A stretch of 64,000 nt of DNA from an uncultured Candidatus Saccharibacteria bacterium (GTDB lineage Bacteria; Patescibacteriota; Minisyncoccia; Phycocordibacterales; JACOZG01): NCBI GenBank assembly GCA_965230925.1, contig OZ246403.1:458455-522454 (forward strand). Reading direction: 5' to 3'. Of the stretch, positions 1-64,000 are shown in pieces. The position numbers and the translations under genes are program-made. How positions within the stretch are numbered: position 1 is the stretch's first letter; each line of letters begins with the position of its first letter. The notes beneath the pieces were generated by a model. That model saw nothing but the letters and a program-made list of their open reading frames with translations. It had not been told where the DNA came from and made no database searches.

Positions 1-1071
1 TGTTTGCAGAACACGAGTGTCCACATTGCGGAATAATTGATCCGTAAAGCGCTGGTCAGCATTACCAAGGCTAGAGTTTTGCCAACCTAGCAGTTCCCCC
101 AAATCCCGGGGTAGTCTTCGCTCCCAAGCAAGCATAGCGGCAAAGCTTCGTTCATATTCTTTTGACTTTAAAATTAAAAAAGCGCTTGAGCTTGAGGCGT
201 TATTTCCTGTAATACCAAGCATAAATTCTGGCGCGAGAGAAGAAAGTACCTCTTGCGGGAGATCGAGCTCGAGTTTCTCTTGCCAATTGCTAAAGCTTGG
301 ACGATTGCCGCCATTCGTAAAATAGAGGTCAATAATTTGGCTAGAACCTGGAAGAGCAAGATGGTTAGCGATCAGTTTTTTAATTTCCCGTCCAGAAAGC
401 GCGCTGATGTCTATTTTTTCATGTTTTTCGGCAAAAATAAGTGATTCAATAAGCGGAACAGGAGTAAAAGGGGTAGGCGTCGTTCCTCCTAAGCCTCCCG
501 TTTGATAGATAGTGTAGAAATAAGCCCCTGCACCGCCAAGGAGAAGCAACAAGATCAGAACTAAAACAAAAGTTGTTTTGCGGTGATGAGATCGCTTTTC
601 GTTTTGCTCCAATCTTTTTTTCTCTTCGGTTTGGAGAGCGATTCGAGAAAGAGATATTTTTTCATCTTGCACCGCTGAGTTTAGATCACTTCGGAGAGTG
701 CGAACCGGATTAAGATTAACTACCCCGGTTTTGAGAGTTTCAACGGTTTGTTGGGCGGCGCTAATTTTTTCTTCCCTCGCCTTAGCCGCCCCGAGAGCCG
801 CGGCCTCTTTTTCTTTTGCTGCTCTAGTTTCCGCCTCTTGCTCGGCTTTAGTTTTTTCTCGGGCCGCGAGGGCTTCCTCGCGAGCACGTTGCTCAGCTTT
901 TTCAGCAGCTTCTCGTGCTAGTCGACGAGCAGGATCTTCCATGGCTCGACGCGCTTCCGCTTGGCGGGTTCCGAGTCGTGCCGACTCTTCATCGCGACGT
1001 TTTTGACGCTCATCACCTTCAAGGGCGGCTCGGGCTTCCAGAATTCGGCTTTGTAAATCTGGATTTGCCAT
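1..1071 (-). CDS. membrane-anchored coiled-coil protein of unknown function (partial; continues beyond the window start)
   Basis: Manual reverse-complement translation shows the minus-strand reading frame open from the ATG at 1069-1071 through at least the hand-checked stretch 1-420 nt, with no in-frame stop. The N-terminus (MANPDLQSRILEARAALEGDE...) is charged and Ala/Glu/Lys/Arg-rich, followed by one transmembrane segment (TTFVLVLILLLLLGGAGAYFY) and an extracytoplasmic domain. The ATG overlaps the upstream gene's stop by 1 nt (TAATG). It is absent from the ORF track only because no stop falls within the window. Confidence 0.5.
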   Translation of the reverse strand, partial: MANPDLQSRILEARAALEGDERQKRRDEESARLGTRQAEARRAMEDPARRLAREAAEKAEQRAREEALAAREKTKAEQEAETRAAKEKEAAALGAAKAREEKISAAQQTVETLKTGVVNLNPVRTLRSDLNSAVQDEKISLSRIALQTEEKKRLEQNEKRSHHRKTTFVLVLILLLLLGGAGAYFYTIYQTGGLGGTTPTPFTPVPLIESLIFAEKHEKIDISALSGREIKKLIANHLALPGSSQIIDLYFTNGGNRPSFSNWQEKLELDLPQEVLSSLAPEFMLGITGNNASSSSAFLILKSKEYERSFAAMLAWERRLPRDLGELLGWQNSSLGNADQRFTDQLFRNVDTRVLQT

Positions 1072-1652
1072 TAACTCAAGGAGATAATTCTTTCTAATTC
1101 CGCTAGACGGGTTTTCAAAGTATCTTCTTCGGCCAGGAGTAGGCGATATTTTTGAGTCTCACTCTCAATAGTTTTAATAGCTGATGTGAGATCAGCTTCT
1201 AGTGTCCACTTTTGTTCTTCGAGAGTATGGCGCCGACCTTGGGCTTGCCACCGTTTTTCTTCAGCAGCCTTTTTTAGTTCTGGTTGGCTAGCACGGGCTT
1301 CTTCCATCTCGAGCTTCGCCTCTTCCTCTTCAAGTTTTTTCTCTTCTTCTAAAAGTGGCTTGAGTTTAAGGCTCGTTGTCTGCCGTTTATCGTCCAAGGT
1401 GATCCAATTGAGTTCAAGCTTTTCTTTTTGACTAGTGATTTGGGAAAGTTTTTTCTCTAATTCTGCCTGCTCAACTTTGGCGGTTTTTGCTTTTTCTTCT
1501 TGTTCCCATTTTGCCACCCGTTCAGGGCCAGCCATGGCAGCCTGAGCCGCAGCCACTTTTTCTTTAATTGCCGCCGCACCAGTTACTGGGGGCGGATTAA
1601 ATTCTATTCCGGCGACGATAGAATCTTTTTCTGGTTGAGTTTTTTCATCCAT
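1071..1652 (-). CDS. Glu/Lys-rich coiled-coil protein, hypothetical
   Basis: 193-aa ORF with strongly heptad-like, E/K/A/L-rich composition. The antisense plus-strand ORFs are Ala/Ser-rich artefacts. Shares a TAATG junction with the downstream gene. Confidence 0.55.
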   Translation of the reverse strand: MDEKTQPEKDSIVAGIEFNPPPVTGAAAIKEKVAAAQAAMAGPERVAKWEQEEKAKTAKVEQAELEKKLSQITSQKEKLELNWITLDDKRQTTSLKLKPLLEEEKKLEEEEAKLEMEEARASQPELKKAAEEKRWQAQGRRHTLEEQKWTLEADLTSAIKTIESETQKYRLLLAEEDTLKTRLAELERIISLS

Positions 1653-1707
1653 TTTTTAAGTATAGCAAAACCCGCCTTGATCAACATCAAGACGGGTGGA
1701 AACATGT

Positions 1708-2268
1708 TTAAGAATTAGTTCCGTTTGTGGCTGGCGGTGGAGATTTTGTTTCTCTTCGTCTGTTTATTAAAAGATATTTTCTCGGATTGTCCCCTAGGTC
1801 GGTGAATTGATCCGCCACCTCTTTAAGTTTTCCTGAAGTGCTTTTGCCGAAAGACATTACCTCGACTTGATTGCCAGTATGATTTTTTAAATATTCCACT
1901 AGGGGCACGAAATCGCCGTCACCCGAGGCGAGAATTATAGCGTCAAGTTTGGGAGCGAGTCGCACCGCGTCCATGGCAAGACCCACATCCCAATCGGCCT
2001 TCTTGGCGCCGCCAATGAAGATTTGGAGATCTTTAGTCTTAATTTCAATACCCATTCTTTCCATTGCTTCAAAGAAGTTTTTTTCTTCCCCCGACTCGGT
2101 GGTTACCACGTAGGCCATCGCCCGGACTAGATTTCGTCCCGCTACGGCTTCTTTGAGGACAGCGGCAAAGTTTACCCGCGCCTGGTAAAGGTTTTTGGCG
2201 CAATGATATAAGTTCTGCGTATCAATAAATACGCCGACCCGTTGACTAGAGTGTTTAATAACAGACAT
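1708..2268 (-). CDS. NYN / LabA-like (DUF88) domain protein, putative RNase
   Basis: 186-aa ORF. The N-terminal VGVFIDTQNLY motif and overall pattern match LabA/NYN-domain proteins. The start overlaps the rpsO stop by 1 nt (TAATG). Confidence 0.75.
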   Translation of the reverse strand: MSVIKHSSQRVGVFIDTQNLYHCAKNLYQARVNFAAVLKEAVAGRNLVRAMAYVVTTESGEEKNFFEAMERMGIEIKTKDLQIFIGGAKKADWDVGLAMDAVRLAPKLDAIILASGDGDFVPLVEYLKNHTGNQVEVMSFGKSTSGKLKEVADQFTDLGDNPRKYLLINRRRETKSPPPATNGTNS

Positions 2269-2498
2269 TATTTCTTCGCTTTCTGGCGATCAAGATATTT
2301 TAAATGAGAACGGCGCTTTGAAACAAGTTTCAATAAACCACGGCGAGAGTGCTCGTCTTTAGCATTTTTCTTCAAATGTTTTGTAAGGGCATCAATTTGG
2401 CGAGAGAGTAAAGCTGCCTGGACCTTTGATGAACCAGTGTCCTTCTCATGAACACTCTCCCGAGAAATAATGGCCTTCTTTTCTTTAGTTGAAAGCAT
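2268..2498 (-). CDS. rpsO: 30S ribosomal protein S15
   Basis: 76 aa. The [20 protein letters not shown] motif matches the S15 signature HSRRGLL...RR.LL.YL. Confidence 0.85.
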
Positions 2499-2529
2499 GG
2501 TGGTATCATATCAAAATCAGGAATTTATG

Positions 2530-3384
2530 GCAACTCCCCTTCTTTTACAACTCAAAGGTCAGTTTTTAGAATATCTTGAGATTGAGCGTGGTCGGAGTGC
2601 TAAAACGGTGGCCAATTACGACCATTATTTGAGGCGTTTCCTTGGTTTTTCGGGTGCCAAGTCTCCCGCCAACCTAACCAGTGAAATGGTGAGAAAGTAC
2701 CGCTTATGGCTTAACCGTGAGACTTTAAAGAAGAATACCCAAAACTATCACCTCATTGCCCTTCGGTCTTTTCTTAAATATCTTGAAAAGCGGGGCCACA
2801 AGACCCTTTCCCCTACGGAAATTGATCTTGCCAAGGTCCCAAGCCGTGATCTTGATCTCATGAGCGCCGAAGATCTCGAGCGATTACTTAAGGCACCTAA
2901 ATCTCCTCGAGATCGGGCTATTCTCGAACTCTTTTTCTCCACTGGGCTTCGAGTGTCTGAACTTTGCGCTCTAGATCGCGACAGTTTCAATCTCAAGCAA
3001 GATGAGTTCTCGGTTCGGGGTAAAGGTGAGAAGGTGCGGGTGGTATTTCTGTCTGACATGGCGAAAAAGGTACTCAAAGAATATCTCGACAAGCGCACTG
3101 ATACGGAAGAGTGCCTATTTGTCAGCGAAAAGAACACTCGTCTTACTCCTCGGAGTATTGAGCGGTTAATCCAGAAGTATGCTATTGCTGCCGGTATTAC
3201 CAAGAAAGTTACTCCTCATACCTTGCGTCACAGCTTTGCTACTGACCTTCTCCGTAACGGAGCCGATCTTCGCTCGGTCCAGATGATGCTCGGCCACGCC
3301 AACATTTCTACCACCCAGATCTATACTCACCTCACCGATCGTCAACTCAAAGAGATTCATAAGACATTTCATCGACGTAGCTAA
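2530..3384 (+). CDS. tyrosine recombinase, XerC/XerD family
   Basis: The C-terminal HTLRHSFATDLLRNGADLRSVQMMLGHANISTTQIYTHL is the classic tyrosine-recombinase catalytic region (R..H..R..Y). The N-terminal SAM-like domain aligns with XerD from MATPLLLQLKGQF. The track ORF begins at 2470, overlapping rpsO; the internal Met at 2530 is the more likely start. Confidence 0.8.
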   Translation, partial: ATPLLLQLKGQFLEYLEIERGRSAKTVANYDHYLRRFLGFSGAKSPANLTSEMVRKYRLWLNRETLKKNTQNYHLIALRSFLKYLEKRGHKTLSPTEIDLAKVPSRDLDLMSAEDLERLLKAPKSPRDRAILELFFSTGLRVSELCALDRDSFNLKQDEFSVRGKGEKVRVVFLSDMAKKVLKEYLDKRTDTEECLFVSEKNTRLTPRSIERLIQKYAIAAGITKKVTPHTLRHSFATDLLRNGADLRSVQMMLGHANISTTQIYTHLTDRQLKEIHKTFHRRS

Positions 3385-3526
3385 GTTATCCCCAACTTTA
3401 GTATTGTCCTTTATGTTGTCCTATATTAAACTATCGGACAGGTATGATTTGGTCTTAAAAAAGACAACATCGTTGTGTCTTTCTAATTTTCTCCACCAGG
3501 AAGGACCCAATCATATCTGTCGGAAA

Positions 3527-3553
3527 ACACCCCAAAAAGGGTGTGTTTTTTTA
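3527..3553. terminator. bidirectional rho-independent terminator between convergent xer and cca genes
   Basis: ACACCC-caaaaa-GGGTGT hairpin followed by a T-run (gtgtgttttttta). The complementary strand carries an A-run/T-run as well. Confidence 0.55.
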
Positions 3554-5014
3554 TTTTACAGCGTATTTTTGACGGATTTTTTGTAATTCCTCTTCCTCCG
3601 TTTCTTCTTTTTTTTCCTTACCAGCCTCACCAAGTTTTGTGAGTTCATTGTCAGGTAGAATAGAGAGTTCTTTTGCTCGGCCTTCAAGGTGTTCGGTGGT
3701 GTTTAACTCTGGTTTCTCGAGCACTTCTTCAAGTAAAGCATGGAGAATCTGGCCAATTTTTGGCCCCGGCTTAAGTCCGGCAACTTCGATTACCCTAGCC
3801 CCATTGATTTTAAGCATCGCCACGGATGTTGGGCTCCTTAGGGCCTCCTCAATCATTGATTCGTATTTACGCAAGCGGTAGGGACTTTCTTTGGGTCTTC
3901 CCATTCCTATACGGTCACAATTTCGTACTTTCATGAGATCCCAAACATGTTCTGGCCCCACATTACGAATGATTCTCCGGACAGCAGAAAGGGTTATTTT
4001 TTCGATATCGGTAAAAAACATATGATTTCTCACTAGTTTTTCTACGATTTCTATGGTTTTAGCCGGGAACTTAAGTCGGGTAAGGATTTTTTTTACCATC
4101 TTGGCTCCCACCACATCGTGACCATAGAAGGTCCAGTCTTTCTTTTCCTCACCCCACTTTCGGGTTCTCGGCTTTCCAATATCATGGAACAGGGCCGCAA
4201 GTCTCACGTGAAACTCAAAATTTTTATCGGCCGAATGCTGAAGAACGCGTAATGTGTGTTCCCAAACATCATATTTATGATCCCCGTTTTGTTTCATACC
4301 AATTCCCTCCTCTAGTTCAGGTAAGAAGTGCTGAAGAACGCCCATTTGGTGGCTTAAAACAAGGCCCAACATCGGTTCTGGAGACGTAATGATTTTACTA
4401 AACTCATCTCTGACGCGTTCAGCAGAGATTTTTTGGAGTAAATAAGCATTGTTTTTGATTGCCTCACTAGTCTCATTGTTTATCGTGAAACCAAGTTCTG
4501 TGGCTAAGCGTATGGCGCGTAGAATACGCAAAGGGTCTTCTTGGAACCGTTTTGTGGCTTCCCCCACCGCTTTGATGGTTTTCCACTCCAAATCCTTTTG
4601 ACCCTCGTAGAGATCGGTAATTTGTCCTTTAGAAACGGAATAGGCTAAGGCGTTTAGCGTGAAATCGCGTCGAGAGAGATCTTCGTCTAAGGTTTTGGCA
4701 AAAGAGATTTGGTCTGGGTGTCGAAAGTCAGAGTACTTTCCCTCCAAACGATATGGAGTGATCTGAATCTCGCGCAAACTGCCGGTAAGACTCTCGTTTA
4801 CTAGGGTCACTGTACCAAAGTTATTCTCGTAATAAGTTTTCTCAAATAAGCCTATAATTTGGTCTGGGGCGGCATTAGTCGCGATATCCCAGTCTTTCGG
4901 TTCACGGACTAAAAGCAGGTCTCGAACACAGCCACCGACCAAAAAGGCCTCAAAACCAGCCCTTTCTAAGGTTTCTGTTACACGTGAAACTTCGCTTGGG
5001 ATATTCTTAATCAT
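3551..5014 (-). CDS. cca: CCA-adding tRNA nucleotidyltransferase with C-terminal HD domain
   Basis: N-terminal GGCVRDLLL...DWDIATNA is the polymerase-beta-type nucleotidyltransferase head. The HD motif LAALFHDIGKP lies further downstream. 487 aa. Confidence 0.85.
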   Translation of the reverse strand: MIKNIPSEVSRVTETLERAGFEAFLVGGCVRDLLLVREPKDWDIATNAAPDQIIGLFEKTYYENNFGTVTLVNESLTGSLREIQITPYRLEGKYSDFRHPDQISFAKTLDEDLSRRDFTLNALAYSVSKGQITDLYEGQKDLEWKTIKAVGEATKRFQEDPLRILRAIRLATELGFTINNETSEAIKNNAYLLQKISAERVRDEFSKIITSPEPMLGLVLSHQMGVLQHFLPELEEGIGMKQNGDHKYDVWEHTLRVLQHSADKNFEFHVRLAALFHDIGKPRTRKWGEEKKDWTFYGHDVVGAKMVKKILTRLKFPAKTIEIVEKLVRNHMFFTDIEKITLSAVRRIIRNVGPEHVWDLMKVRNCDRIGMGRPKESPYRLRKYESMIEEALRSPTSVAMLKINGARVIEVAGLKPGPKIGQILHALLEEVLEKPELNTTEHLEGRAKELSILPDNELTKLGEAGKEKKEETEEEELQKIRQKYAVK

Positions 5015-5036
5015 CTATGGTATTCTAGACTATTCT

Positions 5037-5108
5037 GCTCTCGTGGTGAAATGGATATCACAACGGTCTTCGGAACCGTTATTGGGGGTTCGAATCCCTC
5101 CGAGAGCA
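5037..5108 (+). tRNA. tRNA-Arg (anticodon TCG)
   Basis: Hand-folded cloverleaf: acceptor GCTCTCG/CGAGAGC, D-stem GTGA/TCAC, anticodon stem ACGGT/ACCGT with loop CTTCGGA, T-arm GGGGG-TTCGAAT-CCCTC, discriminator A. 72 nt. Confidence 0.7.
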
Positions 5109-5178
5109 CAAGCGAGCTGGCGTAGCTGGTGCCAGGATTTGGCTCGTGAATAGGTTTTCTGTTAAGATCTTGCGTATT

Positions 5179-5249
5179 GCGGGCATGGTTTAGTGGTAGA
5201 ACGCGTCCTTGCCAAGGACGAGATGGGAGTCCGATTCTCCCTGCCCGCA
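5179..5249 (+). tRNA. tRNA-Gly (anticodon GCC)
   Basis: Acceptor GCGGGCA/TGCCCGC, anticodon stem CGTCC/GGACG with loop TTGCCAA, T-arm GGGAG-TCCGATT-CTCCC. 71 nt. Confidence 0.75.
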
Positions 5250-5290
5250 CCTAAAAGTCATTAAATCTGTGGATAACATTGGGGACAAGG

Positions 5291-5691
5291 TGGATAAAAG
5301 ACTGTCCGATAAGCAGGAAATAGGTCTTTTAGGCGAAGAAACAGCCTCATTGTTTCTTAAGAAACATGGGTTCACCATTCTAGACCGAAATTACCGTAAA
5401 GTTTTTGGTGAAATAGACATTATTGGAGAAAAGGATGGAATAATTCACTTTTTTGAGGTAAAGACAGTTTCACGTAGAACATTGCCCAAAGAAGGGGAGG
5501 ATGTGTATCTTCCGGAAGAGAATGTGCATCCTTGGAAGATGAAACGTCTTTCTCGGGCGGTGCAAACTTATCTTCTAGAGAAAAGGGTGCCGGAAGATAA
5601 AGACTGGCAAATTGATACCGTGGCGGTTTATCTTGAGAAGGGGACTAATAAAGTTTTGAAAATTGAGGTTTTGGAAGATGTTTTGGTATAG
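5291..5691 (+). CDS. yraN: UPF0102 / YraN-family endonuclease-like protein
   Basis: FGEIDIIGEKDGIIHFFEVKTVSRR matches the YraN/UPF0102 core (GE.D.I.......EVK). The track ORF start at 5209 lies inside tRNA-Gly; the GTG at 5291 (VDKRLSD...) is the more likely start. Confidence 0.65.
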
Positions 5692-5720
5692 TGTACTTTA
5701 GAGGTCGGACAAAAATTTTA

Positions 5721-5793
5721 CGGGGTATGGTGTAACGGCTAACATACTCGCTTTGGGAGCGAGCGACTCTGGGTTCGAATCCCAGTACCCCGA
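5721..5793 (+). tRNA. tRNA-Pro (anticodon TGG)
   Basis: Acceptor CGGGGTA/TACCCCG (C1-G72, typical of Pro), anticodon stem CTCGC/GCGAG with loop TTTGGGA (G37), T-arm CTGGG-TTCGAAT-CCCAG. 73 nt. Confidence 0.75.
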
Positions 5794-5908
5794 TACTCGA
5801 GTTTCTCGATTAGTTATCCACAACTGTCTTTTATGTCCCTTATAATAATTTTGTAGTACAATGAACGCCACTAGGTGGGGAGAAAATTATTAGCTTAGTT
5901 TCTTTACA

Positions 5909-8900
5909 ATGATTGTTAAAAAAGTTCTCGGGATTTTTTTTGTCTTAGCTCTTAGTTTAACGGTGGTTGAGGCACAGGCAGTAAATTCTTCCCCGCATTC
6001 TCAAGGTGGTTTAATTTGGGAATTACTTTCCCGGATCAATCAAATTTCTTTGCTTAGTCAGGCTGGTTGTTCAACAAACACCCCGCCAGCTCCAAGTATT
6101 AGCGTGCCAGTAAATAATTTTTCTGGTGTAGTTGGAACCCCGGTATCTTTTAGTGGTTCCGCTACAGATTCTGGTGGATCAATTTCCATCACCAGTTACA
6201 GTTGGAATTTTGGCGACAGCACTTCTGCTGGTGGTACTAGTGCGAATCATGTTTATGCAACACCTGGTCAGAAAACAGTAACGCTTACTGCAAACGATTG
6301 GTGTGGGGCTTCTGGTTCGACTAATATTTCTATAACAATTAACTCGTCGACTCCGACCAATGCCCCTGCTTCCGTTAATGCTGGCGCGGATCAAAATATT
6401 TCTTCTCTCGGTTTTCCAACTGTAAATCTAAACGCCGCAGTGACCGACGACGGTTTGCCCAATCCTCCTGGTGCTTTAACTTATACTTGGCAGCAGGTGA
6501 GTGGTCCTGCAGGCTCTGTTTTTACTGGGGCCTCGACGCTTAACCCCTCAGTTGCTCTAATGGGTTTTGGTACTTATGTTTTTCGTTTAACGGTTTGGGA
6601 TGGGGCAGTCCAGTCTTACGATGAGGTTTCTGTGACAGCAAATCAGTCAGCCAACAATCCTCCTACTGTTAATGCTGGCACTGATCAGTCTGTTGTTTTT
6701 CCAGCCAGCGCTACGCTTAGTGGCTCGGTTAGCGATGATAACTCCGCTAATCCTTATCGAGTGTGGACGAAAACTAGTGGACCAGGAACCGTTACTTTTT
6801 CTTCACCTTCCAGTAATAGTCCGCTTGCGACCTTTTCTGGGGTTGGTGTTTATGTTTTAAGATTAACAGCAAATGATGGTTTTTTGGAATCTTTTGATGA
6901 GGTTACTGTAACGGTAAACAGTCAAACAAACACTGCCCCGACCGCGTCCGCAGGCTCAGACCGCTCGGTAACTGGTTCAACTGGACCATTTGTTTTCACG
7001 ATCAACAACACTGCCTCTGTTTACGACGATGGTTTGCCTAATCCGCCAGGATCAGTTACTCAAACTTGGACGAAAGTGAGTGGTCCAGGAACTGTAACCT
7101 TCACTCCGAGTAACACTACGCTTCGCCCCACCGTTTCTTTGTCTTTGGCTGGAACCTATGTTTTACGCTTAACCGCGAGTGACAGTGTTCTTTCTGACGA
7201 TGATGAAATGACAGTAACGGTGAATCAGCCGAACAACACCCCAACGGTTGATGCCGGCCCCAATCGAACAATTTATTCATATCAAACCAACTCCGCGTCA
7301 CTTGACGGTACGGTAAATGATGATGGCCTACCTAATCCTCCTGGTGCGCTTGCAACAACATGGACAAAAGTAAGTGGTCCAGGAACAGTAACATTTGCCA
7401 ACGCTTCAAGCGTTGATACTACCGCCACCTTTAGTCAGGCTGGAACCTATGGTTTGCGATTAACCGTTTCCGACGGTTCACTTTCTGCAAACGATACGAT
7501 GACCGTTTTCTATTGGCAGAATAATCCGCCTACGGCAAATGCTGGTCCGGATCAAAATCTTTCTTTTCCTCAAGCACCAGCAATAGTTCCTTTGAGCCCC
7601 TCCGCTTCCAATCCCGATGGTTTGCCTGTTGGTGGGCAGCTTCACTTTGATTGGATTAAAGTCAGTGGACCAGGTAATGCCACCTTTAGTAATTCTGGAG
7701 GCACTTGGCCACCGAATTCTTCACCCTCAGTTACTTTATCTCAATTTGGTAGTTATATTTTGCGCCTGCTCATATCAGACGGGTCTACAAGCTTAGGAGG
7801 TCTCTCGTCGTCTGACGACGTTGCCATCACCATTTCTTCTGGTGGCAATGTTAATACTCCTCCAACGGTAAATGCTGTGGCTGAACCAGCCATAATAACT
7901 CTGCCGACCAGCCAAGTTCTACTAAACGGTACTGTTGCCGACAATAATCTTTCTCTTGTAAGTTATTTGTGGACTAAGGTTAGTGGTCCTACCACTGGTT
8001 CCACCATTGTTTCGCCCACCCAAGTTGATACTAATGTTACCTTCACTCAAGCGGGGACGTACAAATTTAAATTAACAGTCAATGATTCTGGTGTGCCGCC
8101 GTTTAATAACATCTCTTCTCCAGAAGTTACGGTAACCGTAAACCCGGTGAATCAGTGTGCTGGCAATCTTCCTCCTCTGGTTAGCGCTGGGCCGGATCGA
8201 ACAGCCACAGCTGGTGTTTTGATTACGCTTACTGGTTCTTCTTCTGATCCTAATGGTAACAACACTATTACTAACCATGCTTGGAACTTTGGTGATGGTT
8301 CTGCCACCTTTAATGCGCCAAACGCAGTGGCGATGCACACTTTTGCCGTGGCGGGCACTTACAATGTAACTCTTACAGTGACTGATGGATGCCACTCGGT
8401 GAGTGATGAAACTCAAGTAGTCGTTGCTCCACCTCAGCCGAGCAATCAGGCTCCGCAAGCTGGATTGTTGACGGCCAATCCATCCGTTCTTGCCCTGCCC
8501 CTCAACACTCTTAACTTAAGTGTTCCGATAACTGATGATTTGTTGCCCGCACCACATTCAGTGACCACAACCTGGTCACAAGTAAGTGGTCCAGCAACGG
8601 GAACCACCTTTAATCCACCTGTTAGTCAGAGTGCTTTAGCGAGCTTTACTGCTACCACCGCGGTTACTTTGCCTAGTGTTTCAGGGGACTATGTCTTTAG
8701 GGCTTCAATCTCTGATGGTTCGGGTTTGCCTGCAGTTATTCGCGAAGTTACCGTAGCTCTCGGTCCTCCAGTTGCTGGTCCCTGTGATAATAATCAGGCG
8801 CCGACGGCAAATCTTACTGGGCCGACCACTGGTCTTGTGGGGCAAACCCTTACATTTAGCGCCGACGGATCAACTACGGGAAGCAATGGCATGAATGAAA

Positions 8901-11900
8901 ACGGCCAATCTCTCAATGGCTACTGGTTTAATTGGGGTACTGGTTTCACCGGTTGGCAAACCAGCTCCACCTTAGAGCGAGTGTTTACTTCCGTTGGTAC
9001 CTATGTAATCAAACTTTGGGTCAGGGATACTTGCGCAACCAACAACGTTTCTCCTGTTGATGAACTCTCGTTGATTGTTAATAGCTCCGGACCTTCTAAT
9101 ACCGCTCCTGTGATTTCTGGATTTACCGCTGACCAGTTCTCTGTTACTTTGCCAAACAGAACCGTAACCTTAAGCGCGCAAATTTCTGACGATCGTTTAC
9201 CCAATCCGCCCGCACAAATTACCGTAGACTGGTCGCAAGTCGGGGGGACAGAAATTACCACCTTTACCAATGACCCTCAGGTCAATTCTACTGGCAATTT
9301 CACCGCAACTAGCGTTGCTACCTTGCCCAATGTTCCTGGTCTTTATATTTTGCAAGTGTCTGCCGCCGATGGTTCAGCTTTGCCAGCTGCCACGAGTCAA
9401 ATTCTCGTGATGGTAAATTCTCCGCTTCCTACTAACCAGCCTCCAGTGGTTACTGCTTCAGCCATGCCAGCAGAAATTTCTTTACCACTGAATCAGGTTG
9501 CTCTTGCGGGTAATTATACCGATGATAACTTGCCCACAGGGAGAACCATTACTACGACGTGGTCCGTTGATGAGGCGCCACAAGGAAGTTTTGTTCTCTT
9601 TGGTAACCCAGCTGCGCTTAACACCACGGCTACCTTTTCTCCTGTTGCCGGGACTTATAAGCTTAAGTTAACCGCCACGGAATTCCTCAACGGAAGCCCT
9701 GTTCTTTCTGGTGTTTCTGTAGCCACTGTGTTGGTGAACCCAATTACTGACCCCTGTATCGGCAACACGCCACCTTCCGCTAACGCCGGTTTTGACCAAA
9801 GTGTTGCTGAGGATTCATTGGTTAGTTTCAACGGTACTTTGTCGGCAGATGTTGGTGGTTCCATTTCTACCTACTCCTGGAACTTTGGTGATGGTGGTAC
9901 TGGAAGCGGAGCAACACCCACCCACATTTACACCACTTCCGGAACTTATGTCGCCACTCTTACGGTGACTGATAATTGTGGGGCCACTCATTCTGATACC
10001 GCAACCATTGTTGTTACAAGTTCAGCTCCCGCCCAGATTCCCCCAAGGGTTAATGCCGGCGTTGATCAGTTTAATCTTTCTTTTCCCACTACCGTTTCTT
10101 TGAGCGGAACGGTTTCTGGTTTTCCCTCGGGCTACTCAAAGTTGTGGACTAAAGTTGCGGGGCCAGGAACAGTTTCCTTCAGTTCCCCTAACAGTTTACA
10201 GACCACTGCAACGTTTTCGTCGGCCGGTTTCTATGCCCTCAAATTAACTGTTACATCTGGAAGCCTTGTGGTGTCAGATATCGTTGAGGTTATCTTTAAT
10301 CAAGCGGTATCAGTGAGCGCTGGTGTCGATAGATCCCTAAACTTGGCTACTAGCAATCATCAAGGTTCACTCACTTTCGATGCCTCGGTTACTGCCAGTG
10401 ACCCGTCACCATTGTCGTATTCTTGGTCACAGGTATCTGGTCCCCAAGCCTTAACTATTACTAATAGCCAGGTTCTCGATGCGACAGTCAGCGCTAACAA
10501 GGCCGGTACTTATGTTTTGCGCCTAACCGTTTCTGGTCCTGGAGTTGTTCCTTCAAACGATACAGTCACCTTGTCAGTTAGAGACCTTGAAGCTGGGTCT
10601 AATCAGAATATTGTTTTGCCTGCTTCGGTTGCTTTGTCGGGAACGGCAAGTAATTTTCCTACAGGTACTACTTATCAGTGGACACAGTTTTCTGGTCCTG
10701 CTGGTGGTTCGGCTTTCTCAAGTCAAAATAGCTTAAACACAAACGTCAGTTTTTCTCAGAGTGGGACATATCAATTGCGCTTAACCGCGACGCCTCTGGG
10801 GGAGTCTCCAATCTACGATACAGTACAAGTTGGTGTTGCTGTTGTGGGGAGTTTGGGGGTTGATGCTGGTTCTGACCAATTGAACACAACCTTCACTTCC
10901 CCGTCAGTTACTAGAAATCTAAACGGTGTTGTGGTTAATGCTCCAGTTGGTACCACTTATAAATGGACAAAAGCATCTGGGCCTTCTGGTGGTGCTCAAC
11001 CGACCTTTTCTCCAAGTGATGTGGTTTTGAACCCCGTTGTTACCCTGTATCAAACTGGAAGTTACACGTTCCAACTCAAAGCCACTCCGCCTAGTGGGCT
11101 TGCGGTATTAGATACGGTGTCTATTACGTTTAATGTTAATCCAACCAACATTTCGGTAGAAGCTTCACCAAACTATTTGACTTGGCCACAGAACTCTACG
11201 AATCTAAACATTAATTTTTCCGACAGTAATCCCGAGAGTGTGAGTGGTTTGTGGACTCAGTTTCAAGGGCCAATTGGTCAGGCAAGCTTTGCTAGCCCGA
11301 ATTCGTTTGACACCACGGTTACTTTTGGACAAGTTGGGAACTATGATCTTCGAATGACTATTGATGATGGTTTGGCTTATGATCCTCAGATTACTCGAGA
11401 AGTTAAGGTCTACCCGGCTTGTGGTGTTGGTAATCAAAAACCAACAGCCTTTGCGAGTGCCGACCAGTGGGTTCAGGTGAACCATGGTGTCGCGCTCTCA
11501 CCCTTTTCTTCTGTTGGTATTGGTTCTGCTGGATACACACCTTCAACTGACAGTGATGGCGTGATTACCAGTTATTATTGGGATTTTGGCGATGGTTCTT
11601 TCAGCGTTGAGGGTAGTACGAACCATTCTTACACCCAGGTTGGTACCTATAATGCTACGCTTACTGTGGCTGATAACTGCGGCTTGATTGATACTGAAGA
11701 AGTGGTGGTCCATGTGGTACCAGTTAATCCAGGTGCGTTTAATCCAGTTTTGAAATCTTACAGGCTAGAAGCCTATCACCCGGCTACTGGTGAAGAGGTT
11801 TGGACGGAACTTTCCGGATCAGTTGTTTCTGTTGAAACTGGAGATTTGTTACGTCTCGACCTTTTGTCTGGGGCGGGAGGTATTGGACTTTCCACCTGGA

Positions 11901-13081
11901 CAATCGGTAATCAAAATGTGGAGATAACGCAAAGTGGGTTGGTGCAAAAAGTGAAGTTTCTCTCTCCTAGTTTATTGACCAATCCAGCCAGTGTAATGGT
12001 TTATCCCGATGATTACAGCTCCTCTGTTGTTCTGAGTAAAAACTTTGACGTCAACAATGTAATGGACGAAGTTGGTGTTGGTCCGGGGATTCATCTTTCT
12101 GCTAGGGAGATGACTGTAAATGAAAATGGTTCCTTGGCTTGGGCTATTCATAGTGAGCCAAATCCCTGCACTCCTGGTGATACTTTTGGCCCACAGTGTA
12201 TGACCTTAACCCAGCTCGATTTGAGTGACGAGGATAATATTACTGTAAATGAATATATGCCAAACACAATTTCTAATCCAACTTCCCTCGCCTATTCTCA
12301 TGACCATCTTTACCTTAGAGATGGAATTAATATTAAAGTTTTTGGTGTTTCTGCCAACTCCGCTCCCCAATATCAGGGAACTTATAATTTAGGAAACTCC
12401 TCTACTGGTGGAGTTTATAAAGGAGTGGCCGCAAGGGGTCAAGTATTGTTCTCTACGGCAGGAAACCTTGGATTGAAAGTGCTCGATTTAAGACAAACAC
12501 CAACTCTTTCTCTTTTAGGTCAGACTTCATTGCCTGGTGGAGAGGTGGCAAATGTCCTCTTCTTAGATGGTAATAAGCTATATGTTGGTGGCGCTAACAA
12601 TAAAGTTCACATCTTCGACATATCTTGCTTGGGTGATTTAGAGGCGCCAAGTGCTTGTAATCCAAACATCATTGGGTCTGTGGATGTTGGTAGTAATATT
12701 AGTTTCTTAGCCAAGACCGGGTTTGGTGGTCATGATTATGTTCTGGTTTACACTTACTCTGGAGTGAAGGTTTATGATATTACTAACCTGGGTCAAATTG
12801 TTCAGGTAGGAGAGTTTAGTCCGTATCAAGTGTTTGGAGCTAATGCAACTGGGGTTCTGGCTTTTGGCAACAAGTTATATTTTGGCTTTAGTCCAACCAA
12901 CCTTAATTATGGAACAAGTGTTGCTCGTATAAACCTTGCAAATCCAAGTGAGATCTATGCCATGGAATGGATTTCTACGCTAACGGCCGGAGGTAATAAG
13001 CAAATGATTCATCAGAACGGGAAGCTCTATGTAACGAGTGATACCAACGATATTATTATCCTTGATTTGCTAAACGAATAG
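5909..13081 (+). CDS. 2390-aa secreted multi-domain surface protein (signal peptide; about 14 Ig-like 'DDGLPNPPG...W.KVSGPG...LRLTVSDG' domains; about 4 PKD domains; C-terminal LVIVD-like beta-propeller)
   Basis: Single uninterrupted 7.2-kb ORF. N-terminal signal peptide MIVKKVLGIFFVLALSLTVVEAQA. Repeated ~100-aa modules begin with N(A/V)G.DQ and carry DDGLPNPP and TWTKVSGPGTVTF motifs. PKD signatures: SYSWNFGDSTS, HAWNFGDGSATF, YSWNFGDGGTGS, YYWDFGDGSFS. The C-terminal 400 aa carry propeller-like repeats (KVHIFDIS, GVKVYDITNLG). Confidence 0.85.
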   Translation: MIVKKVLGIFFVLALSLTVVEAQAVNSSPHSQGGLIWELLSRINQISLLSQAGCSTNTPPAPSISVPVNNFSGVVGTPVSFSGSATDSGGSISITSYSWNFGDSTSAGGTSANHVYATPGQKTVTLTANDWCGASGSTNISITINSSTPTNAPASVNAGADQNISSLGFPTVNLNAAVTDDGLPNPPGALTYTWQQVSGPAGSVFTGASTLNPSVALMGFGTYVFRLTVWDGAVQSYDEVSVTANQSANNPPTVNAGTDQSVVFPASATLSGSVSDDNSANPYRVWTKTSGPGTVTFSSPSSNSPLATFSGVGVYVLRLTANDGFLESFDEVTVTVNSQTNTAPTASAGSDRSVTGSTGPFVFTINNTASVYDDGLPNPPGSVTQTWTKVSGPGTVTFTPSNTTLRPTVSLSLAGTYVLRLTASDSVLSDDDEMTVTVNQPNNTPTVDAGPNRTIYSYQTNSASLDGTVNDDGLPNPPGALATTWTKVSGPGTVTFANASSVDTTATFSQAGTYGLRLTVSDGSLSANDTMTVFYWQNNPPTANAGPDQNLSFPQAPAIVPLSPSASNPDGLPVGGQLHFDWIKVSGPGNATFSNSGGTWPPNSSPSVTLSQFGSYILRLLISDGSTSLGGLSSSDDVAITISSGGNVNTPPTVNAVAEPAIITLPTSQVLLNGTVADNNLSLVSYLWTKVSGPTTGSTIVSPTQVDTNVTFTQAGTYKFKLTVNDSGVPPFNNISSPEVTVTVNPVNQCAGNLPPLVSAGPDRTATAGVLITLTGSSSDPNGNNTITNHAWNFGDGSATFNAPNAVAMHTFAVAGTYNVTLTVTDGCHSVSDETQVVVAPPQPSNQAPQAGLLTANPSVLALPLNTLNLSVPITDDLLPAPHSVTTTWSQVSGPATGTTFNPPVSQSALASFTATTAVTLPSVSGDYVFRASISDGSGLPAVIREVTVALGPPVAGPCDNNQAPTANLTGPTTGLVGQTLTFSADGSTTGSNGMNENGQSLNGYWFNWGTGFTGWQTSSTLERVFTSVGTYVIKLWVRDTCATNNVSPVDELSLIVNSSGPSNTAPVISGFTADQFSVTLPNRTVTLSAQISDDRLPNPPAQITVDWSQVGGTEITTFTNDPQVNSTGNFTATSVATLPNVPGLYILQVSAADGSALPAATSQILVMVNSPLPTNQPPVVTASAMPAEISLPLNQVALAGNYTDDNLPTGRTITTTWSVDEAPQGSFVLFGNPAALNTTATFSPVAGTYKLKLTATEFLNGSPVLSGVSVATVLVNPITDPCIGNTPPSANAGFDQSVAEDSLVSFNGTLSADVGGSISTYSWNFGDGGTGSGATPTHIYTTSGTYVATLTVTDNCGATHSDTATIVVTSSAPAQIPPRVNAGVDQFNLSFPTTVSLSGTVSGFPSGYSKLWTKVAGPGTVSFSSPNSLQTTATFSSAGFYALKLTVTSGSLVVSDIVEVIFNQAVSVSAGVDRSLNLATSNHQGSLTFDASVTASDPSPLSYSWSQVSGPQALTITNSQVLDATVSANKAGTYVLRLTVSGPGVVPSNDTVTLSVRDLEAGSNQNIVLPASVALSGTASNFPTGTTYQWTQFSGPAGGSAFSSQNSLNTNVSFSQSGTYQLRLTATPLGESPIYDTVQVGVAVVGSLGVDAGSDQLNTTFTSPSVTRNLNGVVVNAPVGTTYKWTKASGPSGGAQPTFSPSDVVLNPVVTLYQTGSYTFQLKATPPSGLAVLDTVSITFNVNPTNISVEASPNYLTWPQNSTNLNINFSDSNPESVSGLWTQFQGPIGQASFASPNSFDTTVTFGQVGNYDLRMTIDDGLAYDPQITREVKVYPACGVGNQKPTAFASADQWVQVNHGVALSPFSSVGIGSAGYTPSTDSDGVITSYYWDFGDGSFSVEGSTNHSYTQVGTYNATLTVADNCGLIDTEEVVVHVVPVNPGAFNPVLKSYRLEAYHPATGEEVWTELSGSVVSVETGDLLRLDLLSGAGGIGLSTWTIGNQNVEITQSGLVQKVKFLSPSLLTNPASVMVYPDDYSSSVVLSKNFDVNNVMDEVGVGPGIHLSAREMTVNENGSLAWAIHSEPNPCTPGDTFGPQCMTLTQLDLSDEDNITVNEYMPNTISNPTSLAYSHDHLYLRDGINIKVFGVSANSAPQYQGTYNLGNSSTGGVYKGVAARGQVLFSTAGNLGLKVLDLRQTPTLSLLGQTSLPGGEVANVLFLDGNKLYVGGANNKVHIFDISCLGDLEAPSACNPNIIGSVDVGSNISFLAKTGFGGHDYVLVYTYSGVKVYDITNLGQIVQVGEFSPYQVFGANATGVLAFGNKLYFGFSPTNLNYGTSVARINLANPSEIYAMEWISTLTAGGNKQMIHQNGKLYVTSDTNDIIILDLLNE

Positions 13082-13113
13082 GCAGCTAAAGATCTTTCTG
13101 CTATTCTGACTCG

Positions 13114-13131
13114 GCGAAGACTCTTCGCTTT
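13114..13131 (+). terminator. weak stem-loop after the 2390-aa protein gene
   Basis: GCGAAGA-c-TCTTCGC inverted repeat followed by TTT. Stem and T-run are short. Confidence 0.3.
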
Positions 13132-13136
13132 AGTCA

Positions 13137-13207
13137 CGGGCTGTAGTATACCGGTAGTACGCGCCCATGGGGTGGGTGTAGACCGGGTTCGATTCCCGGC
13201 AGCCCGA
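13137..13207 (+). tRNA. tRNA-Pro (anticodon GGG)
   Basis: Acceptor CGGGCTG/CAGCCCG, U8, D-arm GTAT...GTAC, anticodon stem CGCCC/GGGTG (one G-U pair) with loop ATGGGGT, T-arm CCGGG-TTCGATT-CCCGG, discriminator A. 71 nt. Confidence 0.65.
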
Positions 13208-13222
13208 AGGTTATAATTAGTT

Positions 13223-13630
13223 ATGATTCAACACTTAATCGTTATTGCGGCATCAGTGGTTGGTTTTGTTGCGGCTTACTATATTGCGCGGCAGAAGGCG
13301 AGAGGGGAGAAGCTTGTGTGTCCGCTTGATGCTAATTGCGAAGCGGTGGTGCATAGCGACTATTCTCGTTTGCTCGGTATTCCGCTTGAGTATCTGGGCT
13401 TAATCTATTACGGACTAACTTTCCTAGCGCATGTTTTATTCCTCTTTTTTCCAGTCTGGTCAGAGGGGGTTTATCCTTCGATTCTGAAATTGGTGAGCGG
13501 AGGAGCCTTTCTTTTCTCTCTTTATCTCATTTGGGTACAATTTGCCAAGCTTAAGAATTGGTGTTTCTGGTGTATGGTTTCTTCGGCCGCAACTTTGGTA
13601 ATCTTTGTTTCCAGTTTTTTTCTTCACTAA
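13223..13630 (+). CDS. vitamin K epoxide reductase (VKOR) family membrane protein
   Basis: 135-aa polytopic membrane protein with a loop Cys pair (CPLDANC) and a C-terminal CFWC redox motif in a transmembrane helix, the hallmark arrangement of bacterial VKOR homologs. Confidence 0.65.
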   Translation: MIQHLIVIAASVVGFVAAYYIARQKARGEKLVCPLDANCEAVVHSDYSRLLGIPLEYLGLIYYGLTFLAHVLFLFFPVWSEGVYPSILKLVSGGAFLFSLYLIWVQFAKLKNWCFWCMVSSAATLVIFVSSFFLH

Positions 13631-13679
13631 TTTTTGCTAGGATGATTTTGCGGGCTTGCCACGCCGAAGCGTAGCGCAG

Positions 13680-13753
13680 GCGGGATTAGTTAAATGGTAT
13701 AACGTCGGTTTTCCAAACCGAGGTCGGGAGTTCGATTCTCCCATCCCGCACCA
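13680..13753 (+). tRNA. tRNA-Gly (anticodon TCC), CCA encoded
   Basis: Acceptor GCGGGAT/ATCCCGC, D-stem GTTA/TAAC, anticodon stem TCGGT/ACCGA with loop TTTCCAA, T-arm GGGAG-TTCGATT-CTCCC, discriminator A plus CCA. Confidence 0.75.
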
Positions 13754-13844
13754 GAGAATCGAAGGCCGGAGCGCGGCGGCGCGAGGCGGGGTCGCGGGCC
13801 GAGCCAGCAGGCGAGGACCTGTGACCGATTCTCCCATCCCGCAC
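13754..13844 (+). repeat. 74-bp GC-rich insert followed by a 19-bp direct repeat (13826-13844) of the tRNA-Gly 3' end (13733-13751)
   Basis: cgattctcccatcccgcac occurs at 13733-13751 inside the tRNA and again at 13826-13844. The intervening sequence (ggccggagcgcggcggcgcgaggcggggtcgcgggccgagccagcaggcgagg) is far more GC-rich than its surroundings. Confidence 0.6.
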
Positions 13845-13849
13845 TCGAT

Positions 13850-14986
13850 ATGTCAGTTACCAAAGATATTAAAAAACTGCGAACTTGGATTGAGGTAGAC
13901 ACCAAGGCTTTGGCCCATAATTTTCGTTTGTTTCGGAAATTTATTGGTCGCAAGGTGCAGTTAATGGCTGTGGTGAAGTCTAATGCTTATGGACACGGCC
14001 TGGTGGAGACCTCACAAGTTTTTGCCAAGCTCGGGGCTGATTGGCTTGGTGTGGATTCTATGACCGAAGCGATCGCTCTACGCAAGGCGGGGATTAAAAC
14101 GCCAATTTTGGTACTCGGTTATACGCTCGCGGTGCATTTTGATGAGGCGGCGAAGAAAAACATTACTCTTACAGTTTCTCAACTTGAGTCAATTAAAGAA
14201 CTGATTTCTTGGTCAAAAAAGCCCGGTAAGACAAAAATTAATGTTCACCTTAAGGTTGATACTGGTATGCACCGGCAGGGTTTCTTGCTCGGAGATTTCG
14301 AGCGGGCCCTCAATGAACTTACCAAAGCAAAACGAGTGGTGATAACTGGTTTGTTTAGTCACTTGGCTTCTCCAGGACATGAGCGATTTAGAGATAAAAC
14401 GGTGGCTCAAGGTGAGGAGTTTAAAAAGTTTCAAGCTTTGGTTTCTGTGCATAATTTAAAAGTCATGAGCCATTTAACTGCTACTGGTGGAACAATGGCG
14501 TATCCGGAATATCACTTTGACCTCGTGCGGGTTGGTTTAGGTATGTATGGTCTGTGGCCCACAGAAGAACTTTCGGTCAAAATGAAAGAGGCTTTTTCTC
14601 TCCGACCAGTTTTGAGTTGGAAAACAATTGTGAGTGAGGTTAAAACTTTGCCTAGTGATGGCGAGGTTGGGTATGACTTTACTCAGGCGGTAAAAGCGGG
14701 GACTAAGCTTGCCGTTTGTCCCATTGGTTATTGGCATGGTTTCGCGAGACATTTATCAAACTGTGGTCAAGTGCTTGTTCGTGGAGTAATTGCGCCGGTG
14801 GTGGGACGTATTTCTATGGATATGATTGTTTTTGATGCCACTAATATCTCGGAACTCAAAGTGGGAGATGTGGTAACTCTGATCGACACTAATTTAACGG
14901 CCACTCATGTCGCCAATTTGATCAATACTTCAGCTTACGAGACAATTACCACGCTTAACCCGCTTATTTGGCGTTTGTACCGCTAG
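13850..14986 (+). CDS. alr: alanine racemase
   Basis: PLP-binding motif AVVKSNAYGHG near the N-terminus. 378 aa with the alanine racemase fold pattern throughout. Confidence 0.85.
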   Translation: MSVTKDIKKLRTWIEVDTKALAHNFRLFRKFIGRKVQLMAVVKSNAYGHGLVETSQVFAKLGADWLGVDSMTEAIALRKAGIKTPILVLGYTLAVHFDEAAKKNITLTVSQLESIKELISWSKKPGKTKINVHLKVDTGMHRQGFLLGDFERALNELTKAKRVVITGLFSHLASPGHERFRDKTVAQGEEFKKFQALVSVHNLKVMSHLTATGGTMAYPEYHFDLVRVGLGMYGLWPTEELSVKMKEAFSLRPVLSWKTIVSEVKTLPSDGEVGYDFTQAVKAGTKLAVCPIGYWHGFARHLSNCGQVLVRGVIAPVVGRISMDMIVFDATNISELKVGDVVTLIDTNLTATHVANLINTSAYETITTLNPLIWRLYR

Positions 14987-14995
14987 AGACAAAAA

Positions 14996-15032
14996 ACACT
15001 CCGCCGGCGGCGGGGTGTTTTTTTGTGGGGGA
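14996..15032. terminator. bidirectional rho-independent terminator between convergent alr and hup
   Basis: aaaaaaCACTCCGCCggcGGCGGGGTGttttttt: a 9-bp GC-rich stem (one G-U) flanked by an A-run upstream and a T-run downstream. Confidence 0.75.
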
Positions 15033-15036
15033 GAAG

Positions 15037-15318
15037 TTATTTTACCGCATCCTTTAAACCCTTGGCTGGGCGGAACTTCGGAACTTTCATCGCCGCCACT
15101 TGAATCGATTCTCCGGTCCGAGGATTCCGAGCCGTGCGAGCCGCCCTTTGCTTGGTCGAGAAGATCCCCAGCCCAGCAATCGAGACCTCACCGCCCTTTG
15201 TGAGGGTGGTAACGATTGAGTCAATCAACGTGTCAACCGCTTGTTCGGCTGTGGTTTTGGTCCCGCCAATCTTCACATGAATTGCCTCAATCAAATCTTG
15301 TTTATTCATATTGGCCAT
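15037..15318 (-). CDS. hup: HU-family DNA-binding protein
   Basis: MANMNKQDLIEAI...GFGTF-like arm ...RNPRTGE... are typical HU/IHF motifs. The track ORF starts 8 codons earlier (MVDFSSQV); MANMNK is the likelier start. Confidence 0.8.
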   Translation of the reverse strand: MANMNKQDLIEAIHVKIGGTKTTAEQAVDTLIDSIVTTLTKGGEVSIAGLGIFSTKQRAARTARNPRTGESIQVAAMKVPKFRPAKGLKDAVK

Positions 15319-15433
15319 TACTTGGCTGCTAAAGTCGACCACACTTAGGCTGAATTATATATTTTGAGCCATTTATCCGCAACCACCCTTTTCGATAGAA
15401 CGACTTTTTGCCCCGGAGTCAATTTTTTTGAGT

Positions 15434-16963
15434 TTAGCGGGCGTATTCTGTAGCGCGAGATTCACGAATGGCGGTGATTTTGATTTCACCAGGATATTTC
15501 AACTCCTTCTCGATTCTAAGGGCAATCTCTCTCGCGATGCGGCGGGTTTCTAGGTCGGAAATATCACCCGGTCGGACGAAAACACGGAGCTCTCGGCCAG
15601 CTTGGATGGCATAGGCTTTCTCGATCCCAGAGAAGGAGTTGGCAATATCTTCAAGATCCTTGAGGCGTTTGAGATAATTCTCAACGCTGTCGCGTCGAGC
15701 GCCTGGTCGGCCGCCAGAGATGGCGTCGGCCACCTGGACGATGATGGATTCTATCGTTTCATACGGATACTCTTCATGATGAGCCCGCATGGCTTTAATC
15801 ACATCCTGACTCACGCCAAATTTTTCAAGAATCCGAATGCCAATTTCCACATGAGTTCCCGGTACTTCATGATCAACCGCCTTGCCGATATCGTGGAGCA
15901 GGGCGCCAGCTCGGGCCACTTGAGGATCAGCGCCAAGTTCTTCGGCGAGCATACCAGCTAGGTGACTCATCTCTATTGAGTGTTGTAAAACGTTTTGACC
16001 ATAACTGGTGCGAAAATGGAGACGACCGAGGATAAGGAGGATTCGCGGGTCAAGATTGAAAACACTGGCTTCGTAAGCGGCTTGTTCACCCTTCTCTTTA
16101 ATCGTTTGAGCGACATTGTTTTTCGCTTTTTCTACGGCCTCCTCAATACGAGCTGGATTAATGCGGCCGTCACTCAAGAGTTCCTCGAGCGCCACCTTGG
16201 CGGTGTGGCGTCGCACGGGGTCAAAGGAGGAGAGGACGATCGCTCCGGGGGTATCGTCAATAATAACTTCTACACCCGTCGCTTTCTCAAAAGCGCGAAT
16301 GTTGCGACCCTCTTTACCAATAATTTTGCCTTTCAAATCATCAGTTGGAATGGGAACCGTGGTCGACATGACCTCGGGAATATTGTTTGCCGCTAGGCGC
16401 TGAATGGTGCTAGCAAGAATGTTTTTTGCTCGACGCTCGAGTTCATTACCCGCTTCGGCCTCAAGTTTCCTGATGCGAGTTAGAAGATCTTCCTCACTTT
16501 CCTTAGCGGCAGTAGAGAGGAGTTCGGCTTTGGCGGCATCGTGAGAGAGTTTGGCTACTCGCTCAAGTTCTTCACGCTTGGTTTGGTCGAGGGCGACCGC
16601 TTTTTCCTTTAACTGCTTCAATTCTTCAGCCTTGTGTTTCAATTCTTCGGTTTCGCGGTCAACATCGGTTTGCCGCTTGTCGAGCAAGTCTTCTTTTTTT
16701 ACGATCCGTTCCTCGCGCTTTTTTAGATCAGCATCCTTCTCTTTTTCGTTTTCCTTAGCTTCTTTCAGTCTGGTTTCTGCTTCCATTTCGGCCTTTTCTG
16801 TAATTTTTTGGGCTTGGTCTTTGGCCTCAAGCATCATTTGCTTGATTGTGACCTCCATTGACCCTTTCTGGCTCAGAGTAATAAGCCATCGCAGAAAATA
16901 ACCGAAAATAATTCCGGCTAATGTTCCCGCACCACCAATGAGTAAAATCAGAGTTAAGTTCAC
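15434..16963 (-). CDS. rny: ribonuclease Y
   Basis: N-terminal transmembrane helix, long coiled coil, KH domain (GKIIGKEGRNIRAFEKATGVEVIIDD) and HD domain (LHDIGKAVDHE). This is the canonical RNase Y architecture. 509 aa. Confidence 0.85.
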   Translation of the reverse strand: MNLTLILLIGGAGTLAGIIFGYFLRWLITLSQKGSMEVTIKQMMLEAKDQAQKITEKAEMEAETRLKEAKENEKEKDADLKKREERIVKKEDLLDKRQTDVDRETEELKHKAEELKQLKEKAVALDQTKREELERVAKLSHDAAKAELLSTAAKESEEDLLTRIRKLEAEAGNELERRAKNILASTIQRLAANNIPEVMSTTVPIPTDDLKGKIIGKEGRNIRAFEKATGVEVIIDDTPGAIVLSSFDPVRRHTAKVALEELLSDGRINPARIEEAVEKAKNNVAQTIKEKGEQAAYEASVFNLDPRILLILGRLHFRTSYGQNVLQHSIEMSHLAGMLAEELGADPQVARAGALLHDIGKAVDHEVPGTHVEIGIRILEKFGVSQDVIKAMRAHHEEYPYETIESIIVQVADAISGGRPGARRDSVENYLKRLKDLEDIANSFSGIEKAYAIQAGRELRVFVRPGDISDLETRRIAREIALRIEKELKYPGEIKITAIRESRATEYAR

Positions 16964-16966
16964 ACT

Positions 16967-17554
16967 CTAACGACTGCTACTAGGTTTGATAATTTGGTCA
17001 ATGAGACCATACTCTTTCGCTTCCTCGGCCGACATGTAGTAGTTCCGGTCAGAGTCTTTCTCAATTTGCTCCAGTTTTTGGCCGGTATTTTTCGCCATAA
17101 TACGGTTTAATCGATCTTTGATCTTGAGGAGCTGTCTGGCGGTAATTTCAATATCTGACACCTGTCCCTCAGTGCCACTCATCGGTTGATGAATCATCAT
17201 CTCGGCATTGGGCAAGGCAAAACGCTTACCCTTAGCTCCCGAGGAGAGCAACATGGCTCCAGCCGAGGCGGCGAGACCGACGCAAACCGTAGAAACGTCG
17301 GGCTTTACATGGTTCATGGTGTCGAGGATGGCAAGACCCGAGGTGACCTGACCGCCAGGGGAGTTTACGTAGAGGGTGATATCTTTCTTAGGGTCTTCTG
17401 ACTCTAGGAAGAGAAGTTGGGCAATAATCAAATTGGCCACATGATCATCAATGGGTCCGCCAAGGAAAACGATCCGCTCCTTCAAGAGGCGGGAATAAAT
17501 GTCATAGGCACGTTCCCCAAATGACGATTTCTCAATAACGGTTGGAATTAACAT
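16967..17554 (-). CDS. clpP: ATP-dependent Clp protease proteolytic subunit
   Basis: [43 protein letters not shown] and the catalytic Ser context [11 protein letters not shown] place this in ClpP. 195 aa. Confidence 0.9.
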
Positions 17555-17563
17555 AATGCGGGA

Positions 17564-18421
17564 TTATACTGGTTTTTCTAAAAATTGCCAGACTTCAGGG
17601 GTAGTCGTCAAATTTTCATCAGTGGCGATTTTTCCTAAGACGAGGTTGATTTTGAGCCGCTTAATCGCTTGTTCGCGGAGACTTTCCCGGAGTTCGGCCT
17701 CAGTTTTCTTGATGTGATTTAAATAATCAGCAAACTTTGCCCCCAAGCGTTCGGTGTCGGCTTTCATTTCCTCAACCATTCGGGAGAGTTCATGGTCTAC
17801 CAAGAGCGGGGGAAGGGGTATGTCGAGTGGTTCGAGAATTTTTTCTACAATCGCTAAACGTTTCTTGTCCTCAGCCCGGTGTTTTTTGTCTTGCTCGATG
17901 CCTTGTTTTATTTTCTCCCGGATATTTTCGATTTTGAGTTTTTCTGGATCAATACGTTCAAGATCTTTTACCACCGTCTCAATTTCTTCTTCTGTTACTG
18001 CCACAGGCTCAGAAACAGCTGTCACAATTGGTTGAATTGATTTCCGGTAATCGCCAAGATTGATGGTTGGAAGCACGGCGGTGGTTAGCTTGAAGCCTAA
18101 TGGATTACCGGGAGCAAGTTTGGTAATAGTGACGGCTGGACCGCCAATAGCCTCGATATTCTTTTCTTTCAGAAATTGTGAGTAGAACCGATTGAGGGCA
18201 ATCCGGGCCATTTCCTCAAGAATGGGGGTATTACCAATTTTTTCTATTAATACCTTTTCTGGAATATGGCCAGGGCGAAATCCGGCAAGGGTAGTTTCCT
18301 CATTGAGTTTTTTCAACGCCTCTCGTCGACCCGATTCGAAATCGTCGGCGGAAATTTCGCCGACGATTTCGAGTTCCGAGTTTGGTAGCGATTTAATTTC
18401 CCAATTCAGTGTCGAGCTCAT
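17564..18421 (-). CDS. tig: trigger factor (short form, N-terminal ribosome-binding plus chaperone domains)
   Basis: N-terminal NWEIKSLPNSELEIVGEISADD...GFRPGHIPEKVLIEKIG aligns with the trigger-factor ribosome-binding domain (GFRKGKVP signature). The tig-clpP order is conserved. The start is taken at MSSTLNW. Confidence 0.7.
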   Translation of the reverse strand: MSSTLNWEIKSLPNSELEIVGEISADDFESGRREALKKLNEETTLAGFRPGHIPEKVLIEKIGNTPILEEMARIALNRFYSQFLKEKNIEAIGGPAVTITKLAPGNPLGFKLTTAVLPTINLGDYRKSIQPIVTAVSEPVAVTEEEIETVVKDLERIDPEKLKIENIREKIKQGIEQDKKHRAEDKKRLAIVEKILEPLDIPLPPLLVDHELSRMVEEMKADTERLGAKFADYLNHIKKTEAELRESLREQAIKRLKINLVLGKIATDENLTTTPEVWQFLEKPV

Positions 18422-18698
18422 TAAAGGCGGCGTCAATTTCGGTCATTCCCTCGAGGGTGGTCGCGTCTTGCTCTAAGGTGCCCAAATCCTCGGTCGCTTC
18501 GGGAGTTGGGGTAGTGTTTTCTTCCATACCAGCTCCGCTTTCAATTGGTGTTGGGGTTTGAGTTTCTTCTCGAGAAGCTAGAAGGTAAATTGCCCCAATG
18601 ACAACAATCAGGATAACGATAATGGTGCCGACCATTGAACCTTTTGGTTTATCGGCGGCAACTCCGGGTTGGAACATATTGTTTTGATCTCCGTTCAT
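18393..18698 (-). CDS. small single-pass membrane protein, hypothetical
   Basis: 101 aa. Central transmembrane helix (VGTIIVILIVVIGAIYLLA) and a Thr/Pro/Glu-rich C-terminal tail. No recognisable family. Confidence 0.45.
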   Translation of the reverse strand: MNGDQNNMFQPGVAADKPKGSMVGTIIVILIVVIGAIYLLASREETQTPTPIESGAGMEENTTPTPEATEDLGTLEQDATTLEGMTEIDAAFNELDTELGN

Positions 18699-18720
18699 GG
18701 TGAATATGGTTAGTGAATAA

Positions 18721-19206
18721 TTATAAAGCGCGGAGGAGTTTAATTGCCTCCATTAGTTTTTGCCGTGCCATTTGCACTGCCTCTCTTGCTTGATTGAGTT
18801 CCTCACGCACACCTTTGAAGCCTGGGCGAATGTCTGTGGCTGTGGCGGCGGCGGCAACCTTAGCCTCAATTCCTTGAATAGTTTCCTTCGCTTTCGTTAA
18901 CGCGGCCCCAGCTTCTTGTAGAAGTCCTTTTGCGGTAGAAACATCTTTACCCTCAGCTTCGAGCTTGGCGAGGTGGCTGTTTAACCGAGTGGTAATCCCA
19001 TCAATTCGGGCGGTTACTGCCCGGAAGTGGGTAAGTAAGCGGGTAATATTACCTTGCAGACGACCCAATCTAGCCTCACGGGTATTTTCCACCACTTCTT
19101 GAGTTCTAGTACGCAGACTTGATTCTTGGGCTCCGGCTCTCGATAGCCCCACCAGTCCAAAAACCATCACAAACACTAGTCCAGCAATAATTTTTTTTCT
19201 TTTCAT
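18721..19206 (-). CDS. secreted coiled-coil protein, hypothetical
   Basis: Probable start at MKRKKIIAGLVFVMVFGLVGLSRAGAQ (signal peptide); the track ORF extends 28 codons upstream. The remainder is alpha-helical and Ala/Glu/Arg-rich. Confidence 0.5.
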   Translation of the reverse strand: MKRKKIIAGLVFVMVFGLVGLSRAGAQESSLRTRTQEVVENTREARLGRLQGNITRLLTHFRAVTARIDGITTRLNSHLAKLEAEGKDVSTAKGLLQEAGAALTKAKETIQGIEAKVAAAATATDIRPGFKGVREELNQAREAVQMARQKLMEAIKLLRAL

Positions 19207-19216
19207 AACGCCAATG

Positions 19217-19741
19217 TTAGGCGACTTTCTTCGCCTTGTAAAGCGCCATCCCTTTCTCAAAAACCGCCTCCGCTTCGGCTTTATTGCCAAAGCCTTTTAC
19301 CTCCACCACCTTATTTTGCAGTTTCTTGTAGGTAGAGTAGAAATGTTCAATTTCTTTAAGGGTGTGAGGGTTAATGTCGGTTAGATTTTGCACCTTTTCC
19401 CACCGAGGATCATCTGTAGGTACGGCAATAATTTTGTCGTCACTATCGCCGCTATCAACCATCCGCAAAACAGCGATTGGTCGCGCTCGCACCAAGATGC
19501 CGGGTAAGAGAGGATAAGTAGTAAGGAGAATGACATCCACAGCATCCCCGTCTTCCCAGAGGGTTTGAGGAATAAAACCGTAGTCAAAAGGGAAGTCCTG
19601 GGCGGTATGTGCTACGCGATCAAGAGCGATTATGCCAGTTTCCTTATCAATCTCGTACTTATTCTTCGAGCCTTTGTTGATTTCAATAATTACATTGATG
19701 GCTGATTTATCGCCAGCCGAGAGATCATGCAATAGGTTCAT
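19217..19741 (-). CDS. ppa: inorganic pyrophosphatase (family I)
   Basis: INVIIEINKGSKNKYEIDKETG...DGDAVDVIL...RMVDSGDSDDKIIAV match the family-I PPase active-site regions. 174 aa. Confidence 0.85.
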   Translation of the reverse strand: MNLLHDLSAGDKSAINVIIEINKGSKNKYEIDKETGIIALDRVAHTAQDFPFDYGFIPQTLWEDGDAVDVILLTTYPLLPGILVRARPIAVLRMVDSGDSDDKIIAVPTDDPRWEKVQNLTDINPHTLKEIEHFYSTYKKLQNKVVEVKGFGNKAEAEAVFEKGMALYKAKKVA

Positions 19742-20906
19742 CTTGTTTGTTTTCTTCTGTTTTAGTTGCTAATTCAGGCTTGTCTGCTGGTATGGCCGGT
19801 CCTACGATATCAATTCTCCAACCAGTAAGTTTAGCGGCGAGTCGGGCATTCTGGCCACCACGACCGACCGCGAGCGAGAATTGATCGGGGTCAACCTCAA
19901 TTTTGGCTTCTCGAGCCTCTTCTTTAAGGCTAATAGACTTAATCTTGGCCGGGGCGAGGGAGTTCCCGATAAATACTTCCGGATTTTCTGACCATTCAAT
20001 AATATCAATTTTTTCGCCGCCGAGCTCGCTGATAACTGTGTTGACCCGGACGCCACGACCGCCAACACAAGAGCCAACTGGATCAATCTTTCGATCCTTT
20101 GAAGAAACAGCAATTTTTGTTCGTGAGCCGGCTTCCCGAGCAATGGAGCGGATTTCGACAATACCAGAAGCAATTTCTGGCGCCTCTTGAGCAAAGAGTT
20201 GCTCAACGAACTTGGGGTGAGATCGGGAAAGCTTAAGATTTACACCGCGCGGCGTTTCTTCTACGGCGTAGAGATAAGCGCGAATGCGTTCGCCCTGACG
20301 ATAATATTCACCTGGCATTTGTTCCTCGTAGGGGAGAATGGCGGTGGTGCGGCCGAGATCAACAAAGACATTGCCTCGCTCCAGTTTTTGCACCTTACCG
20401 GTAATTATTTCACCTTGGCGATCAGTATATTCATCAAGAACCGAGGCTCGTTCGGCTTCCCGAATCCGCTGAACAATTACTTGTTTGGCGGTTTGGGCGG
20501 CAATACGACCGAAGTCGTCCTTAGTCTCGAGTGGGAAAATCAATTCCTCTCCTAGCTCCGCATCGCGTTTAATCTTGCGCGCGTCCTCAAGCATAATGTG
20601 TTGCTCTTCATTGAAAAATACTTTTTCTGGCCTAATTTCTCCTTCGGTTACTGCCTCATCTGGTTCGGTTTCCTCGTCCTCGGTCTTCAACATTGATTCA
20701 TCAACAACAATTTTTACCTGCAGGAACTCGGTTTTGCCACTGGCGAGATCAAATCGGGCGCGAATAATCTGACCTCGATGGCCATAATCTTTCTTATAGG
20801 CGGCAGTTAAGGCGTCCTCAATGGCGCCCATAATTTTGGCTTTAGGAATTCCGCGCTCTTCCTCAAGTTGCTCGAGGGCGGAGTTCATTACTTTTAAATC
20901 AATCAT
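19725..20906 (-). CDS. nusA: transcription termination/antitermination factor NusA
   Basis: NusA N-terminal domain, S1 domain and two KH domains (..RIDPVGSCVGGRGVRVNTVISELGGEKIDII...). The N-terminus MNSALEQLEEERGIPKAKIMGAIEDAL aligns with E. coli NusA residues 1-30. The start is uncertain among the Met at 20951, 20906 and 20888. Confidence 0.85.
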   Translation of the reverse strand: MIDLKVMNSALEQLEEERGIPKAKIMGAIEDALTAAYKKDYGHRGQIIRARFDLASGKTEFLQVKIVVDESMLKTEDEETEPDEAVTEGEIRPEKVFFNEEQHIMLEDARKIKRDAELGEELIFPLETKDDFGRIAAQTAKQVIVQRIREAERASVLDEYTDRQGEIITGKVQKLERGNVFVDLGRTTAILPYEEQMPGEYYRQGERIRAYLYAVEETPRGVNLKLSRSHPKFVEQLFAQEAPEIASGIVEIRSIAREAGSRTKIAVSSKDRKIDPVGSCVGGRGVRVNTVISELGGEKIDIIEWSENPEVFIGNSLAPAKIKSISLKEEAREAKIEVDPDQFSLAVGRGGQNARLAAKLTGWRIDIVGPAIPADKPELATKTEENKQDEPIA

Positions 20907-21034
20907 GATGATATGGGTTAATTTAACAAAAATGTCCGGCAAGCCGGACACCTCTCAGACCACCGGATTTTAGGCGATTCAGCACTGCTTGTCAAATATT
21001 GTGAGTTATCAACAGTCATTCACCCCCCTCTTGT

Positions 21035-21043
21035 TGCTATAAT
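21035..21043 (+). promoter_or_regulatory. extended -10 element TGCTATAAT, 8 nt upstream of the ATG of the 21052 gene (probable leaderless transcript)
   Basis: TGcTATAAT at 21035-21043; ATG at 21052; no Shine-Dalgarno sequence between them. Confidence 0.4.
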
Positions 21044-21051
21044 TCCTCTTA

Positions 21052-21369
21052 ATGATTCGTCAAGAGGATTTACCCCAGAAAACTCATCACCCCATAATTA
21101 TTGTTTGCATTATTATTCTTGTTATTTTAATCGTGATTTTCTTGTCTCATTTATGGTGGCAAAAATGGGGTTTACCCGGAGGTGGCCAAGAGGGCAATGG
21201 CGCCATGACCGATGATCGCCGAGCTGAGATTCTTGAGAGTCTCCGTTCGGATCAGCCACCGCTCTCTGAGGAGAAGCGTCAGCAGATTCTCGAGAGCTTA
21301 GAAGTGGCACCAGGCCAGGGGACGATGACAGAAGCAGAGAGGCTAGAAATTTTAGAATCATTAGAATAA
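21052..21369 (+). CDS. small membrane protein with three (R/Q).EILESL repeats, hypothetical
   Basis: 105 aa. N-terminal transmembrane helix (IIIVCIIILVILIVIFLSHLWW), then RAEILESL, RQQILESLE and ERLEILESLE repeats. Sits 5 bp upstream of the first fibre gene. Confidence 0.5.
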   Translation: MIRQEDLPQKTHHPIIIVCIIILVILIVIFLSHLWWQKWGLPGGGQEGNGAMTDDRRAEILESLRSDQPPLSEEKRQQILESLEVAPGQGTMTEAERLEILESLE

Positions 21370-21373
21370 AAAT

Positions 21374-23014
21374 ATGAAAAATAAATTTTTTGATACGGTG
21401 CGAATTGTGTTTTTGGCCTTGCTTCTCGCTCTTGGTACGAGCTATGCCTTAGCCGATTGGGATAATGCACCTGGCAATCCTCCAGATTGCCCCAACTCTA
21501 TTGAAGGGTGCAACACACCAGTAAATATCAGTGGAGTTGACCAAGTAAAAGATGGGGGCCTCAGTGTCGGTAGTCTCTCCGTAGATGGAGGTGCGATGAT
21601 TCTTGGTGGAGTTACTTCCTCGGTTCCTACACCGATCTTCGAGCTTGCTCTTCGAGCCCTTGGTCGCATTGGTGCTACTGAGTACTGTGATCGTGATGGG
21701 ACAAGTTGTTATCCTATTAGTGCTTTAGTGGGTGGAGATGGCGGCCCGGGTGATCCTCCTGGTAACACAACTTGGACGCAAGTAGGTAATAATCAGTACT
21801 CTAGTTTGTCTGGCAATGTGGGCATTGGTCAAAGCAACCCAACGTCTAAACTGGATGTTTACACTGAAAGTAATGATGCGACCGCTCTTCGGGTAAGAAA
21901 TTGGGGCACTGGGTCAAACACTTACGGTGTTCATATTAGCACCGGAGGAACAGGTGGGGCGGGTACCGCTTTGTATGTGGCCGGTAACGCTGTTGGAGGA
22001 GGGAAGGCGATTGTAGTACCCAGCACTGGTGGCCCAGTAGAGATAAACAGCAGTTTGTGTTTAGGTTCTAGTTCTAATCCTGCAAATTGCAAATCAACTT
22101 GGGGTAGTTCGTCGGGTGACAATTTGGGTAATCACATTGCAACAGACAATATTGAGTTGAACGGCAAATGGTTGAGTAATGATGGTGATGATGAAGGAAT
22201 TCAAGTTTCTAATGCGGGTAACGTTAGAATTGGTCCTGAAATAAGTTCGACCAATAATTTTAAACTGGAAGTAAATGGTGATATTCAGACGAATGGAAGC
22301 TTAAGGTTAGAGGGCACTGGTAGTTTGTTTTTACCTACAGGAGCCGGAATCGGCAAGGTGCTTACTTCTAATGGCCCAGGGCTGGCTGCTTGGGAAAACA
22401 ATTTAGCTGACCATGGTGCCAATGAAAATATTAGACTTAGTACCTACTATTTATCTGGTGATGGCGGTGACGAAGGAATGAAGATCAGTGGTACAGGTGT
22501 TGCTACCTTTAGTAATGATGTGGACATTGTGGGCACGGGAGGAGAAAAAGGGGATTTGTTTGTCGAAGAAGATTTGACGGTAGGGAGAGACTTTGTTTTG
22601 GCTAATGGTTTCAATTTGAATGGTGAACTAAGGCCAGACAGTGTTACGTGTGGCAATAATCAAACTATTAGAAAAACTGGCGCAAATGATTGGGATTGTG
22701 TTACTTGGCCAAGTTCGTCTTCAGGTCGCTGGAAGGAGAACGTGAAGACGTTGACTGGAGCTTTGGACTCCGTGCTTAATCTCCGGGGGGTTTCTTATAC
22801 TTGGGATAAAGAACATGGCGGTAAACAAGACATTGGTTTAATTGCTGAAGAAGTGGGGAAAATTGTTCCTGAAGCGGTTGAGTGGGAAACAAATGGTAAA
22901 GACGCTCGTGGTGTGGAGTATGGTCACCTAGTCGGACTACTTGTTGAGGCTATTAAAGACCAACAGCAACAGATAGAAGACCTAAAAGCGAAAGTTAACT
23001 CTCTTGAAAATTAG
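21374..23014 (+). CDS. secreted fibre protein with phage tail-fibre-type C-terminal intramolecular chaperone (peptidase S74-like) domain
   Basis: N-terminal signal/anchor (MKNKFFDTVRIVFLALLLALGTSYALA). Gly/Ser/Asn-rich central region. The C-terminal ~100 aa (SGRWKENVKTL...DIGLIAEEVGKIVPEAVEW...GVEYGHLVGLLVEAIKDQQQQIEDLKAKVNSLEN) closely follow the endosialidase/tail-fibre chaperone domain consensus (S..R.K.N...iGliAqEv..v.Pe.V....y..L....ikeq...i..L). Confidence 0.75.
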   Translation: MKNKFFDTVRIVFLALLLALGTSYALADWDNAPGNPPDCPNSIEGCNTPVNISGVDQVKDGGLSVGSLSVDGGAMILGGVTSSVPTPIFELALRALGRIGATEYCDRDGTSCYPISALVGGDGGPGDPPGNTTWTQVGNNQYSSLSGNVGIGQSNPTSKLDVYTESNDATALRVRNWGTGSNTYGVHISTGGTGGAGTALYVAGNAVGGGKAIVVPSTGGPVEINSSLCLGSSSNPANCKSTWGSSSGDNLGNHIATDNIELNGKWLSNDGDDEGIQVSNAGNVRIGPEISSTNNFKLEVNGDIQTNGSLRLEGTGSLFLPTGAGIGKVLTSNGPGLAAWENNLADHGANENIRLSTYYLSGDGGDEGMKISGTGVATFSNDVDIVGTGGEKGDLFVEEDLTVGRDFVLANGFNLNGELRPDSVTCGNNQTIRKTGANDWDCVTWPSSSSGRWKENVKTLTGALDSVLNLRGVSYTWDKEHGGKQDIGLIAEEVGKIVPEAVEWETNGKDARGVEYGHLVGLLVEAIKDQQQQIEDLKAKVNSLEN

Positions 23015-23024
23015 TTTTTAACCC

Positions 23025-23078
23025 ATGTCTTGCGAGCATAAATTCAAATTGACCGAAGGTGGCGGGTTGTTACAATAA
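23025..23078 (+). pseudogene. degraded duplicate of the 5' end of the 23450 fibre gene (17-codon remnant MSCEHKFKLTEGGGLLQ*)
   Basis: The sequence 23008-23060 (aattagtttttaacccATGTCTtgcgagcataaattcaaattgacc) parallels 23437-23490 (aataatttttaacccATGTCTcaagagaaaaaatttaaattaacg), including the start codon. It encodes MSCEHKFKLTE versus MSQEKKFKLTQ and then terminates. Confidence 0.55.
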
Positions 23079-23082
23079 GTAT

Positions 23083-23439
23083 ATGGGAAAAGAAATCACA
23101 CTCGAATCTCTTGATAATAAGATAGATAGCAAATTTGGCACGCTTGATTCTAAGTTTACATCCCTTGATGCCAAGTTTAATTCCCTCGACACGAAATTTG
23201 ATGTGCTTCAGGAAGTCTTACAAGACAACTTTAAGATTATTGCTGAGCAGTTTAAGACGGTAAATGAGAAGTTAGACCGACACGAAGTGAAACTGGACCA
23301 ACACGACAAGAGATTTGATCAAATTGAGATTAGATTAGATGAACATGAAAGAAAACTCGACTCTTTGACGGAAGTAGTTGGTGATATTAAAGTCGAAGTT
23401 ATGGGCTTGAACCACAGAGTAGAAGTTTTAGAAAAATAA
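23083..23439 (+). CDS. heptad-repeat coiled-coil protein, hypothetical
   Basis: Tandem 7-residue repeats KIDSKFG/TLDSKFT/SLDAKFN/SLDTKFD followed by further coiled-coil sequence. Probable start MGKEITLESL; the track ORF starts 8 codons earlier. Confidence 0.5.
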   Translation: MGKEITLESLDNKIDSKFGTLDSKFTSLDAKFNSLDTKFDVLQEVLQDNFKIIAEQFKTVNEKLDRHEVKLDQHDKRFDQIEIRLDEHERKLDSLTEVVGDIKVEVMGLNHRVEVLEK

Positions 23440-23449
23440 TTTTTAACCC

Positions 23450-25363
23450 ATGTCTCAAGAGAAAAAATTTAAATTAACGCAAACCCTAAAAGTTGTTTTT
23501 CTTGGCCTGATTTTGGGCTTGGGAATTAATGTGGCTTTGGCTCAATGGGTGCCCCCAGGATTTAATCCAACCAACTGCCCTAGCACTACCGAAGGGTGCA
23601 ATACACCAATTAATCGTTCTGCTGTAAACCAGATTAAAGATGGTAGTTTGGGTATTGGCGGCATCCTCAATGTTCAAGGGGCCATTAAAGCCAGTTCAAC
23701 AATTTATTTTGACGGGGATTTGGTGCCCCGGGGGATGGTGCCATGCGACGTTTCTACTGGAGGCAAGACTGTTTATAAAGATACAGACGGTATATGGAAG
23801 TGTACTAGTTTTGCCCCCTCATTTTGGAAGTTAGATACTGCTACTGTGGGTGATACCAATGACATTACTACAGACATAGCAAGAAATGTAAATTTACCTA
23901 ATACTGTTGCGAGTGGTGGAGTTGCTACAGCCGGCGTTCTCAGGTTCGGCGCCACTGATTTTTTGCATAATTATGGAACCAACAATCTGTTTCTTGGTGC
24001 CAATGCGGGTAACTACACAATGTCCGGATCGGTTAATACGGGGATTGGATTGCAGTCTTTAGACAATAATACTTCCGGTTCTTACAACGTAGCGGTGGGT
24101 CAATTGGCTTCAGGATCAAACTCGTCTGGTTCCTACAACGTAGCGGTGGGCAGGAGAGCCTTAAACTCCAATGTTTCTGGTTCTGGTAACGTAGCTGTTG
24201 GTGATGAGGCTCTTTTTTCTAATACATCAGCCTCAAGCACAGCGGTTGGTTATCAGGCGCTGATGTCAAATACAATTGGCGCCCAAAACGTTGCTGTTGG
24301 TCACCGTGCAATATACGGCAATATTAACGGAAACAGAAACACCGGTGTTGGTTATCAGGCGCTTAGCACTGGTTCAGGAGCTACCTTTGTTGATAACACA
24401 GCGGTGGGTTGGAATTCGCTCGCAAGTACCACTGTTTCTGGGTACAACACTGCTATGGGTAGCGACTCTTTGAGAGTCAATACAACGGGAAGTTACAATA
24501 CTGCGCTTGGTTATCAGTCTTTATTTAATAATGTGGACAAGGGTTACAACACCGCTGTTGGCTATCAGGCTCTTTACTCTAATGATGGCGGGGCGCCATT
24601 TACCGCAGAAAACAATACCGCAGTTGGAAATCGTGCTTTACAGTTCAATACAGCTGGTCAAAGAAATGTGGCCGTTGGTAGTAACGCCATGACTAAGAGT
24701 GACTTTGGTAATGACAACGTTGCCATTGGATATCAAGCCCTAACTAGTTCCACCGTGAGTGTGAATCCGGATGTCGACCAAAATGTGGCCGTTGGTAGTA
24801 ACGCCCTTACTCTGGCCAACAATGACTCTGCTGACAATAATACCGCTGTGGGACACCAAACACTGGACGCTTTAACTGACGGAAACTCTAACACCGCTCT
24901 TGGTTCTGGCGCTGGTGGATCGGTGACTACTGGTCAGAGAAATGTTTTTGCCGGCGCCTTTTCTGGCGCTGGTGGTAATCCGGTGACTACGGGCGGAGAC
25001 TCTGCTACTGGTGGAAACACGTTGCTTGGTTATGGGGCGGGTTTTGCTGGCGTGAGCACTCAATACAATAACGCTACGGCTGTTGGCTACCAGGCTTTAG
25101 TAGGAGCAAGTAATGCTATGGTTTTAGGTAACGACAGTGTGAATGTTGGTATCAGAACCACAGCACCTGGAGATGTGTTGCAAATTGGTGATGGTACTGC
25201 AGACGCTGCGTATTACCTTCGTCTTGATGTTATTTCCACTTCAATTACGGGTAACCCCTGTTCTTTTCCTGGAAGAATGATCCTTTCTACTACAGGTGGT
25301 ACCGACGGAACCCTCTATGTTTGTGGGCGTAATAGCACTTGGCGCGCTGTATTACTTCCTTAG
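23450..25363 (+). CDS. secreted fibre/adhesin-like protein with YadA-head / Hep_Hag-like N.A.G repeats
   Basis: The N-terminus is paralogous to the 21374 protein (AQWVPPGFNPTNCPSTTEGCNTPINRS versus ADWDNAPGNPPDCPNSIEGCNTPVNIS). There are more than 20 repeats of the form NVAVG(Y)QAL.SNT.G..NTAVG, resembling left-handed beta-roll head repeats of trimeric adhesins and tail fibres. Confidence 0.7.
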   Translation: MSQEKKFKLTQTLKVVFLGLILGLGINVALAQWVPPGFNPTNCPSTTEGCNTPINRSAVNQIKDGSLGIGGILNVQGAIKASSTIYFDGDLVPRGMVPCDVSTGGKTVYKDTDGIWKCTSFAPSFWKLDTATVGDTNDITTDIARNVNLPNTVASGGVATAGVLRFGATDFLHNYGTNNLFLGANAGNYTMSGSVNTGIGLQSLDNNTSGSYNVAVGQLASGSNSSGSYNVAVGRRALNSNVSGSGNVAVGDEALFSNTSASSTAVGYQALMSNTIGAQNVAVGHRAIYGNINGNRNTGVGYQALSTGSGATFVDNTAVGWNSLASTTVSGYNTAMGSDSLRVNTTGSYNTALGYQSLFNNVDKGYNTAVGYQALYSNDGGAPFTAENNTAVGNRALQFNTAGQRNVAVGSNAMTKSDFGNDNVAIGYQALTSSTVSVNPDVDQNVAVGSNALTLANNDSADNNTAVGHQTLDALTDGNSNTALGSGAGGSVTTGQRNVFAGAFSGAGGNPVTTGGDSATGGNTLLGYGAGFAGVSTQYNNATAVGYQALVGASNAMVLGNDSVNVGIRTTAPGDVLQIGDGTADAAYYLRLDVISTSITGNPCSFPGRMILSTTGGTDGTLYVCGRNSTWRAVLLP

Positions 25364-25406
25364 TATTTTATTGTTGGTTTCAGTGGAAAAACTAATTTAG
25401 TGCTCA

Positions 25407-25415
25407 TGCTATAAT
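25407..25415 (+). promoter_or_regulatory. extended -10 element TGCTATAAT, 6 nt upstream of the pilB ATG (probable leaderless transcript)
   Basis: TGcTATAAT at 25407-25415; ATG at 25422; no Shine-Dalgarno sequence. Confidence 0.4.
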
Positions 25416-25421
25416 TTTTGC

Positions 25422-27173
25422 ATGTGGCTTGAAGCACCGCGGGTCAAACAATTTCTGGTTGACTCAGATTTAATTGCTCCAAAAGATTTTGAAGCGCTTG
25501 AGGCCGAGGCTGACAAGGCCGGCAAGTCGCTCGAAGAAACTTTACTGAACTCGGGGAAAATTTCGGAAGAAGATTTCCGCCGAATGAAGGCGTATCTTCT
25601 TGGTATTCCCTACATTAGTCTCGCTAAGCTCAAGGTGCCGAAGGAAATTCTTTTTCTCATCCCTGAGCCGATTGCTCGGAAGCATAATATTGTAGCCTTT
25701 GCGAAGGGGGAGAAGGGGCTCGAGGTGGCGATGCTTGACCCGGAAGATCTTCAGTCCATTGAGTTCATTAAGAAGGGAGTGGGAGCGAAGATTCTTCCGC
25801 GGCTCACCGACACTTCTTCGATTAAAAACATTCTTCTGCAATACCAGAAGAGTCTTAAGGCTGAGTTTGGCGATTTGATCCGTGAAGAGGCTACTAAGAT
25901 CGGCGTGATTGCCGAAGGTTCGAATACGCCGATGAATGAAGGCGATCTGAAGAAGCTCGCAGAAGATCTGCCGGTGGTGCGCATTGTTGATACTTTACTC
26001 TCCCACGCCATTACCCAGAAGGCGTCTGATATTCATATTGAACCATTTGAAGGTGAGGTGGTGGTGCGCTATCGCATTGATGGTGTGCTTCATGATGCGA
26101 TGATTCTGCCGAAGAATGCTGGGCCGGGGATCACGGCGCGCATTAAGATTCTTGCTAATCTCCGACTAGACGAGAAGCGCTTGCCGCAAGATGGCCGCTT
26201 TAAGATTGAAGCCGCCGGTCTCAAAGTTTCTTTCCGTGTGTCACTCTTACCCACCTACTTTGGTGAGAAGATTGTGATGCGCTTGCTGCCGGATTCCTCG
26301 CGCGGGCTGACGCTGGAGCAGTGTGGTTTCCACGGTAATGGTTTAGAACGAATTCACGAGGCGATGCAAGGCACGGTGGGGATGATTCTCGTCACCGGGC
26401 CAACCGGCTCGGGTAAGAGCACCACCCTTTACACCATGATGGATATTCTCAATACGCCGGATGTAAATATTTCGACCATTGAAGATCCGATTGAATATCA
26501 AATGATGCGGATCAATCAAACGCAAGTGAAGCCAGATATTGGCCTCACGTTTGCAGCCGGTTTGCGCAGCTTGGTTCGCCAAGATCCTGATATCATTATG
26601 GTCGGAGAAATTCGCGATAAAGAAACGGTAACGCTGGCGATTAATGCAGCGCTCACGGGTCACTTGGTCTTGTCTACCCTCCACACCAACTCGGCGGCTG
26701 GGACGATTCCGCGCCTTCTTGATATGGGGGCCGAGAGCTTCCTTATCATTTCCACGGTTCGTTTGGTTATTGGTCAGCGCTTGGTGCGACGCTTATGCTC
26801 GAGCAAAGAAAGTTATTTTCTTTCCGATGTTGAATTAAAAAACTTGGGGCGGAAAGTGGATCTTGATCGGATGCTTAACCTTTTGCGAGAGGAGCGCGTG
26901 GTGAAGGAGAAGGCAACCTGGAAAGACATTCCCTTCTACCGGCCTAAAGCCTCGGCGGAGTGTGCTGAAGGATTCCAGGGTCGAGTGGGAATTCACGAGG
27001 TGCTTGCTTTGTCGCCGGCGATTAAAGAACTCATTCTTGCTGGAGCGACGGCCGATAAACTGGAGGCGCAAGCGAAAACTGAGGGGATGATTACGATGCT
27101 CGAGGACGGAGTTTTTAAGGCGGTTGGCGGTATCACCACCATTGAGGAGGTGCTCCGCGTGGTTTCAGAGTAA
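25422..27173 (+). CDS. pilB: type IV pilus assembly ATPase PilB (GspE family)
   Basis: N-terminal GSPII_E_N-like domain. Walker A GPTGSGKSTTLY. VGEIRDKETVTLAINAALTGHLVLSTLHTNSAAGTIPRLLDMG is the hallmark PilB/GspE region. 583 aa. Confidence 0.9.
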   Translation: MWLEAPRVKQFLVDSDLIAPKDFEALEAEADKAGKSLEETLLNSGKISEEDFRRMKAYLLGIPYISLAKLKVPKEILFLIPEPIARKHNIVAFAKGEKGLEVAMLDPEDLQSIEFIKKGVGAKILPRLTDTSSIKNILLQYQKSLKAEFGDLIREEATKIGVIAEGSNTPMNEGDLKKLAEDLPVVRIVDTLLSHAITQKASDIHIEPFEGEVVVRYRIDGVLHDAMILPKNAGPGITARIKILANLRLDEKRLPQDGRFKIEAAGLKVSFRVSLLPTYFGEKIVMRLLPDSSRGLTLEQCGFHGNGLERIHEAMQGTVGMILVTGPTGSGKSTTLYTMMDILNTPDVNISTIEDPIEYQMMRINQTQVKPDIGLTFAAGLRSLVRQDPDIIMVGEIRDKETVTLAINAALTGHLVLSTLHTNSAAGTIPRLLDMGAESFLIISTVRLVIGQRLVRRLCSSKESYFLSDVELKNLGRKVDLDRMLNLLREERVVKEKATWKDIPFYRPKASAECAEGFQGRVGIHEVLALSPAIKELILAGATADKLEAQAKTEGMITMLEDGVFKAVGGITTIEEVLRVVSE

Positions 27174-27182
27174 AATTATAAT

Positions 27183-28397
27183 ATGCGATTTCGTTACAAA
27201 GGGAAAAATCAAACCGGCGAAGAGAGCGAAGGTCTGCGTGATGCTAAAGACAAATTTGAGCTGGCACGCGAGATGCGCAGTCAGGGCATCACTCTGATTT
27301 CGGCGGAACTGGTGGAAGAAGAAAAGCCCGGAATCAAATTCTCTTGGTCGAGATTTTCTCGTCGGGTGAAGATGAAAGACAAGATTCTCTTTGCTTCCAG
27401 TTTGTCTTCTATGATCTCGGCCGGTCTCTCTCTGGCGCGGGCTTTGAATGTGATTGAGCGTCAAACGCAAAGTAAAGGGTTTAAAGAAATTATTCGTACC
27501 CTTGAAGAGAAGATTAAGAGCGGCGAGAGCTTTAATGCCGCCCTCGCAACTTTTCCCAATGTTTTCCCGCCCGTGTTCATTGCTATGGTGGCCGCTGGCG
27601 AAGAATCGGGGAATTTACCCTCAGCCCTCCAGACGGTGGGTGATCAAATGGCCAAGAGTTATGAATTGCGGCGGAAGGTGAAGGGGGCAATGATTTACCC
27701 CGCGATCATCGTGATTGTGATCATTGTCATCGCAATTTTGATGATGATTTTCTTGGTGCCAAATATTACTTCGCTTTTTAAAGAAATGAATGTGGAATTA
27801 CCACTCTCGACTCGAGTCGTAATTTTTACTAGTGATTTCATTGCGGGGAGCCCACTACTTTTTGTGGGGGCTCTCATTGCGCTCGCCCTTGGTTTTGGTT
27901 TCTTGGTTCGGAGTAAGCCGGGGCACCAGGCTGTGGCTTGGACCGCCCTCCATTTTCCTGTCATTAAGAATGTCGCCAAGCAAATGAATTCGGCGCTAAC
28001 AATGCGCACTCTTTCTTCTCTGCTCGCGGCGGGGGTGGGGATGGTGGAGTCGATCACCATTACCTCGCGGGTGGTACAGAATCCCTACTATCAAACGGCC
28101 CTTGCTGAGGCGGCGAAAGAAATTCCCAAGGGAAAGAATTTGTCAGTCTTTTTCAAAGACCATGAGAATATTTTCCCGGTGCTCGTAGGTGAGATGGCCG
28201 AGGTGGGGGAAGAAACAGGCAATCTCACCGGCATGTTGCAGAAAGGCGCGAGTTTGTATGAAGAAGAGGTAAATCAAGCCACGAAGAACCTTTCTACGAT
28301 CATTGAGCCCATGTTGATGATCTTGATCGGTATTGCGGTTGGCTTCTTTGCCGTCTCGATGATGGGGCCGATTTACTCGCTGAGTAATCAAATATGA
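27183..28397 (+). CDS. pilC: type IV pilus platform protein PilC (GspF family)
   Basis: 404 aa, two GspF repeats with transmembrane helices. Sits immediately after pilB. Confidence 0.85.
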   Translation: MRFRYKGKNQTGEESEGLRDAKDKFELAREMRSQGITLISAELVEEEKPGIKFSWSRFSRRVKMKDKILFASSLSSMISAGLSLARALNVIERQTQSKGFKEIIRTLEEKIKSGESFNAALATFPNVFPPVFIAMVAAGEESGNLPSALQTVGDQMAKSYELRRKVKGAMIYPAIIVIVIIVIAILMMIFLVPNITSLFKEMNVELPLSTRVVIFTSDFIAGSPLLFVGALIALALGFGFLVRSKPGHQAVAWTALHFPVIKNVAKQMNSALTMRTLSSLLAAGVGMVESITITSRVVQNPYYQTALAEAAKEIPKGKNLSVFFKDHENIFPVLVGEMAEVGEETGNLTGMLQKGASLYEEEVNQATKNLSTIIEPMLMILIGIAVGFFAVSMMGPIYSLSNQI

Positions 28398-30169
28398 AAA
28401 AGGGTTTTACTTTGGTCGAAACACTCATTGGCGTTTTTGTTTTCAGTATTATTTCTTTGGCGATTTATCAGGGCTATTTTTTGGTGTTTTCTCTTTCGCG
28501 TGCCTCACAATACAAGAGCCTCGCGATCCTAGTGGCCAATGATCATATTGAATGGGTTCGGAATGTGGAGTATGAAGATGTGGGTATCTTGAATGGTTTA
28601 CCAGCAGGCGTGATTCCGCGCGAGACCACCAAGACGGTAAGCAATATTACTTTCGACCTTACCACGACCATTCGCAATATCGATGACCCTTTTGATGGAA
28701 CGATTGGCGGAAATCCCAACGATTTGTCCCCGGCGGATAATAAATTGGTGGAAGTTAAGGTGGAATGCGCAACCTGTAAGAACTTTACTCCTCTGGTCGT
28801 TACCACCACGGTGGCACCGGTTAATTTGGAAACGGCTTCGGGGAATGGCGCGCTCTTTGTGGAGGTTCTTGATGCAAACGGTGTGCCGGTGCCACAGGCT
28901 GAGGTAACAGTTGAGAATAATGCGGCCGCACCACCTTTTCTAATTGAAGAAGAAACCGGTAATAATGGCATGCTCCAGCTGGTGGATGTGCCGCCCGGCA
29001 ATTTGGTATATGAAATTACAGTTACCAAAGATGATTATTCTACTGCGCAAACTTATGCCATTGATCCTGCGACAAACCCTAACCCTAATCCGCCTCATGC
29101 CACCGTGGCGGCTGGGCAAGTAACGCAAATTAGTTTAGTTATTGACAAGGTCAGCACCTTTAATGTTTCCACCAAGCTAGATTCTTGCGCGGCGGTTGGG
29201 AGCGTTGGATTTAATCTTCGCGGCGATAAAAAAATTGGCAATTTACCTGATATTTATAAATATAGCGTGAACCACACCACGAGCGGTGGGGGAACAAAAA
29301 CGATTAGTGATCTCGAGTGGGATACTTATAACTTTACTCTCACGGGTACCACGCATGATATTGCTGGGACGATACCTCTTTTGCCGATTGCTTTGCCGCC
29401 TGATGTCTCACAAGACGTTTCGCTTATTTTGGCCCCGCGAGATCCAAAAGCCCTTCTTGTGACGGTGAAAGATGCGACGACGGGTTTGCCTATCTCTGAT
29501 GCCACGGTTCAAATTACGGGCACTGACGTGGATGAAACTAAGGTAACTGACCGGGGCTTCTTCCGCCAAACTGATTGGTCTGGTGGTGCCGGGCAAGACG
29601 ACTTTGTTCTTACCAATCAATTTGATGATAGTGATGGCAATGTCGACTTTACCACCCAGAGTGGCGAGATCAGATTGCGCGAGGCTCTCGGGCAATATGT
29701 GGCGAACGGTTCGCTAGAGTCTTCTACCTTCGACACTGGCGGCAATCAAGCTACTTATTACAACCTTAGCTGGTTGCCAGGAACTCAGTCGGCCTCGACC
29801 ACGCTCCAATTCCAGGTTTCGGCCTCATCTTCACCGGCTGGCCCTTGGAATTACAGTGGTCCCGACGGAACAGCAAGTTCCTACTACACCGCAAGTGATA
29901 CCAATATTCACGCTTCGATCAACAACAACCGCTATTTCCGATACAAAGTATTTCTTTCCACTATTGATCCGGTTTACACTCCTACTCTTGCAGAGGTGGC
30001 GGTGACTTATGGCACCGAGTGTTTTCCTTATGGCCAAGTGATTTTCAGTGGGTTAGGCGACACTAATTACACCCTTGATGTAACGAAAACCGGTTATCAG
30101 CCTTATAGCAATACCGCTGTGCCGACCAGTGGTAATTGGCAAAACTGGGAAGTGCCGCTCCAAATTTAA
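28394..30169 (+). CDS. large prepilin-like protein (class III signal peptide, 591 aa)
   Basis: N-terminal MKKGFTLVETLIGVFVFSIISLAIYQGY has the G/FTLVE prepilin cleavage-methylation motif plus hydrophobic helix. Long C-terminal globular region. Confidence 0.75.
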   Translation: MKKGFTLVETLIGVFVFSIISLAIYQGYFLVFSLSRASQYKSLAILVANDHIEWVRNVEYEDVGILNGLPAGVIPRETTKTVSNITFDLTTTIRNIDDPFDGTIGGNPNDLSPADNKLVEVKVECATCKNFTPLVVTTTVAPVNLETASGNGALFVEVLDANGVPVPQAEVTVENNAAAPPFLIEEETGNNGMLQLVDVPPGNLVYEITVTKDDYSTAQTYAIDPATNPNPNPPHATVAAGQVTQISLVIDKVSTFNVSTKLDSCAAVGSVGFNLRGDKKIGNLPDIYKYSVNHTTSGGGTKTISDLEWDTYNFTLTGTTHDIAGTIPLLPIALPPDVSQDVSLILAPRDPKALLVTVKDATTGLPISDATVQITGTDVDETKVTDRGFFRQTDWSGGAGQDDFVLTNQFDDSDGNVDFTTQSGEIRLREALGQYVANGSLESSTFDTGGNQATYYNLSWLPGTQSASTTLQFQVSASSSPAGPWNYSGPDGTASSYYTASDTNIHASINNNRYFRYKVFLSTIDPVYTPTLAEVAVTYGTECFPYGQVIFSGLGDTNYTLDVTKTGYQPYSNTAVPTSGNWQNWEVPLQI

Positions 30170-30172
30170 ATT

Positions 30173-30751
30173 ATGAAAAAAGGTTTTGGCATCTTAGAAC
30201 TAATCGTGAGTCTCGGGATTTTTGTCATGGTTGTATGGGTTCTGGCCAACTTCCAGGTGAATGTTTTTTCTCAAAAATCAATTATTGGGAGCGGGCTCAC
30301 GGCTGAATTTGAGGCGCGTACTTCACTCAAGAAGCTTATTGCCGAACTTCGAGCGGCGGTGATTTCTGATACCGGTTCTTATCAAATTGCCTTAGCCACC
30401 GGCTCAAGCCTTACCTTCTATAGCGACCGCGATGGCGACAACTTGGTTGAGCAAATTCGTTATTATCTTAATGGTTCCACCTTGCAGAAAGGGGTAATTA
30501 AACCAACTGGTGCGCCACTGCAATATGTGGCCGGCAATGAGCGGATTACCCGTGAGGTCGGCAATCTTACTAACCTTGTAAGTCTGTTTACTTACTATGA
30601 TGCCGCTGGAGCCGTGCTCCCAGAACCAATTGATTTACCTCTCGTGCGGTTGATTGAAGTGACTTATACTATTGACGATAATCCCAGTAAGCCGCCGGCA
30701 CCATTTACTTTAAGTAGTCAGGTTAGTGTTCGCAGTTTAAAATTGCAATGA
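30173..30751 (+). CDS. prepilin-like (pseudopilin) protein
   Basis: N-terminal MKKGFGILELIVSLGIFVMVVWVL carries a G/FGILE motif with Glu at +5. 192 aa. Confidence 0.7.
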   Translation: MKKGFGILELIVSLGIFVMVVWVLANFQVNVFSQKSIIGSGLTAEFEARTSLKKLIAELRAAVISDTGSYQIALATGSSLTFYSDRDGDNLVEQIRYYLNGSTLQKGVIKPTGAPLQYVAGNERITREVGNLTNLVSLFTYYDAAGAVLPEPIDLPLVRLIEVTYTIDDNPSKPPAPFTLSSQVSVRSLKLQ

Positions 30752-32253
30752 TTAAATTTTCTCGAGGGTACATTTTGATCCAAGCTCTCGTTTTTGGTGC
30801 CGTAGGCGTGCTTCTCATTGGTGCCCTCACTGGTTGGGCGAAGGTAAATATTCTTGGCTCGCGCCAGATGGTTCTTCGTGAGCGCGCTTTCCAAATTGCA
30901 GAAGCGGGGATTGAGTATTATCGCTGGCACCTCGCTCATGCCGCGCAAGATTATCAAGATGGTACCGGTGTAGCGGGGCCGTACATCCACGAATATTATG
31001 ATAAGGACGGTGATCAGATTGGCACCTTTACCCTCACTATTACGCCGCCGCCAGTAGGTTCAACGGTGGTGACAATTCTCTCTCAAGGTAATGTTTTGGA
31101 AAATCCAGCTATTACCCGCAAGATCGAAGCGCGGCTCGCTATTCCCTCAATTGCAAAGTATGCCTTCGTGGCCAACTCGGCCATGCGCTTTGGCGCCGGT
31201 ACGGAAGTGTTTGGGCCGATTCACTCCAATGATGGTATTCGTTTTGATGGTCTTGCTCACAACGTGGTGACCAGTGCGCGGAGCGATTATGATGACCCCG
31301 ATCATACTGGTAGTAATGAGTTTGGGGTGCACACTCATGTTAATCCGGTGGATCCAGTTCCTCCAGCCTTGCCACCGGTGCGTAATGATGTCTTTATGGC
31401 TGGTCGCCAATTTCCGGTGCCAGCGGTGAACTTTACCGGCTTTACCAACGATATGTCTGCCATCCGGGCTGACGCTCTCCGGGCTGATGGCACTTGTTGG
31501 CCAGACCCGGCGAATGGGAAATTGTGTTTCCCTGATATTGGTTACTTGGGCTATCGCGTTGTGTTGCGCAATGACGACACCTTCGAGCTTCATCGGATAA
31601 ATTCTCTGAATAATCCGCCAAGCGGTTGTAATCAGCCGACTAGTGGTGGTGTGCCCACCCAGCCCGGTTGGGGCACGTGGTCAATTAGCACCCAGAGTCG
31701 TTTGCGGCAGAATCTCACTACCGGTGGGACAGAGGTTTTCCCTTTTCCGGCCAACGGCATTGTTTTCTTTGAAGAGCATGTCTGGGTGGAGGGGACGATA
31801 AATACGGCCCGCCTTACAATTGCTTCTGGGAAGTTCCCCGAGAATGCCACCACCAATACGAGCATTACGGTGAACAATGATGTGCGGTACACCAATTATG
31901 ATGGTCAAGATGTTTTGGCCCTGATTGCCCAAAATAACTTTAATGTTGGTCTCACGAGCGAAGATGATTTACGCATTGACGCGGCGATAGTGGCCAAGAA
32001 TGGTCGCGCGGGACGACATTTATACACCAGTAGTTGTGGCGGTGATTATATCCAAAATGTGATTACCCTTTTCGGGATGTTGGGTACTAATTTGCGTTAC
32101 GGCTTCGCTTACATTAATGGTTTTGGGACTCATACTAGTGGCTACATTACGCGTAATATTACCTATGATGCCAACCTTCTCTACGGTCCGCCGCCATCTT
32201 TTCCTCTTACTTCCGACCAATATTCCACCATCTCCTGGCGTGAGGTACCGTAA
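30748..32253 (+). CDS. pilus-associated protein with non-canonical prepilin-like N-terminus (possible minor pilin or PilX-like)
   Basis: N-terminal MIKFSRGYILIQALVFGAVGVLLIGAL has a hydrophobic helix after G/YILIQ, with Gln instead of Glu at +5. Overlaps the upstream pilin gene by 4 nt. 501 aa. Confidence 0.45.
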   Translation: MIKFSRGYILIQALVFGAVGVLLIGALTGWAKVNILGSRQMVLRERAFQIAEAGIEYYRWHLAHAAQDYQDGTGVAGPYIHEYYDKDGDQIGTFTLTITPPPVGSTVVTILSQGNVLENPAITRKIEARLAIPSIAKYAFVANSAMRFGAGTEVFGPIHSNDGIRFDGLAHNVVTSARSDYDDPDHTGSNEFGVHTHVNPVDPVPPALPPVRNDVFMAGRQFPVPAVNFTGFTNDMSAIRADALRADGTCWPDPANGKLCFPDIGYLGYRVVLRNDDTFELHRINSLNNPPSGCNQPTSGGVPTQPGWGTWSISTQSRLRQNLTTGGTEVFPFPANGIVFFEEHVWVEGTINTARLTIASGKFPENATTNTSITVNNDVRYTNYDGQDVLALIAQNNFNVGLTSEDDLRIDAAIVAKNGRAGRHLYTSSCGGDYIQNVITLFGMLGTNLRYGFAYINGFGTHTSGYITRNITYDANLLYGPPPSFPLTSDQYSTISWREVP

Positions 32254-32274
32254 TCGCGTTATACTCTCCTCGCC

Positions 32275-33033
32275 GTGAAGACCATTGTTGCAAACTGGAA
32301 AATGAATCCCTTAGCGCCAAGTGAGGCGAAGAAGCTTTTTCTGGGGATTAAAAAGGTAGCGGCTAAGCTCAAGCGAACTCGGGTGGTGGTTTGCCCACCG
32401 GCGGTTTTTTTACCCTTACTAACTTCAAGCTCGAGCCGCTTAAGTCTTGGGGCGCAAGACGTGTTTACCGAGAAGGGCGGCTCTTACACAGGTTCACTCT
32501 CAGCTGAGATGCTTGGTTATGCTGGGGCAAGTTACACAATTATTGGTCACTCAGAGCGCCGCGCGGCTGGTGATAATGATGAGACGGTAAACCGTAAGAT
32601 CAAAGCCGCGGTGCGCGCGGGATTGACGCCAATTATTTGTGTGGGGGAGAAAGAACGGGACCAACAAGGGAATTATCTAAATTTTATCCGAACTCAGGTA
32701 GAAACGGCGCTTGCCGGGATGACTAAGAAGATTTCCGCTGATTGGCTGATTGCTTATGAACCCGTGTGGGCAATTGGGAAAAGTGCCGCTGAGGCCGCTA
32801 CCCCCGCCGATTTTCTTGAGAAGAAATTATTCATTCGCAAAATTATTTCCAGTCTGGTGGGGTCTAAACTTGGTCGCGAGGTACCAATTCTCTATGGTGG
32901 CTCGGTTGAGCCGAAGAATGCCTTGGGTTTTTTGCAAGAAGGGGAGGTGGACGGTTTTTTAGTCGGCCACGCTTCCTTGCGGGCCGATCAATTTGGTGAA
33001 ATTTTAAAAACAGCTGAAGCATGGAAGGCATAA
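32275..33033 (+). CDS. tpiA: triosephosphate isomerase
   Basis: N-terminal IVANWKMN signature and active-site regions (IIGHSERR, GEKERD-like). GTG start. 252 aa. Confidence 0.85.
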   Translation: MKTIVANWKMNPLAPSEAKKLFLGIKKVAAKLKRTRVVVCPPAVFLPLLTSSSSRLSLGAQDVFTEKGGSYTGSLSAEMLGYAGASYTIIGHSERRAAGDNDETVNRKIKAAVRAGLTPIICVGEKERDQQGNYLNFIRTQVETALAGMTKKISADWLIAYEPVWAIGKSAAEAATPADFLEKKLFIRKIISSLVGSKLGREVPILYGGSVEPKNALGFLQEGEVDGFLVGHASLRADQFGEILKTAEAWKA

Positions 33034-34145
33034 ATTCAGTTACAGAATTAACGAAAGAGCAGGTGGCCGGGAAGCGCGTGCTTTTGCGCCTCGATCTCAA
33101 TTTGCCACTCGAGAATGGCGAAGTGGCGGATGACTTCCGGGTGAAGCAAAGTGAGGCGACGATAAAGCACCTTCTCGATCTTGGGGCGAAGATTATTATT
33201 TTGAGCCATATGGGCGGGGAAGAAATGGCGAGCTTACTCCCTGTCGCGCGATTTTTGAAAACTAAGTGGCCGGTAACCTTTGTGGAGACTTTTGACCCAG
33301 TGGCGGTGGTGGACGGTTTAGCGCAAACCGATATTGTACTTCTCGAGAATCTTCGCCGCGACTCAGGAGAAGAACGCAATGATCCTGATTTTGCCATTAA
33401 GCTCGCGGCGCTTGGGGACTTGTATGTCAACGAGGCCTTTTCTGCCTCTCATCGGGCCCACGCCTCGATTGTGGGCTTGCCGAAAATTCTTCCCGCTTAT
33501 GCTGGACCGCTTTTTCTTAAAGAAGTTGAAGAGCTGGGAAAAGCTTTTACCCCCGAGCACCCCTTCATTTTTATTTTAGGTGGAGCCAAGCTCGCGACCA
33601 AGCTCCCGGTATTGAAGAAATTTTGTTATCTCGCCGATCAAATTTTTATCCACGGCGCTCTGGCCAATGCCTTTTTCAAAGAGCTTGGTTATGAAACGGG
33701 TCTTTCTCTCGTTGATCCCAAGAGTGATATTGCCCGGCAATTTATTAAATTTGAGAAAATTGTTTTGCCTGTAGATGTGCGTTCGCGACGCGGCGGAGAA
33801 GTTTCGATCAAAAAGCCCGACACGCTTACCAAAGAGGATGAAATTATTGATGTTGGGGTTGATTCAATTGAGCAATTACGAGACGCGGTGAGCAAGGCAA
33901 AGTTTGTTCTGTGGAATGGCCCACTCGGGCGCTTCGAATACGGTTTCCGTGGTGGCACGGATGCGGCCGCCAAGATGATTGCTGAGTCAGAGGCTTACTC
34001 GATGGTTGGTGGCGGCGATACCTTATCTTCGATCCGTGATCTTAATCTCTACGATAAATTTGACTTTGTCTCCACCGCGGGTGGCGCCATGCTCGATTTT
34101 CTTGCCGAAGGCACTTTGCCAGGGATTGAAGCCCTTAAGCATTAA
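33021..34145 (+). CDS. pgk: phosphoglycerate kinase
   Basis: VLLRLDLNLPLENGEVADDFRVK is the N-terminal PGK motif. 374 aa. Overlaps tpiA by 13 nt. Confidence 0.85.
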   Translation: MEGINSVTELTKEQVAGKRVLLRLDLNLPLENGEVADDFRVKQSEATIKHLLDLGAKIIILSHMGGEEMASLLPVARFLKTKWPVTFVETFDPVAVVDGLAQTDIVLLENLRRDSGEERNDPDFAIKLAALGDLYVNEAFSASHRAHASIVGLPKILPAYAGPLFLKEVEELGKAFTPEHPFIFILGGAKLATKLPVLKKFCYLADQIFIHGALANAFFKELGYETGLSLVDPKSDIARQFIKFEKIVLPVDVRSRRGGEVSIKKPDTLTKEDEIIDVGVDSIEQLRDAVSKAKFVLWNGPLGRFEYGFRGGTDAAAKMIAESEAYSMVGGGDTLSSIRDLNLYDKFDFVSTAGGAMLDFLAEGTLPGIEALKH

Positions 34146-35119
34146 TAATCTCCAGTTTGCTTGGGGCGAACTTCGCCACTCTGGTCGATATCGAAGACTT
34201 TTGTGCTTTGATACGCTGGTGTGCCGTCCTCGCCATCACCCTCGGCTAAATCCTCTTCTGTTACGTCGAAGGTGTCTTCTACTGTTTGGTCGAAGTGGGT
34301 GCCATCACTAGTTTCACCACTAATCACATAGGTCACATGGTATGTCCCAACTTCCGTGATATTAGAGAAAATTCCGGTGTACACGCCAGGTGATGATTCG
34401 GTTAGTTCTATAGTGAAGACGTTTCCACTTGGTGAAGTGATGATCGCGACCACATAAGCGCCGATAATCGGCGAGGTGACATTAAGATCCAGAGTTTCAA
34501 TAATCGTAATAGAGAGCGAGGCGGTGCCATTGTCTACCTCGTCTTCATCTTCCGCGGGGTTTTCTTCGTCCTCATCATCTTCATCGCCAGACGGGGTGGC
34601 GTCGACATTGTCATTATCGGAAACATCAACATTTACCGTAGTAGATTCTTCTCCATCATTGGTCACAATTACTTGCCAGGAAGAGTCACCGGTGCCGGTG
34701 CCACCGCCCGCATTTGGGGTAATCCGATAAATAGTGGCGATATTGCCCGTTGCGGGATCAGTGACCACGGTTTTGGTAATGGTAAAGTCACTTGCCTTTA
34801 CTCCGGCCGGTAGAGCGAGTTCTGGTTTTGCGGCCGCACTATCACTCAAGACTTTAATCGTTGTTTCGCCATTTACCGCAAAGGTTTCTGTGTAATTCGT
34901 GTCGGGTTGCAACACTTGCATCAAGGCACCGGAGAGACCAAATTCCCAAAGAAGCCCGCTTCTTTTTGCCTTGGGCGCAGGAGTTTCTGTTGTTGGAGAA
35001 GTTGGTGCGGGTGTTTCAACTTTTTCACCCGAGAAGAGCCAGATTGTGCCAACAATGAGCACTAAGGCCGCGAGGCTAATGAGAACGGGAGTAGCAACAC
35101 CTTGATTATATTTTTTCAT
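34142..35119 (-). CDS. membrane-anchored extracytoplasmic protein with poly-acidic stretch, hypothetical
   Basis: N-terminal anchor (VATPVLISLAALVLIVGTIWLF), Thr/Pro linker, then a beta-rich domain containing a DEDDEDEENPAEDEDEVD run. 325 aa. Confidence 0.5.
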   Translation of the reverse strand: MKKYNQGVATPVLISLAALVLIVGTIWLFSGEKVETPAPTSPTTETPAPKAKRSGLLWEFGLSGALMQVLQPDTNYTETFAVNGETTIKVLSDSAAAKPELALPAGVKASDFTITKTVVTDPATGNIATIYRITPNAGGGTGTGDSSWQVIVTNDGEESTTVNVDVSDNDNVDATPSGDEDDEDEENPAEDEDEVDNGTASLSITIIETLDLNVTSPIIGAYVVAIITSPSGNVFTIELTESSPGVYTGIFSNITEVGTYHVTYVISGETSDGTHFDQTVEDTFDVTEEDLAEGDGEDGTPAYQSTKVFDIDQSGEVRPKQTGDY

Positions 35120-35508
35120 AAATATTTTTTAATTGTTTCCGCTGATAATTTCAACTCCTCATCGGTTGCCATTTTTTCTGTACCGAAAGCGAGGTCGCCA
35201 CTTTTTTTCACTGGCACGAGGTGCAAGTGGAGATGGGGGATATCAAGACCAACAATGAGGAGAGCCACCCGCTCGGGCTGGAAGGCTTGGTTAATAGCTC
35301 GGCCAACTTTCTGAGCAGCGGGCATAATAACAGACATGGTTTCGGCTGAAGCATTAAGCCAAAAGTCAGTTTCTTGCTTTGGAATTACCAAGGTGTGACC
35401 AGGGTGAAGAGGTTTAATATTGAGGAAGGCGATAGTTTCCTCATCCTCATAAACGATGTGAGCCGGTAGTTCCTTCCGGGCAATTTTGCAAAACACGCAG
35501 CTATTCAT
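35116..35508 (-). CDS. HIT (histidine triad) family hydrolase
   Basis: CVFCKI...HPGHTLVIPK...HLHLHLVP histidine-triad motif. 130 aa. Confidence 0.8.
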   Translation of the reverse strand: MNSCVFCKIARKELPAHIVYEDEETIAFLNIKPLHPGHTLVIPKQETDFWLNASAETMSVIMPAAQKVGRAINQAFQPERVALLIVGLDIPHLHLHLVPVKKSGDLAFGTEKMATDEELKLSAETIKKYL

Positions 35509-35529
35509 TTGCTATAATCATAGCCCATT

Positions 35530-37176
35530 GTGACTGATCTGGTAAATCATTTGCTGACCCGGCGGGGGATAATTGATGAGGCCGAGCGCGAGCGCTTCTT
35601 GCGACCGAGTTATGAGCGCGATCTCCACGACCCTTTCTTGTTCTCACAGATGAGCTGGGCGGTAGAAAGGATTTTGTTTGCTCTCGAGAAAAAAGAGAAA
35701 ATTACGATTTTTGCCGATTACGACGCTGATGGGGTACCGGCGGCGGTGATTTTAAGCGAATTTTTTAAAAAAGTTGGCCATACCAACTTCGATGTTTATA
35801 TTCCCGATCGGCATGAAGAAGAATTTGGTCTCAAAGAATTTGCGGTCAAGAGAATTGCGGCGACTGACACTAAACTCGTAATCACTGTCGATTGTGGTAT
35901 CACCGATCTTCCGGGTGCGGCCCTTCTCGCTTCGCTCGGCATTGATCTCATTATTACCGACCATCACTTGGCGCCAGAAGTATTGCCAGAAGCGGTAGCA
36001 ATTATTGATCCCAAGCTGCCCGGCGATGCGTACCCGGAGAAAATGTTGTGTGGTTCGGGTGTGGCCTTTAAGCTGGTTCAAGCTTTGCTTAAAAAGTTGC
36101 CCAATAAAGTTCCCGACGGTTGGGAGAAGTGGCTCCTCGACCTGGTGGCGATTGCGACGGTGAGCGACATGGTGCCACTTACTGGTGAGAATCGGGCGCT
36201 CGTGTACTTTGGACTCAAGGTTTTGCGCCAGACGCCACGACCAGGTTTGCGCGCCTTGGCGAGAGTGTTAAAGCTTGAGCCGCAATATATTACTGAAGAT
36301 GATATTGCTTTCTCGATTGGACCGAGGATCAATTCGGCGAGCCGGATGACGCACGGAATTGAAGCCTATGAATTACTTTCGACGAGTGATTTAGCGCGGG
36401 CTGAAGCCTTGGCTAAGCACTTGGACGAGAAAAATCGCGAGCGGCGCACGGCGGTGGATCATATTCTCGCGAGTGCGCCCAGTGTGACCGGTGACCTGCC
36501 ACCCATCCTTGTTTTGGGTAATGAAAGCTGGTCGCTTGGGGTTTTGGGTCTCGCGGCTTCGCGCCTTGTAGAGCAATTTTCGCGCACCGTTTTCGTGTGG
36601 GGGAAGAATAGTAGTGGGTTGATAAAAGGTTCTTGCCGCGCCGCGCCGGGGGTGAATGTGGTCGAGTTGATGGCTAGAGCTGGAGGATCAACAATTTTTA
36701 CAAATTTTGGCGGTCATGCGGCCTCCGGTGGCTTCTCTCTTGCGCCAGAGAATTTACCGCAACTTGAAGTAAATTTGCTTGTTGCCTATGAGAAAGTTCC
36801 GCGCGAGGAAGCGGCTGTGGCAGTGGAACCGGATCTCGATCTCTTGCTCGATGAAGTTACCGAAGATTTTTGCACCAATTTACATCAGCTAGCGCCTTTC
36901 GGCTTAGGGAATCCGAAGCCACTACTCTCTTTCCATCGCGCGCCACTCATGCAGAAGAAAACTTTTGGTTCCAGCGCGACTCATCTCGAACTGCAATTTT
37001 CTCGTGAGTTTGGCCGGCCGATTAAAGCGATTAAATTTTTCGCCGCTGATCTGGCCGAGCGTGCTGATCTTGTGCCCGGCGCGGCGATTAACTTGCTTGC
37101 CAATTTAGAAAAATCATATTTCCGCGGCCGACCAGAGTTGCGTCTACGGATTGTCGAGGTCAATAAACCAAGTTAA
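35530..37176 (+). CDS. recJ: single-stranded-DNA-specific exonuclease RecJ
   Basis: DHH motifs (IFADYDADGV, ITVDCGITD, LIITDHH) and the DHHA1 region GGHAASGGFSL. 548 aa. Confidence 0.85.
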   Translation: MTDLVNHLLTRRGIIDEAERERFLRPSYERDLHDPFLFSQMSWAVERILFALEKKEKITIFADYDADGVPAAVILSEFFKKVGHTNFDVYIPDRHEEEFGLKEFAVKRIAATDTKLVITVDCGITDLPGAALLASLGIDLIITDHHLAPEVLPEAVAIIDPKLPGDAYPEKMLCGSGVAFKLVQALLKKLPNKVPDGWEKWLLDLVAIATVSDMVPLTGENRALVYFGLKVLRQTPRPGLRALARVLKLEPQYITEDDIAFSIGPRINSASRMTHGIEAYELLSTSDLARAEALAKHLDEKNRERRTAVDHILASAPSVTGDLPPILVLGNESWSLGVLGLAASRLVEQFSRTVFVWGKNSSGLIKGSCRAAPGVNVVELMARAGGSTIFTNFGGHAASGGFSLAPENLPQLEVNLLVAYEKVPREEAAVAVEPDLDLLLDEVTEDFCTNLHQLAPFGLGNPKPLLSFHRAPLMQKKTFGSSATHLELQFSREFGRPIKAIKFFAADLAERADLVPGAAINLLANLEKSYFRGRPELRLRIVEVNKPS

Positions 37177-37185
37177 GATGGCACG

Positions 37186-37638
37186 ATGGAAAAACTAATT
37201 GTTTATACCGATGGTGGTTCACGGGGGAATCCCGGTATTGCTGGTGCTGGGACGGTAATTGCCGATGCGACAGGGAAAGAACTAAAGGTGGCGACTAAAG
37301 CTCTTGGGGTGATGACCAATAATGAGGCCGAGTATCAAGGCGTGATCTTGGCGCTTGAGACGCTGAAGAAACTTCTCGGCAAAGATAAACTAAAAGATCA
37401 GCCCATCGAATTTAAGCTCGACAGTGAACTTGTGGTGAAGCAGCTTCGGGGCGAATATCAAATTAAAGAAGAGAAACTCGGCCTCCTTTTTCTCAAAATT
37501 TGGAATGCCCGTGTGGCCGACTTCCCACGCCTTACCTTTACCCATATCCCGCGCGAAGAGAACTCCCGCGCCGACGCTCTCGCCAATGAAGCGATGGATG
37601 AGCAAGAGAAAACAAGCGCTAATCTATTTACTCACTAA
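37186..37638 (+). CDS. rnhA: ribonuclease H (type 1)
   Basis: VYTDGGSRGNPGIAGAG...NNEAEYQGVILAL...SRADALAN matches RNase HI catalytic motifs (D-E-D-D). 150 aa. Confidence 0.75.
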   Translation: MEKLIVYTDGGSRGNPGIAGAGTVIADATGKELKVATKALGVMTNNEAEYQGVILALETLKKLLGKDKLKDQPIEFKLDSELVVKQLRGEYQIKEEKLGLLFLKIWNARVADFPRLTFTHIPREENSRADALANEAMDEQEKTSANLFTH

Positions 37639-38743
37639 TTGTTACCGGTTTCCCGTCTTTAATAATTCTTACGACCGCTGGTGAGATTACTAGGCCGTCG
37701 GCATCAATGCTCAGATTATTACCCACAGCAGCATCGAATCCTTTTGTTTGTTTTAATTCATTTTTAATCTGAGTGCTGGAAGGAATGGTTTTTCCATCAC
37801 CAGCTTTTTCGGTGGCTTGGACAATGAGATTTACTACATCATAAGCATTCGCCGCGCCAAATTTTGGCGAATCATTATAGGTTTGAGTATAGAGCTCAAT
37901 GAACCACGGCATTGGGTCTGCCCCATTGATGTACCACATACCTTCAAAGAGTGAGAGATCGTCAGAGAATTCAAAGGCTTCCATGGTGGTTACCGGCGTA
38001 GTAATGCCCGCTTCTCGGAGTTGTCGTGTTAACACTTCAAGCTCGGGGGAAGTGGCTTCGAGAACGTAAATTTCCGGATTAAGATTCTTGACCGCATTGA
38101 TTTGGGTACGGAAGTCTCGCGTGCCGGTATTAAATTTTTGCGTAGCAAGTACCTGGATATCAGTATTTTTAATGTCTTTCTCGAAGGTGTTGATAATAGC
38201 GGTGACTCCGGGATTATCCTGCTGACCAAAGAAGACCAGGGTTTTAATATCTCGCTTGTTTAATTCAGAGACAAAAAGCCTTGAGTCCTCATAAGCCGGC
38301 GTATAGTGAACAAAATTATAATCACCATCAGCCACGCTTGAGGCTGAGGCAAAATCATTCACATGAGTAATCTGTGCTTTCTCCGCGATAGGGCTCACCA
38401 CGTTGCCGACCGGTGATCCGAAGGAGATAAGCGCTGAAACGCCGTCAACACTAATTAATTTATTTGCGGTGGTGGCGCCAACCGCTGGTTTGAACTGATC
38501 GTCCTCAAAAATCAATTCGTAATCGTATTTTGTTTTAGAAGAGAGTTGAGCTTTCGCCAGTTCCATGGCTTTTTTTGCGCTCTGGCCTAGCACAGCCACA
38601 TTTCCGGTGAGGGGAAGAGTGACACCGATTTTAACCGTAGGCTTTGCTGTTGGCGTTTGTTGCCCAGAAAATGAAGAAATTCCCCAATACGCTAGGCCAA
38701 TCACAATAATCCCAGCAATGATTTTAACTGTTTTATTCATCAT
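37628..38743 (-). CDS. ABC-transporter periplasmic binding protein, type-1 PBP (branched-chain amino acid binding family)
   Basis: N-terminal anchor/signal, then KIGVTLPLTGNVAVLGQSAKKAMELA, typical of LivJ/LivK-like binders. 371 aa. No permease or ATPase genes adjacent. Confidence 0.65.
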   Translation of the reverse strand: MMNKTVKIIAGIIVIGLAYWGISSFSGQQTPTAKPTVKIGVTLPLTGNVAVLGQSAKKAMELAKAQLSSKTKYDYELIFEDDQFKPAVGATTANKLISVDGVSALISFGSPVGNVVSPIAEKAQITHVNDFASASSVADGDYNFVHYTPAYEDSRLFVSELNKRDIKTLVFFGQQDNPGVTAIINTFEKDIKNTDIQVLATQKFNTGTRDFRTQINAVKNLNPEIYVLEATSPELEVLTRQLREAGITTPVTTMEAFEFSDDLSLFEGMWYINGADPMPWFIELYTQTYNDSPKFGAANAYDVVNLIVQATEKAGDGKTIPSSTQIKNELKQTKGFDAAVGNNLSIDADGLVISPAVVRIIKDGKPVTISE

Positions 38744-38883
38744 TTAATTTTAAACTATCTAGTAATACAAACAATATAAGAACACGGATAAGTACAGTTG
38801 TGTATTTAGAAAACAGTTCAAGGTCATGCAAACCTTTGTTTATAGCCATTTTTTATTACTTTAATAAATTCTGTTCGTAAGAA

Positions 38884-38912
38884 TTGACAGTTTTAGTCAA
38901 GTGCGATAGGCT
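38884..38912 (+). promoter_or_regulatory. candidate promoter TTGACA-17-TAGGCT, 7 nt upstream of the TrmB-like gene's likely ATG (leaderless)
   Basis: TTGACA at 38884-38889, 17-nt spacer, TAGGCT at 38907-38912, ATG at 38920. Confidence 0.35.
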
Positions 38913-38919
38913 TTTGGCA

Positions 38920-39711
38920 ATGAATATTGGTCATTTGCCGGGAACGTTTGAGAAAGTGGGTTTATCGCCCAAAGAAGCCCTGGTATATGCGGCTTTAGTA
39001 AGGCTCAACGGAGCCTTTCCTTCTACTCTCGCTGAAGAAACAAAGTTAAATCGGAGTACGGTCTATAAGATTCTCCTTGATCTCTCGGTGAAAGGGCTGG
39101 TTAATGAAATAAAGAAAAGGAACAAAATTTATTACCAGATCGAAAAGCCATCCAAGCTTCTTCGGTATGCCAAAGATCAAGTCACGATTGCCAACGATCA
39201 TCTAGAAACAGTTCAGAAGTTAGTTCCCGATCTTGAGGGGATGTATTCACTTTTTTCTAATAAACCAAAAATCACTTACTTCGAGGGGATTGAGGGAATT
39301 TTATCGATTTATGAAGACCAGGTTGTTACGAATAAAAAATATGAAATGATGGCTTTTGCTAATGCTACCGAGCTGGAAAATGTTTTCCCAGCTAAGTTTT
39401 TTGAAAATTATCGGAGAACGAAAGAAAAAATTGGTATTACCACAAGAGGAATTATTACCGACTCCAAAGAAAACTCCACTTTCATTGAGCGAATGTACGC
39501 GGGATATAAAAAAGAGGTAATTCCCAAAACAAAATTAATTCCGGCCGCCGAGTTTCCTTTTAAGGGTGAGCTCACTATCTATCGAGATAATCGGGTTTCA
39601 ATTGTAAACCTCAATAAAGAGCATCTCACTGGCCTAATTATTGAAGACGAAACTATTTACAATATGATGCGAATGATTTTTGAACTATCGTGGAAGGGGG
39701 CAGGGAAGTAA
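38920..39711 (+). CDS. TrmB-family winged-helix transcriptional regulator
   Basis: N-terminal helix-turn-helix LSPKEALVYAALVRLNGAFPSTLAEETKLNRSTVYKILLDL matches TrmB-type regulators. The start is taken at the internal Met (MNIGHL); the track ORF starts 12 codons upstream at TTG. Confidence 0.6.
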   Translation: MNIGHLPGTFEKVGLSPKEALVYAALVRLNGAFPSTLAEETKLNRSTVYKILLDLSVKGLVNEIKKRNKIYYQIEKPSKLLRYAKDQVTIANDHLETVQKLVPDLEGMYSLFSNKPKITYFEGIEGILSIYEDQVVTNKKYEMMAFANATELENVFPAKFFENYRRTKEKIGITTRGIITDSKENSTFIERMYAGYKKEVIPKTKLIPAAEFPFKGELTIYRDNRVSIVNLNKEHLTGLIIEDETIYNMMRMIFELSWKGAGK

Positions 39712-39712
39712 A

Positions 39713-40270
39713 TTATTGATAGTCGCAGAAAACAGCGGCGGCGAAGACGGTGGTCCAGAGACAGTCCTTGTTGCCAATGGCAGATTGAGTGACATTGGTG
39801 CTTTTGATAATTTTCCCACTCATCTTATAAATTTGTTCGCGTTCATCCCAATCTTGATTGGGATCAAAGTCGATACCAAGCGTGGTGGCAAGCATTGAGG
39901 CCGCCAAGTCTTCAGCGTAATCACCGGCTTTTTGACCATCTTCACCCCAGGAGTGGTGCTCCGAGAGATATCCGTATTGGGTTGAATCAGAAGGAATCGC
40001 GACCCCCACTGAGGCAGCAATGAGCCGATTTGGTTCATTGGTAGCATTGCGATCATAGGCGGAGAAAACCACCTGACCAGGTTTAATCAGCTTCGCTCCT
40101 TCATTTTTACTCACAATTTTGCAGCCAGGAGGGAAGATGCTGGAGACGAGAACCAGGTTGCAGTGCTCCACACCCGCTTCACGGAGCGCCATCTCGAAGG
40201 AGGCGAGTTGATTCTTATGAACCCCCACCCCTTTGGTGAGGAAAATTTTTGTCGGAACAAGTAGTTGCAT
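39713..40270 (-). CDS. pdaD: pyruvoyl-dependent arginine decarboxylase (PdaD family)
   Basis: [13 protein letters not shown]...[16 protein letters not shown] matches the PvlArgDC pro-enzyme with the SSI(F/M)PP self-cleavage region. 185 aa. Confidence 0.7.
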
Positions 40271-40342
40271 TTTTATTGTCTGCGATACGCGTTAAAATGA
40301 GACTATTAATAAAACAGTTTCATTATAAGAAAATCGTCAAGG

Positions 40343-41785
40343 ATGACAACAGTGCATAAGCCTATTGTTGTGATTTTGGGTTTTACCGCTGGTGTTTGGT
40401 TTGCCGATCAAACTCTTTTTGGTCCAGCGATTCTCGGGAGCAGCCTCTTTTTTGCACTTGCTTGTTTTGTTTATGCGCGAATTTTAAGGGAATCGCGATT
40501 TGTTGTTATTGGTTTTTTCTTACTTGGGATCATGTTGGGCGCTCTTCGTTTTGGGGTTCACGAGAGTTTCACCGATCGTCGCTTGGACGAGTATCTCGGT
40601 ACAGAAGTAAATTTGCGAGCTCAGATCACGACGCCGCCAGATCGGCGAGAAGATGTGACTAAGCTTATGGTGACTCCAGAGAACACGAGCGCCGAACTTG
40701 TAATTTGGGCTCCGCGGGAAGGGGAATGGGAATATGGTAATTGGCTCGAGGTTCGCGGAATTCTTGGCCAAGAAAAATATGGCACTCGATATCAATTAAA
40801 TCGGCCAAAGCTTGAGCCGCTAACCACAGAAGAAGAAAGTAGTGTACGCAGTCAACTTTTCGGTCTTAAGGATGCAGTGCTTAATAATTTTCGTGCGGTG
40901 ATCCCGGAGCCGGCGGCGGGATTGCTTGGAGGTTTGGTTCTCGGCGAGAAGCACGGTCTTTCTCAAGTCTGGAGTGAACGTTTCCGGCGTTCCGGTCTTT
41001 CCCATATCGTTGTGCTTTCTGGATATAACCTCACCATTCTTGCCGAGAGTTTATTGCGCGCTTTGCAATTCTTGCCCCGCGCGACGGCCTACGGCGTTGG
41101 TGCCGGATCAATTATTCTCTTTACCCTCATGACCGGCGCAGAAGCGGCTACTGTCCGCGCCGCCGTAATGGCGCTTGTGGCCCTTCTGGCTCGTGCGACC
41201 GGCCGCGAGTATCAAGCCACGCGCGCCCTTTTGCTTGCTGGATTTATTATGCTTCTCTACGACCCGACCTTGCTTACTGGTGATCCCGGTTTCCAACTTT
41301 CTTTTCTCGCGACACTTGGGCTGCTCCAATTTTCACCTCTTATCGATCGTTTATTGAGTCGGTTCTGGCCGGCAAAGGGAAGATTTCCTACTTTCCGAGA
41401 AATTGCCGTGAGCACTATTGCGGTCCAAATTTTTATTCTCCCGTGGGTGCTCTATCAGTTTGGCGCCTGGTCAATTGTTGCCTTGCCGGCGAACTTGCTC
41501 GTTTTACCCATTGTACCTATCACCATGTTCCTCGGTTTTCTTGTTGGATTGGTAGGGTTTATCACTTCAGTGCTTGCTTGGCCGATAGGTTTGATCGCGT
41601 ATCTTTTTCTGGGTTACCAACTTCTGGTTGCTCGTTTCTTCGCCGCGTGGCCCGGGGCAAATTTTACTCTCGAACACTTTCCTCTCATTCTCGTGATTAT
41701 TTTCTATCTTGTTTACGCAAAACTCATTTTGTGGCATAATCGGACCAGCTCCGGTTCCTTGCCATCTGATGTGGCGGGCAGTTGA
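40343..41785 (+). CDS. comEC: ComEC/Rec2 N-terminal part: OB-fold (DUF4131-like) plus competence channel domain, no MBL domain
   Basis: Polytopic membrane protein. OB-fold-like segment (NLRAQITTPP...WLEVRGIL). Competence motif LGEKHGLSQVWSERFRRSGLSHIVVLSGYNLTIL. 480 aa. Ends without the C-terminal metallo-beta-lactamase domain. Confidence 0.75.
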   Translation: MTTVHKPIVVILGFTAGVWFADQTLFGPAILGSSLFFALACFVYARILRESRFVVIGFFLLGIMLGALRFGVHESFTDRRLDEYLGTEVNLRAQITTPPDRREDVTKLMVTPENTSAELVIWAPREGEWEYGNWLEVRGILGQEKYGTRYQLNRPKLEPLTTEEESSVRSQLFGLKDAVLNNFRAVIPEPAAGLLGGLVLGEKHGLSQVWSERFRRSGLSHIVVLSGYNLTILAESLLRALQFLPRATAYGVGAGSIILFTLMTGAEAATVRAAVMALVALLARATGREYQATRALLLAGFIMLLYDPTLLTGDPGFQLSFLATLGLLQFSPLIDRLLSRFWPAKGRFPTFREIAVSTIAVQIFILPWVLYQFGAWSIVALPANLLVLPIVPITMFLGFLVGLVGFITSVLAWPIGLIAYLFLGYQLLVARFFAAWPGANFTLEHFPLILVIIFYLVYAKLILWHNRTSSGSLPSDVAGS

Positions 41786-41812
41786 GTGTTCCCAAGCTAG
41801 GGAGGGCTTTTC

Positions 41813-42268
41813 ATGCTTAGAAGAGTGTTGATGATTGTGGTGGGTTGTTTTCTCTTGTTGATCTCGGCGGGAGGGTCGGGAATAAACAGAGAATCGGGGG
41901 TTCAAGTGGCGGGGGTTGATCTGGACTTGATAATGGTTCAGATGAAGGCTGACCTAGAGTCCGAGGAAAACGGCCAGTTCGTTCGTTTCAAGGTGGAGCG
42001 GATCGTTGATGGTTCGACCAGCGGCCAGAAATTTCTCGTGTTCGAGAAAAAGGAAGGCAGTAGCATCAAACTTTACGCCGTGCTCGACCGTCAAGCAGGA
42101 GACAATTCCGTTTACCAATACCAGGTCGGCGACATCGCGCACTATGCCGTCTGTATTCTTTCTTGTTCCTTGTCTCAGGAAGAAATTCCTTTTGGGCAAA
42201 TGCTCGTAGTGCCCTTGAGACGCGGTTCAGCTATCCCAGATTATCCGGATGCACTGGTTTTCGATTGA
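41813..42268 (+). CDS. secreted hypothetical protein lying between the two ComEC halves
   Basis: 151 aa. N-terminal signal/anchor (MLRRVLMIVVGCFLLLISAGG). No recognisable family. Local GC appears elevated. Confidence 0.45.
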   Translation: MLRRVLMIVVGCFLLLISAGGSGINRESGVQVAGVDLDLIMVQMKADLESEENGQFVRFKVERIVDGSTSGQKFLVFEKKEGSSIKLYAVLDRQAGDNSVYQYQVGDIAHYAVCILSCSLSQEEIPFGQMLVVPLRRGSAIPDYPDALVFD

Positions 42269-42454
42269 GGTGGAAAGATGGGCGTGGGTCCTGAAGAGGG
42301 GTTGTGGATTGGCTTTCTGACCCTGGTTGCGCTGGCCTTGGCCCACTTGCTGGCGGCCGCCTTTGGTAAAGATGATTAAGATAAACAATTTCGCCGGTTT
42401 CGAGCTTGAGCTCGGAACTGGCGATTTTTCTTTTGCCCGGCGATACTTAAAGGC

Positions 42455-43363
42455 ATGTGGCGGCGGGAAAATGTTAAATGGTTCGTGGTTATCGTTCTTT
42501 TTCTCGCCAATTTTCTTGTCTGGTATGCAGTTCAAGCAGAAGATCGTGGCGGATTGTTAACGGTTGCTTTCTTAGATATCGGTCAGGGCGATTCCATTTT
42601 CATTGATGCGCCAAACGGTAATCAGATTTTGCTCGATGGTGGTCGCGGGCGCCAAGTGCTCGAGGCGCTCGCGGCTGAAATGCCATTTTATGATCGTTCA
42701 CTTGATCTGGTGATTGCTTCGCACCCCGACGCGGACCACATTGGTGGTCTCACTGATGTTTTTGAGAATTATGAAGTAACCGGCTTTCTCGAGCCGGGTG
42801 TGCCGGCCGATACTGGTGTTTATGAGCGACTCCAATCTGATGTTGCGGCCGAAGGAGCTCAAACAATGCTTGCCGAGCGCGGTATGCGCATTGTTCTCGA
42901 TGATCTCCACGGTGTTTATCTCACCATTCTTTTTCCTGACCGAGACCCATCAGGCATGGAAACTAATGAAGCCTCAATTATTGCTAAACTTACTTATGGC
43001 GAGATCGACTTTCTCTTAACCGGTGATTCGCCAGCGAAAATTGAAAAATATTTGACAGGGGTTGATGGGGCAATGTTGCAGGCCGAGGTGCTAAAAGCTG
43101 GTCACCACGGATCGAAAACCTCTACCTCTGACGCTTTTCTTGGGGCTGTGGCGCCTGAATATGCCGTTATTTCTGTGGGGAAAAATAGTTATGGTCACCC
43201 GAGCCCAGAAGTGTTGGATCGACTCGAGGCGGCAAAAATAAAAACCTTTCGTACGGACGAATTGGGGACAATCCTTTTTGCGACCGACGGCGAGAAGATT
43301 TATACTAATTGGACTAGTCTAAGCGGCATTAGAGCGAATGTTGTATCAGAAAATTTATTTTAA
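42455..43363 (+). CDS. ComEC/Rec2 C-terminal-type metallo-beta-lactamase domain protein with its own N-terminal transmembrane anchor
   Basis: TM helix (VKWFVVIVLFLANFLVWYAV), then LTVAFLDIGQGDSIFIDAPNGNQILLDGG...HPDADHIGGL, the MBL motif set typical of ComEC C-termini. 302 aa. Confidence 0.75.
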   Translation: MWRRENVKWFVVIVLFLANFLVWYAVQAEDRGGLLTVAFLDIGQGDSIFIDAPNGNQILLDGGRGRQVLEALAAEMPFYDRSLDLVIASHPDADHIGGLTDVFENYEVTGFLEPGVPADTGVYERLQSDVAAEGAQTMLAERGMRIVLDDLHGVYLTILFPDRDPSGMETNEASIIAKLTYGEIDFLLTGDSPAKIEKYLTGVDGAMLQAEVLKAGHHGSKTSTSDAFLGAVAPEYAVISVGKNSYGHPSPEVLDRLEAAKIKTFRTDELGTILFATDGEKIYTNWTSLSGIRANVVSENLF

Positions 43364-45410
43364 ACTCGGAGTTACTAGCGGACTATTAATCCTAGCCTTG
43401 CTTTTATTTCAGAAATTATCTTTGTCGCCCCTTAGTCAAACTGGCCTTATTAACCAAGGGCCACTCAGTAAACGTTCAATTTCTGTGGTGGCACCGAGTG
43501 AGCCGGAGTTAAGTCCTCTAACCAATCGCCCTCCTCAGGTTTTTGCCGGGTCTGATCAAACCATTAATGCCTCAACCGCCAATCTTTTTGGGACGGCAAA
43601 CGATGATGGTTTGCCCAACCCGCCAAGCCGGCTCAGTTTCCAGTGGCAAAAAGTTGGTGGTCCAGGAGAAGTTTTGTGGGGAAACCAAGAAATGATTCTT
43701 ACTACCGCGTCCTTTTCCGATCCTGGTTCATATACCTTACGCCTCACGGTTTCTGATGGTCTTCTTAGTGCCAGCGATGATCTGGCAATTAATGCTTCTT
43801 GCGCCGGAAATACTCTACCCACGCCGGCCCTGGCTTCGCTGAGCGGAGGAGAAGTGGGGCAGCCTGTTATTTTTAACGCTTCAGGTTCGCACGATTTGGA
43901 TGGGCAGGCGCTTGAGTATAAATTTAACTTTGGTGACGGGGTGACAACAGACTGGTTGGCAACCCCGATAATTCCTCACACCTACAACCAGACCGGGAGC
44001 TATTCAATATTGCTGTGGGTGAGAGACACCTGTGGAGGCGAGTCGGAGCCGCTTATGACCTCCGTGTTGATTGAGGTTGCTGCACCGCATCAAGCTTCCT
44101 TGGTTAGAAATATCAACCCTGGAACGAGTGGCTCTAATCCCACCTTAGCCGCCCAGCTGAATGCTACCACTTTTCTTTTTGCTGCTACCCACAATACTTC
44201 TGGTCGGGAGCTTTGGCGAAGCGACGGCTCAGCTGTCGAAACCAGACTCGTAAAAGACATCAATTTAACTGGTTCCGCAGCCAACTCTTTCCCGCAGTCT
44301 TTTGTCACTTTGAATGACTTGGTTTTGTTTACTGCTGATGACGGTGTTCATGGTCGGGAGTGGTGGCGGAGTAACGGCACGAGCACAGGTACTGCTTTGG
44401 TCAAAGATGTCTATCCAGGCAATGTTGGTTCGGACCCGATTATTATTGGCCAATTAGGAAATGAAATTTATTTTGCGGCGAACGACGGTGTTCATGCTCG
44501 GGAAATATGGAAAACTGATGGTACGGAAGCCGGAACAGTTTTGGTGAGAGACATTAGTTTGACCGGTAATGGCGTGTTGGCTAATGCTCCCGATGTCCGC
44601 AGTGGCGGAGTTTTAGGTGATTACCTGTATTTTGTCGGCAATGACTTAGGTCCAGCTTTTACTGATTGGGAATTGTGGCGCACCGACGGCACCGAGGCAG
44701 GAACAACCCTGGTTAAGAACATTAATCCTACCAGCAATTCATTGCCTGAAGGGTTTTTGAGTGTTGGGTCTAGTTTATACTTTACGGCTTGGGACGGTGT
44801 TCATGGTGAGGAATTGTGGAAAACCAATGGGACTGAAGCAGGAACAATTATGGTTAAAAACATTAATCCCAATGAGGGCTTTGTTTCGTCAGGACCACGG
44901 CGTTTAACTAAATGGAATAACCAAGTTTACTTTTCAGCTGATGATGGAGTTTTTGGGTACGAATTGTGGAAAACGGACGGTTCTCTTGAGGGGACAGTTT
45001 TAGTCACCGACATTTTTCCTGGAGCCAACTCTTCTTTACCCGATGAGTTAATGGTCGGCGGTAATTCTTTCTATTTTGTTGCTGATGACGGTGTTCATGG
45101 TGCCGAACTTTGGCGAACTAACGGTACCGCTTTCGGCACTGCTTTAGTGAAAGACATTTACCCTGGATCAGAAGCGGGTGAAATCAGAGACCTTACTTGG
45201 TTTAACGGGGAGCTTTTCTTTGGGGCCAAAGATAGTCTAGCCAATAATGAACTGTGGCTAAGCGACGGTACGGCACAAGGGACGGCTCAAGTTCAAGAGA
45301 TTTATTCCGGGTTAAACGGAGCTTATCCTAACGGCTTTTTCCCTATAAACAACCGCCTTTATTTTGCTGCAGATAATGGTTTAGTAGGAGTGGAGCTTTG
45401 GGGTTACTAG
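43338..45410 (+). CDS. secreted ELWxxDGT-repeat beta-propeller protein with N-terminal Ig-like (DDGLPNPP) and PKD domains
   Basis: Signal/anchor. One module (AGSDQ...NDDGLPNPPSRLSFQWQKVGGPG...LRLTVSDG) homologous to the repeats of the 2390-aa protein. PKD motif YKFNFGDG. At least 10 repeats of ELW(R/K)(S/T)(D/N)GT..GT.LVKDI.PG. Confidence 0.8.
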   Translation: MLYQKIYFKLGVTSGLLILALLLFQKLSLSPLSQTGLINQGPLSKRSISVVAPSEPELSPLTNRPPQVFAGSDQTINASTANLFGTANDDGLPNPPSRLSFQWQKVGGPGEVLWGNQEMILTTASFSDPGSYTLRLTVSDGLLSASDDLAINASCAGNTLPTPALASLSGGEVGQPVIFNASGSHDLDGQALEYKFNFGDGVTTDWLATPIIPHTYNQTGSYSILLWVRDTCGGESEPLMTSVLIEVAAPHQASLVRNINPGTSGSNPTLAAQLNATTFLFAATHNTSGRELWRSDGSAVETRLVKDINLTGSAANSFPQSFVTLNDLVLFTADDGVHGREWWRSNGTSTGTALVKDVYPGNVGSDPIIIGQLGNEIYFAANDGVHAREIWKTDGTEAGTVLVRDISLTGNGVLANAPDVRSGGVLGDYLYFVGNDLGPAFTDWELWRTDGTEAGTTLVKNINPTSNSLPEGFLSVGSSLYFTAWDGVHGEELWKTNGTEAGTIMVKNINPNEGFVSSGPRRLTKWNNQVYFSADDGVFGYELWKTDGSLEGTVLVTDIFPGANSSLPDELMVGGNSFYFVADDGVHGAELWRTNGTAFGTALVKDIYPGSEAGEIRDLTWFNGELFFGAKDSLANNELWLSDGTAQGTAQVQEIYSGLNGAYPNGFFPINNRLYFAADNGLVGVELWGY

Positions 45411-45418
45411 AAAATTTT

Positions 45419-45619
45419 TTAAGCTTTAAACTTAAGTTGGCGATTACCCTTAAGGCAAGAAGTGCAGATCTTAATGCGCCTGCCAGCAGGTAAAGCAGCC
45501 CATTGGAGATTGGGGTACTTTCGTTTCATGCCAACCGGATTAAATTTGGTGGCGCGGACGCGGTTGGAATATTTTCCAGCCATCATCGTCCCTTTATTGC
45601 AAATGGGGCAAGCTTTCAT
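45419..45619 (-). CDS. rpmB: 50S ribosomal protein L28
   Basis: 66 aa, basic. Cys pattern (CPICNKG...CTSC) and conserved L28 spacing RATKFNPVGMKRKYPNLQW. Convergent with the ELWxxDGT-repeat protein gene. Confidence 0.6.
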   Translation of the reverse strand: MKACPICNKGTMMAGKYSNRVRATKFNPVGMKRKYPNLQWAALPAGRRIKICTSCLKGNRQLKFKA

Positions 45620-45650
45620 AACCCGAGTATGCTAACATGGCTTTCTCTTT

Positions 45651-46250
45651 ATGACAATTGACTTCGTTTTTAGTATCGCGATTCTCATTATTTCGGTGGT
45701 GATTCATGAGGTGGCTCACGGTTATGTGGCCGAGGCGCTTGGTGATCCGACCGCGCGCCTCCAAGGTCGGCTTACGCTTAATCCGATTAAGCATCTCGAC
45801 CCGTTTGGTTCATTAATTCTACCCTTACTTCTTTATTATTCTGGTTTGGGGGTAGTTTTCGGCTGGGCCAAGCCGGTGCCCTATAATCCTTACAATTTGC
45901 GGGCCGGGAAATGGGGTCCGGCTCTTGTTGCGGTGGCGGGGCCAATTTCTAATTTAATCCTAGTTTTTGTTTTTACTCTTTTCTTCCAGTTTTTACCAGT
46001 TAGTCCCGCGATTCACCCCATTTTGGGGTTGATTGTTATGGTCAATCTCTCTCTCGCGATTTTCAACCTTATCCCAATTCCACCTCTCGACGGTTCCAAA
46101 ATCCTTTTCGCTCTTATACCTTACCGCTGGCGGGCGATCGAAAACTGGATGAATACCTATTCCTTCATTTTACTTCTCTTTGTTCTCTTCTTCTTGTGGG
46201 ACCTGGTTGCACCGGTCGTTTTGTGGTTATTCTCATTACTTATTGGTTGA
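45651..46250 (+). CDS. site-2 protease family (M50-like) membrane metalloprotease
   Basis: HEVAHG (HExxH) in the first transmembrane helix, then GSLILP...NLIPIPPLDG (LDG motif), typical of small S2P-family proteins. 199 aa. Confidence 0.75.
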   Translation: MTIDFVFSIAILIISVVIHEVAHGYVAEALGDPTARLQGRLTLNPIKHLDPFGSLILPLLLYYSGLGVVFGWAKPVPYNPYNLRAGKWGPALVAVAGPISNLILVFVFTLFFQFLPVSPAIHPILGLIVMVNLSLAIFNLIPIPPLDGSKILFALIPYRWRAIENWMNTYSFILLLFVLFFLWDLVAPVVLWLFSLLIG

Positions 46251-46299
46251 CACTTGCTTGTTTCCCTAAGACATATTAAAGTAGTAACCACTCAGTTTT

Positions 46300-46719
46300 A
46301 TGGCGACATTCAATCAATTAATTAAGCGGCCGCGGCAGTCTATCCGGGCCAAGTCACGCACCGTCGGGTTGGCCCGCGGTTTCAATGTGAAGAAAAACCG
46401 CCCGGTGTTCTACCCCTCGCCTTTTAAGCGGGGAGTTTGCGTCCAGGTTAAGACCACTACGCCTAAAAAGCCAAACTCGGCTATTCGGAAGATCGCCCGT
46501 GTTCGCCTCAACAACGGCATGGAAGTCACTGCCTATATCCCAGGTATTGGCCACAATCTCCAAGAGCACTCGGTGGTAATGATCCGGGGCGGTCGGGTGA
46601 AGGATCTTCCAGGTGTGCGGTATCACATTGTTCGCGGTCGTTATGACTCTTCTGGCGTCGACAAGCGAATGCAAGGCCGATCACTTTATGGTGCCAAGCG
46701 ACCTAAGAAAGGTAAATAA
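46300..46719 (+). CDS. rpsL: 30S ribosomal protein S12
   Basis: NQLIKRPR...[19 protein letters not shown]...[34 protein letters not shown] is the S12 signature. 139 aa. Confidence 0.9.
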
Positions 46720-46727
46720 TTTTAATT

Positions 46728-47222
46728 ATGCGACGTAAAGTAAAAAATCGAATTAAAGTAAAGCCTGATTCCCTCTATCAATCCTTGAAAGTGGGGAAGC
46801 TTATTAACTATGTGATGGACTCAGGTAAGAAAAATACCGCCCGACGCTTGGTTTACGGCGCCTTCAATAATATTAAAGAGGAGACCAAGAAGGATCCGAT
46901 GGAAGTCTTTGAAGAAGCGGTTAAGAATACTGGTCCAATGATGGAGCTCCGTTCCCGCCGGGTGGGCGGTGCCAACTATCAGATTCCTCATGAAGTCTCG
47001 CCCGAACGTAAGTTGACCTTAGCGCTCCGCTGGATGGTAGAAGCCGCTTCGAGTAAGAAAGGTAAGCCGATGGCCGAGAAATTGGCCGGCGAGATCTTAG
47101 CTGCCGCGAAGAATGAGGGCGAGGCCGTGAAGAAGCGTGAAATGATCCACCGCATGGCTGAGGCCAACCGCGCCTTTGCCCACTTTGCTCGGACTCAAGT
47201 TAAGCCTAAAGTTGCTGCTTAA
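46728..47222 (+). CDS. rpsG: 30S ribosomal protein S7
   Basis: KKNTARRLVYGAF...ELRSRRVGGANYQIP matches S7 motifs. 164 aa. Confidence 0.9.
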   Translation: MRRKVKNRIKVKPDSLYQSLKVGKLINYVMDSGKKNTARRLVYGAFNNIKEETKKDPMEVFEEAVKNTGPMMELRSRRVGGANYQIPHEVSPERKLTLALRWMVEAASSKKGKPMAEKLAGEILAAAKNEGEAVKKREMIHRMAEANRAFAHFARTQVKPKVAA

Positions 47223-49364
47223 ATGAATCGCGATTATCCTCTGGAGAAGGTTCGGAATTTTGGTATCATCGCCCACATTGATGCGGGTAAAACGACGGTC
47301 AGTGAGCGCATCCTTTTCTACACCGGTGTTTCGCACAAGATTGGTGAGGTGCATGAGGGCGACACTGTCATGGACTGGATGGAGCAAGAGCGTGAGCGTG
47401 GTATTACCATTACCGCCGCGGCCACCACTTGTTTCTGGACTCCCACTTATGCTGGAGGTGATGCCGCCAAAAAGCATCGTTTTAATATTATTGATACGCC
47501 TGGACACATCGATTTCACTATTGAGGTGAAGCGCTCTTTGCGCGTGCTCGACGGCGCGGTAGTGGTCTTCGACGGCGTGTCGGGTGTGGAGCCGCAATCA
47601 GAAACCAACTGGCGCTACGCCGATGAGGGGAAAGTGCCACGCCTTTGCTTTATCAATAAACTCGACCGCATGGGCGCTTCTTTTGAATTCTCATACAGCA
47701 CCATTCTTGACCGGCTCACCAAGCAGGCAGTGCGTTATCAGATCCCAATTGGTCTCGAAGAAAATTTTGCCGGTGTGATCGATCTTCTCCAGAAGAAGGC
47801 TTATGGCTTCGAGGGCGAGAAGGGTCAGACGATCAAAGAAATTCCAATTCCAGCTGATCTCCAAGCTGATGTCGATAAGTATCATGCCGAGCTCGTGGAG
47901 CGGATTGCGGAGACGGACGATACCCTGATGAATGAGTATCTGGAGGGTAAAACGATTGCTTTTGATGTTTTAAAAGTCGCTCTCCGAAAGGCGGTGATTT
48001 CCAATAAAATTGTGCCGGTATTTTGCGGTTCGGCACTGAAGAATAAGGGTGTGCAGCTTGTTCTCGATGGTGTCATTGATTACTTACCTTCGCCGCTCGA
48101 TATCCCGCCCACTAAAGGTATTGATGAGCGAACCGGAGAAGTCATAGAACGTTTGCCTTCCGACGATGCGCCCTTTGCCGCCCTTGCTTTCAAAATTCAA
48201 ACTGATCCTTTCGTTGGTCAACTAGTTTTCTTCCGCGTTTACTCGGGGAAAATTGAAGCTGGTTCATATATTTACAACACTCGAACGCGAACCAAAGAGC
48301 GCGTAGGTCGGATTGTGCGCTTGCACGCTAATGAACGAGAAGAGGTGAAGGTGGTTTTTGCGGGAGAAATTGCCGCGACCGTGGGCTTGAAGGATGTGAA
48401 AACCTCCGATACCTTCTGCGATATTGATAATCCTATTATTCTCGACCAAATTGTGGTGCCCGAGCCAGTGGTGTCGATGAAGATTGAGCCGAAGACCAAG
48501 GCTGACCAAGAGAAAATGGGTATGGCGATGAAGAAGCTTTCTGATGAAGATCCAACGTTTAAAATTAAATCTGACCCAGAAACCTTAGAAACCATTATTT
48601 CGGGCATGGGCGAGCTCCACCTCGAGGTGCTAGTAGAACGGATGAAGCGCGAATTCGGCGTGGAGGCCAATGTGAGCAAGCCGCAAGTGGCGTACAAAGA
48701 GACGATCACGGCCGCCGCCGAGGCGGAAGGCAAGTACATTAAGCAGTCGGGTGGTCGCGGTCAGTATGGTCATGTGCGCTTGCGCGTGAAGCCTCTCGAG
48801 AAGCTTGAGGAGGGGGCCAAGATCCCGAAGAATGTGACGCGCGAGACCGGCTTCGAATTTATTAATGCCATTAAGGGTGGCGTGGTGCCGCAAGAATATA
48901 TTACGCCGGTGGAGAAGGGTGTGCGCGAGGGGATGGAGCGTGGTGTGGTGGCCGGTTTCCAGCTCGTCGATGTTTCTGTCGAACTTTACGATGGTTCTTA
49001 TCACGAAGTGGACTCATCAGAAATGGCCTTCAAAATGGCCGGTTCGATGGCGCTTCAAGAAGCAGCGCGGCGCGCTAAGCCAGTGCTCCTTGAGCCAATT
49101 ATGAAAATTGAAGTCATTGTGCCCGAGAAGTTCATGGGTGATATTACCGGGCACCTCAACTCCAAGCGTGGGCAAATTGAAGGCATGGAAGATCGCGGTA
49201 ATGCCAAGGTGATCCGCGCCAAGGTGCCGCTCGCCGAGATGTTCGGCTACGTTACGACTCTCCGCTCGCAGACCGAAGGCCGCGGCTCCTTCAACATGGA
49301 ATTCGCCGAATACGCGATTATCCCGAACAACGTCGCCCAAAAGATTGTTGAGACGAGACAGTAA
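47223..49364 (+). CDS. fusA: elongation factor G
   Basis: [12 protein letters not shown]...[10 protein letters not shown]-domain, then domains II-V throughout. 713 aa. Confidence 0.95.
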
Positions 49365-49400
49365 TTGCGGAAAAGAAAAACTCACTAATACTTGTTTGAC

Positions 49401-49438
49401 AGGGACCGAAAGCTCAGGCAAGCCGTAGGTCCCTTTTG
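49401..49438. terminator. stem-loop with T-run after fusA (also downstream of the convergent 49414 gene)
   Basis: AGGGACC-(20-nt loop)-GGTCCCT followed by TTTTG. The loop is unusually long, so confidence is moderate. Confidence 0.4.
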
Positions 49439-50082
49439 TCTTTCAAACAACTAGCCACGACCTTCTTGATATTTTTTGTTTCGTTCCATGTTTCCCTCAC
49501 AGTTTTCCTCATATTTGTGTGTTGGGGATATCCTTGATCATGAGCACCCTCCATTAAATCAACAAACTCGATATTAAGTAGCTCGGTAAGCGACTCTTTG
49601 AGGTCGTTATACTGGTTTTCATCTACCCCAACCTCTGTTAATTCGTCATGAAAAGCGTGCCAGGTATAAAAATGGAATAACTCGTGCATTATTATTCCGT
49701 TAGTAAATTTTGAGGCGAAGTATACAAAAAAGTAATTATCCTGAATATTGTAAGTACACCTTTGGTTGGTAGTTAAGTAAGTTGTGATTTTAGATGCCGG
49801 GTAAGAAATGTTAAAAATTTGTTCCATCCGCGCAATGAATGGTTTTTCGATCTTTCTCCAGTTTTGGTTTATGGACTCCAGTGACTTTGTTGTATCAAGG
49901 CCAGTTTGAGAAATAAAAGATTCTAGAAACTTTCGGACCATATTTTCTGTGTAGTTTGGGCCATGTTTATCAATATAGGACTGCTGAAGTTTTGTTGGTA
50001 GCGCGTTGTTTCTTGCTCGGGTGCCAGCAATAAAATTATCTACATCTTTGTCAAGATCATATTTAAATTCTAAGTTGGTCAT
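49414..50082 (-). CDS. HExxH-motif protein, putative zinc metallopeptidase/hydrolase of unknown family, inserted antisense between fusA and tuf
   Basis: 222 aa. IMHELFHFYTWHAFHDELTE contains HExxH plus a downstream His/Glu. No further family assignment is possible by eye. The region is visibly AT-richer than the flanking fusA and tuf genes. Confidence 0.55.
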   Translation of the reverse strand: MTNLEFKYDLDKDVDNFIAGTRARNNALPTKLQQSYIDKHGPNYTENMVRKFLESFISQTGLDTTKSLESINQNWRKIEKPFIARMEQIFNISYPASKITTYLTTNQRCTYNIQDNYFFVYFASKFTNGIIMHELFHFYTWHAFHDELTEVGVDENQYNDLKESLTELLNIEFVDLMEGAHDQGYPQHTNMRKTVRETWNETKNIKKVVASCLKDKRDLRLA

Positions 50083-50130
50083 CGAGGTTAATTATATCAT
50101 CCCAGGCTTTAGCTTGGCTCAGGTAAGGAT

Positions 50131-50159
50131 TTGACGCCGCTATAGCGGTTTGCTAGTAT
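50131..50159 (+). promoter_or_regulatory. candidate sigma70-type promoter for tuf and the S10 operon: TTGACG-17-TAGTAT, with a 12-bp perfect palindrome in the spacer
   Basis: TTGACG at 50131-50136; 17-nt spacer ccgctatagcggtttgc, which contains the palindrome CCGCTATAGCGG; TAGTAT at 50154-50159. Confidence 0.5.
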
Positions 50160-50246
50160 TCTATGGCGCTTTGGGCGCGTCGGTTTTTCTTCTATTAAAT
50201 CTCAAATTAAGAGAAATTATTAAGTAAGTAGTTTAATTTTAAAAAT

Positions 50247-51449
<1,203 letters not shown>

Positions 51450-51474
51450 TTTAAACTTCTGAGTATTTATTACC

Positions 51475-51843
51475 ATGGCCACCAAAGAGAAAAAAACTAC
51501 TACCAAGGCGGTGGCGAAGGAAAAGGATCCTAATAGCCTCCAGAAGATTCGGATTCGTGTCGCAGCCTATGAAAATAAGGTTCTCGACGCGAGTGTGAAG
51601 CAAATTGTAGATACGGCTAATCGTTACGATGCGGTGGTGCGTGGACCAGTGCCACTTCCTACAGAAATTAAGAAATACACGGTCAATCGAAGTTCCTTTG
51701 TGCACAAGAATGCTCGGGAGCAATTCGAAATGCGGATTCATAAGCGTCTCATCGATATTTTGAACCCTTCAGCTAAAATCATCGAACATCTGACCAATCT
51801 GAATCTACCTTCGGCCGTGAATATCGATGTGAAGATGCTATGA
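51475..51843 (+). CDS. rpsJ: 30S ribosomal protein S10
   Basis: KIRIRVAAYENKVLDASVKQIVDTA...GPVPLPT matches S10. 122 aa. Confidence 0.9.
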   Translation: MATKEKKTTTKAVAKEKDPNSLQKIRIRVAAYENKVLDASVKQIVDTANRYDAVVRGPVPLPTEIKKYTVNRSSFVHKNAREQFEMRIHKRLIDILNPSAKIIEHLTNLNLPSAVNIDVKML

Positions 51844-52262
51844 AATTAGTTTACGGAACAAAGCAGGGAATGACGCAAATCTTCGCCGATTCTGGCGAGG
51901 CTCATGCCGCGACGGTGATTAAGGCTGAATCACTTGCTGATTTGGCCGTGGGTGATGTGGTGCGCGTCAGTGGTATTACCAAAGGTCGCGGTTTCCAAGG
52001 TGTGGTGAAGCGCCACGGCTTTAAGGGTGGACCGCGAACACATGGTCAGAAGCACTCAGAGCGTGAGCCGGGCTCGATTGGTGGTGGTTTGCGTACCCGT
52101 GTTCCAAAAGGAATGCGCATGGCCGGCCGTATGGGTGGCAAGCGCCTCACCGTGCGCCACTTGAAGGTGCTTTCGCTCGATCAAGATAAAAACATTCTCT
52201 TTATTTCCGGAGCAACACCAGGTAGACGAGGGACGAAGCTCATGGTAAGTACTAAGGATTAA
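51840..52262 (+). CDS. rplC: 50S ribosomal protein L3 (short form)
   Basis: GTKQGMTQIF...KGRGFQGVVKRHGF...MAGRMGGKRLTV aligns with L3 motifs. 140 aa. Confidence 0.85.
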   Translation: MKLVYGTKQGMTQIFADSGEAHAATVIKAESLADLAVGDVVRVSGITKGRGFQGVVKRHGFKGGPRTHGQKHSEREPGSIGGGLRTRVPKGMRMAGRMGGKRLTVRHLKVLSLDQDKNILFISGATPGRRGTKLMVSTKD

Positions 52263-52264
52263 AT

Positions 52265-52927
52265 ATGGAAGCAAAAGTCTACAATCAAGACGGCAAAGAA
52301 ACCGGGTCAGTAGCCCTTCCCGAGCAGGTTTTTGGCTTGCCGTGGAATAATGATTTGATCTACCAGGTAGTTACTTCTACCGAGACTAGTCGTCGGTCGA
52401 ATACGGCTCAGGTGAAGGATCGTAGTGCCGTACGCGGTGGTGGTAAGAAGCCGTGGCGGCAGAAGGGAACCGGCCGAGCTCGTCATGGTTCTATTCGCTC
52501 GCCGCTCTGGCGTGGTGGTGGAGTGACTCATGGCCCAACGACCGAGAGAAATTATTTCCGAAAGGTGAACCGCAAAGTGAAGAACAAGGCGCTCGGCGTG
52601 GTGCTCTCGCGTAAATTTAAGGATGGTGAAATTCTTTTCCTTGATCAGCTAAATTTACCGGTGATTAAGACTAAGACGGCTTTTGGGGTGTTGACCCAGC
52701 TTTCTAAGCTAAAAGGTTTTGAAAAAGTTCATTATCGCCGAGGTAGTCGGGTGCTTCTTGCTATGCCTCGTGCTGATGAGAAGCTTCAGAAAAGTTTTCG
52801 TAATCTTGGAGGATCGACTCTTGCTGAAACGCGCAATCTCAATCCGGTCGATATTTTGAGTTATAAGTATCTCGTGATCGCCGATCCAAAAGCGAGTCTC
52901 GAGACCCTGAAGAACCGTCTAAGTTAA
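52265..52927 (+). CDS. rplD: 50S ribosomal protein L4
   Basis: GGGKKPWRQKGTGRARHGSIRSPLWRGGGVTHGP is the L4 signature. 220 aa. Confidence 0.9.
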   Translation: MEAKVYNQDGKETGSVALPEQVFGLPWNNDLIYQVVTSTETSRRSNTAQVKDRSAVRGGGKKPWRQKGTGRARHGSIRSPLWRGGGVTHGPTTERNYFRKVNRKVKNKALGVVLSRKFKDGEILFLDQLNLPVIKTKTAFGVLTQLSKLKGFEKVHYRRGSRVLLAMPRADEKLQKSFRNLGGSTLAETRNLNPVDILSYKYLVIADPKASLETLKNRLS

Positions 52928-52928
52928 T

Positions 52929-53237
52929 ATGTCAAAAATTGGCCAACAATTAAATCGCGCCCCACAAGTTTTACGCCACCCCTTGGTGACGGAGAAGTCG
53001 ACCATGCTCCAAGAGCGGGCGGCGGGACCGGTATATGCTTTTGCGGTTAGTGATCGAGCCACGAAGCCCGAGATTAAAGCTCTGGTGAAGCGGTTGTATA
53101 AAATTACACCGCAGAAAGTGAGTATTTTGAACGTGAAGCCGAAGAGCCTTGTTTACCGTGGTCGAGCTGGAGAACGGTCTGGATATAAAAAAGCCCTTGT
53201 TTACTTAAAGCCAGGTGAGAAATTGGAACTCGCTTAA
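52929..53237 (+). CDS. rplW: 50S ribosomal protein L23
   Basis: Position in the operon and the motif LRHPLVTEKS...YAFAVS. 102 aa. Confidence 0.85.
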   Translation: MSKIGQQLNRAPQVLRHPLVTEKSTMLQERAAGPVYAFAVSDRATKPEIKALVKRLYKITPQKVSILNVKPKSLVYRGRAGERSGYKKALVYLKPGEKLELA

Positions 53238-53246
53238 TTTTTAATC

Positions 53247-54086
53247 ATGAAAACTCATAAACCAGTTACACCCAGTCGTCGTCACACCGTTCTTTTGCCA
53301 TACCGGCAGCTGCTCTCAACCTCTGAGCCTTACAAGCCGCTCACGAGTGGTCGCAAGCGAGATGTGGGTCGCAATAACGTTGGCCGAATTACCACCCGTC
53401 ACAAGGGTGGCGGTGTGAAGCGTTTGTTCCGAGCGATTGACTTCCGTTACGAGAAATTTAATATTCCCGCCAAAATTGAGACAGTGGAATATGATCCAAA
53501 TCGCTCTGGTCTTATTGCTCTCGTATGCTATGCCGATGGTGAGCGACGTTACGTTCTCTTGCCTGGTGGGATGAAGGTGGGCGATAAATTTATTGTTTCT
53601 CCTGAGGCTGAGCTCCGACCAGGTAATCGTTTGCCTCTCTCGAAGATCCCGGTGGGTGCCTTTGTTTACAATGTGGAAGTGAAGCCAGGTGGTGGCGCTA
53701 AGCTGGTGCGCTCGGCGGGGAACTTTGCCCAAATTCTTTCTAATGATGCGGGATATACCACGCTTAAAATGCCATCGACTGAGGTGCGAAAGCTTAGCGA
53801 CAAGGTGTGGGCTTCGATTGGTACGGTCTCTGGTGAAGAAAACAAATTGATCAAACTTGGTAAAGCCGGTCGTTCACGCTGGCTCGGTATCCGTCCTACG
53901 GTGCGCGGTAGCGCCATGAATCCAGTAGATCACCCATACGGTGGTGGTGAAGGTCGTCAGGGACGTGGTACTCGTCGGCCTAAGACCTTGTGGGGTAAGG
54001 TGACTGGTGGTCGTAAGACGCGTCGCGCGAAGAAGTATTCCAATGTTTTCGTGGTCACTCGTCGTCGGTCGAGACGGAAGGCTTAG
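53247..54086 (+). CDS. rplB: 50S ribosomal protein L2
   Basis: GRNNVGRITTRHKGGGVKRLFR...HPYGGGEGR match L2. 279 aa. Confidence 0.95.
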   Translation: MKTHKPVTPSRRHTVLLPYRQLLSTSEPYKPLTSGRKRDVGRNNVGRITTRHKGGGVKRLFRAIDFRYEKFNIPAKIETVEYDPNRSGLIALVCYADGERRYVLLPGGMKVGDKFIVSPEAELRPGNRLPLSKIPVGAFVYNVEVKPGGGAKLVRSAGNFAQILSNDAGYTTLKMPSTEVRKLSDKVWASIGTVSGEENKLIKLGKAGRSRWLGIRPTVRGSAMNPVDHPYGGGEGRQGRGTRRPKTLWGKVTGGRKTRRAKKYSNVFVVTRRRSRRKA

Positions 54087-54124
54087 TTGACGACTGATAA
54101 ATATTTTGTTTAACTCCAGAATTC

Positions 54125-54487
54125 ATGACTAGATCACTTAAAAAAGGACCATTCATTGATCCTAAGCTGCTCAAGAAAATTACCGGCCATAAGCCGGGTG
54201 GTTCTGCGGTGATAAAAACCTGGTCTCGCGCTAGTCAGATTAGCCCGGAAATGGTGGGTTTTACCTTTGGCGTTCACAATGGTCGGGAGCATTTGCCGGT
54301 TCTTGTGGTTGAGGAAATGGTTGGTCATCGCTTAGGGGAATTTAGCCCGACGCGAAAGTTTATTCGTCATGGTGGTAAGATGCAGAAGGAGCTCGAACAG
54401 AAGAAGAAAGAGGCTGAAATTGCGGCCGCTAAGGCGTCTAAAGAACCGGCAGCAGCCGCCGGGGGTACCGCCGCGGCGAAGAAATAA
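54125..54487 (+). CDS. rpsS: 30S ribosomal protein S19 with Lys/Ala-rich C-terminal extension
   Basis: [16 protein letters not shown]...[25 protein letters not shown] is S19. An extra ~30-aa [21 protein letters not shown] tail follows. 120 aa. Confidence 0.9.
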
Positions 54488-54490
54488 ATC

Positions 54491-54820
54491 ATGAAAGCTC
54501 TCTTAAGTCGTTATCGACAATCACCACGGAAAGTTCGCTTAGTCGCCAATTTGGTTAAAGGCAAGAAGGTTGCCGAGGCGATGACGATGCTCAGTTTCCT
54601 TCCCAAGCGCGCCGCGACACCGGTGAAGAAGCTTATTCAATCAGCTGTTGCCAATGCGACCAGTGCGAAGGCGAGCGTGAAGGCCGAGCGACTTTTTATT
54701 AAAGATATTACCGTTAACAAGAGTTTGGTCTTGCGTCGTTTCCGCGCTGGTGGTCGAGGTCGCGGTTACCCTTTGAAGAAGCGGGCGAGTCGCTTGGAAG
54801 TTCACCTTATCGAAAAGTAA
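54491..54820 (+). CDS. rplV: 50S ribosomal protein L22
   Basis: KALLSRYRQSPRKVRLVANLVKGKKVAEAMTMLSF matches L22. 109 aa. Confidence 0.9.
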   Translation: MKALLSRYRQSPRKVRLVANLVKGKKVAEAMTMLSFLPKRAATPVKKLIQSAVANATSAKASVKAERLFIKDITVNKSLVLRRFRAGGRGRGYPLKKRASRLEVHLIEK

Positions 54821-54821
54821 T

Positions 54822-55490
54822 ATGACACATAAAGTTCATCCCTACGCGCACAGACTTGGCCTCCTCACTGGTTGGCGTTCTCGCTGGTTTGCTGGTGCTA
54901 AGAAGTATCAAGCGGCTCTCAAGGCTGATGTTTTAATTCGTGAACATTTAGAAGAAAAACTTCGGGGAAATTATGTTTCGAGCGTAGATATGGAACGCGG
55001 GGCCAATTATTGGCGGGTGATTATTAAAACGTCGCGACCCGGTATGGTCATTGGTCGCTCAGGCGAGGGGAGCACCAAGCTCAAGGCCGAAATTTTGAAA
55101 TTAGCGCAGAAACTGAAGGCGCCAATGCCCCGGGAGTTTAAACTTGATATTGAAGAGGTAAAGAATCCCGAGGCCGATGCTCCGATTGTGGCTCAGATGG
55201 TGGCCGAAGGTCTCGAGAAGCAAATGCCTTTCCGTCGGGTGCTTAAGCAAATGATTGAGAAGGTGATGGCCGCCCGCGGGGTGGAAGGTGTACGCATTGA
55301 CGTTTCTGGTCGTCTTGGCGGTGCCGAAATTGCTCGGAAAGAAAGTTTGAAAAAAGGTCGTCTCCCGCTCCAAACCTTGCGCGCTGATATCGACTTTGCT
55401 CGGGAGAAAGCTCGACTTTCCTACGGTGTGATCGGCGTAAAAGTTTGGATTTACCGCGGTCAAGTCTTTGCTGATAAAGCTACCAATTAA
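54822..55490 (+). CDS. rpsC: 30S ribosomal protein S3
   Basis: HKVHPYAHRLGLLTGWRSRWFA and the KH domain pattern. 222 aa. Confidence 0.9.
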   Translation: MTHKVHPYAHRLGLLTGWRSRWFAGAKKYQAALKADVLIREHLEEKLRGNYVSSVDMERGANYWRVIIKTSRPGMVIGRSGEGSTKLKAEILKLAQKLKAPMPREFKLDIEEVKNPEADAPIVAQMVAEGLEKQMPFRRVLKQMIEKVMAARGVEGVRIDVSGRLGGAEIARKESLKKGRLPLQTLRADIDFAREKARLSYGVIGVKVWIYRGQVFADKATN

Positions 55491-55493
55491 ACC

Positions 55494-55910
55494 ATGTTAG
55501 TCCCGAAAAAAGTAAAATATCGTAAGTGGCACACCATGCGGCGCAATCCGAAGAAGAAGCGCTTGTCTTCTCGCGGTCTTGAAGTGTCTTTCGGCTCTCA
55601 TGGTCTTAAGGCAGAAACACCGGGTCGCGTGCGCTCTAATCAAATTGAGTCGGCCCGCAAGGTGATTGTGCGCGAGATCAAGAAAGGTGGTAAGCTCTGG
55701 ATTCGCATTTTCCCCGATAAGCCTTACACGGCTAAGGCCGCGGAAGTGGGTATGGGTAAGGGTAAAGGTGATCCGCAGGGATATGAGTTCGAAGTCTTGC
55801 CGGGTCGACTTATCTTCGAGCTTGATGGTTTGCCCGATGCGGAAGCGAAGGCGGTGCTTGAGCAAGCCGGAAGCAAATTACCCATTAAGACGCGCGTTGT
55901 CCGCCGCTAA
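55494..55910 (+). CDS. rplP: 50S ribosomal protein L16
   Basis: MLVPKKVKYRKWH...R...GLKAE match L16. 138 aa. Confidence 0.9.
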   Translation: MLVPKKVKYRKWHTMRRNPKKKRLSSRGLEVSFGSHGLKAETPGRVRSNQIESARKVIVREIKKGGKLWIRIFPDKPYTAKAAEVGMGKGKGDPQGYEFEVLPGRLIFELDGLPDAEAKAVLEQAGSKLPIKTRVVRR

Positions 55911-55913
55911 ATT

Positions 55914-56102
55914 ATGGCCAAGAAAGATTTAAAAAAAGAAGGTCGGGCCGAGTGGCTTAAGCAACTTGAAGAGAAATCAAGCGCGCTAAGGAAGTGGCGC
56001 TTCGGTCTCGCGGGAGCGCGCACTGCGGATGTGAAATTGGCGCGCCGTTTGCGTCGAGAAGTTGCCGAGCTCTTGACTTTACTTGGGAAAAACGCAGGAT
56101 AA
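55914..56102 (+). CDS. rpmC: 50S ribosomal protein L29
   Basis: Short helical protein in the conserved position. EEKSSALRKWRFGLAGARTADVKLARRLRREVAEL. 62 aa. Confidence 0.8.
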   Translation: MAKKDLKKEGRAEWLKQLEEKSSALRKWRFGLAGARTADVKLARRLRREVAELLTLLGKNAG

Positions 56103-56114
56103 TACACTACTACT

Positions 56115-56333
56115 ATGAGTCGAATTTTAGAAGGAGTCATTGTTTCGGCCAAAACACCCAAATCGGCGGTGGTAGAAGTGTCGCGCCTGGTGAAGCATCC
56201 GAAGTATCAGAAGTATCTCAAGCGCAGTAAGCGTTATTTGGTGCATGATGAGACGGGGCACCAGGTAGGCGAGCGGGTGAAAATTGAGGAAACTAAGCCT
56301 TTATCCCGACGGAAACATTTTAAAATTGTATGA
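56115..56333 (+). CDS. rpsQ: 30S ribosomal protein S17
   Basis: GVIVSAKTPKSAVVEVSRLVKHPKYQKYLKRSKRYLVHDETG...KPLSRRKHFKIV. 72 aa. Confidence 0.9.
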   Translation: MSRILEGVIVSAKTPKSAVVEVSRLVKHPKYQKYLKRSKRYLVHDETGHQVGERVKIEETKPLSRRKHFKIV

Positions 56334-56698
56334 TTCAGCCACGTTCTATTGTAAAAATTGCGGATAATACCGGGGCCAAACTCGGACGTGTGTTCAAGGT
56401 GCTCGGTGGGAGTAAGAAGCGCTATGCCCGGATTGGTGAGATCGTGGTGATCTCAATTCAAACTGCCGAGCCCAAAAAGGCGGTGAAAAAGAAGGAGGTT
56501 TGCAAAGCGCTTGTGGTCCGCAGTCGCGAAGCCACTCGCCGGGCCGATGGCTCATATGTGCGCTTCGACGAGAACGCGGTGGTCTTGATTGATGAGAAGA
56601 AGGAGCCGCGCGGCGGGCGTATTTTTGGACCTATTCCTCGAGAGATTGCTGATTTGGGTTATCAGAAAATTGTGTCACTGGCGCCCGAAATTGTATAA
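56330..56698 (+). CDS. rplN: 50S ribosomal protein L14
   Basis: MIQPRSIVKIADNTGAKLGRVFKVLGGSKKRYARIGEIVVISI. 122 aa. Confidence 0.95.
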   Translation: MIQPRSIVKIADNTGAKLGRVFKVLGGSKKRYARIGEIVVISIQTAEPKKAVKKKEVCKALVVRSREATRRADGSYVRFDENAVVLIDEKKEPRGGRIFGPIPREIADLGYQKIVSLAPEIV

Positions 56699-56706
56699 AT
56701 AGAACC

Positions 56707-57012
56707 ATGGCTTTAACTCTCAAAAAAAATGATGTGGTGGCGGTAATGACCGGTAAAGACAAGGGGAAAACAGGGAAAATTCTCCGGGTATTGCCCGACC
56801 GAGTAATTGTGGAAGGAGTGAATCTTCGCAAGCGCCGCGAGAAGGCTCGCCGCTCTGGGACGAAGGGGCAAGTGGTAGAGGTGCCGAGTCCGGTTCATCG
56901 CTCGAATGTTCTCCTCTATTGTTCGGCCTGCAAGAAAGGGGTGCGTTTTGGCCAGAAAATCTCGGGGAAGAAGAAGATCCGAGTTTGCAAGAAGTGTGGC
57001 CGGGAGCTCTAA
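56707..57012 (+). CDS. rplX: 50S ribosomal protein L24 with C-terminal CxxC...CxxC zinc-ribbon extension
   Basis: KOW region LKKNDVVAVMTGKDKGKTGKILRVLPD. An extra C-terminal CSACKKGVRFGQKISGKKKIRVCKKCGREL follows. 101 aa. Confidence 0.85.
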   Translation: MALTLKKNDVVAVMTGKDKGKTGKILRVLPDRVIVEGVNLRKRREKARRSGTKGQVVEVPSPVHRSNVLLYCSACKKGVRFGQKISGKKKIRVCKKCGREL

Positions 57013-57022
57013 ACTTTAAACC

Positions 57023-57556
57023 ATGAAATTACTGAAAGAAAAATTAAAAGCCGCCCTTCCTGAACTCGAGAAGACTCTCGGGATTAAGAATCATCTGGCT
57101 TTACCGCGGATTACTAAGGTGGTGATTAGCTCGGGTACCGGAAAGGCCAAGGACAAGAAGCGCAATGAGCTTGTGTCTGATCGCTTGAACAAAATTACTG
57201 GTCAGAAGGTGTCACCTCGGGGAGCTAAGAAATCAATTGCCTCCTTCAAGTCTCGCCAGGGAGATATTATTGGCCAGGCGGTTACCTTGCGTGGTGCGCG
57301 GATGTATCACTTCTTGGATCGTTTGTTAAATATTTCCATTCCGCGTATTCGTGACTTCCGCGGCTTTGATGATAAAAGTGTAGATGAGATCGGGAACCTA
57401 ACTATTGGTATCCGGGAGCACACCGTTTTCCCTGAGACCGCTGATGAGGACCTTAAAGACGTTTTCGGCTTCGCTGTCACCATTGTTACTACCGCCAAGA
57501 ATCGTAACCAAGCCCTGGCTCTCTTCCGAGCTATCAACTTCCCGTTTAAAAAGTAG
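57023..57556 (+). CDS. rplE: 50S ribosomal protein L5
   Basis: Conserved position and L5 motifs (ITKVVISSGTGKAK...GNLTIGIREHTVFPE). 177 aa. Confidence 0.9.
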   Translation: MKLLKEKLKAALPELEKTLGIKNHLALPRITKVVISSGTGKAKDKKRNELVSDRLNKITGQKVSPRGAKKSIASFKSRQGDIIGQAVTLRGARMYHFLDRLLNISIPRIRDFRGFDDKSVDEIGNLTIGIREHTVFPETADEDLKDVFGFAVTIVTTAKNRNQALALFRAINFPFKK

Positions 57557-57598
57557 TTGCTACAATTAACTAGTTCGTTTATTAACTAGTTAATTTTT

Positions 57599-58123
57599 AT
57601 GAAAAAATATCTATTAGCCGCCCTCGGCTTATTTTTAGTAGCTGGTGTGGCTTCGGCCCAAACAGGGTCACTTTATTATTTGCTCCAACGTATTAGTAAT
57701 CTTGCTGGTCAGACGGCTAGGGTGTCTGAATCTGTTACTGCTGAGCCATTAGCACCGGACCTTACGTCCACTTTGGGGTCCTCTCAGATCAACACAGATA
57801 ATAATCTTGTTTCTACTAGTAATAGTAGCGTCAGTGGCCCCGTGAGTGGTTACCAGGTTGTTCTCAACGAAGTCGTTAATACTGGTAGTACGGTTAATGT
57901 TACTTGCCCAAGCGGCAAGACTGTTTTGGGTGGGGGGTGCAATCTTGGTAGTGCTGTCTATCCACCTGGATGGAATGGCCCTGCACATTTTTATTCTTTG
58001 GAGGATTCTTTTCCAATCTCTGCTGTCAGTGCGGGGGTGGGGATTTGGTCTTGTTCGTGGAATGGCCCGACCGACCTTCCCTACAGGAAACAGGCTATAG
58101 CTATTTGTGCGAACGTTCAGTAA
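57599..58123 (+). CDS. secreted cysteine-containing protein of unknown function, inserted between rplE and rpsN
   Basis: Signal peptide MKKYLLAALGLFLVAGVASAQ. Ser/Thr/Asn-rich mature region with 4 Cys (TCPSG, GGGCN, WSCSWNG, ICANVQ). 174 aa. Preceded by two palindromic TTAACTAGTTAA-type motifs. Confidence 0.6.
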   Translation: MKKYLLAALGLFLVAGVASAQTGSLYYLLQRISNLAGQTARVSESVTAEPLAPDLTSTLGSSQINTDNNLVSTSNSSVSGPVSGYQVVLNEVVNTGSTVNVTCPSGKTVLGGGCNLGSAVYPPGWNGPAHFYSLEDSFPISAVSAGVGIWSCSWNGPTDLPYRKQAIAICANVQ

Positions 58124-58180
58124 TTAAACCAAGGATTTGACTTGAAGGCGCCGCTTTGTTAGCATAGTGGCGCTTTCCTT

Positions 58181-58366
58181 ATGGCTAAAACTTCAGTCAT
58201 TGCGAGGGCCCAAAAGCCCCCGAAGTTTAGTACTCGCCTCGTGCGGCGTTGTTTTCGCTGCGGTCGGAAGCGGGCGTTTATGCGTGACTTTGAGTTGTGC
58301 CGCATTTGCTTCCGGGAATTAGCCAATGAGGGTAAAATCCCGGGAATTCGTAAATCTTCTTGGTAA
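58181..58366 (+). CDS. rpsN: 30S ribosomal protein S14 type Z (zinc-binding)
   Basis: 61 aa with [24 protein letters not shown] (CxxC...CxxC) typical of type-Z S14. Confidence 0.9.
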
Positions 58367-58367
58367 T

Positions 58368-58760
58368 ATGTTATCCGATCCTATTGCTGACATGTTGATT
58401 CGGTTGAAGAACGGCGCCGCCGCTGGCCGTGGGGTAATAGAGGTGCCTCTTTCTAATCTCCGAGCCGAGATTGCCCGAGTGCTCCAAGAGGCTGGTTATG
58501 TAAAGTCGGTGAATAAGAAAGGGAAAAAAGGCCGTAAGTTCTTAGAACTCGAACTGACGAAGATTGGGAACAATTTTAAACTCCGTGGTGCCACTCGAGT
58601 TTCCAAGCCCTCGCGCCGGGTTTATCAAGGCTTCCGTGATCTTCGCTCGGTGAAGCAGGGGACTGGTTATGCCGTGCTCTCGACGCCTCAAGGAGTAATG
58701 ACCGGCATAGATGCTCGGAAAAAAGGTCTTGGCGGCGAGGTCTTATTTAAAATCTGGTAA
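58368..58760 (+). CDS. rpsH: 30S ribosomal protein S8
   Basis: MLSDPIADMLIRLKNGAAAGRGVIEVPLSNL is the S8 N-terminus. The ATG is 1 nt after the rpsN stop; the track ORF starts 14 codons earlier, inside rpsN. Confidence 0.9.
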   Translation: MLSDPIADMLIRLKNGAAAGRGVIEVPLSNLRAEIARVLQEAGYVKSVNKKGKKGRKFLELELTKIGNNFKLRGATRVSKPSRRVYQGFRDLRSVKQGTGYAVLSTPQGVMTGIDARKKGLGGEVLFKIW

Positions 58761-58762
58761 AC

Positions 58763-59305
58763 ATGTCACGCCTCGCCAAACAACCAATTACGCTTCCTCC
58801 CAAAGTTGAGCTCACTCAGGCGAGTGGCGCTGTTTCGGTGAAGGGTCCGCTTGGTACCCTTACTCGTACCTTTGGCCCTTTGGTCGAAATTAAGGTTGAA
58901 GATGGCGCGGTGAAGCTCGTGGCGAAGGGTAATCAAGAGACTTTGCCTACTCGCGCGCTCATTGGTACTTATTTTTCTCATATTCAAAACATGGTTGAGG
59001 GGGTGAGTCAGGGTTTTACCAAGAAGTTGATTCTTGAAGGGGTGGGTTACAAGGTGGCTGTGAGCGGTAACAAGCTTGCGATGAGTTTGGGTCTTTCTCA
59101 CCCAGTAGAGAGACCGATTCCAGAAGGTCTTAAAGTGACGGCAGATAAAAATTTGGTCACGATCATTGGGGCAGACAAAGAATTGGTTGGTCAATTTGCC
59201 GCCGATATTCGCGCGCTCAAGAAGCCAGAGCCGTATAAGGGAAAAGGGTTCCGATATGAAGACGAAAAGATTACCCGCAAGCAAGGTAAGAAAGTTGTTG
59301 CTTAA
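58763..59305 (+). CDS. rplF: 50S ribosomal protein L6
   Basis: MSRLAKQPITLPPKVELTQASGAVSVKGPLGTL and two L6 repeats. 180 aa. Confidence 0.9.
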   Translation: MSRLAKQPITLPPKVELTQASGAVSVKGPLGTLTRTFGPLVEIKVEDGAVKLVAKGNQETLPTRALIGTYFSHIQNMVEGVSQGFTKKLILEGVGYKVAVSGNKLAMSLGLSHPVERPIPEGLKVTADKNLVTIIGADKELVGQFAADIRALKKPEPYKGKGFRYEDEKITRKQGKKVVA

Positions 59306-59308
59306 ACC

Positions 59309-59689
59309 ATGAAAACCACTAATTCTAAAGTTGCTCGTCGTCTCAACCGTCACCGCAAGATCCGAATGAAGGTGGCTGGTACCGCCGTGCGACCACGCCT
59401 TGCCGTGTTTCGCTCGAGCAAGCACATTTATGCTCAGCTCATTGATGATAGTGTGGGTAAGACGCTTGCCGCCGCCAATGATGCCGAGATTAAGAAGCTC
59501 GCTAAGACGGAAGAAGTGAAGAAAATGCTCCCGAAGGTGGCCGATGCTTACCAGGTTGGCCAGCTCATTGCCACCAAGGCGATTAATCATAAAGTTCAGG
59601 GAATCGTTTTTGATCGTGGTGGTTACCTCTTTGCTGGTCGGGTGAAGGCGCTCGCCGAAGGAGCGCGAGCTGGCGGTTTAAACTTTTAA
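59309..59689 (+). CDS. rplR: 50S ribosomal protein L18
   Basis: RRLNRHRKIRMKVAGTAVRPRLAVFRSSKHIYAQLIDD matches L18. 126 aa. Confidence 0.9.
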   Translation: MKTTNSKVARRLNRHRKIRMKVAGTAVRPRLAVFRSSKHIYAQLIDDSVGKTLAAANDAEIKKLAKTEEVKKMLPKVADAYQVGQLIATKAINHKVQGIVFDRGGYLFAGRVKALAEGARAGGLNF

Positions 59690-59698
59690 ACAATAACT

Positions 59699-60190
59699 AT
59701 GTCACCATTTAATAACAACAGAGAACGGAAGGGTCATGGGCCACGCACGCCTCGTGAGAAGCCAGAATTTGATCAAAAGACGATTGGTATCCGTCGTGTT
59801 ACCCGTGTGGTGAAGGGTGGCCGACGCTTTAGCTTTGCTGCTACGGTGGCTATTGGTGATCGCCAGGGGCGGGTGGGGCTCGGGGTGGGGAAGGCTGCCG
59901 ATGTGGCTCTCTCGCTCGATAAGGCCGTGAAGGATGCGAAGAAAAATCTTTTGAAACTTAAATTGACTAAGGAGTCGAGTGTGCCCCATGAGCTCTCAGC
60001 CAAGTTTGCGAGCTCAAAGTTGTGGCTTAACCCGGCTCCTGGTCGTGGTCTCACGGCGGGGAGTTCTGCGCGCATTATCTTAGAGCTCGCGGGTGTGCGC
60101 AATGTGACGGCCAAGTTTTTCTCGAAGAGTAAAAACAAGTTAAATAATGCCCGGGTGACCATGGTGGCACTCAAGCAACTCGTCGCTTAA
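59699..60190 (+). CDS. rpsE: 30S ribosomal protein S5
   Basis: IGIRRVTRVVKGGRRFSFAATVAIGDRQGRVGLGVGKAADV is the S5 signature. 163 aa. Followed directly by L15, with no L30 gene. Confidence 0.9.
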   Translation: MSPFNNNRERKGHGPRTPREKPEFDQKTIGIRRVTRVVKGGRRFSFAATVAIGDRQGRVGLGVGKAADVALSLDKAVKDAKKNLLKLKLTKESSVPHELSAKFASSKLWLNPAPGRGLTAGSSARIILELAGVRNVTAKFFSKSKNKLNNARVTMVALKQLVA

Positions 60191-60199
60191 TTTCCAATC

Positions 60200-60634
60200 A
60201 TGCAATTACATAATCTCAAACGCCCTCGCACGCTCCAGTCTAAGAAGACCGTTGGTCGCGGTGGTAAGCGTGGTACTACTTCCGGTCGTGGAACCAAGGG
60301 GCAGAAGGCCCGCGCTGGACACCGAATGCGACCAGAACTCAGAGATACGATTAAGAAACTGCCTAAGAATCGCGGTTATACTTTCTTTGGGCCAATTAAC
60401 CAGAAGCCGCAAACAGTAACCTTGGGGGCGGTTAACGGTGCTTTTGCGGCTGGTGGTCTCGTGACTCCGCAAACACTTGCTAAGCTCGGCTTGGTGCGCC
60501 GGGCGAAAGGAATATTACTTGCCGTGAAGGTTCTTGGTGGAGGAGTTGTGGACCGAGCGCTTACCTTTGAGCGGGTCACCGTGGCCGCTTCCGCTCGTGC
60601 TAAAATTGAGACCGCAGGAGGAAAGATTAAATGA
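60200..60634 (+). CDS. rplO: 50S ribosomal protein L15
   Basis: LHNLKRPRTLQSKKTVGRGGKRGTTSGRGTKGQKARAG matches L15. 144 aa. Confidence 0.9.
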   Translation: MQLHNLKRPRTLQSKKTVGRGGKRGTTSGRGTKGQKARAGHRMRPELRDTIKKLPKNRGYTFFGPINQKPQTVTLGAVNGAFAAGGLVTPQTLAKLGLVRRAKGILLAVKVLGGGVVDRALTFERVTVAASARAKIETAGGKIK

Positions 60635-61902
60635 ATAAATTTTTCGCGAAGTTAAAAATTATTTTCTCTGACCGACGTCTTCGTCGTCAGCTAATTTTTG
60701 TCCTTGGGGTGTTGGTCTTGTTTCGCCTCGGCGCTTCAGTGCCAATTCCGGGAGTTAACCTTGAGGTTCTTGAGCGTTTTCTCTCGGGTAATCAATTTTT
60801 CGGTCTTCTTAACCTCTTTTCTGGTGGTGGTCTTTCCAACCTTTCCATCATGATGCTTGGGGTGGGGCCGTTTATCACCGCTTCCATTATTCTTCAGTTG
60901 CTCACAATCATGATTCCTTCTCTGAAGGAGATCTATCATGAAGCGGGTGAGGCTGGCCGACGGAAATTTGCCCAATATGCGCGTCTTCTCACCGTACCTT
61001 TGGCCGTGCTCCAGAGCTTTAGCCTTATTGTTCTCCTTGAGCGTCAGGGTGTACTTTTGCCGCTTTCTCTCGCTGATCGCTTAACCAGCGTGATTGTGAT
61101 CACGGCTGGCTCTGTTTTACTTATGTGGCTCGGTGAACTCATTAATGAATATGGCATCGGTAACGGAACTTCTTTGATTATCTTTGCTGGTATTTTGGCG
61201 GGAATTCCGAGCACAATTAGTCAGACTGTTGTGAACTTTGATCCTGCTCAATTGCCGGTTTATCTTGGTTTCTTGGGCGTCGCCGTGCTCACTGTGGCTG
61301 GTGTGGTGCTGGTGACTGAAGCCGAGCGGCCGATTCCTATTACTTATGCCAAGCAGGTTAGAGGAAACAAAGTCTATGGTGGCATGTCGACCTATTTACC
61401 GATTCGCCTCAATCAGTCAGGCGTGATGCCGATTATTTTTGCCTTATCGCTCCTTCTTTTCCCGCAAATGATTTTCCAATTCTTATCGAGTGTAAACAAT
61501 GATGTGGTGCGCGCCGTTTCTGATTTGTTTCTTGATCTGCTCAATAATCAATGGGTATACGGCATCTTTTACTTTGTTCTCATTTTCCTTTTCACTTATT
61601 TTTATTCAGCAATTACTTTCGATCCCCAGTCTATTGCTGATAACTTACAGAAAAGTGGTGCCTTCGTGCCTGGGACGCGCCCCGGAACTCCGACCCGTGA
61701 TTATCTCAACCGGGTGGTAAATCGCCTGACTTTGGTTGGCGCCCTCTTTTTGGGTGTGATTGCGATACTCCCTCTAATAATGCAAGCCGCAACCGGACTT
61801 GCTTCGCTTGCCATTGGCGGTACTGGCCTCCTTATTGTGGTTTCGGTGGCTATTGACCTGGTGAAGCAGGTTGATGCTCAAGTCTCGATGCGGGAGTACT
61901 AG
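60631..61902 (+). CDS. secY: preprotein translocase subunit SecY
   Basis: Ten-transmembrane-helix pattern with the conserved RIIFVLGVLVLFRLGASVPIPGVN N-terminus. 423 aa. Confidence 0.9.
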   Translation: MNKFFAKLKIIFSDRRLRRQLIFVLGVLVLFRLGASVPIPGVNLEVLERFLSGNQFFGLLNLFSGGGLSNLSIMMLGVGPFITASIILQLLTIMIPSLKEIYHEAGEAGRRKFAQYARLLTVPLAVLQSFSLIVLLERQGVLLPLSLADRLTSVIVITAGSVLLMWLGELINEYGIGNGTSLIIFAGILAGIPSTISQTVVNFDPAQLPVYLGFLGVAVLTVAGVVLVTEAERPIPITYAKQVRGNKVYGGMSTYLPIRLNQSGVMPIIFALSLLLFPQMIFQFLSSVNNDVVRAVSDLFLDLLNNQWVYGIFYFVLIFLFTYFYSAITFDPQSIADNLQKSGAFVPGTRPGTPTRDYLNRVVNRLTLVGALFLGVIAILPLIMQAATGLASLAIGGTGLLIVVSVAIDLVKQVDAQVSMREY

Positions 61903-61926
61903 GGGCGTGATATACTAGTTCCCGTT

Positions 61927-62130
61927 ATGGCTCAAATCGTTTTTAACTCCGATGGGGAGTATTCTCGAGGTTCCGGTTCTCGTAATTTTAGTCGCGGAGG
62001 TATGGCCGGTTGGTTGAAACGAGTTTCGGGCGGAATTATTCCTACCGAGCAAGCTGCTAATTGGGTTTTGTTTTTTATTGCCGTAGTTATTTTTGCTATT
62101 GCCGCTTTGATTCTTTTCCGTAGTCTTTAG
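61927..62130 (+). CDS. small membrane protein, hypothetical
   Basis: 67 aa. Gly/Ser/Arg-rich N-terminus and a C-terminal transmembrane helix (NWVLFFIAVVIFAIAALILF). Lies between secY and adk. Confidence 0.35.
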   Translation: MAQIVFNSDGEYSRGSGSRNFSRGGMAGWLKRVSGGIIPTEQAANWVLFFIAVVIFAIAALILFRSL

Positions 62131-62132
62131 GT

Positions 62133-62738
62133 ATGATCACTGATCCTCAAGCAATCATTTTTATGGGTCGTTCGGCCGCGGGTAAGGGAACCCAGGCCTC
62201 GCTTTTGATTGATCATTTTAAAAAAGAAAACCCGGCAACACCTGAACCGGTGTTTTATATTGAAACAGGAGCGCGATTTCGTGACTATATTACCCAGGAT
62301 AATTATTCAAGCGGTCGTTCGAAAATGCTTTACACTGCCGGTGATTTGCAGCCGGCTTTTATTGTGACTTGGCTTTGGACGGAGTTAATTGTGAAGAATT
62401 ATCACGGCGATCAGCACTGGGTGGTAGATGGTACGCCGCGATCATTGGCAGAAGCTTTTACCTTTGATTCCGCCCTTCGTTTCTACGGCTTCAAGCAACC
62501 CACCATTATTTTGCTCGATATTCATAATGATGTCGCTCATGATCGTTTAAACAAGCGCGGTCGGGCTGATGATCTTGACCATCATGGCAATGAAAAGCGC
62601 TTGGCCTGGTTTGAGTCTACTGTAATGCCGGCGGTTGAATACTTCCGCAGTAAGCCCGACTACTACCGTTTTATTACGGTTGATGGTGCGGCGGGGATCG
62701 AAGAAATTCATCGGCAAGTGGTGGCAGCCTTATCATAA
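62133..62738 (+). CDS. adk: adenylate kinase-like nucleoside monophosphate kinase (divergent)
   Basis: P-loop IIFMGRSAAGKGTQ. DGTPRSLAEA (compare DGFPRT..QA). Sits at the conserved post-secY position. 201 aa. Confidence 0.7.
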   Translation: MITDPQAIIFMGRSAAGKGTQASLLIDHFKKENPATPEPVFYIETGARFRDYITQDNYSSGRSKMLYTAGDLQPAFIVTWLWTELIVKNYHGDQHWVVDGTPRSLAEAFTFDSALRFYGFKQPTIILLDIHNDVAHDRLNKRGRADDLDHHGNEKRLAWFESTVMPAVEYFRSKPDYYRFITVDGAAGIEEIHRQVVAALS

Positions 62739-63497
62739 ATGACGAAAACTGCTGAAGAAATTGTTCTCCTGCGCGAAGGTGGCAGGCGTTTAGCCGAGAT
62801 TTTGAAGACCTTGGCGCTTATGGTTGCTCCGGGAGTGACGACCAATGCTCTTGATGAACGAGCCCGTGAACTTATTGCCGAGAGTGGTGATGAGCCCGCT
62901 TTTCTTGATTATCAGAGCGAAGGGATGAAGCGACCTTATCCGGCGGCGCTTTGTGTTTCTATCAACGATGAGGTGGTGCACGGTGTACCGAGTGAACGGG
63001 CTTTGGTAGAAGGAGACATTATTACTCTTGACCTTGGTTTGTGTCACAAGGGTCTTTATACCGATTCGGCTATCACTGTGCCAGTGGGAGAGATTTCGGA
63101 AGAAGCGAAGCGGCTTATTGAAACGACGCGAGAGTCACTAATGGCAGGAATTAAAGCCATTCACGCGGGAGCACGGTTGGGTGATATTGGCGCCGCCGTG
63201 GCGGCCGTGGCCAAGAGAGGTGATCTTGGTATTGTTCGCGAACTTGGCGGTCATGGTGTGGGATATGCGGTTCACGAAGGACCTTTAATTCCTAATTATG
63301 GGACCAAAGGGAGTGGACTAGCTCTTGAGGCGGGGATGGTGCTTGCCATTGAACCCATGCTTACTCTTGGCGAAGGGCGGGTGAAGCTCGGTAAAGATGG
63401 TTTTACTTATTTAACGCGCGATGGGAGCCTGGCGGCCCATTTTGAGCACACCATTGTGGTAACCGACCGGGGGGCTGAAATTTTAACTACAGTCTGA
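62739..63497 (+). CDS. map: methionine aminopeptidase type I
   Basis: Pita-bread metal-ligand pattern (D..D, H, E, E; HGVGYAVHEGP, VLAIEPML). 252 aa. Confidence 0.85.
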   Translation: MTKTAEEIVLLREGGRRLAEILKTLALMVAPGVTTNALDERARELIAESGDEPAFLDYQSEGMKRPYPAALCVSINDEVVHGVPSERALVEGDIITLDLGLCHKGLYTDSAITVPVGEISEEAKRLIETTRESLMAGIKAIHAGARLGDIGAAVAAVAKRGDLGIVRELGGHGVGYAVHEGPLIPNYGTKGSGLALEAGMVLAIEPMLTLGEGRVKLGKDGFTYLTRDGSLAAHFEHTIVVTDRGAEILTTV

Positions 63498-63510
63498 TAG
63501 GATACTCGCC

Positions 63511-64000
63511 ATGACTCATCCAAAAGAAGAAAAGACCTTTTTAATGATTAAGCCGGACGGTGTTCGGAAGGGTTTAATTGGCGAGATTATTAGACGTTTA
63601 GAACAGCGTGACCTTAAGGTTGTAGCTCTTGAGATGTTCCAAGCAACCAAAGCCCAAGTAGACGGTCATTACCCAAAAGACGAAAAATGGATTCGCCGCT
63701 TGGGTGAGAAAACTCTCGCGACCTATGAGAAATATGGCTATGATCCTAAAAAGGAAATGGGCACAACCGATATGTTGAAAATTGGTAAAAGCGTGCGTGG
63801 TTGGCTCATTGACTACATGGTTAGCGCGCCTTTGGTGCGGATGGTTATCCAGGGTACTCATGCGGTGGCGATGGTGCGGAAAATTGTGGGTCCGACCATT
63901 CCGTCACTCGCGGAAATGGGGACAATTCGGGGTGATTTTTCGGCTGATTCACCGGCCCTTGCTAATAAAGAGAAGCGAGCGGTGGCGAATCTGGTTCATG
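63511..64000 (+). CDS. ndk: nucleoside diphosphate kinase (partial; continues beyond the window end)
   Basis: TFLMIKPDGVRKGLIGEIIRRLEQRDLKVVALEM is the NDK N-terminal signature. The ORF is open to the window end. Confidence 0.8.
   Translation, partial: MTHPKEEKTFLMIKPDGVRKGLIGEIIRRLEQRDLKVVALEMFQATKAQVDGHYPKDEKWIRRLGEKTLATYEKYGYDPKKEMGTTDMLKIGKSVRGWLIDYMVSAPLVRMVIQGTHAVAMVRKIVGPTIPSLAEMGTIRGDFSADSPALANKEKRAVANLVH

Follow-up and report, generated by a model that had tools for sequence, protein, structure and literature searches.

An accessory gene for a predicted secreted four-cysteine protein in the inter-operon space between rplE and rpsN

Insertions into ribosomal-protein gene clusters have been reported in Gammaproteobacteria and Bacilli, where small sets of unrelated genes lie between transcription units, synteny relaxes and the flanking units are sometimes fully disconnected. 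Specifically, those insertions fall between str and S10 or between rpoBC and str, and rplE-rpsN is internal to the spc operon, whereas in the Paceibacteria the boundary is the rplE/rpsN junction itself. Ribosomal proteins have also been described in predicted genomic islands, in a study that does not mention the rplE-rpsN junction (PMC12455944), and a literature search for a split between L5 and S14 in CPR bacteria found no report. A second kind of described system is the intrinsic terminator that overlaps the next promoter, in which a hairpin and U-tract follow a stop codon and the promoter elements of the next unit lie in or beside the hairpin. Arrangements of this sort are found among the relatives considered here: in one (L083) the -35 element lies in the hairpin loop, and in another (L003) the terminator is followed directly by TGCTATAAT. 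The spacer that concerns us is similar, but its stem is AT-rich, and the promoter precedes the hairpin instead of following it.

We analyzed a stretch of 64,000 nucleotides (the window) from the roughly 0.7-Mb genome of an ultra-small bacterium of the Patescibacteria, in which a gap of 624 bp separates rplE from rpsN and holds an open reading frame of 174 amino acids (57599-58123, + strand; the ORF). The features on which the argument rests are these:

50131-50159, +: promoter-like TTGACG-17-TAGTAT upstream of the tuf/S10...rplE unit (motif match)
57023-57556, +: rplE (uL5), which closes the upstream ribosomal-protein unit (E 1e-30 to Pfam Ribosomal_L5 and L5_C)
57558-57566, +: predicted extended -10 promoter TGCTACAAT, with a predicted start at about 57572, inside the 5′ hairpin arm (motif placement and conservation in the relative L087)
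57564-57598, +: 12-bp hairpin with arms 57564-57575 and 57584-57595 and loop 57576-57583, then a U-tract (perfect inverted repeat)
57599-57658, +: predicted signal peptide, residues 1-20 (by inspection, predicted cleavage ASA/Q; AF2 helix at residues 3-16)
57659-57832, +: predicted short helix, residues 24-37, and disordered Ser/Thr/Asn-rich linker, residues 38-78 (AF2)
57833-58123, +: predicted C-terminal six-stranded β domain, residues 79-174, then the stop codon (remote homologues by HMMER, AF2)
58137-58165, +: predicted rpsN promoter TTGACT-17-TAGCAT with TG at -15/-14 (promoter scan, conservation)
58144-58177, +: GC-rich hairpin followed by UUUCCUU, which wraps the rpsN -10 element (fold -22 to -25 kcal/mol, z -3.4 to -3.8)
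58181-58366, +: rpsN (uS14, 61-residue Zn-ribbon form), first gene of the rpsN-rpsH-rplF...secY-adk-map unit (Pfam Ribosomal_S14, E 1e-22; gene order)

The initial annotation had taken L5-S14 to be a normally contiguous junction, and comparative synteny overturned this. Among the 65 Paceibacteria species that could be assessed the junction is interrupted in 58 (about 89%); the gap is longer than 150 bp in 44 of 51 cases, with a median of 781 bp, and the remaining junctions from S3 to S5 are short, their medians ranging from 7 to 109 bp. A terminator-like hairpin lies past rplE in 44 of 77 relative loci, against 15 of 462 control windows. Likewise, in 20 of 51 relatives the 100 nt that precede rpsN contain the rpsN promoter motif, whose background frequency is 0.0036 per 100 nt. 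Its hexamers are 17 nt apart in the window and its position is conserved among relatives, as is expected of a sigma-70-type promoter. One of these relatives, L083, has no insert and carries both hairpin and promoter inside a spacer of 52 nt. The pattern TTGACN-17/18-TAGNAT has only two matches on both strands of the window, at 58137 and at 50131, the latter in the 164-nt intergenic region before an open reading frame at 50247. These observations suggest that in the Paceibacteria tuf/S10...rplE and rpsN...secY are separate transcription units and that the space between them is a variable cargo slot. Because the junction is an operon boundary that nearly always holds extra genes, an interruption is the normal state in this lineage.

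What occupies the junction varies widely. The cargo includes PG_binding_1 surface proteins, Metallophos_2, MazEF, a Peptidase_S74 fibre, PilM, a permease, a kinase with TruB, and ParB_N, and the four nearest relatives all differ from one another: L083 has no insert, L086 has secE-nusG, L087 has a homologue of the ORF, and L088 has PG_binding with Metallophos. As in the reported insertions of other bacteria, the flanks can be disconnected, in that S14 is absent within 2.5 kb in a further 14 loci and secE-nusG follows rplE in L014 as well as in L086. By a crude hydrophobicity rule, 21 of 54 first genes past rplE encode a signal peptide or membrane protein, an uncontrolled count from which we make no claim of enrichment.

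Turning to the sequence before the ORF, the initial annotation had described a spacer of 40 bp holding two self-complementary motifs and had proposed an operator or the scar of a small mobile insertion. The two copies are present and the spacer measures 42 nt (57557-57598): exact matches to TTAACTAGTT stand at 57566 and 57582, and the latter is part of a 12-mer palindrome, TTAACTAGTTAA. The two copies are also the arms of a single 12-bp inverted repeat with an 8-nt loop, which starts 8 nt past the rplE stop codon, runs into the U-tract UUUUU (UUUUUU in L087) and ends 3 nt upstream of the ORF AUG. Its fold of -10.5 kcal/mol (z = -4.8) was matched in stability by none of 200 shuffled sequences. 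In L087 all 12 stem pairs are kept by way of three double substitutions and a C-G pair that has become U·G, and the number of G-C pairs is 5, as compared with 2 of 12 in the window; the arms there, AATTAATGCGCT and AGCGCGTTAATT, are no longer self-complementary and are still complementary to each other. The covariation score compares only these two sequences, and 57 of 500 shuffles reach the observed value. Over the spacer region the window and L087 share 67% identity; for the third codon positions of rplE the figure is only 44%.

It is against this pattern of change that the operator proposal can be weighed, in which a dimeric repressor would control the ORF by binding the TTAACTAGTT(AA) motifs at two sites with centers 16 bp apart. 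The motif is present in two exact copies, of which one is a perfect palindrome of 12 nt, and their overlap with the predicted promoter and start region is typical of operators. However, the compensatory changes in L087 destroy the palindromes and preserve the hairpin, including a T·G pairing that forms only in RNA; furthermore, the number of copies in 64 kb does not go beyond chance, the two other AACTAGTT cores (8-mers) in the window both lie inside open reading frames, and no regulator gene is adjacent. We consider an operator improbable. Instead, we read the hairpin as a putative terminator or attenuator of rplE read-through. Its position is that at which relatives have their rplE terminators, and it has the stem-loop and U-tract past a stop codon that an intrinsic terminator has, although not the G+C-rich stem; with so few G-C pairs it is not listed by the consensus terminator scan. 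Rfam, searched at a permissive threshold over 56900-58500, returned nothing. A similar hairpin ahead of the first gap gene in L007 was no better than shuffled sequence (z +0.7) and was set aside.

Directly past the rplE stop codon, and overlapping the 5′ arm of the hairpin, is the extended -10 element, which is conserved as TGTTACAAT at the L087 locus. Its TGnTAnAAT form, its place upstream of a start codon and this conservation are those of an extended -10 promoter, and we treat it as a predicted one. The pattern TGNTANAAT has 7 matches in the window where 7.7 are expected, such that the count is that of chance and only the placement is non-random: each of the 7 is correctly oriented and followed, 6-32 nt downstream, by a candidate start codon. 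A consensus scan found no two-hexamer sigma-70 promoter before the ORF. The -10 of the candidate TTGCTA-17-TATTAA falls within the hairpin loop and is missing the conserved T at its end, and this reading was dropped in favor of the conserved TGnTACAAT. Given that the conserved extended -10 overlaps the 5′ arm, the ORF is probably a small transcription unit of its own. At its other end, the GC-rich hairpin at 58144-58177 appears terminator-like for the ORF transcript, although consensus terminator scans do not list it. The co-transcription with ribosomal proteins that had been suggested earlier thus gives way to a predicted insulated unit, with the extended -10 upstream and the GC-rich hairpin and rpsN promoter downstream.

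In the arrangement that we propose, transcription reading through rplE would meet the 12-bp hairpin and U-tract, acting as a weak terminator. ORF transcripts would start from TGCTACAAT inside the 5′ arm; as they begin within the arm, the full hairpin could not form, and they may therefore escape termination. Past the ORF, the GC-rich hairpin with its U-rich tail would end the ORF transcript, and the rpsN promoter, whose -10 element lies in the loop of this second hairpin, would restart ribosomal-protein transcription. An accessory secreted-protein gene in an inter-operon slot with these predicted control elements is the explanation that we favor overall, with a moderate degree of confidence.

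It is also worth considering that the hairpin may act in the 5′ untranslated region of the ORF as a translational or mRNA-stability element, with transcription starting upstream or reading through from rplE, so that the ORF would be expressed, in attenuated form, together with the ribosomal proteins. The position of the hairpin 3 nt ahead of an AUG that lacks a Shine-Dalgarno sequence is in keeping with this, as are the retention of both structure and U-tract in L087, the weakness of a stem for which read-through is plausible, and the outcome of the two-hexamer promoter scan. Nonetheless, TGnTACAAT is conserved in both genomes and places the start inside the 5′ arm, the motif elsewhere in the window stands 6-24 nt before start codons, and most relatives have a clear terminator past rplE; on balance we regard this alternative as unlikely.

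The composition of the ORF bears on its origin. The initial annotation had noted an AT content above that of the flanking ribosomal genes, but the GC content of the ORF is 0.475, which is the window mean (z = -0.2) and compares with 0.473 for rplE; third-position GC (z = -1.2) and codon usage (z = -0.66) are native as well. No direct or inverted repeats flank the ORF, no transposase or integrase genes flank it in the ribosomal-protein cluster, and TTAACTAGTT has no further copies in the 64-kb window, leaving nothing, within the window, of the terminal inverted repeats, target-site duplication or multiple copies by which a MITE, an insertion sequence or an insertion scar would be recognized. 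A recent foreign insertion, whether such a scar or a horizontal acquisition specific to this genome, would account for the restriction of the exact protein to this organism's own contigs, of which SRR12822861 and SRR12816581 hold identical versions, for the absence of the gene at the junction of relatives whose L5 proteins are 89%, 81% and 75% identical, and for its absence at the junction in each of the 80 GTDB species examined, where searches with both the ORF sequence and the domain profile found no homologue. Against it, in addition to the native composition and the missing repeats and mobility genes, stands L087, whose L5 is 79% identical and which has a homologous gene start, promoter and hairpin in the same place, as well as a more distant relative with a homologue in the same slot. 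The L087 homologue is seen only at its N-terminus, contig 510506 of SRR20718478 ending 27 codons into the gene; that of the more distant locus, L089, is protein P0010, encoded directly upstream of the rpsN promoter. We judge a recent insertion very improbable, and ancestry with frequent loss or replacement appears to fit better. Of about 95 Paceibacteria loci looked at, only 2-3 have the β domain at this junction. On the whole, what the initial annotation had seen is real, apart from the higher AT content, and most of its interpretation is not borne out.

The description of the product as a secreted protein with four cysteines between rplE and rpsN was borne out, in that the flanking genes are identified by Pfam, a signal peptide is predicted and the cysteines are present, at positions 103, 114, 152 and 170 with none before residue 103. 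By inspection, a positively charged n-region, a hydrophobic core of 14 residues and an A-x-A site can be recognized in the N-terminus, MKKYLLAALGLFLVAGVASA followed by QT; the succession of MKK, YLLAALGLFLVAGV and ASA/Q, with small residues at -3 and -1 and no lipobox cysteine, is that of a Sec substrate cleaved by signal peptidase I, and the homologous N-terminus in L087 reads MKKYILVVAGLLLIAGTASAQT. We take the ORF to be a genuine accessory gene whose product is predicted to be exported via Sec. Ser, Thr and Asn together make up 27% of its residues, and we saw no anchoring motif, so that it may be either surface-bound or released. In the AF2 model the helix at residues 24-37, which has a counterpart just past the signal peptide in other junction proteins (P0010, L003 and L113), leads into a region with pLDDT below 50 (residues 36-75) and then into the β domain, with pLDDT 84-90. 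The protein is probably disulfide-bonded, and the likely pairs are C103-C170 and C114-C152. The layout would thus be a signal peptide that is cleaved off, a short helix, a flexible linker rich in Ser, Thr and Asn, and a β-sandwich head with two disulfides.

Database models say little about this protein: Pfam gave a single match to the ORF, DUF6216 (E 0.048; 13 bits, below the cut-off of 27), NCBIfam gave nothing relevant, and a word-indexed homology search matched solely the ORF itself. Profile searches place the β domain in a large, unnamed and uncharacterized family of more than 583 proteins, among which no Pfam model covers the domain and for which there is likewise no NCBIfam model. The domain is about 90 residues long, with the signature GYxVV...CPxGKxVLGGGC...WxCxW...AICAN, and the ORF protein scores 80.7 bits (E 4e-23) against the profile from alignment A1, a profile that includes the window sequence itself. 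All of the conserved positions are present in the ORF protein: C103, G111-G113, A168 and C170 do not vary in any alignment (A1, A2 and A3), and conservation is complete, or at least 90%, at G84, Y85, P104, G106, K107 and W150. The pairing proposed above is consistent with the pattern of cysteines, of which C103 and C170 occur in all 65 sequences and C114 and C152 are strictly either together or both absent across A1 and A2. The family is spread over Actinobacteria, Acidobacteria, CPR bacteria and one archaeal contig, the DPANN-like L090. Many members have three tandem copies of the domain, a few have collagen repeats (PF01391) N-terminal to it, others combine it with dockerin or SBBP repeats, and L102 is a fibre-like protein of 757 residues with GNVGIGTTAP repeats and the domain at its C-terminus.

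Because the domain elsewhere sits at the C-terminal tips of fibre-like or collagen-like stalks or in three tandem copies, the most likely role of the head would be that of an extracellular or cell-surface binding module, adhesin- or lectin-like. A role in host interaction or at the surface, as the initial annotation had ventured, is a reasonable guess from the domain architecture of homologues.

Structural comparison yields no significant match that would support a binding function. A Foldseek search of the PDB with the model of the ORF protein gave no significant match (best E 0.1-0.3), and in BFVD the best E of 2e-3 is above the cut-off of 1e-3. Recurrent among the top matches are resistin and the C-terminal modules of PCSK9, which like the ORF head are small, disulfide-stabilized six-stranded β-sandwiches. 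In resistin the head is carried by a helix N-terminal to it, and in PCSK9 the C-terminal domain is built of three tandem modules. These matches are insignificant (E 0.26-3, TM 0.44-0.48, 15-22% identity) and the cysteine pattern differs; membership of the resistin-like group would call for a TM of at least 0.5, an E of at most 1e-3 and the characteristic disulfides, so we rejected this identity and regard the likeness as mere resemblance, with no evidence for homology or common function. Two independent methods give as top match in the PDB the APCβ domain of apicomplexan perforin-like protein 1 (7pln, 5ouo, 6d7a), with a Foldseek E of 0.096, a sequence-profile E of 0.35 and an aligned motif CPxGxVVxGG, although both scores are below significance, the match falls to rank 19 with the domain-only model, and the source is a eukaryotic pore-forming toxin. 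In architecture, the family members with PF01391 or GNVGIGTTAP repeats recall the stalk-plus-head form of phage tail-fibre and collagen-like tips, and the BFVD matches of the head are tail-fibre, structural or collagen-repeat proteins, with probabilities up to 0.99 at the E values given above. The window protein itself, in contrast, has a 14-residue helix and a disordered linker in place of a fibre, and no phage context.

It is informative to set the ORF against the junction as a whole. Lying in a spacer between operons, the ORF encodes an accessory protein that is predicted to be secreted, not a ribosome-coupled factor, and taken alone it is a modest result. The S10-spc gene order is among the most conserved in prokaryotes, and in the sampled Paceibacteria it is split at a single fixed point, with a predicted terminator and promoter of its own and with variable cargo in about nine tenths of the species (the 58 of 65 given above). 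This bears on how ribosomal-protein synteny blocks and contig breaks are read in metagenome-assembled genomes, and it marks the junction as a place where lineage-specific surface proteins accumulate. One can imagine a broader reading, in which the junction is a class-wide cargo slot of the Paceibacteria, a small variable island flanked by two genes that rank among the most conserved in the genome, where surface proteins of the adhesion type, toxin-antitoxin pairs and others are repeatedly gained, swapped and lost, perhaps by homology-facilitated recombination through the ribosomal flanks, and in which the four-cysteine head is a new receptor-binding module of ultra-small episymbionts, a view invited by the occurrence of the domain on the DPANN-like contig. 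We offer this reading only tentatively and hold it to be possible but doubtful. The domain family is in any case a candidate for a new database entry and for tests as a binding module.

Within the family, the window protein belongs to a four-cysteine subgroup, defined by a second cysteine pair in GGGC and WxCxW, together with P0005, P0008, P0010, P0015 and P0017. Tests for a broader association of the domain with ribosomal operons were negative. A metagenome scan with the four-cysteine alignment gave 19 loci, none of them near ribosomal genes; the gene for P0015 adjoins that of a TPR protein, and the gene for P0017 lies in an archaeal-type context.

The gene for a secreted four-cysteine protein that lies between rplE and rpsN does exist, but for its lineage it is largely unremarkable, being an accessory gene in a cargo slot between operons. 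The initial annotation was correct in placing such a protein, preceded by a motif-bearing spacer, at this position, and the ORF, the motifs and their fold were all found. The principal features are:

57023–57556, + strand: rplE (uL5)
57599–58123, + strand: the ORF, with a 174-aa product
58144–58177: GC-rich hairpin
58181–58366, + strand: rpsN (uS14)

The surrounding ribosomal-protein cluster, on the + strand, reads tuf/S10...L24, L5, ORF, S14, S8, L6, L18, S5, L15, SecY, a 67-aa ORF, Adk and Map. The ORF product has classical signal-peptidase I signal-peptide features at its N-terminus (MKKYLLAALGLFLVAGVASA/QT), Cys residues at 103, 114, 152 and 170, and a Ser+Thr+Asn content of 27%. A raised AT content had been ascribed to the gene; its GC content (0.475) is instead that of the window mean (0.475; rplE, 0.473), and its codon usage lies within 0.7 SD of other genes. 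The exact protein occurs only on its own organism's contigs, that is, the 716-kb NCBI contig and contigs from two sequencing runs that are identical to the window. A short GC-rich hairpin with a T-run (AGCCGCCCTCGGCT TATTTTT) lies in the signal-peptide coding region (57616–57639, 17 nt past the ATG); L087, a relative with an ORF homologue, does not conserve it, and it is probably a chance occurrence.

The L5–S14 junction had been taken to be normally contiguous, which it is not in this lineage. Among GTDB species representatives, the nearest L5 proteins (55–72% identical) are from Paceibacteria (Parcubacteria), namely Vogel-, Taylor-, Zambryski-, Nomura- and Kaiserbacteria and unnamed Paceibacterota. 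When all S3-to-S5 junctions were measured in 80 related loci, the other junctions had median gaps of 7–109 bp and the L5–S14 gap had a median of 781 bp, exceeding 150 bp in 44 of 51 loci; in 14 further loci S14 is not within at least 2.5 kb downstream, so that in total the junction is interrupted in 58 of the 65 assessable loci. The cargo is heterogeneous, since 126 of 165 gap ORFs are singletons. By Pfam it includes PG_binding_1 secreted proteins, Metallophos_2, MazE/MazF and PhdYeFM toxin-antitoxin genes, a Peptidase_S74 fibre protein, a response regulator with PilM/N/O, a branched-chain amino-acid permease, a cytidylate-kinase-like protein with TruB, a lipase-like secreted protein, ParB_N and secE-nusG. 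The four closest relatives found each show a different junction state:

L086 (L5 89% identical): rplE, then secE-nusG
L083 (L5 81% identical): no insert after rplE; 52-nt spacer
L087 (L5 79% identical): rplE, then the ORF homologue
L088 (L5 75% identical): rplE, then PG_binding_1 and Metallophos

In the closest of these, L086, secE-nusG directly follows rplE and precedes a partial gene (813–1628), and in L014 secE-nusG-rplK lies further downstream (3547–4707); at this shared break point the cluster has been put back together in different ways. The most persistent cargo is a Metallophos_2 phosphoesterase (MKIAIISDxHDN...) directly 5′ of the rpsN promoter in six neighbouring-clade loci (L003, L004, L006, L007, L088 and L112), and it is not in the slot of the window genome. 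We found no description of a lineage-wide S10–spc split between rplE and rpsN in the literature searched.

Predicted signals for ending and starting transcription flank this slot. A consensus terminator, defined as a stem with at least three G-C pairs followed by a T-run no more than 120 nt past the rplE stop, is present in 44 of 77 loci versus 15 of 462 control windows within the upstream operon. In 20 of 51 loci, TTGACN-17/18-TAGNAT lies no more than 100 nt 5′ of rpsN (background, 0.0036 per 100 nt); in the 64-kb window it has exactly two sites, 50131 (before the tuf/S10 unit) and 58137 (before rpsN). Even in the insert-free L083, a hairpin and this promoter both fall within the 52-nt spacer. 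With a terminator after rplE and a promoter before rpsN, the ORF thus lies between two transcription units and not inside one. In nine relatives (L003 at 6856–6893, L004, L006, L007, L013, L029, L088, L089 and L112), the rpsN promoter is followed by a small hairpin, GGCUC-N4-GAGCC (AGCUC/GAGCU in one compensatory variant), then a U-rich run and the AUG; this hairpin may bind a ribosomal protein or act as a leader attenuator. The rpsN leader of the window and L083 is just 15 nt and does not contain it.

The palindromes before the ORF can be read in this light. In the 42-nt spacer past the rplE stop, TTAACTAGTT occurs at 57566 and 57582, the second copy being extended to TTAACTAGTTAA. Self-complementarity of the motif makes the pair of copies a perfect inverted repeat of 12 bp as well (AATTAACTAGTT, 8 nt, AACTAGTTAATT). 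As RNA, this repeat folds at −10.5 kcal/mol (z = −4.8; none of 200 shuffles as good); UUUUU comes next, and after it the AUG. The arrangement after rplE is common to the window (...TTGCTACAATTAACTAGTTcgtttattAACTAGTTAATTTTTATGAAAAAATAT...) and L087 (...TTGTTACAATTAATGCGCTtgacttattAGCGCGTTAATTTTTTATGAAAAAATAT...), where the encoded N-terminus of the homologue is MKKYILVVAGLLLIAGTASAQT. All 12 stem pairs are kept, three with both bases replaced and one with C-G turned into U·G, although the comparison covers two sequences and its covariation score was reached by 57 of 500 shuffles. The G·U pair speaks for a structure in RNA. In L087 the hairpin has a folding energy of about −13 to −14 kcal/mol, and neither of its arms is self-complementary; what is kept is the hairpin and U-tract and not the palindromes, contrary to the proposal of an operator. 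Identity between the two genomes is 67% over the 42-nt region and 44% at third codon positions of rplE. A small mobile-insertion scar had also been suggested, and a search for mobile-element signatures found none. A separate GC-rich element with a strong hairpin (CACCCCGCC...CCCCTCCTC-loop-GAGGAGGGGTTGGGGGAGGTTGT) is absent from the window. In L087 (1531–1620) it comes after rplE and before the ORF homologue, and in L089, another Paceibacteria contig (1427–1485), after the ORF homologue and before rpsN; it may be a terminator that lacks a T-tail or a repeat element.

Just 5′ of the stem is a conserved block, TGCTACAAT in the window and TGTTACAAT in L087, that constitutes an extended −10 element. 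This element ends at 57566, which predicts a transcription start near 57572, inside the 5′ arm. In the proposed model, read-through transcripts from rplE would form the full hairpin and terminate, while transcripts from the ORF's own promoter would be missing most of the 5′ arm and continue. The downstream hairpin (58144–58177; −22 to −25 kcal/mol, then UUUCCUU) encloses the −10 of the rpsN promoter; it would terminate the ORF transcript, and rpsN transcripts would start within its 3′ arm. Such a compact terminator–promoter module would explain the palindromes. With a promoter–hairpin arrangement on both sides of the ORF, co-transcription with the ribosomal proteins is not supported, but some could still occur because both hairpins may leak.

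The extended −10 motif also lies directly past the rplE terminators in L003, L004, L039 and L089. In the window, TGNTANAAT has seven sites, the number expected by chance, with non-random placement:

21035, 23068, 25407, 35510 and 50091 (minus strand): 6–11 nt before start codons
60598: 24 nt before secY, in the 3′-terminal part of rplO, then a GGAGG Shine-Dalgarno
seventh site: in the spacer after rplE, 32 nt before the ORF

The five sites with TGnTAnAAT 6–11 nt before start codons suggest that many mRNAs of this genome are leaderless or nearly so, and site 60598 may be an internal secY promoter. In the gene called mechanically at 23059–23439, TTGACC-N15-TGTTACAAT is followed 6 nt on by an ATG at 23083; from this spacing the GTG at 23059 is probably the wrong start, the ATG fitting a leaderless one.

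When the ORF protein was compared exhaustively by HMMER with 1.8 billion cluster representatives, 15 real remote homologues were recovered, all aligned at residues about 79–174; P0002, which matched the low-complexity N-terminal part only, was rejected. This C-terminal domain of about 90 aa (GYxVV...CPxGKxVLGGG...W...AxCA) defines, by profile search, a family of more than 583 proteins from Streptomyces, Acidobacteria, CPR bacteria and others. All are annotated as hypothetical, and in none does a Pfam model cover the domain; no description was found in the literature or family databases searched, where the family is unannotated. C103 and C170 are invariant and C114 and C152 are always present or absent together, which implies disulfides C103–C170 and C114–C152. 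AF2 predicts a confident six-stranded β domain (pLDDT 84–90); N-terminal to it are the signal-peptide helix, a second helix (24–37) and a disordered linker. Foldseek gave no significant match to this model; recurrent sub-threshold ones were PCSK9 C-terminal and resistin modules, H-type lectins, R-pyocin and phage tail-fibre tips, and APCβ of perforin-like protein 1, which was also the best, insignificant, sequence-profile match in the PDB. Family members carry three, sometimes five, tandem copies, or a C-terminal copy behind collagen repeats or fibre-like GNVGIGTTAP repeats (the 757-aa protein L102), or combine the domain with dockerin or SBBP β-propeller repeats. Because of these architectures, we infer that the ORF product may be a stalk-and-head extracellular binding module. 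The same four-Cys head occurs in P0017, a 146-aa membrane-anchored protein on a groundwater contig (L090–L092) with archaeal-type genes (eIF-2α, S13_N, DHH), which places the domain in both bacterial and archaeal genomes.

The gene is partly tied to the slot. P0010 (254 aa) has the signal peptide, helix and four-Cys head of the ORF product, and on L089 the order is rplE, a PhdYeFM toxin-antitoxin pair, P0010 and rpsN, with P0010 directly 5′ of the rpsN promoter. That organism is a mid-distance relative only (S14 84%, S8 50% and L6 58% identical). Counting the window and L087, three genomes have a gene of this kind in the slot. The domain was not found within ±4 kb of rplE in any of the 80 GTDB species loci or near ribosomal genes in 19 metagenome loci, nor is it near them in the contexts of P0015 and P0017, two other protein matches. 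This distribution fits an old slot resident that is frequently lost or replaced; spread of the gene by lateral exchange is a possible alternative.

Elsewhere in the cluster, the 67-aa ORF between secY and adk (61927–62130) has a C-terminal hydrophobic segment. In L083 and L084 a 63-aa gene holds this position, which makes it a second small non-ribosomal gene of the conserved cluster. uL24 (56707–57012) has a C-terminal CxxC...CxxC tail with weak zinc-ribbon Pfam matches, and uS19 (54125–54487) an Ala/Lys-rich C-terminal extension of 30 aa. Finally, a 2390-aa ORF at 5909–13081 has tRNA-like sequences in the intergenic regions on both sides (5692–5908 and 13082–13222).
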